A DNA stretch of 46,770 nucleotides from Chiloscyllium plagiosum (taxonomy: Eukaryota), in contig NC_057718.1 in the NCBI RefSeq assembly GCF_004010195.1, forward strand, positions 42,310,584-42,357,353, in the 5' to 3' direction. This document shows, piece by piece, positions 1 through 46,770 of the stretch (the first letter of the stretch is position 1; each line of letters opens with the position of its first letter). A model generated the notes under the pieces. It was given only the letters and a program-made list of their open reading frames with translations, ran no database searches and had not been told where the DNA came from. Made by a program: the position numbers and the translations under genes.

Positions 1-59
1 GAGGACGAAGGGAGATGAGATAGGTGTGGAGGGGAAGAAGGAACTAGGATCTAGAGAAC

Positions 60-330
60 AGGTTTAAATGGACTGGTAAGAAAAATCAAATGCACATTAG
101 CAAAAACTATTTTTATACAGCAGATGATTGCAATCTTGAATCCTCTGCTGAAAGGATGGTGGAGGCTGATTCAATTATGGCTCTCAAATACAAACATCTG
201 AATGGGAAAATATTTTTAGAGTACAAGGAAGGGTGTGGTTGAGACTTGTTAAATTGCTTTTGCTGATTGTTGACTCGGGCTTGATGGGCTGAACAACCCT
301 TTTCTGTGTTGTACCCATTCTATGTTTCTA
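60..330 (+). mobile_element. Decayed CR1-type LINE 3' end
   Basis: Degenerate ORF2 C-terminus (GGATGGTGGAGGCTGATTCAAT) and 3' UTR (GATGGGCTGAA...TTCTGTGTTGTACCCATTCTATGTTTCTA) resembling other CR1 tails in the window. Confidence 0.65.
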
Positions 331-774
331 GGAAATTATACTGAATAAGTGGGGCAGTGGTAAAGAATCGTGGAGGAGAATATTGTGGATATGAGTCACA
401 GCAGAACAGTGTAGTCATTGAAAGTTTCTTCAAAGCAAGAAAAGCCTTAGAGTTCCCTCAGCAGGAGGGTTATTCAGGGACACAGTATCCTTTGCAAATT
501 TTTGGATTACTGACCAGTTGAAATCGATGATATAAATATCTGAGGCATGGCTGCAGAAAAAGAAAATATGGACTGGAGGTTTTCCAGAGTGCAGCTAAAA
601 TTAATAATAGGTTTGAGAAACAATAGACATGCTCACAGTGTATATGCTATGAGAATAATGATGTTGATACTATTCCGAGAAGTCAGAAGAAAGAATAGTG
701 CACTACAATTACTAATTCATATAAAGTGGGGATTACTTGAATACAGTAGCAAGGGCAGAAATCTGATTGCAGAT

Positions 775-1045
775 TTAATTGCAAGACATGAGAAGATGGC
801 AATATCTCAGGTGGACTGGGGAGATAAGTGGATAATGAAGTGTGGAGATGTGTGAAGTATGCAATAAAGATCAAAGCGATAAAGTGAAATAAAGGTAACA
901 AAGGTGTGCAAGAGCAAAGGAAGGTTGAAGTGTACATGTATATAAGTCATTAAAGGTGACAGGACAAAGAGAGAGAGCTGTTAATTAAGCATGCGGTATT
1001 CTGGGTTTCATAAATGGAGACATAAAGTACAAGAGCAAGGAGGAG
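775..1045 (+). mobile_element. Old CR1 ORF2 fragment (post-RT region)
   Basis: Degenerate 'DWGDKW.MKC..VCEV' and 'AC GILGFINGDIKYKSKE'-like segments. Confidence 0.55.
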
Positions 1046-1385
1046 AGAGAACAAGACAGGATATTTTTTTCAGAAAGGAAGAAGGCAAAGCTGCAGTTTT
1101 TAAAAAGTAGGACAGTACCAGAGGAGAAGGAACTTTTCACAATGTTTACAGTGTAGGAGCAGGAAATAAATTTGTGTGCTCAGCAGCTATGTGGAAATGA
1201 GATCAAAAGAGTGGAAAGTGGTTCTGATAGGAAAAGTTATGATGAAGGCAGAGGAAACTGGAGAAAATGTATTTCTGTCTAGTATCCAGACAGCACAATA
1301 AAGCTGAAAAACAAAATGTGCATTGAGGTTTTATTAGAAGCACCGTAAGTAACAACAGCCAGCGAGGGACTAACGAGGAACTTGA

Positions 1386-2387
1386 ATGATTCGTTTATTG
1401 TCACTTGCATTTTACAGTGAATAATACAATAATATACAGTGAAAAGCTTCAATGGTTCACCACAATTCACCAACATTTTGAATAGTTTAAGAATAAAAAG
1501 AATAAATAGATATAACTGAAAGAGAATCTATCTTTATTCCACCACCTCTACAATAAGTCCTGAGTCATAAGCTTGCTCACCAGCGACATTGGCACTGCCA
1601 TCATCCCTCTATCACCTCGCCATCATCTGCAGCGGACCCACCAATATAGGACTTACCACACTTTAGGTGCCACCTCTTCACCCCGGGCCTATCTCGCCAT
1701 GGGGTCCCACGCTGCCACTGAATACCATACTCACCCTGCAACCAGGAGTCCCGGGCTCCGCTGCTTCTGCTGCCTCCCCAGTAGGAGTCCCTACTCCTAT
1801 AACATGTCTATCATGACTGCAAACAGAACTCTCTGGCTCCGCTGCCACCTCAAATGATGCCAGGAGTCCCCTCTCAGGACATATCATGCTACCGCCACTG
1901 CAGCCATCACCTTCTCAATGCCAGGAGAGCCCTGTCTTAGACGTACTACAACCAGGAGTCCCTGGCTTCATTGCCAGGCCAGGCTCCATTGCTAAGAATC
2001 CCGCTCCAGCCACCCTCCTCTGAGATGTCACCTTGCCGACATTGCTATCTTGAAGAGTCTGCTGCTACTACCACCTCCAATTGTTGGAGGGGCTTTGCCA
2101 TTGGTGCCGCCATTACCAGCCTTGAATACTGGGATGACGTTCTTGCTGGGAGGTGCTGTGTCTGCTGCTATCACTACCTCCAACTGCGAGGAGGCTGCTG
2201 CCACTCTGTGCATGGCCTGCTGTAGCTGCCACTCTGATGCTGCTGACTATCCTGTCAAGAAAATAAAAAAACCAAAAGGAAGAGACGAAAGTAAAAAGAG
2301 AAGTAAAACAAAAGATAAAATAAAGAAAGCAGATGAGGCTCAGGCAAGTGCCCGCATGCAGCCTTGCTACACTGCTGCCATCTTGGA
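1386..2387 (-). mobile_element. ~1-kb non-coding retroposon-like element with internal CAGGAGTCCC repeats
   Basis: Minus strand starts TCCAAGATGGCAGC (2387) and ends GTGACAATAAA (1394-1404). GC-rich interior with degenerate repeats. Confidence 0.45.
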
Positions 2388-3009
2388 TGAGTCATATGTT
2401 GAAAGAAAGCATTTAACGACCTGAAGCAAAGAATCAGGGAAATCCAAATGAGCATTACAGTCCTGATAGTAGATAAACTAAAAGTCCTCCTCTTGACCCT
2501 GTCCCAAATTGTTGGATCACTTAAGTATTGGAGCAGTGACTTGTACCTGAAGATGGACAACAGAGACACCCTCTCCACTTTGCCACCAAAAGTTTAAAGA
2601 GATGGGAGATAACATTGAACCTGAGATCTCATTAGTTCAAAGATTAAAATATTTAATTAATTTTAATTCTCCTACAGGATTAATTATCTTTAGTGCATAT
2701 GCATTCAAGGCTTTCAGAATGGCCATAATTAAAATTTCAGAAAGAATGGGATCTTCTAGGGCCTAACCGAGTTCAGTTGAGTGAAACTCCCAACGATTGT
2801 GGAATGATCTCCAAGTGCTGCTAACACATGAGGAGATTGTAGACTGAGCAAACATCTATCTTCACTCCTGATCAGGTTGGGATTACAAATGAAACTTAAC
2901 TTGGGCAGAAACCTAGTGGACCAGATATTTATCCCAAATTATAACTCTAATGTTTGTAACCCCAGCATTTGGCTTAGTATTTAAACCACTGTGGCATAAG
3001 GAACCCTAG

Positions 3010-3416
3010 CAAAACCCATTCCGCTGGATGGAGTAATATCTGGCATATAGAAAGGTATTGTGGAGGTCAGTCACCCCAGCTCCAGAACGTCTCTGCAGGA
3101 CTTCATCAGAGTAGCTGCATCTTCCAATCCTATGACCACTTCCATCTAGAAAGACAGGGCAGCAGTTACATGGAAACACCACCGCCTACAGTTCCCTCTA
3201 AGCCACTCACAATCTTAATTTGGAATTGCATCACTATTCCTTGACTGTCGCTGGATCAAAATTCCTGCCTAAGGGCATTGTGGGTCAACCTACAGCATGT
3301 GGATTTCTGCATTTCAAGAAGGCAGTTCACCACCACCTTCTCAAGGACAACTGGGGACAGGTGATAAATGCTGCCCAGCCAGTGATGTCCATGTCCCATG
3401 AGTGAAGAAATAAAAA
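3010..3416 (+). mobile_element. CR1/L2-clade LINE (second family), internally deleted 3' end
   Basis: 'GGQSPQLQNVSAGLHQSS'-like RT remnant joined to the 3' UTR TTCAAGAAGGCAGTTCACCACCACCTTCTCAAGG...ATAAATGCTG, shared with 6905-7975 and 13400-13641. Confidence 0.7.
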
Positions 3417-3610
3417 TGATCAATTATGAAATTGTGGTTTGAGTCTGTACTCAAATCAAATCAGATTTAGATCTTTTGATTTATATGTGAAATGACAGTC
3501 TGAACTAGAATCTACTTAGAGTCATTCCAATTCACCCAGTTTACAAATTTAAAAAAAAGCTTGATAGTTTGTTAAGATTCCACAGAACATTGTATGCAAT
3601 GTCCAACTTG

Positions 3611-4335
3611 TCAGTCATGCTTCAGTTGGCAGCACTCTCACCTCTGATACACAGGGTGGGATTTTGCAGAGATTCAGGCAATGGGTTGAGAGGAAGGGAT
3701 GGCCAAACAATAGAGAAGGAGTGCCCAGTCTGGCTTGCTGCTCATCCTCCCAAGTTTGCTGGTATTTTACCAGCAGTGGGGAAGTGAGAAATGGCCACCC
3801 TCATGGAGGGAGTTCAGATATATATGTCTAGTTGGCTTTTCTGGGGTTCAGTGGGGGAGTCAACTTGATTGGGCGTCATGTAGGGCTCTCCTGATGACAG
3901 CAACAAAATGCTCTTTCACTTCCAGACACTTCACTCAGCGCACCACCCCTAACCATATTTCCATGGAATTACCCTTATTGCTGCTCTGGACTGGGTACAA
4001 CTGCCACCACCCCTGATGCACTATCAGAAATGGATCTGCAGGCCTCTAATTGATTGGCAGCTCTTGGGGAGGTAGATTTTGCCTCTTCAAGGAGTGGAAG
4101 CCTCTAATTCAGATAGTTAATTGTCTGATAGATGTAAAATCCAAAGGGACTCCCAGAAATGGTCAAGGTTGTGTTTCCCTGACTTTTTGGCTCATGGATG
4201 TGGTTACTGCTGCACATTAAAATCATGGCCCGGAAGGTTGTGGGTTCAAGTCCCAGAGATATGAGAACAAGAATAAAGCTTCACTGCTGCACAGTCTGTT
4301 TCAGAATATTAAACCAAGGTCTCACTTGTCTTTGT
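3611..4335 (+). mobile_element. tRNA-head SINE (Deu/SacSINE-like 5' part) split by a DNA transposon
   Basis: A-box half CAGTTGGCAGCACTCTCACCTCTGA (3623-3647) continues as AAGGTTGTGGGTTCAAGTCCC (B-box) at 4234 after a 576-bp interruption. Confidence 0.65.
3655..4230. mobile_element. Non-autonomous PIF/Harbinger-like element (MITE)
   Basis: Imperfect TIRs GGTGGGATTTT / AAAATCATGGCC with 3-bp flanks CAG (3652-3654) and CGG (4231-4233). Cleanly interrupts a SINE. Confidence 0.6.
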
Positions 4336-4374
4336 TCAGCTATACAAGGCACTGTTGAGACTACATGTGGAGCA

Positions 4375-4750
4375 CAGTGTACATGTCACCTTACATAATG
4401 AAGGATGTAACTGCATTATGGTTTAGAGAAAGTTTATAGTCTAATACCAGTTGTCTTATGGGGAAAGAATGGATAGGCTAGACTTGTATCCATTGGAGTT
4501 TAGAGGATTAAATGTTAACTTAACCAAAACATATAAGATCATTAGGGTTCTTGATAAGGGAGAAGTGGAAAGTATATTTTCTCTCATGGGAGAATCTAGA
4601 ATTAAGGATGACGGTTTAAAAATAAGGGGTTATCCATTTAAAACAGACAGAAAACAAAAACAAATTCACTGAGGGCCATGAGGATTTGAAAATCTCTTCC
4701 TGCAAAGCAAGTAGAAGCAAAGTCTTTGAGTAATTAAGCAGAGGTGGAAG
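4375..4750 (+). mobile_element. CR1 ORF2 C-terminal fragment
   Basis: ORF 4451-4672 SYGERMDRLDLYPLEFRGL...TYKIIRVLDKGEVESIFSLMGESR. Confidence 0.8.
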
Positions 4751-4759
4751 ATTTTGGAA

Positions 4760-6415
4760 GACATCAGTAACATATCAGAACTTTGAGAGAGTTAGGAGGC
4801 AGAAGTGAGTGCAGTGGCTATCACTAAGGAGAAGGTGCCAGGGATGCTGAAAGGTCTGAAAGTGGACGATTCACCTGGATTGGATGACCCAGAGTCTGAA
4901 GAGGATAGCTGAGAAAATTGTGGAGGCAATGATGGTGATCTTTCAGACATTGGAGTTAGAGAGGATCCCAGAGAACTAAAATATGGCTAATGTCATACCC
5001 TTATTTAAGAAGAGAGGGAGGCAGAAGATGGAATATTATAGGCCAGTTAGCCTGACCTCGATTGTTAGTAAGATTTTAGAATTCATGATGAAGAATGAGA
5101 TTGCAGGAGTACTTGGAATGCATGGTAAAATAGTGCAGAGTCAGCATAGCTTCATCAAGGGTTGGTCATGCCTGACAAATCAGTTAGAATTCTTTGAGAA
5201 GGTAATGAGGAAGATTTAAAAAAAAGAGGCAGTGGACTGATTTATTTGGATTTCTAAAAGGCGTTTGACAAAGTCCCACATAGGAGACTACTAAATAAAA
5301 TGAGTCCATGGTATTATTGGCAAGGTACTGGCATGGATAGAGGATTGGTTGACTGGCAGATGACAGAGAGTGGGGTTAAAGGATTTTTTTTCAGGATGGT
5401 AGCTGGTGACTGGTGAAGCTCTGCAGAGGTCAGTGTTGGGAACACAACTATTCACGTTACACATTAACAATTTGGACAAAGGAACTGAGGGCATTGTTGC
5501 TCAGTTTTCACATGAGACAAAGATAGGTGGAGGGACAGGTCATGTTGAGGATGCAGGGAAGCTACAGAATGACTTAGAAAGGCTAGGAGAGTGGGCAAAG
5601 AAGTGGCAGATGGAATGCAATGTTGCAAATTGTGAGGTTATGCACTTTGGCAGGAAGAATAGACTATTTACTATTTGGGGAAGGCGTTGCAAATCTGAAC
5701 CTCAAGGGGAAATAGGAGTCCTAGTTCAGGATTCAGAACATGCAGGTTCAGTAGGCAGCTAGGAAGGCAAATGACATTTTAGCATTCACTTTGAGAAGTC
5801 TAGAATACAAGAACAAGGACGTACTGCTAATACTGTGTGAGGTTCTAGTCAGACTGCAATATTGAAATACTGTGAGCAGTTTTGGGCCCATATCTGAGGA
5901 AGGATGTGGTGGCCTTGGAGGCAGTCCAGAGGAGGTTTACAAGAATGATCCCGGGGATGAAGAGCTTGTCATATGAGCTGCAGTTGAGAACTCTGGGTCT
6001 GTATTCAATGGAGTTTAGAAGGATGAGGGAGGATCTCTCTAAAACTTACAGAATACCGAGAGATGTACATAGAGTGGATGCAAAGAAGATGTTTCAACTA
6101 GTAGAAGACACTAGGACTCAAGAGCACAACCACATAGTAAAGGGCTAATCCTTCTGAACTCAGATAAGGAGGAATTTCTTCAGGTAGAGGATGGTAAATC
6201 TGTGGAACTCATTGCCACAGAAAGGCTGTGGAGGCCAAATTACTAAGTATGATTAAGACAGATATAGATAGGTTCTTGATTAGTAAGGGGTTCAAAGGTT
6301 ATGGGGAGAAGGCAACAGAATGGAGTTGAAAAACTCCATATCAGCCATGATCAAATGGTGAAGCAGACTTGATCAGCAGAGTGGACTCATTCTGTTCCTA
6401 TGTTTTATGATCTTG
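4760..6415 (+). mobile_element. 5'-truncated CR1 LINE, reverse transcriptase pseudogene plus 3' UTR
   Basis: ANVIPLFKK..YRPVSLTSIVSKILE, QHSFIKGWSCLTNQLEFFE, QRSVLGTQLFTLHINNLD, WAKKWQMECN, LEAVQRRFTRMIPG. Multiple stops and frameshifts. Confidence 0.92.
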
Positions 6416-6554
6416 TGGATTGGTTCTTAGTAAATAAAGTGCATATAATTGGCCAAATATATTTGCCACTTGTTCATTTCTTTTTCAATTGAAAGAACAA
6501 ATTTCATCAAATGATTTTTGGGGTGGAAGGAATATAATAGCAAATCGATGTATA

Positions 6555-6672
6555 CCCAGGTCCAAACTTGGATTTGAAACATTGGCTTTATTTTTTCTCA
6601 ACAGATACTGTCAGAGCTGCTGCATTTCTAGCACTTTCTATTTTTATTCCAAATCTCTACCATCTCCAGTAA
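6555..6672 (+). mobile_element. Decayed Penelope-terminal short element
   Basis: TGAAACATTGGCT...CAGATACTGTCAGAGCTGCTGCATTTCTAGCAC resembles 40222-40325 and the reverse complement of 6705-6806. Confidence 0.5.
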
Positions 6673-6704
6673 TTGCCATAATGAAGGGAACACAGTATAT
6701 AATG

Positions 6705-6806
6705 ATAAACAGAGGGAATGCTGGAGAAGCTCAACAGGTCTGGCAGTACTTATAGAGTTAGAAACAGAGTTAATGTTTTGAATCCAGTGTGACTCTTCTT
6801 CAGAAT
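6705..6806 (-). mobile_element. Penelope-terminal short element with decayed minimal hammerhead motif
   Basis: Minus strand reads CTGAAGA-A-GAGTC-ACACTG-GATTC-AAAACATT followed by CCAGACCTGTTGAGCTTCTCCAGCA. Confidence 0.6.
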
Positions 6807-6904
6807 CATTATTCACAATGAAAAGATACATTGGACATATACATGTGGGTTTTATTTGATTTATTGCATATGCTCTCAATGGTAACTTAAACAGTTAGGA
6901 TAAT

Positions 6905-7975
6905 TTTTAAAAGTTCATTCAGGGTGTGGCTGGCTAATCCAGTATTTATTGACCATTCCCAGTTGCCCTTGAGAAGGTGGCAGTGAGCTCCCTTCTTGAA
7001 CATCTGCAGTCCATCTGGTGCAAGTGCACCCACCATGCTGTTGCAGAGGGAGTTCTAAGATTTTGATCCAATTACAGTGAAGGAACCGTGATATATTTCC
7101 AAGTCAAAGTATTGAATGGTTTGGAGGGAAGTTTACAGGTAGTGGTGTTTCCATGTATCTGCTGCCCTTGTCCTCTTAGATGGTAATGTTTGTGGGTTTG
7201 AAATGGCTGACTTTGAGGAGTCAGGAGTTGAGTTACTCACTGCAGGATTCCTAGCCTTGAACTTGATCTTGTAGCTGTTATATTTTTATGACGACTGCAG
7301 TTCAGATTCTGGTCAATTGTAACCCCTAGAATATTTATGGTAAGGTATTCAGTAATTATAATATCATTGAATGTGTAGGGGTGATGCTTCAATTCTCTCT
7401 TGTTGGAGGTGGTTATCGCTGGCACTTGTGTGGCTCAAGTATTACTTGCCCTTTGTTAACTCAAGTCTCGCTATTGTCCAGGTTTTGCTGCATTTGGACA
7501 CAGACAAATTCTGAGGAGTTGCTTAACATTGTACAATCGGCGTATTTCCTCAGTTCTAATCTTATAATGGAAAGATCATTATTGTAGCTGCTAAAGATGA
7601 TTGGGCTTGCATACCACCCTGACAGCTCCTGCAATGATGCCCTGGAGTTTGGGTCCATGATCTCCAACTTCAACCATTTTCCTTTGTGCTAGATAAGACA
7701 AGAACAGGTGGATAGTTTTGCCTCTAATTCCCATCCACCATAGTTTCGCTAGGGCTCCTTGATACTACACTCAGTTAAATGTGGCCTTGGTGTCAAGGGC
7801 AGTTACTCTGACCTCATCTCAGGAGTCTTTTGTCCATGTTTGAATCAAGGCTACAATGAGGTCAGGAGCTGAATGGTCCTGGCAGAACCCAAACTGAGTG
7901 TCAGTGTGCGGATTATTGCTAAGCAGGTTTTGCTTGATAACACTGTTGATTACCCCTTCCTTCACTTAACTGATG
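6905..7975 (-). mobile_element. CR1/L2-clade LINE (second family), RT fragment plus 3' UTR
   Basis: YADCTM..SEFVCVQMQQNLDN (ORF 7461-7673) and SNKRELKHHPYTFNDIIITEYLTINILGVTIDQNLN (ORF 7237-7425). 3' UTR matches 3200-3416. Confidence 0.85.
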
Positions 7976-10900
7976 CTACATTTTAAGATACATGAGAGAA
8001 TAGGAAATAGCAGGAGATAATGAATAATAAACTAATGCTAAAAAAGAACTTTAGTTTCCTTCGTAATGCTTAAGCATTTGTTTCTACATCTTGCCTTCAA
8101 TACTGCTGATCCAAGCATAAAATATAGGACAGCTCTTAATCCATCAGAGTCACAACTCCATCATTAGAGCTAAGAATAGATATGCCTGTTGGAATTGCTG
8201 CTGCATTTAAGATAATTTCAACATATATCGGCATATGAAACATCCACAAAATATAATTAGATGCAAACGTCTGTCATTTAAGTCTGTGATCCACTGCATA
8301 AGCAACTGTCAATTTGCCAACAATCATAGTCACGCCTATTCAATAACTTTTCTTCAGTGCATTATACTAAAGCACATCTGGGATATTCATACACAGTGAA
8401 TTTTATGGACACTTTCATGAAAGAAATATCAAAGCTGCTCTTCTAATAATTTTTAATAAACTCTGTATAAAATACTTGTGCATTCACAGAATTCAAAAGC
8501 AAGAATACTAATTTTTTTTCAATCAGTATGGGAGTGTTCTTACAAAGGGAAATAACTAACATCCAAATATGAATAACCAGTGGTTATCAGTTTTAAATAA
8601 AGAGACAGGCCATAGCCAACTCAAAATGTATCACAGTTCCTTAATAAGTTGACAATAAAATCATACAATGAATAGAAACATTGAAATTAGTGATAATAGT
8701 ATGGTAGGAGAGTAAAACAATATTGATATTGCATATTGCTGTCTCTATATCTAAGGCAATACATGTGATTCAACTTCATTAATTCCTTTAAGAAAGGTAT
8801 CCTGCTCCTCAGCTCATTAGTAATTTATCCAAGACTTATGAAATATAAGAAATGAATCAGATTTAAGTGCTGCCGTTATTATAAAAACTGGAATACTTAT
8901 TTTGGACATTAAGTTGTGTATAGATTTAATATCTATAATCACAGTCTCAATTCACAACGAGTATATACATTTTAAAATAAGAAGGAAAAAAGACAAACTA
9001 TACTTTGCAGTGCATAGATCCATTGATGATGGCAAGTTATAGTTCAAAAGTAAAATAACTTTGCCGTCAAAATTTTTAAAGTAAATTATTTCACAAAAGA
9101 GGAGATTTTAAATTTCTTAAGTGGCTTGTATTCAAATCAAGTTTTCCATTAGAAACCATTTGAAACTTTTGGAAATATTTTAAATGGCAGTATTAAAATT
9201 CTTTGTATTTTGCCACCAGATATGATTTATCTATTGAGTGTGGATTTTCTGCTTGACAACTACAAAAATTATCTTGAAATGAGTAAAGCTCTCATATAAA
9301 ATTAATTTTCATCAGTCACATAAATAATACCAAAATCATTAGTTCTTTGGAATGGATTTTTCATTTTGGACCTTTGCCCAGATCTGTTTTGACAAAACAG
9401 TGTAAAGAAAACCTTACAAAAAGGAATCACAAATGAATATGCAGAAACCATTTCTACTCAAACTGATATTACTCCAGCCTATTTAATTGGAAATAAAGAT
9501 AACTGGCTTTCTACTAAAGCATAAAAAAAGGGCAACTGACAATGAAATTCAAATATTGAGTACAAGTGTAGCTGTATGTTATGTTCATTAAAATAGTAAA
9601 GATAAAAGGATACGTTAGTTCACTCTTAGTGTGTAACAATGACAAAGAAACCTGGGATCATTGCTAAATGTACAGTAATGTGAAACCAATTAAGTCCTAT
9701 TTTTTCCTCCCAATCCTTAATACTGTAAATGCTGGATGGAACAAAGCAAGTGTAAAATAACATAGAACAATATTAAATAAAAGTTACTCAGTATTTCAAA
9801 CTGTATATATGTATATAAATCATCCTTATTCACAAATGACATTTTTGTTAAAGCGTTATAAATCACATAGTTAAACTCCATAGGGTAAATTCACTAATCT
9901 CATATTCTGGGTAAGGAACTCTATTCGAACAGAATGCAGATTAATGAATTTATACTTTAGTGTTCAAACCCTATTTATGACCTGCTAGATTAGTGCATCT
10001 CTTGTTAAATATCTCTAAGAAATAAATAGCTACACAATTTAAACATCGTGGGTCAAAATAAAAATCAAGTGAAGCAGAGAGCACATTGAACTGATAGAAA
10101 AAGCATTGAGAATTAATCCTTACACCTCTGCTTATTTTGAGTACTTCACAATTTAATTGCTATGATATGGCTTCACAAGGACATGCCGCGCTGTGGCCTT
10201 AGTTCACTAAATAACAAAGCCTAGACAGCCTTTTACAAAAGCAAGATTTTGAAGAACTGTAAAACCCATAAAGGATGGTTTAGCATAGTATTTCAGGGAG
10301 TCTATTCCACTTGTGACCAATGTCATAAATATACTTAATCCAAAATATTACTTTCTTGCCAGACACAGTACACAGAATGCCATAAAAATGCAGTTTTCGG
10401 TCATATTTCCCCATTACAGATGTCCACTTGATAGTTCAGGATAATATTAACACGTCAGAGAGTGCTCTGTCCCTATGCACACCTGTTTTTGAGTGCAAAT
10501 AAACTTTAAGATATTAATTTTTCCTTCAAACAGACCTTGATTTTGCATTGTTCTCTATTCTTCCTATTCATGACAGTCTTTTCATTCTTAATATTACTCT
10601 TTGGCTTCTTCATCATTCACTTTCCTCCACTTCTAGGGGACTAACTAAAATTCTAATGCTTTTGCATTGTACTTACTAGTTGAACACGTTAGTTCTGCTT
10701 TATCCCTATCTCTTTTTTGGGATCTTGTTTCATGCCTTCTCTTTTCTTTGGTAAACAAACAGTAACCCTACTCGGTAATTACGTTTAGCTACTTGACCCA
10801 GTGATTCTCCAAGATCCTATTTCAGTCTTTCAGTTCCTGAGCTCTTCAAAATGTAATTGCCATTCAAGTACCAACTGATGGTGAATACTGAATATATTTT

Positions 10901-11020
10901 AAAATCTGTTTTGTAAACCTTTTTCAATTTTGTTAAAACAAGGATGTGTAACAAAAAGCTTTGCAATATTACATCCAGATAAAACTGACCCATGATTCTG
11001 ACAGACTGGTTGCTAGATTC

Positions 11021-12279
11021 TAGATTAGAGTGGTTCTGGAAAAGCACAGCAGGTCAGGCAGCATCCGAGGAGCAGGAAAATCGATGTTTTGGGCAAAGGC
11101 CCTTCATCACGATAGAGGCAAGGAGCCTCCAGGGTGGAGGAATAAGTTGGGGAGTGGGGCTGGGNNNNNNNNNNNNNNNNNNNNNNNNNNNNNNNNNNNN
11201 NNNNATGGAGGTGATAGGTCAGAGAGGAAGGTGGGGGAAGGTAGCAAAGAGTACAATAGGTGAATGGGGATGGGGATGGAGGTTCAGAGGGGAGGCTGGA
11301 GCAGATAGGTGGGAAGGTAGATTGATAGGTAGGACAGGTCATGAGGACAGTGCTGAGCTGGAAGGTTGGAACTGGGGTAAGATGAGGGGAGGGGAAATGA
11401 GGAAACTGGTGAAGTCTTCATTGATGCTCTGTGGTTGAAGTGTTCCAAGGCAGAAGATGAGGCGTTCTTCCTCCAGGCGTCGGGTGGTGAGGGAATGGCG
11501 GTGGAGAAGGCCCAGGACCTGCATGTCCTCGGAAGAGTGGGAGGGAGGGGGTTGAAATGTTGGGCCACGGGACGGTGGGGTCGATTGGTGCAGGTGTCCC
11601 GGAGATGTTCCCTGAAGCGCTCTGCGAGGAGGCGTCCAGTCTCCCCAGTGTAGAGGAGACTGCATCGGGAGCAACGGAAACAATAAATGACATTGATGGA
11701 TGTGCAGGTGAAACTTTGATGGATGTGAAAGGTTCCTCTGGGGCCTTGGATGGAAGTGCAGGAGAGGTGTGGGCACAGGTTTTGCAATCCCTGCAGTGCC
11801 AGGACCGGAGGATGCATTGTTGGAGGGCGTGGACCTGACCAGGTTGTCACGGAGGGAACGGTCTTTGCGGAAAGCGGAAAGGGGTGAGGAGGGAAATATA
11901 TCTCTGGTGGTGGGGTCCATTTGGGAACATCTCCGGGACACCCGCACCAATCAACCCCACCACTAAGTAGCCCAACATTTCAACTCCCCCTGCCACTCTG
12001 CCGAGGACATGCAGGTCCTGGGCCTCCTCCACCGCCGCTCCCTTACCACCCGACGCCTGGTGGAAGAACATCTCAACTTCCGCCTCAGAACACTGCAAAC
12101 CCAGGGCATCAATGTGGTCTTCACCAGTTTCCTCATTTCCCCTCCCCCCACCTTAACCCAGTTCCAACCTTCCAGCTCAGCATTGTTCTCATGACCTGTT
12201 ACTGCCTGACCTGCTGTGCTTTTCCAGCACCACTCTAATCTAAACTCTGGTTTCCAGCATCTACAGTCCTCACTTTTGC
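11021..12279. mobile_element. Penelope-like element insertion with inverted structure and GIY-YIG endonuclease remnants
   Basis: Minus strand: NVIYCFRCSRCSLLYTGETGRLLAERFREHL...RRLEEERLIFCLGTLQP. An inverted partial copy lies on the plus strand (11921-12279). Flanking direct repeat GTTGCTAGATTC at 11009-11020 and 12283-12294. Confidence 0.9.
11165..11204. other. Assembly gap (40 N)
   Basis: Run of N. Confidence 1.
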
Positions 12280-12429
12280 CTAGTTGCTAGATTCACTAAT
12301 TATAATGAATGAATTATAAAAAAAAATCTCCAAATCAAAAATTAAGATAGAAATACATCATGTTGATAGGCAAATAGTGGTGGATAGTTTCCACTGCTTG
12401 GCAAGACATTAACAAACTAGCTCAAAAAT

Positions 12430-12562
12430 GTGGTGGGGTAAATGTGGTGTTACAGTAGTGGGGTGGGGGTCTTGGACTGGGTAGGATGCTCTTCAGAGGG
12501 TCAGTGCTGTCTTGATGGGTTGAATGGCCTCTTTCTGCAATGTAGGGATTCTACAATTCTAT
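12430..12562 (+). mobile_element. SINE/CR1-type 3' tail fragment
   Basis: GATGGGTTGAATGGCCTCTTTCTGCAATGTAGGGATTCTA tail. Confidence 0.55.
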
Positions 12563-12859
12563 TAAACCATATACAAAGGAGGCTGAGAGAGAAGGAGAAC
12601 CCAGGCTGAATGACAACCAGATTGTGATCTCTACTTCAGTGTGAATTCTGCCGAGGCCAGCTTGGAATGTGCCCCACCAAACTAGCACCAAGGCCAGTGC
12701 TAGCTAAACCCAATTCTTTTGCTTGGCCCCAGCTTCATTCCCTTTCCTGCTGATCAAGACTTGGGCCTTGTCTTATTCTCTCTCTAACCCTGTTTCTTTA
12801 ACCAACAAAAACACAAAAATACTTCCATTAGTTAATTATTAGACTAGTTTATTTTGAAA

Positions 12860-12980
12860 TTTCAACTCAAATGTCACCATCTACCACAGTGGGATTTGTA
12901 CCCATGTCCCCAGAGAATTAGCTTAGGTCTCTGGCTTACACATCCAGTGACAATATCACAACACAACTACCTCCCCACTG
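12860..12980 (-). mobile_element. tRNA-derived SINE head
   Basis: Minus strand reads GGGGAGGTAGTTGTGTTGTGATATTGTCACTGG...GGGTACAAATCCCAC (A/B-box-like), related to 33020-33298. Confidence 0.5.
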
Positions 12981-13399
12981 TTTCGCTGCTTGGTACTTTG
13001 AATCATCATTTTTATTAATTACTATTGGATTAAATTATCGATTTATTGGTTTTTTTCCTCCTGAAATTCATGTGTACTGTTGTGGAAATCCTTCTTTTTC
13101 TGAAATGATCTTCTTGGTTCCCCGAGCAAGAGAGGCTGAATTGTGACCCTGATGTGGAAAGGTTGGACAACACCACTTAATATATTATAGATTATACCTT
13201 TCTCAGCCACAGCAAAGAAAATGGTTCAGAACCTCCAATAGGGAGATGATAATGCTGAAGCATAGAGTTATATGTTAGCATCATGTAGAAGTCCTGACAC
13301 AGACGATTCTGCAGAAATTCCCCAGGAAAAAGAAACTCCCAATGGGCAATTACCTAGTCTCTGGAACACACTGACAAAGGCCACAACGCTGAGAATTTT

Positions 13400-13641
13400 T
13401 TAATTTTCTTGTGGGACATGGGCATCGCTGGCTGGCCAGCACTTATCACCTGTCCCTAGTTGCCTTTGAGAAGGTAGTGACTGCCTTCTTGAACTACTGC
13501 AGTCCATTTGCAGTAGATAGACACACAATGCTATTCGGTAGGGAGTTATAGGATTTCAACCTGGGAACAGTGATATATTTTCAGTTCAGGTTGGTGAGTT
13601 GCTTGGAAGTGAACTTGCAGGTAGTGGTGTTCCCATGTGTC
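13400..13641 (-). mobile_element. 3' end of the second CR1/L2-clade LINE family
   Basis: Reverse complement of 3170-3410 and similar to 6915-7160. Confidence 0.75.
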
Positions 13642-14579
13642 TGGATTCATATTCAGAGGATTGTGACATTCCTGAATAGCTCTAACTTGCTAATTGTAAA
13701 ACTGACCTTCCCAACTCATGACACTCAATCTTTTCCCCCGGTAACTCACAGCTAAGATCCGTATTCTGATCCCAGAAACATCTGACCCTCATTCCAAGAA
13801 CACTCAGCACGGCCCACCCACCTGACCCCAGATCTCCCACAGATACTAGACAGACACCAATCTGAGCCCTGACCTGTCCATTGACTCTCACTCCAAAAAC
13901 ACACTGACAACTTGCCACTTCCACACCTTCCCCCTACTCTCCACTTCACTGCAACAACCCAACTTCCTACACAGAATGACTTCCTACTTACCCCCACCAA
14001 ACACTCCACATTAATCCCTCCATCTAGCCTTACCAATCTGTCAGTTGTACCCCATCATCCATCTACTAGCTACCCCTCCCCCACATCCACCTGCCATATT
14101 ATTTCTCAATCACTTCTACCCCTCATTTACCAGATACCCCCATGAACCTACATGGATTGCTAGAGTGGACTGAATTGCTTCGACTGTCTCAGATCTTCAC
14201 CCAGAAAATGCCTCAAAAGGTAAGTGGGCAATATTTTGGCTGATCTGGGTTGGATTTCCTATTTTCAGCTCAAGTTGTAAGATCTATATTTAGTTATGTC
14301 ATCAGTTCTCTACAGATACAGCTATCAGCTTTTTGTTGTTTTGCAAGTATCTGCATAAAGGAACTGCCATAATAAAGCAACTATAAACTGCATAATAAAG
14401 CATAATAAATGTGTAAATCTGACAAGTTTCGTATCCAAAGAGAATAAACCATTATTAGTCTCAACTTTAGATTCATGAACATTGGATTGTCCAGAGTATT
14501 GCAGAAGTAATTTTTTAAATACAGCCCTCAAAGAAAAGTGCTAATTGAAGTTTGCACATAGTAGACTAGACTAGGGCAA

Positions 14580-14603
14580 ATTGTGGTTTACGTAAACCAC
14601 AAT
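14580..14603. repeat. Perfect 24-bp palindrome ATTGTGGTTTACGTAAACCACAAT
   Basis: Exactly self-reverse-complementary. Contains two inverted TGTGGTT motifs around TTACGTAA. Confidence 0.95.
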
Positions 14604-14789
14604 AGTCATCAGTTCAGTAAGGAAAAGGATGTTTCCCTTGCATTGTTTAGAAGATATTATTTACTATGCATATGATATATATGCATACCAACAAATAGAC
14701 TGGTATAGCCTGACCTCTTGCAATGCATTGTTCATATAAATGGTTTTCCTGAAAGAAGTGTAAACAGTAGAACTTATCTCATAATTAAG

Positions 14790-15005
14790 TGTGAGAAAGT
14801 GAGGACTGCAGATGCTAGAGCTTTATCAGAGTTGAGAGTGTGTTGCTGGGAAAGCATAGCAGGTCAGGCAGCATCCGAGGAGCAGAAGAATTGACATTTT
14901 GGACATTCAGTTTGATGGAGGGCTTATGCCCAAAACGTTGATTCTCCTGCTCCTCAGATGCTGCCTGACCTGCTGTGCTTTCCTAGCAACACACTCTCGA
15001 CTCTC
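14790..15005. mobile_element. Palindromic non-autonomous Penelope-terminal element
   Basis: Arms GAGAGTGTGTTGCTGGGAAAGCATAGCAGGTCAGGCAGCATC / GATGCTGCCTGACCTGCTGTGCTTTCCTAGCAACACACTCTC with a decayed hammerhead motif at 14912-14940. Confidence 0.8.
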
Positions 15006-15714
15006 ATGATTATGTGCTGGGTTCAGAAAGAATGGCATATTTTGGAGTTCTAAGGTCCAGTCATATTTCTGTCCTGAAGACATTAGTGGGCTGTATGTAC
15101 TTCACTTGCCTGGTAACTATGCTGTACCCTTAAAATCTGACTCCATTACGTATTTTTATCAGCAGTAAACAAGTCCAACCTAGTGAGACAACCTTCAAAA
15201 CCTGTATAGAGTGCACCAAAATAATTTGCTACTATAGGACACAAATAAAAAGATATTTGGATTTACTTCCTTCATGATTAGCAGATCTACCAGTAGTCAA
15301 CTAGTGTGTCTTTAAGAAACCAGTCTCTCTTTCTGATTCCTTCCTCCATGAAAATGCCTTAGGTCATTAGCCAACATTCCCATAGGCCCAAATTAATGCA
15401 TGTCCATCACCAAGTTGCCTCTGTGGCTACAACTGGCATTTACAATCATAACAAATGATTCTGTCTTTAGATACATGCATCATGTGTTACATCCAGAATA
15501 TACTCCAAAGTGGCCCTAGTAGAACTGTTAAGTCTCATTTTCCACTGTACATAATCATTTGCATAAAATTGAAGTATTTTATTTTGAAACTTAAATGTGA
15601 CATTACATTATTACTTTACTGAACTGATAACACACTACAATTAATGCTCAAGAATAGCAACAACTATATACTGCATACAAATGTATACAAGAGGTATTAA
15701 AGATAATGACTTAC

Positions 15715-15863
15715 ATATCATCATGTATACGATTTCTCCATTCTTCTCTTTTCATTTCCTCTCTGGCCTCCTTCTCCGACATGATTGATGTTGCCACCCG
15801 CAAGGTTGGCTCCAAAGGCTTGTAGCGCAGTTGCAATACTTCAGCAGTATCGCGGAAGGGACC
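15715..15863 (-). CDS. SPATA17: Internal coding exon of spermatogenesis-associated protein 17
   Basis: 149-bp exon with acceptor ttaccttatcctgtacctgtcAG and donor GTAAGT. Translates to GPFRDTAEVLQLRYKPLEPTLRVATSIMSEKEAREEMKREEWRNRIHDD, matching from memory human SPATA17 GPFRDITEVLEQRYRPLEPTLRVAEPIDELKLAREELRREEW. Not in the ORF track. Confidence 0.93.
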
Positions 15864-16354
15864 CTGACAGGTACAGGATAAGGTAAATGTTTTATTGTCA
15901 TGTTTTTTGACACATTATTGATGACTGAGAAACCTGCACGTCTGTGTAAGTGCTGCCAGCTTCTCTATTGTAAATTATTTATAAAAGTAATACCTTTTGA
16001 TATACAGTCACAAAGAACATTGAAAGTTGATAACATTTTGTTGATAGATGAGAATTCAAAAGTGTCCAGAGCTGGGAAAAGCAGTTTGATTTTGAAACTG
16101 TTAATCAATATCATTTTGAGTTATAAATGCTTCCCAGCATATTGCAGAATGAAAAATTGGACTCAGACATTGTTAACCCTTTATAATTTACATCCTAATT
16201 GTTGTTCAATGTGTCTCTCATCACTAAGCACAATTTTCAGAGTCACCATTGATGCTTTATCATGATGAGTCAATAGGATGCACTAATCTAGGGGGATCAG
16301 AGGGCAAAGTCAGATTTCCTTCCATACCACAACTTACAACACATTGGTGATTTT

Positions 16355-16612
16355 CATAGAAATATAGAAACCATTCAACCAACAGCATTTGCACTAACTC
16401 TTTCAAAACGAAGTTGTGTTTAATCCCATGCCTGACCTTCTGTTCCTAAATCTGTAAATTTCATAAGATCAACTGTCTGTTCAAACCTATTTCAAAATTA
16501 TTCATGGAATTAACTTCCACCAATTTTGGAATTACAGCATTCCAAGCTCTTACAACTCTCAGTGAAAAATGATTCTCATCTTCCCTCTGGACCTTTAGCC
16601 TACAATGTTCAA
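16355..16612 (-). mobile_element. Old CR1 3' end
   Basis: Begins CATAGAAATATAGAAACCATTC (reverse tail), with CAGCATTCCAAGCTCTTACAACTCTC. Confidence 0.55.
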
Positions 16613-16617
16613 TCCAC

Positions 16618-17300
16618 GGGTTAAATTTACTGTCTTGCTCTGTTGCCTTTTGCCTTCACCCCAACTAAGTCTGTGTTGGGAAGGCCAGATGGCCTAGCTG
16701 TCCTTTCATCAATTCAGATCCTTGTGGACGAATAATGCCACTTAAAGGCCTCATCACATTGCCCAGTGCAGTTAACGTACGGAAGGTGAGGGCTTTCCAA
16801 TCAGGGGGATAATGGGCAAGTCTGTGAGAATAATTACTACTGCGTTTCCAAGGAGTTACTTGTTCAAAAGAACTCAGTGAATGATCAAGAGATCAGGCAT
16901 TAGAAAATAAGAAGGTGCCCACTAAGAGCTGTTCTTGTTGTCAAACATCCTCCTACCACTCCCTTGTAAACCCATTTTGTATTTTCCTCCTACCATCACT
17001 CACTTATGGCCTAAGATTTAGTACTAGATAATAGATTTTGGATGGCTGTCATCCTGACAGCAGCCATTGTTTCCCTGGTGCACTGCAGAAGGTAGTTACT
17101 GTCCAGGTAAGTGTCTGAGTGGTACTAAAAGTGATGAGTCTTCCTCAAAAGAAGATAGTGGAGACTGAATAAAGACCTTTAACACTGTCTGATGGCGGTT
17201 GCTATGTACCTTTAGATTCGTATTGACACTTTGTTGCCCTGGTCCTTGATTCTTTAGTGTAACCCAAGCATCCCATTTCAGGCAATATGGGGCTCTCTCG
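16618..17300. mobile_element. Possible decayed Harbinger-type MITE
   Basis: Starts GGGTTAAATTTAC (TIR-like) and the interior resembles 3655-4230 in style. Right end not resolved. Confidence 0.3.
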
Positions 17301-18141
17301 CCACCTGTTGAGCTAACTATGAGATCTCTGTCACCTCTTTAAATACCAACCAAATGACTTTAGCTACTAATCCACTCAACAGATGGATGTGTTGTCACTA
17401 TATGCTCAATCAAAACAGAGGACAACAGTCATAACATTTCCAACCATTTTCTTATAATTAAAATTTCTCATCACTGGAAACATCTTGGAAAGACTCCATT
17501 GTACTCATTCAGAGGTCTTGTCATCTTTCCTGAAATGTGGTTCTCAAAACTGACCACATTACATTAGCCGAGGTACAATTAATGAATTATAAAGATCTAG
17601 TACAATTTCTTTTATATTCTATTTCTCTATTTATAAATCCCAATGATTCTTTTAAAACCATCTTTTCTTGTCCTATTACCTTTAAGGATTTGTGTATATG
17701 ACCGCCAAGATATCCCTGATCATTAAGAACTTTCAATTTGTGCCATTTATGGGATACATTCCTTTTCAAGTTACATCTTCCCACTTCACTTCACACTTCT
17801 CTGCACTCAATTCAAATCACCACAGTTTTGACCATTTCACTATCTTCTCTATATCGCCTTGAAACCTATAATTATTATCTTGGCTACATACCAAGTGGAA
17901 AAGTTTCACAACATCTGGAAATTTTATAATGCATTGCACTATACCCAAGTCTAGGTCATTTATAAACCTTCAAAAGGTCAATGGACTCAAAACTGATCCT
18001 TGGGAAACACCACACCAAACTACCTCTTAATTGGAAAACCATTCATCCAGCACCACTATCACACTTTGCTCCCTGTCACTGAGCTAATTTTGTATCCAAA
18101 CCATTACTTCCTCTTGAGTTGCCTGGGCTTCAATCCCCTTC

Positions 18142-18237
18142 TGATTCCTGAAGAAGGGCTCATGCCCGAAACGTCGATTCTCCTGCTCCTTGGATGCTGC
18201 CTGACCTGCTGCGCTTTTCTAGCAACACATTTTCAGT
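18142..18237 (+). mobile_element. 96-bp Penelope-terminal insert with 13-bp TSD
   Basis: TTCAATCCCCTTC at 18129-18141 and 18238-18250. Confidence 0.85.
18144..18180 (+). ncRNA. Minimal (PLE-type) hammerhead ribozyme motif, complete core
   Basis: CTGAAGA(18148-54)-A-GGGC-TCAT-GCCC-GAAACGTC(18168-75). Palindromic ACGT helix III, with putative cleavage after C18175. Helix I is weak. Confidence 0.7.
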
Positions 18238-18315
18238 TTCAATCCCCTTCAGCCTTCAATGTGGCATTTTGTCAAATGCCTAATGAAAACCCACATATAC
18301 AATAATTTCTATCCT

Positions 18316-18440
18316 GCCTAGATGAAGGAGTGGTGCTCCGAAAGCTAGTGCTTCCAAATAAACCTGTTGAACTATAACTTGGTGTTGTGCGATTTTTAAC
18401 TTTGTCCATCCCAGTCCAACAACGGCACCTCCAAGTCATA
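18316..18440 (+). mobile_element. Terminal repeat of a second Penelope-like family with hammerhead motif
   Basis: CT(A)GATGA-A-GGAG-TGGTG-CTCC-GAAAGCTA followed by AATAAACCTGTTG. Confidence 0.65.
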
Positions 18441-19491
18441 GACCAACATTCTCTGTTATGTCATCAAAGAGTTCAGACAAGTCAGTCAGAGATTATTTAC
18501 CTTTAAAAGTTTCATGCTGGTTTTTCCAAATGCAAGTTTATTTTATTTCAGATAATGCTTTCTAATAATTTCCTCACCATCAACGTTAGGCTGACTGGCC
18601 TTAGTTTCCCAATATATTCCTTCTCCCTTTGTAGAGCAATGATGTAACATTAACTCTCCCAGTTTTTCCATCACTTCTACATCTTACAAGGTTTGAAAAA
18701 TTGTGATCAATACCTCTGCCATCTCTACTTTTATTTATTTCAGCAACTTTAGATGCATTCTATCTGAACTAGGTTAGTTGCCAATTTCCAGTAGAGGTTA
18801 AGCATTTTAGATAATTCTCCCCATCTATTATTATCCCAACTATAACTGCCCTCTCCACTTTTAATATAATCATCATTATCTTTGAAGATAATGATACCTA
18901 TCAATGTAATACTTTATCCATGCCCTGTAACTTAATATAAAGTTTTCCTTTTGACTCCTTAATAGGCTTAACTACTTATGCACACACATATATAAAATAT
19001 TTAAGGATCCAACTTAATATTGCCCTTTTTATCTTATGACCTTTTGTCTTTTGTAAAATTCCTTTATTGCTAGTTTCCAAATCTTCCAGATTATAAAATG
19101 AATTTTGCTTTTGGAATCTGTCAAAGTGTCCCTTTTCTATTTTACTTTAACTTTTTTATTTCTTTTTTTCTATCTATGCTCTTTGACTGATATAGATCTT
19201 TATATTTGGTAATCATAATATTTTGCTAGGAAGGGAATTAGTGCTAATAAAACTACAATAAAATGCTTTCAATGAAATTGATCACTGCTCAGACCCTAGG
19301 TTTGAAGGCGTTGCGAACACTATAAACCAATAGCTAAACATTTCATTCCCAAGCTTACAAGTACAAAAAAGTTTATTGTTTTGTTCACAGATTTGAATTA
19401 CTGAACTGAATTGAATGGCTGTTATATAAATTGACATACCAAACACACACAGATTAAAAAAAAAACTTTTGTTTGTTACAAACTTTGTAAT

Positions 19492-19963
19492 ATTGTTGCC
19501 AGGGTTGGAGGATCTGAGCTACATGGAGAGGCTGAACAGGCTGGGGCTGTTTTCCAAGGAGGGTCGGAGACTGAGGAGTGACCTTATAGAGGTTTACAAA
19601 ATTATGAGAGGCATGGATAGGATAAATAGGCAAATCTTTTCCCTGGGGTCAGGGAGTCCAGAACTAAAGGGCATAGTTTTAGGGTGAGAGGGGAAAAATA
19701 TAAAAGAGACCTAAGGGGCAACTTTTTCATGCAGAGGGTGGTACGTGTATGGAATGAGCTGCCAGAGGATATGGTGGAGGCTGGTACAATTGCAACATTT
19801 AAGAGGCATTTGGATGGGTATATGAATAGTAAGGGTTTGGAGGGATATGGGCTGGGTGCTGGCAGTTGGGACTAGATTATGTTGGGATATCTGGTCGGCG
19901 TGGACGGGTTGGACCGAAGGGTCTGTTTCCATGCTGTACATCTCTATGACTATGACTCTATGT
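19492..19963 (+). mobile_element. Young CR1 3' end
   Basis: LPGLEDLSYMERLNRLGLFS..RRLRSDLIEVYKIMRG, RVVRVWNELPE..TFKRHLDGYM and a CTCTATGACTATGACTCTATG tail. Confidence 0.92.
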
Positions 19964-20296
19964 CATTTTAATTTCCTTACTTCAGTTGAGAAGCTAGAAC
20001 CAAACTTGAACAAAATAGGATGGGGAGTGAAGGTGGAAATAAAGCATTAGCAAATTTCAGTAGGTTTATTAGGGAACAAGTACATAAGAAGAATAAAGAA
20101 AAAACTATAAAATATATAGTGTTAAATATTTTCAAAAACTGTGCAGCAATTTTGAAACATGAAATGAAAGACACAAAAGCATTTTATATTGTTGTGATCC
20201 CCATGGAGATCAACAAACCAAAAGAACGGAATTTACCAAATGATCCCATGAAAGAAACAACCATAAGACTTCACCTTGTTACAACTTTTTACTTTC

Positions 20297-20520
20297 AAGT
20301 CAAAGTGTGGCGCTGGAAAAGCACAGCAAGTCAGGCACCATCTGAGGAGCAGGAGTGTCGAGGTTTTGGGCATAAATCTTTCATCAACATTCCTGATGAA
20401 GGGCTTATGCAAGAAACATAGACTCTCACTTTCATTGGATGCTACCTGACTTGCTGTGCTTTACCAGCGCCACACTTTTCGACTCTGACTCTTCAGCATC
20501 TGCAGTCCTCACTTCCTCTC
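20297..20520. mobile_element. Palindromic Penelope-terminal element with back-to-back hammerhead remnants
   Basis: Inverted arms AAAGTGTGGCGCTGGAAAAGCACAGCAAGTCAGG / CCTGACTTGCTGTGCTTTACCAGCGCCACACTTT around the centre TTCATCAACATTCCTGATGAAGGGC. Near-TSD AACTTTT(T)ACT. Confidence 0.82.
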
Positions 20521-21642
20521 ATAACTTTTACTGTAATAATCAAATCAAAATTAGTGTAAATTGGACATAAATTATTTGGCAAATTACTGTCCGTACAAAT
20601 TATAAATGACTCATTACATAGCAAAGACATGTCATGCCTCACCAGTACAGTATACCAGAAACAAAGCTATTCTCAGTCACCACAAAAGTTAAAGATTTTA
20701 AAAGTATGCAGAGCTCCCCAATTTACCTAACTTTTAAACCCAGGTTGACAAAAATACAGACCAGGTTCCTGTACTCAACTAAAAAAAATTATTTATTACA
20801 AGTAATTAGTTTCTAGCTACAGTTAAAGGACCACTGGCATATAACTCTTCTAATTAAAACTTTAATTCCTGTAAATAATTCACCCTTACACACATACAAG
20901 TAGCCACAGACAGGGAAAAAAATGGATGCTATGAATGGAAGGAAAACTGGAAAGCAGTTCTGTTGTCTCTAATCGTAGGATTTACTGAAATGGTTCTTGT
21001 ATTGGTCAGAATGCTGATTCTTGGTTTTCTTTCTCTGGATGCTTTCACAGCTTTCAGCAACTGTTGAAAGAAAGATTAAACTGGTTTTCTTCAGGCTTAA
21101 TGGGCTTTTACAGCTGAGAACAAAGAAAACTCCTGAACTGGTGTACATTTGATATTGTCCTCCTACCTTGTTCATGGATCCAAGGTGTTCAGCTACCTGA
21201 GAACCAATCACATAGTTGTTGGCACGTAGAAGGCCTTTTGTCATTGACAACTGGTCACTAGACCAAATACCAATCAGCTACTTCTACCAACCATAGTTCC
21301 ATCTGTACACAATCCCTTGACGCCAGCTTGTCTGCAACCACTGCTCGAACAAGCAGCTATGTAAACAGTGTTTACAATGAGTGTCAAGTTACTCAACTTT
21401 TAAAACATACAGCAATCCTTGGTTTTAAAATATATCTTTTTTTATTCCAGTCTGCCTTTAAAAATAAAGGATAAACTGAAAGACATGGTCTTCACACCCA
21501 ACAAAGATAGATCACTTAGACTTATTAATTCAGCAACAATTTCAGCCACATTGTCCTTCAAACCTCTGACCTTACTTTGGTAGAATTTCAACTCCATTCC
21601 TTCAACAATTTAGTAACCAATTCTTATCACATTCAATCTACA

Positions 21643-21880
21643 AACATATAAATTAGAAGCAGATGTAGGCCTTGAGCCTACTGTGCCATTAAATAAGACG
21701 TGGCTAATCTGATCATCCATGCAATAACATTCACACCCTTGTTTATAAGAATCTGTCTAATTCTGCTTAAAAATATTCAAAGACTATTTCTATTACCTTT
21801 CAAAGAAGAAGTTCACAGGCACAGGATCCTCAATGAAAAAGAAGATATCATCTCTGTCTTAAATGGGCAACCACAGGTAC
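21643..21880 (-). mobile_element. Old CR1 3' end
   Basis: AACATATAAATTAGAAGCAGATGTAGGCC reverse tail, similar to 23625-23900. Confidence 0.65.
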
Positions 21881-22143
21881 TATCTTCAACTAAATGACAT
21901 ACCTCTCCAGAACATTCTCATTTCTGCTCCCAATGATCCTAGTTGTGCGGATGCACAAAAATCAGTTTTACCCGAACTGTTAACAATGACTGTATGCACT
22001 TTGTGGTCAATTCTGAATTTAAATTATTTCAATGTAACAGAAATAGCTTCAACAATCTTGTATATGTTTATTATTGTTTTCAACTCCAGCTTTTAAATTA
22101 ACCATTTTCAACTGTATCATCAATTTGCACTCCCCCAATTAGT

Positions 22144-22368
22144 GGGTGGCACGGTGGCACAGTGGTTAGCACTGCTGCCTCACCGGTTTCCTCCCACAGT
22201 CCAAAGATGTGCAGGGTCAGGTGAATTGGCCATGCTAAATTGCCCATAGTGTTAGGTAAGGGGTAAATGTAGGGGTATGGGTGGGTTTCGCTTCGGCGGG
22301 TCGGTGTAGACTTGTTGGGCCGAAGGGCCTGTTTCCACACTGTAATCTAATCTAATCTAAATCTAAAT
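22144..22368 (+). mobile_element. HE1-like V-SINE with internal deletion
   Basis: GGCACGGTGGCACAGTGGTTAGCACTGCTGCCTCAC head joined to CGGTTTCCTCCCACAGTCCAAAGATGTGCAGG (V-domain), with a (TAATC)n tail. Confidence 0.85.
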
Positions 22369-23067
22369 CATCCAGTCACATGGTTTTATTTTGTGTTCCA
22401 TGCCTGGGTCATGGAATCCCTAGTTTTCACACCGCTTTGTGTAAAAATAGGACCTGTGACATCTCTAAATTCTGACTTCTGAATTAATCCTCCAAGAGGA
22501 ACCTGAGGAAATGGCTGCATCTTTTTTATCTGTGTCATCAGACCCCTTGAACCATAAAGCAGAGATTATGACACACAAAGGCCCAGAGTCCTACAAAATG
22601 TTAAAATGGCCTTCAAACCTCCATCTGATCCAACTGGCAAATTCAGGCAGCAACTGGCAATCCTTGTAAAACATCAAAGTGGTACTTAGTGGGAAATCCC
22701 TGTCAGCTATTACAGCATATGTATCTACGCCTCTCCATTTCTGTAAAGCAACCGAAATCCTTGGATTCCATTGTAATGTGCACTATGTTAAAATTCCTAA
22801 ATCATTTTCCATATTGAAATAAAGAACAGTAGTAAATAAAGATTTTTAAATTGTTGACTATAATATGTATAATGCACATTCTCATTCCATACTGAATTTA
22901 TGTTGCCAGTCGCATTAGTTACAACATACTGTGTTTGTCCAGAGATACCAACCAGAAAAAGACACTGGCCTATTTTCTACAGTGATTGAGGCATAGAATT
23001 GACAAAAAGCCTTTCTCAGGTCCTCTTTCAATATTGGATCATGACTGACTGTAATATGCAATGTGGG

Positions 23068-23392
23068 TCAGAAAGTGGGGCGCTGGAAAAGCACGGTTGG
23101 TCAGGCAGTATCTAAGGAGCAGGAGAGTCGACATTTCGAGCAAAAGCTCTTACTCAGGAATGTAGCCGGGGCCCAAGAGGCCTCAGAGATAATGGGAGGG
23201 GGGTGGGGCTGGGGCAGGTAGCTAGGAATGTGATAGGTATATGAGGTTGGGGGGTGATGGTGATAGGTTGGAGCAAATAGGTGGGAAGGAAGATGGATCG
23301 ATAGGATAGTTCAAAGGGGCAGTGCTGAGTTGGAGGGTTGGACCTGGGAAAAGGTGGGAATAGGGGAGCTGAGGAAGCTGGTGAAATTGACA
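23068..23392 (-). mobile_element. Penelope 3'/terminal fragment with hammerhead remnant
   Basis: Co-linear with 11025-11415. Minus strand reads CTGAGTA-A-GAGC-TTTT-GCTC-GAAATGTC at 23157-23130. Confidence 0.8.
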
Positions 23393-23624
23393 GCAGTTTT
23401 CTCAAGCAAACAGGAGCCCAATCAATACATTTTAAAGTGGTCACTGGAAGATATCAGCAAAGTAACTGATACAATTCAGTTAACTCAATGTGGAATCAGA
23501 AAGTAAGTTCATCCCCTGGTGTCACTTAAACATTATACCTCACTGTTCACGCCTTAATTTCCTCCTCACCTTTCTTTTCTAAATAACCCAGCTGATAGTA
23601 TTTTCATCAGCTTTTATATATGAT

Positions 23625-24290
23625 CAAAACAAATTAGGAGCAAGAGTAGGCCATCAGACCCTCAAGCTTGCTCCACCATTCAATAAGATCATGGCTGATC
23701 TGGTTGCTTCACATTCCTGTCTAGCTCTGAGAACTTTTTATCCCTTTGCTCATTGAGAGTCTATCTAACCCTGCCTTAAAAATATTAAATGACTCTGCTT
23801 CTGCCACCTTTTGTGAAGTAAAATTTCAAAGACTCATGGTACTCTGTGAGAAGAAAAAAATCTGCATCTCTCTTATAAATGGGTTTTAAATGGATGACCT
23901 TTATTTCTAAGCAGACACCCGCATGTTCCAAACTCTCCCACAAAAGAGAGTTTTCACATCATCCTGTCAAGATTCCTGAGGATCGTTCATGTTTCAAGCA
24001 AGTTATCTCTTGTTCTTCTAAACTTCATCAGTCACCAGACAAATCTGACTATCCTTTTCTCCTGAGACCACATACCAAAAAAATTGGTCCAGTAAACCTT
24101 CTGAATTGCTTCCAAACATTTATATCTTTGCTTAAAAAAGAAGACCACTCCACATTGTGTCTTACCAATTCCCTGCACAATTGAAGCAGCACCTCCCTAA
24201 TTTTGTATTCAATTCCCATTTGCAATAAATGATAACATTCTATTAGCTTTCTTAATTATTTACTACCTGCATACTAACCTTTTATGTTCT
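23625..24290 (-). mobile_element. Decayed CR1 3' portion
   Basis: Reverse tail AATTAGGAGCAAGAGTAGGCCATCAG and reverse ORF2 remnants (ANRMLSFIANG IEYK-like). Confidence 0.75.
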
Positions 24291-25765
24291 TTATGATTGA
24301 CACATTGCCTTGAGGAAAGACTGGCACTCCCAGAAAACAGGTCACATTCTGACAGAGGACCAATTTTATGTGACCATCTTGCTCATCAATTTCAGTGTAA
24401 CATTCTTTAGTTGCTATTTCATTTATGCCCTAAGTCCAGAGTAAACAGGTTTCGATGCCAAGGACTCAAAATGGCAAAGACTGGAGTTAGATCTCATCCT
24501 GAATATATAATTTGGTTTGGATTATGATAAAAGAAACAAGAAATTAGTAAAACCTACAGTGAACTCAAAGATGTGCATTTATCTTGGTTTCAGCCCACGT
24601 TCTCGTTCATTATTGCTTTACATAATGTGTAAACGCGAATACTAATATGATGTTTAATAGCAATATGCTGTCTGTTTAAATTAATCTCTTCATATTATCC
24701 TAAACCCAGTTCAGATTAATTTTTCATGTATTCTCCATTAGCTTTCATGGTTTTGATTAACCAATAATCCTTCTCTATTCTTTAATCACTGTTGCAATGA
24801 ACTAAATACAGTACTGGTTGGATGATCAGTAATGTTGGAGAAGGCATGTTAAATGACTTCTGATATAGAACACCTTACTGTGAAGAAACATTTTTCTTTA
24901 CTTTTTTGGGTGAAAGTTAGATTTTTTTTAATAGGAATGTACATTTTTGTGAGCAAATTAAAGGGGTGACCTTTCAAATGTGCATTACAGCCAGAGCCTC
25001 AGCTTCTGATAGCATATCAGGAATTTAAGTACACGAATACAAACTTGTTTGTGTTGAATTAAATATTTTACTGTTAATTTGTTTCAATGCTATGTATTCT
25101 GAAAACTAATATGTGCTCCTGGTTGGTAGGAATCGGCGTCCAGAGAGTGAGCTTATAAAATTCACACAGAGGGTCAAATTTTCTGCTGCCTTGTCTAGCA
25201 TGGGTAATAGGTGAAAGGTAGGTAAACAGGACAAAAATGAAAATGTCAGACATCTAATGCTGAGATTCTTTTTCCTCTTTTCCCCTTATTATTTGAATGG
25301 TGAGTTCTAAGTCACACAATAAGTGATATCCACCTTATTTCCATGCATTTGAATCTCATCAATAGCTAATCTTGCCTCATTTCTTTACAGCTCCCAATTC
25401 TCCTCTCCTTTCCTGAGAAACTTGACAACACCAATTCCCATTGTGAAAGTCAGAGTGGTTACCTGATGGTCACAGCTTCACTGGATCTTCATCCAGCAGC
25501 TCAAGTGGACATTACTAATCTACCAGCCTCATTACATTATTGTGACTGCTTTCAGACTAGTTCACACAACACCACTTCAGCTCTTCAAGAGTTCACTTTG
25601 CAGCTCAGGGACACTTATGACTTGCATGCTTCTGCTAAGTCTATTTGCACACAGGGATACATGCATCTCATGCACCCACAAGGATATGTCTCATTGCTCC
25701 TTATCTTACTTTCTTAGTGGTCACTCACATTGTGTTGACTTGGAGGCTGCCAGTCTTTATTGCTT

Positions 25766-26096
25766 CATAGAATCATAGAATCCCTACAGTGTGGAAACAG
25801 GCCATTTGGTCCAACGTGTCCACACTGACTCCCCGAAGAGTCTCCCACTCAGACCCGTTCCCCTATCCTATTACTCTACACGTCCCCTGACGAATGTTCC
25901 TAACTTACACATTGAATACAATGGGCAATTTAGCATGGCCAATTCACCTAAGGGAGAAAACCGGAGCACCCGGAGGAAATCCACGCAACACAGGGAGAAT
26001 GTGCAAACTCCACACAGTCACCCACAGCTGGAATCGAAGCCAGGCCGCTGGCATTGTGAGGCAGCAGTGCTAACCACTGAGCCACCGTCTCACCCA
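25766..26096 (-). mobile_element. HE1-like V-SINE
   Basis: Reverse of tRNA head (GGCAGCAGTGCTAACCACTGAGCCACCG), V-domain (ACAGGGAGAATGTGCAAACTCCACAC) and CATAGAAT tail. Confidence 0.88.
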
Positions 26097-27468
26097 TAAT
26101 CAAGCAACCTTCAAATCATTGAACAGTCAAGTGAGCAGACATGTAGTGTAGAAAACCATGCTAAGTCAATGCCACATCTGCGGCAGGTTCTAACAGCTTA
26201 CATGGCAAATTCTTTGCATGTGCTTCCAGCAAATGGCCATTTCTGAAAGGGGACCTGCCCTTAGTAGAGTGCAGGGGGACTATGGTTAGTCAGGGGATTT
26301 GACTACAGTCAGACAGACAGATGCTTGGTTAAACCAGAGACCGCAGAGAAGTGTCAATGCAGAGACTGGAAAATTGCGCTGTGGTCAATCCTATAAGTGG
26401 AAAAGTTTGTTGATCAAAGTACATCAGTCAAGGTGCAATGGAGACATCCTTCTAGGGGCAGGGCAATTCTAGGTCAGGACTGTCCTGTCACGTCAGTCTG
26501 TAGATTATGTCATGGTCAGCCCTGAGAGTTCAGCAGAGGGCTTATTCATAGCTGGTTCATGTAGTCCTGGCAAAAGTGGGAAGCTCAAGTTTGGATTTGA
26601 AGTTTATTGGACTGGATTGCTGATGGAATAATTATAGTGAAAGAGCAAATCAAGACAGAAGTGTGGGGGCTCATAGAGCATAGGAAAAGTCAGAAAGCTG
26701 TGGGAGGGAGTGTTCTCACAATCTTACATCATTTCCCACAGATAACTGTCTCGTGCATTAGACATGCAACTCTCACTTTGAGGATTTCTTGTGGCCTTGT
26801 TGGACATGCAACTACGGTGTGAAAGATGAGAAGATTAGAACATCGCTACCTATCCCAGCAAGGACACTAATCTCCTGTGGATCCTGTATGGCCTGGAGAT
26901 GAGGCAACAGTGAAGATTCACGAAGGACGTGGAGAAAAATGACCAGACCTTGAATCTACCAACCTCAATATCATCATCTACAGCTGTCAGAAACCCAGAG
27001 CAGGTGGAGGCAAAGAATGTCAGAAGCCGTAATTACAACAGCGTAACCTGTTGGAGCAGGACTTGCGCACAGAAGGAATGGGTAGCCATCCCTGTGTTGT
27101 TAAGATTATATCAGCCCGAAATGTTTATGCCAGCAGCACTTTCAGAGAACAACTGGGGTCCTGAGTGGCATCTTCCCCAAACCTTGATCCACAAATACAT
27201 CTGGGATGTCACTGATTGCATTTTCTCCAGATTGCAGCAGTTTATATGATTCCCCATGATGAGGACACTCAAGCAGCTCAGGCAGTGGAATTCTCCAATA
27301 TCACTGCCTTCACCCAGGTGCTATAGACTGCTTTGAGAACATCTCACCAGCAAGCTGCAGATTCACCAATTGAAAAACCTTGCACTCCATCCTTGGCCAG
27401 TTTACATGTGACCATTGGTGCCAGACTTTGGAGATGTGTACCCGAAATTCTAGGAGCTGCCACGATAC

Positions 27469-27603
27469 CATAAGACCGTAATATATAGGTGTAGAATTAG
27501 GCCACTCAGCCCATCAAATATCCTTTACAATTCGATTATCACTGATTTCTCAATCCCATTCTCCTGCCCTCTGTCTGTAACCTTTTATCCCCTTACTAAT
27601 TAA
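27469..27603 (-). mobile_element. Short CR1 3' tail inserted in the transposase
   Basis: CATAAGACCGTAATATATAGGTGTAGAATTAGGCCACTCAGCCCATC...CCCATTCTCCTGCC resembles the reverse complement of 6280-6410. Confidence 0.7.
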
Positions 27604-28587
27604 TGTGTATCTTTCCGACAGAGGGCAAACCCGCCCCCCCACTAATTTAAACCAGCAACCCATGTTGTAATCTGTTAAAATTCGAGAGGCAAGAAACTAT
27701 TCCCAAAACTCACTATTTAAAGTAAAAGATTACAGATTAGATTACTTATAGTGTGGAAACAGGCCCTTCGGCCCAACAAGTCCACACCAACCCTCCGAAC
27801 AGCAACCCACCCTGACCCATTCTCCTACATTTACCCCTTCACCTAACACTACGGGCAATTTACCATGGCCAATTCACCTAACCTGCACACCTGTGTGGGA
27901 GGAAACCGGAGCAAACCCACACAGACACGGGGAGAATGTGCAAACTTCCACACAGACAGTTGCCTGAGGCGGGAATTGAACCCGGTTCTCTGGTGCTGTT
28001 AAGTCTAACAGAGAATAATTACTTAACAAATATTTATAACTCCTTTCTCTAACCTACCTTTTACCTTCCCCTTTACAATACTAGTCCGGTAAAATACCTA
28101 ATTAAGATTTACTGAAAAATTCAAATTTCAAAACCAGCCAGCTGTCAAATATTCTCTTTGTATCTTCCTCTGTAGATTTTTTCTCCAGTTTAGGGTTGAC
28201 TTTTTTTTTCTCTGTGCAAACTCCTTCTCTCAAAAGGTACCTCTCATAGAGTTCCGACTAGCAGCCTACATCTGTTGGTATTTTGGCAGTTCTCCTCCAA
28301 CTGTCCAATTTTCCCCATTCTTATACCCCAAAGCATTGGATCATTTCATTTGTCTTAATATTGTCAAAATACTAAATTCAAACTTGGAGTTTGGTATTTT
28401 GGGGCATAATTTAAACTGATTGGCCAAATTTTGAACTTGTTTTGTTGTCTCCAGGCAACCCAGCTAATCTGGCAGTTCAACCAAATGTTACATTGGTACC
28501 TTATTCGGAACACTTGATGCTGTGTCAGATAGTTCTGCTGGCTTTTACATCTCTTAAAAGTACAGTACCCCTTAGACCTTCATAACA
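27604..28587 (-). mobile_element. Probable solo LTR
   Basis: Minus strand starts TGTTATGAAGG (28587), with CCAAT (~28400) and GGGGTATAA (~28325) in U3-like order. Left end and TSD not confirmed. Confidence 0.5.
27727..27998 (-). mobile_element. HE1-like V-SINE nested in the LTR-like element
   Basis: Reverse complement of the 22144-22368 family, with GGGGAGAATGTGCAAAC and B-box GGGAATTGAACCC. Confidence 0.88.
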
Positions 28588-29589
28588 GTTTGTACATACT
28601 AATGGACTCACACATTCCTGCCTCCTTCCTTACATGGTTAGCTGTTGGGAGACTACAAACATCACTGACATCACACTTTCAGTGGGGGTGAATAGAGATA
28701 CAATACTGCCATGCTACGAGGACCATTGTAGAACTAAGCTTAAAATGAGGTTATGATGCCTTGACAGCACTGCATCATAATGGTGTGCTGTGCTCTTCGT
28801 AACTGAAACCAATAAAGAGGTTTCCTGAATTCAGATGAAATGAGGGATTGACAACAAACAAGGATCAGAACATTGCACAGGAGGGATAATGAAAGCCCTG
28901 TCAGAGCTATGCATCATCAAGCATGAGAAGCCAGACCTAATTGAAATCTTTAAGAATGAATGAGTTGGATTGGACATGCTTTTATTGTTTCACTTTCTGT
29001 AGGTTATGTGACAAATAATCTCTGATCAATGTTTACTTTGCAATATGAATACATGTGTTGTATCTTCAGCTGATCCCACCTATAAATATCAAGTCCTCTT
29101 CACGGTTCAGCAAAAAGCAGCAGTGAAATAGGGCAGTTACATCATATGGGGTTTGAAGTTAGGCTGCTTTTAAGGTTTCAGTCAGAAAATAGTATCCAAT
29201 TGTTATGCTGTGAAGACTGCCATAATAGGCAGGAGATTGGAGACAATCCTGAGGCACCTTCTTTTCACTTGCTCAGCCTTCAATGTTTCAGCGTTCACAT
29301 AGATTGCTCAATTGTCAAAAATGCTTGAACACCCTACAGGACAGTACTTAACCTGACTGAGACAGCAATTTGTGCAGCTATTCTCGGCAGGCCACTGTGT
29401 TAAGAGGGAGATTAGGGGTATGAACTTCCCATTGTACACCTCTTAGCATTGAATGATAGTACACCCCATTGAAAAGCTGGAAGATGGAATGAAACATTGT
29501 TCCCAGAGATGTTTGGAATTATCACTGATTTCATTCACTTACTCTCAAGGTGGGTGTAAGTATGGACTATCTTTGCAGGGTAGGACCTA

Positions 29590-32385
29590 CACAATGTTTT
29601 TAAACTCACTGAGACTAAAATAACAGTATACATCCCTTGAAGAAGGCAGAAAAAGAAAAACTCAAGGTCACCAAGAAGAGTCAGCCTGATACTTTGAGGT
29701 TAGGAGAGGGAAAAGATTGGCAACTTAATGTTCCAGGACTTAGATATTTTTGGGTGAGATAGAGAGGAATATAAAAGAGGTAGAGGAGTTGCATTACTGA
29801 TAAGGGAGAATATCTGAGGGAAGTACTGAGGGAGGCCACCTTAGAAGGTTCATCCAGCAGGACCATGCGGGTAGAGCTTAGGAATAGGAAGGATGTGATC
29901 ACGTTAATGGGATTGTACGACATGTACTACATCATCAGGTGATAGAGGAAACAGATATGTTGGCAGATTGTAGAAAAATGAAAAAATAGGGTTATTGTGT
30001 GGGCGATTTTAACTTCCCTATATTGACTGAGACTTGATTAGTGCCGGGGTTTGGAATTTGTTAGGTATGTCCAGAATGATTTTTGAAAGGACATTGAACT
30101 AGTCCAACTAGGTAAGAGGCCATACTATATATTATATCAGGGAATAAGCCCAACCAGGTGATGGAAGTTACAGTGTGGGGAGCATTTCAGGAGCAGTGAC
30201 CATAATTCTGTAAGTTTAAGTTACTTATGGATAAGGACAAAAGTAGTCCTTGCATAGCAGTACTAAACTGGAGAAAGGCTAACTATCACAATACAGATCG
30301 GAACGTAGATTGGGGGTGACTGTTAATCTACATCTGGCATGTGGAAATCTTTTAAAGGGCAGTTGTTGAGAATTCAGCTCCAGTCTTTTCCTGTGAAAAA
30401 GGATTAGGATGAAAAGATTCAGGGACCTTGGATAACAAGAGATTTTGAGAGCTTAGTTTAAAAGAAAAATGAGGCATACATAAAGTCTAGGAAACTGAAG
30501 ACAGACAGAGCCCTCAAAGAGTAGAAGGATAGCAGGACAGAACTCAACAAGGAATCAGGAGGGCTAAAAGGGCCACATAATGACTTTAGCAAACTCGATT
30601 AAGTAAAATCCCAAGATGTTCTATACACATACAAGGAGCAAGAGGGTAGTTAAGAAAAGGGTTGGTCCATTGAAGGATAAATGGCATAATTTATGCATGG
30701 AGCTAGAGAAAGTGGGTAAGATCTTTAACGAGTACCTTATATTGGTGTTCACAAAGGTGGACATGAAGAGTCTTGAGATATATTCTACGGCATATCAATT
30801 TGAAAAAGGAGGTGTTGGATGTTTCAAAAAGCATTATATAGATAAGTCTCTGGGACCTGATGTTATCTATCCCAGAATACTGAGGAAGATGAGGGAGGAA
30901 ATTGCTGGAACCTTTTATGAAATCTCTGTATTCCCTTTAATCACAGACAAGGTCCCAGAGGATTGAAGAATATCCAGCATTGTTATGAGATGGGCAATAG
31001 GGATAATCTGGGAAATTACAAGCCAGTGAGCCTTATATCAGTGGTAGGGAAATTACTGGAGAAGTTCCTTAGGAATAGGATTTACTCACATTTGAAAAAA
31101 ATATAGACTTATTAGCAATAGGCAGTATGGCTTTGTGCAGGGAAGATTATGTCACACACAGTTAATTGCATTTTTTGAGGAAGGAACAAAGATGATTAAT
31201 GAGAAAAGGGTGGTAGATGATGTTTTCTGGACTCTAGCAAGGTCTTTGACAAGGTCCGTCATGGTAGGCAGATACCAAATGTGAAGTCACATGGGATCCG
31301 AGGTAATCTGGTAAGATGAATGCAGAACTATCTTAGTCATAGAAGATTGAGCTGGCAGCAGCAGGCTATTTTTCTGACTGGAGATCTGTGATCAGTGGTG
31401 TTCCACAGTGATCAGTGTTGGGATCCCTGTTGCTTGTAATATATATAAATGATTTAGAGGAGAACGTAGGTGGCCTGATTAGTAATTTTGTGGATGACAT
31501 AATGATTGGAGGAGTTGTGGATAGTTAGATTTCCAGAGGATACAGCAGGATTTTGATAGGCTGGTGACTTGGGTTTAGAAATGGCAGATGGAATTTAATC
31601 CAGACAAATGCAAGGTGATGCATTTTGAATGATCTAATACAGGATAGAAATATACAGTAAATGGCATCAATATACAGAGGGATCTAGATGTACAGTTCCA
31701 CAGTTTCCTGAAAGTGGCAATATAAGTGGATAAGATCAAGAAAACATAAGACATGCTTGCCTTCATCAATCAGGGCATAGAGATTAAAAGTTGCCAAGTC
31801 ATATTGCAGCTGTACAGAACTTCTGTTAGGCCACATTTGGAATACTGTGTACAGTTCTGAACACTACACTACCAGAAACTGTGGAGGCTTTGAGAGAGAC
31901 AAGAAATGGTTTACCACTATGTCGCCTGGTTTGGAGAGTATTAACTATGAAGAAATATTAGACAGATTTGGTTTGTTTTCACTTGATCTTGAAAGAATGG
32001 GGGACCTGCTAGGAGTTTACAAAGTTATAAGAGGCATGGATAGAATGGAGAGTCAGAGTCTTTTCCCCAGTGGAGAAACGTGAATTATTAGGAAACATAG
32101 GTTTAAAGTAAAAGGAGATAAGTTTAAAGGAAATGTGAGAGGTGAGTTTTGTTACACAGTGCCTGATGTACACTGCAAGAGGAGATGGTGGAAGGGGATA
32201 CAATAGCAACATTGAAGAGGCATCTTGACAGATATATAAAAAGGCAGGGAAAGGAGGGATACGAACCGCGTAGAGGCAAAAGATTTTTAGTTAGAAAGGC
32301 ATACATTAGCACAGTCTTGGTGGGCCAAAGGGCCTGTTTCTGTGTTGTACTGTTATCTGTGCTTTGTTCTCTTTGTTCTTTGTTG
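29590..32385 (+). mobile_element. Near-complete but decayed CR1 ORF2 (AP endonuclease plus RT) and 3' tail
   Basis: DWQLNVPG, VELRNRK, GDFNFPYID, SDHNSV (endonuclease). GNYKPVSLISVVGKLLEK, SGVPQ*SVLG, IYINDLEENV, KWQMEFNPDKCKVMHF (RT). Ends in a TTTGTTC-type tail. Confidence 0.92.
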
Positions 32386-32689
32386 TCCACATTAAAGTGC
32401 AATGCCTTGGCTGCAATCATCAAGGATCCATGGCATTGGAAGCTATCTGCAGTCAATACATTAGTTGCTTGTGAGAAAGGATCAATGTTTGCCCATTGAA
32501 ATGTTTTTCATCCTTTGGAGGTCTAATGAGGCTGCTCATTTCTCACAATGGTGTGACTTCACTAGAGCTGCAAGGAGATGAGAGCATTTTACAGTGTAAG
32601 CAAACATATATTTACAAAAGGACTGAATTATTTACTTAAGTGTCACCTGTACTAGCAATGTGCACGCAGTAGGCTTTTTTTTTCTTTCC

Positions 32690-34750
32690 CTCTGACTATG
32701 TCGAAGTGAGTCCTTACCTTTATAGCAAGAGTGAGAGAAGCCTGCTCTGTAGTTGGTCTTGTTGGTCTAGAGGAATTGGCAGTTCATCTCAAGGAGGATT
32801 GGATAGAGGGCCCAGCATAATTGAGAGTGAATTACCCAGACACAAGGTCATTCTACTTATCTTCTATTTCTGTTGACTTTGGAATGATGGCAGGGGTGGG
32901 GTTTGGGGGTGGGTGGGAGGCGGGGGTAGAAGGGCTAAGTACCTCTGGAGTGTTCTCAGATGTCCCCAACAGCTTCAAGGGCACTGTTGGGGACATCACG
33001 CCCCCAGGTGCCTTTTTTAAAAATTAATTCATGGGATGAGGGCGTCACTGGCCAAGCCAGCATTTATTGCCCATCCCTAATTACTCAGCGGGCAGATGAA
33101 AATCAACTACATTGCTGTGGGTCTGGAGTCACATGTAGGCCAGACCAGGTAAGGATGGCAGTTTCTTTCCCGGAAGGACATTAGTGAACCAAATGGTTTT
33201 TTTTTTCACTCATTGACAATGGATTCACAATTATCATTAGACTCTTATTTCCAGATTTTAACAATCCAGTGATAATACCACTAACTAAGCCATTGCCACC
33301 ACAATGCCTGCGAATACCACCTTGTCCCCCGACAAGAAGAGTCACCTGGACTGAGGTCGAGGTCCCTCATCCCCCTCTCGACTTGCATTGACGCTGAGCA
33401 CCTACAGCTGGTGAGGTGGAGTTCATGTCTGTGCACACTGAGCAATTCTGCTGAACCTGGGTATCAAAGGTGGCCACTGACTTGTCCATGGTGCAAGTCA
33501 GATGCACACATGCCGAAGCAGCATGCCCACTGCATTGATAATGAAAGACTGTGTCCTTTAATCCAGGTTTCTGATTACCTCTGATAAATCTGTCTGATGT
33601 TTATGAGCCTTTCTATGCATTTTGATAAAGTAATTAATGGCTAAGACCATGGAGATTATTTTCTACCCAGGGCCGAGCATATGGCTGGTCTCTGACAGTC
33701 TCTGAATGCCAAATAACTCGGCCATTTCTTCATCAAGTAGTTGTCGAGGTGCATCAGTGTTGTGCTCATGAGATCGTTCTCCTGAGTTTAATCCAAAAGG
33801 GGACCCACCGAAATGTAAGTCTCTGAACTGGTACAGGATATTGGTGAAACCCTTGTTGGTGCATTTTCTGAGTGGATCCTTCCTCAGAGGTGGAGATGGA
33901 GCTAAAGGTCTCTGGTGTAACCTCTTTATATTTGGTTTGCTAGGTTCCACTTGTGAATGCGTAAGAGGAGAGAGAAGTAGTTGTGGAAAAGGGCTAAAAG
34001 AATGTTTGAGATAATAATGAATTAGCATTGGCATTAATGGGAGAATGGCACAGCAGAGGACAGCATAATGAAGCTCATTTATTGATTTCTCACAGGTCTT
34101 CATATTTCCATCTGAATAGTCACCCTTTTCTCCTGACCCTTCCAACATGTTTTTCTTCATATGGGTGAGGACCTTAATGTCAGCCATAGCACTGTTGGTC
34201 TTCATCCTCCCTGTCCAGTTGTGAGACATGTTTTCTGCAATGATACAGAGGGAAGGATTGAGTGTGAAGAAAGTGCATGGAAAAGGTATTAGTGGAGATA
34301 CAGAGTTAGAAGTGGTGAGTAATAGGAACTGCAAAGGGCAGGAAGAGTTAGTAGTTTGAGAAGATCAGGTGAGTGAGAGCCATTAATTGGATATGCTACA
34401 TGTAATTGCATGATTTGTAGTACATGAGACTTGGCATAAGGTATTTGCAATGGCCGAGTTAGAATGAGTAACGACCATGTGTGTGTGAGAATGAAGGAAG
34501 AAGGTGGTGGCAAGTACTCTTACAGAGCACAGAAGATCACTCACCTTCTTCCTTCACTGATGGACATTTCTTTTAGCCCAAGAAATCACAATGGCTTGGG
34601 CTGCTATTTTGATCCAGGCTGGCTGTATCTAGTGCCATGGCCTCCTTTGCCAGAAAGCAGGAAAAAGCACTGGTCTACATTTGGCAATCCTGTCCATGAG
34701 CACCTCTATCTCTGAAGGTAAACCAAGGAGATAACTTGCCCTGTCCTTTG
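32690..34750 (-). pseudogene. Harbinger-associated Myb/SANT-like DNA-binding protein pseudogene (spliced)
   Basis: Exon 1 (~34750-34518): GKLSPWF..IEVLMDRIAKCRPVLFP...IQPAWIKIAAQ..WAKRNVHQ*RKKVSDLLCS. After acceptor tcattgcAG (~34235): MSHNWTGRMKTNSAMADIKVLT. The downstream extent is approximate. Confidence 0.8.
33020..33298 (-). mobile_element. tRNA-head SINE sharing its 3' tail with the second LINE family
   Basis: Tail CATGGGATGAGGGCGTCACTGGCCAAGCCAGCATTTATTGCCCATCCCTAATT matches the LINE ends at 13410-13465 and the reverse complement of 3350-3400. Minus-strand head GGCAATGGCTTAG..TGGTATTATCACTGG. Confidence 0.75.
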
Positions 34751-36099
34751 GGATAAGAGTGCAGGACCAGTGTATGAAGGGCAGTTTCTGGTTTACAGTG
34801 ATTGAGGTGCTGTGGGCTGGGGTTTATATGTGAAGCCAGTTGTGTGAACCGGCAGTAGTGAGTACATCCGCCATGCGATTCCAGGAGTGAGATGCGTAGA
34901 GTCTGGTTACATGATCAATGGACTGAACAGCAGAAGATAGCATGAGAAAAGTCAACACAGGTCATGATAGACCGCCCACCATGAACCTCTGCAAAAAAAA
35001 CATTGCCAATAAAATGTGAATATACAGCCAAGAGAATGTCTTTCAAATTTAATTGCCATTTCCTTTTTATCCAATAAGAATAGGTAGCAAATTCTCTCTC
35101 GGGTTGACTACTTTCTGCAAAATGATTCGAGTCAGTACCATTTCAGAGAAGTTACAAAAATTCATATGATTGATTTTTGTTTAGCCGATGTCAAACATAA
35201 TTCAATAGCAGATTTTTAAAATCTCAATAAAAAACATTAAATGTCATAATTTATTTATCAAAGTATCACCAAGATTTTTACAAATTAGTAGCTGTCTTTG
35301 CATAGTGCATTTAAATCAATGAATCTATCTCTAAAATTATTTATAGAATCTACATTTGATACTTGTTACATTTTTTTACCTATGCTCTAAACCTATCATT
35401 CCTGGCAGCCACACCGGCTATGATGTCTCAAAATAAACTGCAAGATTTGCATACATTTCCACACTTGTCACTACTGAATAGGTATCCAAATCTTCATTAT
35501 TCCTGTGGCATAAACAGCCATGTTTCCAACTCCCTATTTATACAGTTTTATTTACACTGAAGCCAAATTTATATAATTAAACATTTAAATTTATTACATT
35601 TAAAGCTTAAGTCCAAGTATAATCAAAAACTATTTGGCCACAGTTTCTGATCCAACCTCCTGTTTATGCACCATAATTTAGACCTGGCATTTGTCTATCC
35701 ATACTGGAGCCCCAGCTTTTCAAGTCTGTGCCCACCCCCAATCACTCAATTCTGATCTCTACCCTGCATTTCTCTCCCACATTTGCTAACTGTTTAGCAA
35801 TGCTTCCTTGAAACTGCAGTGTCACACATCAGCCAAAAAGTTCCTTTGTAGGCCACAAAATAAAGTTGAGTAAAGGGGCCTTTTGAATTATTAGTCTCAG
35901 TACAAGAAAGAAAGAGAGCATTGTTCTTCACTCGATGTTTGTTTCATTACCCTGGTCATCATTCCCATTTCTATTTATACTTGACCCTTTCTGATGAAAG
36001 CTCATTTGTCCATACCCTACTTTTGGTCATTATCTAATAGCTTGCCATCAATAAGCTTGGAGACATAAATATTTATTTGGAAAAATATTTCAATTATAT

Positions 36100-36790
36100 T
36101 GTTAGAAGTACGAATTGTCGCAGATAGACAGGGTTGTGAAAAAGACACTTAGTACACTTGCCTTTATTGGTCAGTGAATTGAGTATAGGAGTTAGGATGT
36201 CATGTTGCAGCTATGCAGGACATGGGTTAGGAGAATTTTGGAATACTGCGATCAGTTCTAGTCTCCTTGCTATAGGAAAATGTTGTTAAACTTGAAAGTG
36301 TTCAGAAAAGATTTACAAGGATATTGCTGGAGTTGGAGGATTTGAGCGACAGGGAGAGGCTGAATTGGCTGGTGCTGTTTTCTCTGGAGCATTGGAGGCT
36401 GAGGGGTGACCCTGTGGATGTTTATAAAATCATGAGTGTTGTGGATAGGATGAATAGCCAAAGTATTTTTCCCAGGTTAGGAGAGTCCAAAACTAGATGG
36501 CATTGGTATCACGTGAGAGGGGAAAATTGTAAAAGGGACCTAAAGGGCAACGTTGTCATGCAGAGGGTGGTGCGTGTATGGAATGAGATGCTAGAGGAAT
36601 TGGTTGAGGCTGGTACAATTACAATATTTAAAAGACATCTGGATGGGTACATGAATAGGAAGGGTTTAGAGGGATATGGGCCAAATGCTGGCAAATGGGA
36701 CTAGATTAATTTAGAATATCCGGTCAGCATGGATGATTTGGATCTAAGGGTCTGGTTCCATGCTGAACAACTCTATGACTTTATGACTTA
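36100..36790 (+). mobile_element. CR1 3' fragment
   Basis: ORF 36324-36704 RERLNWLVLFSLEHWRLRGD..VYKIM..RVVRVWNE..FKRHLDGYMNRKG with a CTCTATGACT tail. Confidence 0.92.
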
Positions 36791-37821
36791 GACCTGCATT
36801 TTTGCCAAGTTGCAAGTTGCTGAAGATCGCCAGTTTATGGAGTTTTCAAACTAAATTCAACATCCACTGTTTCAGCTTTGGTGGGAGGGGGTAGAAAAAT
36901 GGCAGGATATATTTCACACATCTGCAGTTCATAGAAGCAGTAGTATGTCGAAAAGTACAATTGCCTTGACTCAGAAGCAATTTTCATCATTCAGGTTTTT
37001 AAACACAATGCTTGGGCTTTTTGCATTTGAAAAAAAATTTAAACTTTGCTGAATTGTTTGGAGAGATCCAGGTACCCCTTTAGGATTATTAACAGTAGAC
37101 ATCAATAAGTATACAAGATGGATAAGGCTAATAGAAATTGTTATTATGTACTTTAAATTATTTGTCTTTTAAATTTTCTAAATAAGGCTTTGGTGACCTT
37201 CAGTTCAAAAGCAAGTCAGTGCCTGCAATTTCAATAGATTTTTCCTGATATACGGTTAAGTGTTATCATTGTTTTTTGAGTGTAAGTTTTATACCACCTT
37301 CATGATTAATCATGAGGGCTTTTGGGTGTGTGAAAGGAGCAAAGGTTGCCATTGAGAATATGAAGAGCCATTGGATGTTGATGAGGATATCAGGTGAAAG
37401 AGTTGGCATGTATGGGACATGGGGAGTGTGTAGGGTATGAGGTATGAATTCCAAAAGGCCTTACCATTTTTATTATAACTGGTCCAAAGTCCTAGAATAC
37501 GAGGAGGGTTTTTTTAAACAGCCTGTTCGGTGCTTGATACCTCTGTTTCCATGGGAGTGGGCACGACTCCAGTTAATACTGAACCCCAAAACCCCAGAAA
37601 ATTCAAACCATTCAAGGGAATTTCTTCTGAGTCAAGTTTGCAGAAACAGATATTTTCTCAGCTCTATGCAAATAACTTAAAAAGGAAAACCCTTAGTGCT
37701 GGAAAGTCAGATTTCCTCAACCTTGTCTGGGATGATAATAGGGAAGATTGCACAGGGGAATGGAGAAAAGCGTATGGATGTGTGAAAATAGAAGAAAACA
37801 GGATTACTCAGGACAACAATC

Positions 37822-38175
37822 AGGTAGAACAAAACAGATAGAGTGAAAGAGGTTTACAGCACAGAGAAAGATCCTTCCATCTAGTGAGTCCACACTGGTA
37901 AAAAAAAACAAACTATTCTCATCCCATTTTCTAGCATTTAGTCTTTTGCAAGTGTACATCTAAATATTTCTTAAGAGTTATGAGGGTTTCTGCATCTACC
38001 ACCTTTACAGGTGGTGAGTTCAGGATTCCCACTATCCTCTGAGTGAAAAACGCTTTCCCCATATCCCCTCCAAGTCTCCTGCCCCTTGCCTGAAATTTAT
38101 GCCCAAGTCATTGATCCCTTCACCAAGGGGGAAAGTTCCTTCCTGTCTACTCTATCTATGCCCCTCAGAATTTTA
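37822..38175 (-). mobile_element. CR1 3' fragment
   Basis: Reverse tail plus ACTCTATCTATGCCCCTCAGAATTTTAAA (reverse of FKILRGIDRV). Confidence 0.75.
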
Positions 38176-38219
38176 AAAGGGATGAGGTACGAACTAGATA
38201 GGACTGTGGGATGGGAGGC

Positions 38220-38588
38220 AACATTGGAGAAAAGAAGGTTTAGGGGTGACTTGATAGAGGTGTACAAGATGATTAGGGGTTTAGATAGGGTTGACCATGA
38301 GAACTTTTTTCCACGTATGGAGTCAGCTATTACGAGGGGGCATAGCTTTAAATGAAGGGGTGGTAGGTATAGGACAGATGTTAGGGGTAGATTCTTTACT
38401 CAGCGAGTCGTGAGTTCATGGAATGCCCTGCCAGTAGCAGTGGTGGACTCTCCCTCTTTATGGGCATTTAAAAGGGCATTGGATAGGCATATGGAGGATA
38501 GTGGGCTAGTGTAGGTTAGGTGGGCTTGGATTGGTGCAATATCGAGGGCCAAAGGGCCTGTACTGCGCTGTATTTTTCTATGTTCTAT
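38220..38588 (+). mobile_element. CR1 3' fragment
   Basis: LEKRRFRGDLIEVYKMIRGLDRV...TRGHSFK, RVVSSWNALP and a TTCTATGTTCTAT tail. Confidence 0.9.
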
Positions 38589-40221
38589 TTGAGCAAGGAA
38601 GAGAATACATGCATACAACTAATAGTTTGAAAGAAAATACAGGAAGAAAGACAGAGACAGACTGAAAGATATGCAGGAAAGGAAAAAATAAAAATACAGA
38701 GTAATTTGTGGCTGGCTGCCACTATATAAACGTCCCTTAGTCATGTCAACTATGACTAGCTGGTGATTCAGAGGCAGCTGCTACGAAGAAATAGATGGCG
38801 CACTTACCATGGGAAAGAGATGCAGAACAGACTATTAGCTTTGTGAATCTTGGGGGCTTCATGCCAACAGTTAACTAATATAGGCAGTCAATAATTTGAG
38901 AGCAATTTTTTGATAGTTTATTGAATTTGTTAAGAAACAGTTTAGACCTGATACATTATTTAATTAGATAAAGAAAGCATACAATGAGACAATTGGAGAT
39001 GGTTCGTGGATACCAGAAGACAGACAGCCTGTTGGTATGGAATGTGTTGGTCTTGGTAAAGTTATTAAGACAGCATCCTCTTCTCTTGCTCAAGTGTTAG
39101 AGGACTCTTCCCTGGGTTTTTATCCTTTTTCCCTGGTCCATCTTCCATCTGGAGAAGACAGTAGTCTGAGGATCACCTGATGAGGACTGTTATCTAAAAG
39201 AACCACCTGATGAGAACTGTTTGATGATGACTGCTGCAAACAAGGATGGCCTAATGAAGACAGCCTCTGCCCTCTGCTCCTGAGCACTTGTGAATATACC
39301 CTAATTCTAAGGGCAGGTAATTTACTATATGCCAATCTATTATTTGAATTGGCCAATGACAAAAGGACTTATAACATCAGATGATCAATTCCCTCTTACA
39401 CCCTTTCATTGAAGATAATATTTCATTCCTTCCAAGAATAAAACCTGTTTATTTGCAAAATCATTGCACTCATAATAGATATTGTGATGCCAGATAGATC
39501 CTTTACTTAAATGAGCAGAAGGCTAGTTCCTAGAGTAACACAGTTAAATATGGTCTCATGCGACACAGGAAATACTGATTATGGAACACTGAGCGGACAC
39601 AGGTATAAAGGGGATCCCAGTTTCCAACAGCTTGTCTGGAAATTGGTGGGCATCAGAAAGCTGAAGTAGAAAATGGTTCCAGAACATGCTACATACTAAC
39701 AAATGCAGAAAATGAGTGCATATTCCATTTGTGGTACAGAGGAGATCAAAACATTCTCCCACAGAGGCAGTCAATTGCTTTTGTTTACATTAGGTTGGCG
39801 TGGAGTTGTAGGTATAACAGCAGAAAATATATATCAATGGGTGGCAGAAAACAATTTGTGCAAGAGCCAAATGGTGTACCAAGGACAATGATGTGCCATC
39901 AAGAAAACAGGACTCACCCATGATATATTTTGAGGATATAAAATAACTTGAAAACAGATAAAAATATAAATATAAAACTTAAAAGTGAAAATAATAAATG
40001 ACAACATGAAGAATATGGCACTTAACAAACAAAAAGCAACATGGATGACATGGAAACAGGTTCAGAATATAAATTGCTCCACAGAGTCATCCAGTGGCTA
40101 GAGATTGCAACTGTAAACAGCGGAAAAAGTTGTTAAATCCATGTGTGCTATCATTATAAAATAGAGCTATTGTGTAATACAGTGGTATGTGACAGGAAGA
40201 ATAGTGATTCTTTTAATTGAG

Positions 40222-40325
40222 TTATGATGAAGGATCGCTAGACTGAGAACATTAGCTCTATGCTTCTCCCTCTCTACAGATGCTGCGAGACCTGCTGAGA
40301 TTCTCCAGCACTTTCTGTTTTTGTT
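40222..40325 (+). mobile_element. Penelope-terminal short element, decayed hammerhead
   Basis: TGATGAAGGATC..GACTGAGAACATTAGCTC...CAGATGCTGCGAGACCTGCTGAGATTCTCCAGCA. Confidence 0.6.
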
Positions 40326-41044
40326 GCCTTTAATATTAAATAGTTAATATTAAACACCAATTCCACTAGGACGTATTAGCTGGTGTGAGGTTTGGAAGAG
40401 GATCAGTGATTTTGTGTCAAAATGCAGTGGTGGTAGGAATGACACAACAGTAGTACATCTTGATTTTATTCAGATTCTATACACCTGGGGTAGGTAGGGT
40501 TAAAATCACCTGTCTACTGTTTCTCTCAGTCTCTGACATACAAACATATTTACATATGTAGCCAATCTCCCTGTTTAGAAATATAGTCAAATAAATGTTA
40601 CCTGAATAAGGTATTTCTCCCCAGGATTTCCATTAAATAATTTTTATAAAAAGGACATCCAACCACATAGTTCGAAGGAATTGAATAAAAAAATAAGAAA
40701 TCGGGCTGGTAAATGCTACTGCTTTAGAAAGTGCATACACTGTAAATGCTCAAACTGCTGCAACTTCTACTTGTTGCTGATGTCCAAGCTCAGGATTTTG
40801 AGAAATGATGATACCTTGAAGTGAAAACAATAATGAGGATGACCGAAGAAGCAAAAGACAACCAATTTCGCTTTAAACCTTTATTTCAAGTAATAGAAAT
40901 TTCAGTTACGGGGAGAAAAAAGATATTTTTTGTTATAAATTGCTTCATCAGTTCAGTTCTTCCTTTCTTCTTATGGCCAATTCAGCTAACTAGTCATTCA
41001 GAATTGGTTGTTTTAGAAATCCTTGTCTTTAAAAAAAAGAAATT

Positions 41045-41272
41045 TTGCGGGGGAGTTAATCCCAGTTCCTTGGTCAACAGTTATTCTCAAACAGCATCAC
41101 AAAAACAGATGATCTAATCATGACATTATTTGTGGGAGATTGCTGTGTGTAAATTTGTTCTCACGTTCCTTTGTTATGTCAGTGACTGCATTTCAAAATA
41201 CCTTATTGGCTGTAAGGTGCTTTGGGGGATCCTGAGGTTTGGAATGGAACTATAATTCAAGACTTTCTTTCC
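41045..41272 (+). mobile_element. DeuSINE (AmnSINE1/SacSINE1-like) core and tail
   Basis: AACAGATGATCT...TTTGTGGGAGATTGCTGTGTGTAAATT...CAGTGACTGCATTTCAAAA..ATTGGCTGTAAGGTGCTTTGGG..CCTGAGG resembles the Deu domain and L2-type tail as I recall them. Confidence 0.75.
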
Positions 41273-41944
41273 TTTCATTGGCAGATAATTTTAATAATAT
41301 ATTCTCTGGCATCAATAATCCCATGATGGTTGCTGACTGTACATGCTCACTGCCAATTATTTCCAACTGTGCATATGTACATACGTGTGCAATATTAAAC
41401 TGACTTTTAAAACTAAAAATTCTACTTTGTTTAACACTTCAAACATTTTGTTATATCATATAATCTCTTTCATTTCAACTCCAGGAATTTGTTAGGCATT
41501 TTTCACTGTTTTTAACATTATATTTATGAGAAGTATCACTGTTAATATGCACACTCCTGGGTTTCAATAAGTGCAATCTTTATTTTTAGAGTTTCTTCTA
41601 TTTTGATTTGTATTTTCCTACTCCTTCAGACAAATTTAAAAGTCTGGTACTGGCTTCTAATGGCTTCAGGTGTTGTTCATTTGGAAGGAGGTCCATGGAC
41701 ATGCCTTTTATACAACTCAATTGTATGTTTTCCATTACTTTACTCGTAGTACATCAGAGATTTCATTGTTTTGTAACAATTGATGTGTTTTGATATGTGC
41801 AATAGGTTATCAGTGTCACTGATTGACAATGGCTGTATAAGTTAATTTTTGTGTTTATGGCATTTTGGGATTTTAAAGTATGTGTTTGATATTTAATTCC
41901 ACACTTCTGTTTCTTTTTGTATGAGGACTACAAATTTTTCATGA

Positions 41945-42325
41945 AACTAGGGCACAGAAATAGGCCATTCAATCCAATGGACATCTGTCAATGTTGCTGC
42001 AGTACAGTAACCACTTCTCCACCTAAAGCCAACAACTTTCTATTCCTTTCTCCCTTATATATTTACCTAGTCTCCTTTTAGCACAATTCATGAAATTTAT
42101 TTCACTACTCCTTAGGGTAGTGAATTCATCATATTAACTCCTCTCTGAATAAAGATATTTCATCTGAAATGCCTAGATTGGATTAATGACTCTTTTATAT
42201 GATTCCTACTTTTGGTTTCTCCACAAGTGGAAACATTTTCTCAATATCTACTCTATGAAGTCATAGAGTCATAGAGATGTACAGCATGGAAACAGATCCT
42301 TAGGTCCAGTTCATCCATGCCAGGT
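41945..42325 (-). mobile_element. Old CR1 3' end plus a short young CR1 tail (42260-42325)
   Basis: CACAGAAATAGGCCATTC and GTCATAGAGTCATAGAGATGTACAGCATGGAAACAG. Confidence 0.65.
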
Positions 42326-42453
42326 CTTTTTGGAAGCCTATTGGATGCTTCCATCATATCTTTCTTTGTAAAAAGAATCATGAGTTGATCATTTTTTCCA
42401 ATAGGCATGATCAAAGTCATTATCTTCAGGGTCCATTATAAACTCTATATCCT

Positions 42454-43427
42454 AGTTGGAAGATGCTCAGGTGTGCGATGGAATCCCGTCCGCGCTCACC
42501 CCAGCCCGGATGGAATTTCACATTGGCCCCAAGGTCCCGTACTTCCCCCCCGGGAACCTGTGCCCCAAAACCTGAGCTGCCTCTGGAATTTTAGTTTTGT
42601 CCCTTTTAAGGATGTTAAAAGGCGGGCCCTCTATCGACTGCTGCTACACACCATCCACCTCTTCTCCCTCATCTACCGCCCGGACACGCCTTGGCGTGCA
42701 TTTGCCACCGGGCGGTGGAGATCCCCATTGGAGGGCTCTCTATGCGGGAGTCCTCCCCCTTTCTCTCGGGGATCTGGGGTGGAGGGTGCTGCACGCAGTG
42801 ATCCTCTGCAAACGCAGATTGCAGTGGTTCACGGACTCCCAGCCCAACTGTTTGTTCTGTGGGGCTGTGGAGTCCATGGACCATGTATATATTGGGTGTG
42901 GGCGTTTGCACTCCCTTTTTGATTTTCTTAAAAACCTCCTCCTCTGCTTTTGGTTGCACTTCAGTCCCATGCTCCTGATCTTTGGGCACCCGGTATGGAG
43001 GGGGGAGGGCAAGTCTGAAGACCTCCGCGTAGATCTGCTCCTGGGCCTGGCCAAACTGGTCATAAATAGGTCCAGGCAGCGGGCCGTGGAGGGGGTCCTT
43101 AGAGCCAACTGCCTGCCCATCTTCCGCAGTTACTTTAGAGCCCGGGTGTCTCTGGAAAAGGAGCACACGGTGTCCACCAACACTCTGGAATTGTTCAGGG
43201 AGAGGTGGGCATCGCAGGGAGTGGAGTGCATTATTTTCCCCTCCAACTCTATTTTGATTTGATCCCTGCCCTCCCCCTTCACTGTTTGATCATGCAGCAT
43301 TACCCTTTTATGTGAAGGGCACTGCTCGTCATGGGCCACTTGGGTGTTTCCTTTCTTCCTGGTGGTGGAAATTTGAATAAAGATTCGTGCACCTTGTGTC
43401 TTTCACTGTGTCTCACACCTGCAAAAA
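42454..43427 (+). mobile_element. 5'-truncated L1/Tx1-clade LINE (zf-RVT C-terminus, 3' UTR, poly-A, TSD)
   Basis: ORF 42597-43262 DLGWRVLHA...CLFCGAVESMDHVYIGC (CCHC). AATAAA at 43376, A-tail at 43423-43430, TSD AAACTCTATATCCT at 42440-42453 and 43428-43441. Confidence 0.92.
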
Positions 43428-43719
43428 AAACTCTATATCCTTTCCATTAATTCCATCACCCTTCCTGGCCAAAATCCTCACTTGAACATATCTGCCATGG
43501 ATTGGATTAGCAAAATGCTCTAGTTAACCTTGAGCTGAGCTTCTGATTTTACATCATCTCCGTAAGTAATATCTGCTTGCAATATCATTTGCTTCAACCA
43601 CATGTAATCAGTGTCTATCAGGAAATTGTGTATCTCTTGCCTGTGAAGTTCCATATATTCAGTTAAGGTCATATAAAGTAATTTTTGAACTTTTTTTTAA
43701 GAGAGATATATAAAATTAG

Positions 43720-43825
43720 GAGCAAAACGGAACTTCCCGGAGAAACTCAGCAGGTTTGGCAACAACTGTGCAGAGAAAGCAGAGTTTCCAGATAATGTTT
43801 TGAGTCCAGTGATCCTTCTCAATAC
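43720..43825 (-). mobile_element. Penelope-terminal short element, decayed
   Basis: GGAGAAACTCAGCAGGTTTGGCA...TAATGTTTTGAGTCCAGTGATCCTTC is co-linear with 6720-6803. Confidence 0.55.
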
Positions 43826-43905
43826 GTAATTCAGTATAAAAATAGCAGTCAGCTGAAGATGGGGAAGGGCTTCCTGGATTCCCTGAAAGTTCAAAGACGT
43901 TATTG

Positions 43906-45167
43906 ATAGAACATAGAACATAGAACAATACAGCACAGAACAGGCCCTTCGGCCCACGATGTTGTGCCGAACATTTGTCCTAGCTTAAGCACCCATCCAT
44001 GTACCTATCCAATTGCCGCTTAAAGGTCACCAAAGATTCTGACTCTACCACTCCCACAGGCAGCGCATTCCATGCCCCCACCACTCTCAGGGTAAAGAAC
44101 CCACCCCTGACATCTCCCCTACACCTTCCACCCTTCACNNNNNNNNNNNNNNNNNNNNNNNNNNNNNNNNNNNNNNNNNNNNNNNNNNNNNNNNNNNNNN
44201 NNNNNNNNNNNNNNNNNNNNNNNNNNNNNNNNNNNNNNNNNNNNNNNNNNNNNNNNNNNNNNNNNNNNNNNNNNNNNNNNNNNNNNNNNNNNNNNNNNNN
44301 NNNNNNNNNNNNNNNNNNNNNNNNNNNNNNNNNNNNNNNNNNNNNNNNNNNNNNNNNNNNNNNNNNNNNNNNNNNNNNNNNNNNNNNNNNNNNNNNNNNN
44401 NNNNNNNNNNNNNNNNNNNNNNNNNNNNNNNNNNNNNNNNNNNNNNNNNNNNNNNNNNNNNNNNNNNNNNNNNNNNNNNNNNNNNNNNNNNNNNNNNNNN
44501 NNNNNNNNNNNNNNNNNNNNNNNNNNNNNNNNNNNNNNNNNNNNNNNNNNNNNNNNNNNNNNNNNNNNNNNNNNNNNNNNNNNNNNNNNNNNNNNNNNNN
44601 NNNNNNNNNNNNNNNNNNNNNNNNNNNNNNNNNNNNNNNNNNNNNNNNNNNNNNNNNNNNNNNNNNNNNNNNNNNNNNNNNNNNNNNNNNNNNNNNNNNN
44701 NNNNNNNNNNNNNNNNNNNNNNNNNNNNNNNNNNNTTTGACCGGTTAGCCAGTTTTCTATCCAGTTGGGCAAATTTCCCTCTATCCCATGCCTCCTGACT
44801 TTCTGCATAAGCCTACCATGGGGAACCTTCTCAAATGCCTTACTAAAATCCATGTATACTACATCCACTGCTCTACCCTCATCCGCATGCTTGGTCACCT
44901 CCTCAAAGAATTCAATCAGACTTGTAAGGCAAGACCTACCCTTCACAAATCCGTGCTGGCTGTCCCTACTCATAAATCCTATCCCTCAGTACCCTTTCCA
45001 TTACTTTACCTACCATCGAAGTAAGACTAACTGGACTGTAATTCCCGGGGTTATCCCTATTCCCTTTTTTGAACAGGGGCACAACATTCGCCACTCTCCA
45101 GTCCCCTGGTACCACCCCCGTTGACAGTGAAGATGAAAAGATCATTGCCAACGGTACTGCAATTTCC
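43906..45167 (-). mobile_element. Young CR1 LINE spanning an assembly gap
   Basis: (ATAGAAC)n reverse tail. WRVANVVPLFKKGNRDNPGNYSPVSLTS and QHGFVKGRSCLTSLIEFFEEVT..VDVVYMDFSKAFEKVPHGRL. Confidence 0.92.
44139..44735. other. Assembly gap (597 N)
   Basis: Run of N. Confidence 1.
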
Positions 45168-45475
45168 GATATGTTTGCTATAGAGGCTGACAGGGAACAA
45201 CAGATAGGAGGTTAATACCTGATGACTTAAAATAGATCTTGTGTCCCACTCCTCTAACTTATTCCTGCACAAGAATATTAAATCTAACAATCTCCGATAC
45301 TGCCATATTCAAGCAACTTCTAACTGCTGATTAGTATTAGTAACCTTTCCTTCCTTTGATCTGTTTTCCCAGTCATGTTGGACAGCAGAATGTTTTGAAA
45401 GATTTACTCTCCTCACTCCCCTGACTTAAAAAAACAATAGACTCCATTCCCAATGCTTTTTGATAACAGAACCAC

Positions 45476-46300
45476 TTAGAGTGATAGAAATGTACAGTAT
45501 GGAAACACACCCTTCAGTCCAAGTAGTCCATGATGACCAGATATCCCAACCCAATCTAGTCTCACCTGCCAGCACCTGACCCATATCCCTCCAAACCCTT
45601 TCTCTTCATATACCCATCCAGATGCCTCTTAAATGTTGCAATTGTACCAGCCTCCACCACTTCCTCTAGCAGCTCATTCCATACATTCACCACCCTTTGC
45701 GTGAAAAGGTTGCCTCTTAGGTCCCTTTTATATCTTTCCCCTCTCACCCTAAGCCTATACCCTTCTAGTTCTGGACTCCCCAACCCCAGAGAAAAGACCT
45801 TGTCTATTTATCCTATCCATGCCCCTCATTATTTTATAAACCTTGATGAGGTCACCCCTCAGCCTTCACTCCAGGGAAAACAGCCCAGCGCATTCAGCCT
45901 CTCCCTATAGCTCAAATTCTCCTGGCAACATCCTTGTGAATTCTTTCTGAACCCTTTCAAGTCTCACAACATCCTTCTGATAGGAGCAAGACCAGAATTG
46001 CACGTGATATTCCAAACGTGGCCTAACCAATGTCATGTACAGCCGCAACATGACCTCCCAATTCCTGTACTCAATTCTCTGACCAATACAGGAAACATCT
46101 ACCACTTTCTCTGGCAGCTCATTCTGTATATGCACCACCTTCTGTGTGGAAAAGGTTGTTCCTCTGGTCCCTTTTACATTTTCCCCCTCTCACCTTAAAT
46201 CTATGCCATCTATTTTTGACACCCCCCCCCCACCCCAGGGAAAAACACCTTTTGCTATTCACCTTATCTGTGCTCCTCATGATTTTACAAACCTCTATAA
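45476..46300 (-). mobile_element. Two abutting CR1 3' fragments (junction ~46090)
   Basis: ORFs 45562-45783, 45905-46138 (LVRPRLEYHVQFWS) and 46119-46364. Confidence 0.88.
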
Positions 46301-46420
46301 CATTGACAGGATTTTCTACAGATGTATCTGAGGCTGATGATGGAACAGTTCCTAGGTAGATCAAGCTATTCTGAATTGGGTTTCGTTAGGGAGTGAAATA
46401 ACTATAAAAATAGTGAACCA

Positions 46421-46770
46421 TGTCATAGAGTCATGGAGATGTACAGCATGGAAACAGACCCTTCGGTCCAACCCATCCATGCCGACCAGATATCCAAACC
46501 CAATCTAGTCCCACCTGCCAGCACCCAACCCATATCTCTCCTAACCCTTCCTATCCATATACCCATTCAAATGCCTCTTAAATGTTGCAATTGTACCAGC
46601 CTCCACCACATCCTCTGGCAGCTCATTCCATACACGTACCACCATCTGCGTGAAAAAGTTGCCCCTTAGGTCTCTTTTATATCTTTCCCCTCTCACCCTA
46701 AACCTATGCCCTCTAGTTCTGAACTCCCCGAGCCCAGGGAAAAGACTTTGTCTATTTATCCTATCCATGC
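46421..46770 (-). mobile_element. Young CR1 3' end running off the window
   Basis: ORF 46541-46768, nearly the reverse complement of 19610-19960. Confidence 0.92.

Follow-up and report, generated by a model that had tools for sequence, protein, structure and literature searches.

What is a 96-bp insert with a complete hammerhead motif doing in the remains of a LINE in a shark genome, and is it a mobile unit in its own right or a piece left behind by a larger element? The window analysed here, a stretch of 46,770 bases of Chiloscyllium plagiosum DNA, contains the 13-mer TTCAATCCCCTTC exactly twice, at 18129 and 18238, and the insert between the two copies measures 96 bp (18142-18237). The first-pass annotation had described a 96-bp insert with a perfect 13-bp target-site duplication (TSD), and this description stands. 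The site is made up of the following features:

17874..18318, minus strand: decayed LINE reverse transcriptase, host of the insertion (tblastn with and without the insert; query RVT_1)
18129..18141, no strand: left TSD copy, 13 bp, present just once in the run X5 contig that has the empty site
18142..18143, plus strand: junction bases TG, belonging neither to the TSD nor to the element, which reads TC
18143..18180, plus strand: minimal type I hammerhead (sequence, descriptor scan and the criteria given in PMC4209133; candidate ribozyme)
18144..18236, plus strand: Penelope-like end repeat / 5′ leader segment, identical at 91/93 positions to L031 and 90/93 to L039, and bounded according to the boundary statistics
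18238..18250, no strand: right TSD copy, exact repeat of the 13-mer

The duplication may be 15 bp long, starting at 18127, with one substitution in the right copy. The bases at 18127-29 read G-C-T against G-T-T at 18236-38 and, because target and element both read G-C-T, an overlap that recurs in several other tail-less copies, a later C-to-T change may account for the difference. When the insert and one TSD copy are deleted, tblastn returns a single continuous LINE reverse transcriptase match (residues 61-171, E 2e-22), which the filled site splits into two pieces. The proposal that the insert is nested in an old CR1 is thus borne out as far as a decayed LINE reverse transcriptase is concerned; we take the host to be probably of CR1/L2 type, a label that does not distinguish CR1 from L2.

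Is this a true insertion, and how old is it? Contigs of four runs were compared over window positions 17500-18900. An orthologous empty site with a single TSD copy had been anticipated and was found: a single 273-nt contig, from run X5 of organism B, passes straight from 18128 to 18238, lacking the 109 bases that make up the insert and one TSD copy. Because organism B has this empty site, we regard the insert as a true retrotransposition insertion. In organism C, a contig of run X7 passes from the left flank to 18166 and a contig of run X11 from 18216 into the right flank; they contain just 25 and 22 insert bases, as expected where assembly halts at repeats, and a contig of the own-species run X2 breaks likewise, at 18167. 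The flanks of organism C differ by 13 letters in 667 (around 2%) and those of organism B by 19 in 500. The insertion is present in organism A, probably present in C and absent in B. It is young and likely predates the A-C split, so that the earlier claim of a recent insertion needs tempering: the site is empty in organism B, but organism C, with its roughly 2% flank divergence, probably also has the insertion, and as one shared with a second species the insertion is young only in relative terms. It is also usable as a presence/absence marker, with A and probably C filled and B empty.

The core of the hammerhead reads just as the first-pass annotation wrote it, from C3 at 18148 through C17 at 18175, with each element in place: the extra A at 18155, helix II at 18156-59/18164-67, GAAA at 18168-71, the palindromic ACGT at 18171-74 and the predicted cut after C18175. 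Helix I (18143-47/18176-80) has four pairs around a U-U mismatch, one of them supplied by chance by the G of the junction TG. The motif resembles the minimal hammerheads of Penelope-like elements (Cervera and De la Pena 2014, PMC4209133) in its type I core, the extra base between 9 and 10.1, G10.1-C11.1, the palindromic 15.2-16.2 pairs (here within ACGT), the short helix I and the occurrence mostly as single motifs from truncated elements, and the assignment to the Penelope type is confirmed on these sequence criteria as that source sets them out. Its helix II has 4 bp, compared with 7-8 in the Schistosoma families of the same study, whose available text names no sharks. In a descriptor scan that requires helix II, this is the only intact minimal hammerhead of the window, in agreement with the earlier statement that no other copy there has an unmutated core. 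The descriptor gave 0 matches in 3 base-shuffled replicates of 656,887 bases. Among its 192 matches, which are dominated by one family, the extra base is present in all 192 and a Watson-Crick 15.2-16.2 pair in 153, and the matches from other families have different helix II pairs. The Rfam covariance models returned no hammerhead match at E≤1 in the window and do not detect this motif.

Taken with helix I, the hammerhead covers around 40% of the insert. Because the remaining 56 bases are sequence of the element's end repeat, calling the 96-bp unit essentially just a hammerhead was an overstatement. Standing alone as a monomer, its helix III having a loop of zero length, the hammerhead is predicted to be silent, that is, to have no activity. 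Minimal hammerheads of Penelope-like elements are described as mostly single copies from truncated elements, with inactive monomers and weak dimers (PMC4209133), and hammerhead activity has been described as protein-dependent in the anole element PAc (PMC11167929). When two units were cofolded, the active dimer was not the lowest-energy state, although a simple cofold is uninformative for a protein-assisted ribozyme. That the 3′ end, UUUUCAG, pairs with the catalytic core once the monomer is folded was also considered and dropped as evidence (z 0.04; the older subfamily differs there).

Where do the rest of the insert and its many relatives come from? The 3.56-Gb genome contains 7,325 exact matches to a hammerhead 33-mer and 48,236 to a 31-mer that lies further downstream in the end repeat. 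The L031 copy, to which the insert is identical at 91 of 93 positions, lies behind a GIY-YIG fragment. Some copies run upstream, via a pyrimidine-rich UTR, into GIY-YIG and reverse transcriptase (RT) coding sequence, and others carry on downstream, across a 36-nt tail and into the beginning of that ORF. The end repeat stands downstream of sequence that codes for RT and GIY-YIG in L039, L031 and L037 and directly upstream of the ORF start in L032 and at 109 exact tail-to-ORF junctions, and because it flanks the ORF on both sides we regard it as pseudo-LTR-like. The long ORF has its first ATG around 35-37 nt past the tail. RVT_1 (E 6e-8) and GIY-YIG (E 5e-3) are found in L039, and GIY-YIG in L037 (E 5e-5) and L031 (2e-4), all in broken ORFs, the L039 and L031 domain matches being slightly under the Pfam cut-off. 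No intact autonomous copy was seen among the loci inspected, L039 being broken and partly masked. As the end repeat adjoins RT and GIY-YIG coding sequence in longer copies, the Penelope origin claimed for the insert is upheld. The ends of the tails, a pyrimidine run followed by TAG, resemble a 3′ splice site (L032 minus strand, L171-L200).

In L031, L037 and L039, a CX4CXXC linker precedes the GIY-YIG domain. A CX2-5CxxC motif between RT and endonuclease is described for the Neptune clade and also for Nematis and Naiad (PMC8557442). The linker points to an element of probable Neptune type. EN+ Penelope-like elements of that type (PMC8557442, PMC3846280) share with the shark element the RT and C-terminal GIY-YIG of long copies and the linker, as well as an end repeat on both sides of the ORF, an optional 36-nt tail, head-to-head pairs and a TSD. 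The form known from these sources is a truncated insertion with a pLTR, an optional 30-40 bp tail and an inverted partner. The shark copies differ in being extremely short and very numerous, with 5′ ends piled at one point, and in TSDs of mostly 13-17 bp compared with 8-10 bp in the rotifer examples of the same sources. In the literature searched, a scope exclusive of subscription journals, supplements, Repbase and Dfam, no paper describes the shark family or 5′ ends that halt at one fixed point by the edge of the hammerhead; the supplements of the cited papers may list shark elements.

The boundaries of the copies are informative about how such short pieces arise. Positions are counted from C3 = 0 (window 18148). 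The sample consists of 85 arms in the first 4.9 Mb of one contig, taken from the first 100 31-mer matches listed (14 lie beyond 4.9 Mb and one more was left out); the anchor ends at +88, so earlier 3′ ends are invisible in it. The 3′ ends fall into two classes, 46 at +88..96 and 39 at +119..126 with none between, that is, at two sites around 36 nt apart, and the 96-bp insert uses the upstream one. By class, 43 arms are short with an inverted partner, 23 are short and solo, 13 are UTR-extended and 6 are masked. The short arms begin at -6..0 in 32 of 66 cases and at the cut site (+27..29) in 2, and since so many start near the front edge of the core and so few at the cut site, the ends are not determined by ribozyme cleavage. 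Among the sampled arms, none has its start between -14 and -38. Junctions vary by single bases between copies, and a TSD was found for 49 of the 66 short arms, mostly of 13-17 bp (with a permissive finder, no shuffled control and paired arms counted twice). The layout of the 96-bp copy, solo, tail-less and starting at -6..0, is shared by 7-8 of the 85 arms, which extrapolates to roughly 4,000 genome-wide. The segment 18144..18236 itself begins at the common 5′ boundary, which lies 4 nt ahead of C3, and finishes at the upstream one of the two 3′ end sites, the tail being absent.

Other observations converge on the same edge. In raw reads over a UTR-bearing copy, a hammerhead 5′ loose end lies at -4 (one among the 6 loose ends listed; part of its count comes from a subfamily with different upstream sequence, agreement 0.46), and 9 opposite-strand joints among the 15 joints listed start at -5..0, with none of those listed at the cut site; 364 loose ends and 465 joints exist besides. 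At 16 of 30 tail-to-ORF loci, judged by eye, a fresh copy with its start at -8..-1 comes after an ORF-start fragment, as would be expected if RT jumps template on arrival there. The 29 unmasked tail-to-ORF copies all end before the UTR; two that were called at -10 are, by eye, inverted-arm sequence. The ORF-start fragments at 16 of these 30 loci (L171-L200) end at +188..201, just inside the ORF, a possible third site of priming or template landing. At L096:1315-1353, many raw-read joints jump back 31-36 bases, corresponding to tandemly repeated tails, and in the inverted insertions L034, L048 and L083 a short stub is paired with an arm that extends a long way into the UTR or ORF, a single TSD enclosing the two.

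How, then, was the insert made? We consider it very probable that this end-repeat match is a likely dead-end product of the target-primed reverse transcription carried out by an abundant endonuclease-bearing Penelope-like element itself, and not a separate mobile unit. The biochemistry on which the model draws is that of PAc, a Poseidon element of the green anole, in which RT starts at two internal sites bracketing the tail (Frangieh et al. 2024, PMC11167929); in the same account, both target strands are nicked and extended, sequence past the start sites is needed, RNA that has not been cut serves as the main template and hammerhead cleavage is unnecessary. The shark copies resemble it in their two putative internal RT starts bracketing the tail, the uncut hammerhead in the copies and the use of both strands. 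They differ in that the PAc ORF begins inside the hammerhead, with the start sites within the ORF (PMC11167929), whereas the first ATG of the shark element lies around 37 nt past the tail, and in that the shark element looks Neptune-like. The GIY-YIG domain would nick both target strands 13-15 nt apart, as the anole work (PMC11167929) and the TSD suggest. RT would then prime within the element RNA at the upstream start site, just past TTTTCAG, where the 3′ ends are observed, probably aided by a 3-nt match to the target; priming at the second site would yield copies with the 36-nt tail, and the two 3′ end classes fit the two internal RT starts known for Penelope elements. Read-through of the uncut hammerhead, which is shown, would be followed by a halt at the observed boundary, which lies 4-5 nt ahead of the catalytic core; the most likely cause is that the RNA starts there, at the Initiator-like TCATTC. 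Repair would finally ligate the stub end to the target, leaving the TSD, and if both nicks were primed the result would be the head-to-head pairs that are the dominant form of the family. The stub probably cannot be copied again, because it is without the sequence downstream of the start sites that the protein of the anole element needs.

The 5′ edge is likely an RNA 5′ end, because it is one-sided, lies beyond the fold and is the place where template jumps occur. It coincides with TCATTC, a match to the consensus of the Initiator, a short and common motif. Initiators have been reported in pLTRs (PMC2377424, PMC3846280). The base before the 5′ boundary is G in 1,015 pattern matches and another base in 2,303, the non-G bases being around 60 C, 27 A and 13 T by eye among the first 100 matches listed; these counts do not establish a cap-derived G, since at the 30 loci inspected the inverted arm or the target was often the source of the G. 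Put together as a tentative account, in which our confidence falls somewhat short of even, the element RNA would start at the Initiator 4 nt before the core, and RT primed at the first internal site would run off after around 95 or 130 nt, much as LTR elements yield strong-stop DNA, the stub then being inserted, paired with a second one or passed on by a template jump.

Three other explanations have to be weighed against these data. It is unlikely, though worth serious thought, that the insert is an ordinary 5′-truncated copy of a full-length RNA on whose 3′ repeat it was primed, with the pile-up at the edge due to RT stalling or repair and not to an RNA end. Truncation at the 5′ end is described as typical of such elements (PMC8557442), the 13 UTR-extended arms show that RT can cross the edge, and junctions often use microhomology. 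Nevertheless, a fold would be reasoned to block RT on its 3′ side, while the edge lies on the 5′ side, already crossed; the starts are spread to one side only, breaking off sharply near -5 and leaving the gap from -14 to -38; and the 29 unmasked tail-to-ORF copies stop short of the UTR. We give next to no credence to the idea that the unit is defined by template ends which the hammerhead, cleaving in a dimer, would produce: the 341 genomic matches that start at the cut site by pattern, and the contig inversion joints that in some cases involve 18176, could speak for it, yet the family has 48,236 anchors to set against these 341, inversion joints and local duplications account for most of the 30 inspected, the insert keeps 32 bases upstream of the cut, and hammerhead mutants are described as inserting in vitro all the same (PMC11167929).

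The possibility that comes closest to the first-pass annotation, a self-propagating, SINE-like mini-retrozyme with masters of its own, which its hammerhead would process and Penelope RT would mobilise in trans, appears to us highly improbable. Thousands of copies share the layout, to judge from the 7-8 arms in 85; non-autonomous pLTR-derived retrozymes are known in vertebrates, one chondrichthyan included (bioRxiv 10.64898/2026.07.22.740005); and pLTR sequence is described as enough for mobilisation in trans in a rotifer (PMC3846280). The non-LTR retrozymes of animals (bioRxiv 10.64898/2026.07.22.740005) are likewise non-coding and pLTR-related, with type I hammerheads and dispersed monomers, but as described there they are tandem repeats with at least two hammerheads, and retrozymes need these tandem motifs, whereas the insert is a single copy with a TSD and with ends that the RT start site determines. 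Among the loci inspected, the unit nowhere formed a clean tandem array, and the arrays in L031, L032 and L071, considered as retrozyme masters, proved to be separate insertions or local rearrangements. The ends lie off the cut site and are ragged by single bases between copies. No private variants were seen either, in a small sample whose size would let a hidden short master escape notice: two of three positions are informative, and the three main types are common, in similar proportions, to short arms (23/17/7 of 53) and UTR-extended arms (9/5/3 of 18). The claim that the 96 bp form a mobile unit of their own is therefore not supported; they are a sub-segment of the end repeat, with variable boundaries, ends off the cut site and variants common to long copies.

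If the run-off account is true, the hammerhead would be a 5′-terminal switch that removes the capped first 32 nt and not a maker of template ends, and the tens of thousands of shark stubs would amount to a map, drawn in vivo, of where Penelope elements prime, run off and jump. The single insertion, one among those tens of thousands, is ordinary and of little import. The family statistics have a modest value of their own for specialists in retroelements: they carry the two-start-site model over from a single Poseidon system, studied in vitro, to an element of Neptune-like kind as it occurs in vivo, they show that the hammerhead is uncut in templates, and they point to a candidate RNA start at its front edge that can be tested.

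Besides the insert, the window contains seven other, more decayed family matches at E≤2e-7 and one weak match; an older subfamily of the element is represented by head-to-head pairs at 14825-15007 and 20302-20478 and by single arms at 11027-11112 and 23071-23161. A different family lies only 70 bp from the 96-bp insert:

18321..18433, plus strand: stub of a second high-copy family with a core-damaged, related minimal hammerhead (depth and loose ends; intact examples at other loci)

The hammerhead of this second family has a helix II of GGAGC/GCTCC type and an AGCT palindrome, and the stub is a separate event. Elsewhere in the genome, further minimal-hammerhead families have a helix II of 7 bp and, where A is the extra base here, a T; the motifs together show at least three Penelope-like families. 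Finally, window positions 19632-19951 and 46429-46748 form an inverted pair of another young repeat, 93% identical and 26 kb apart.
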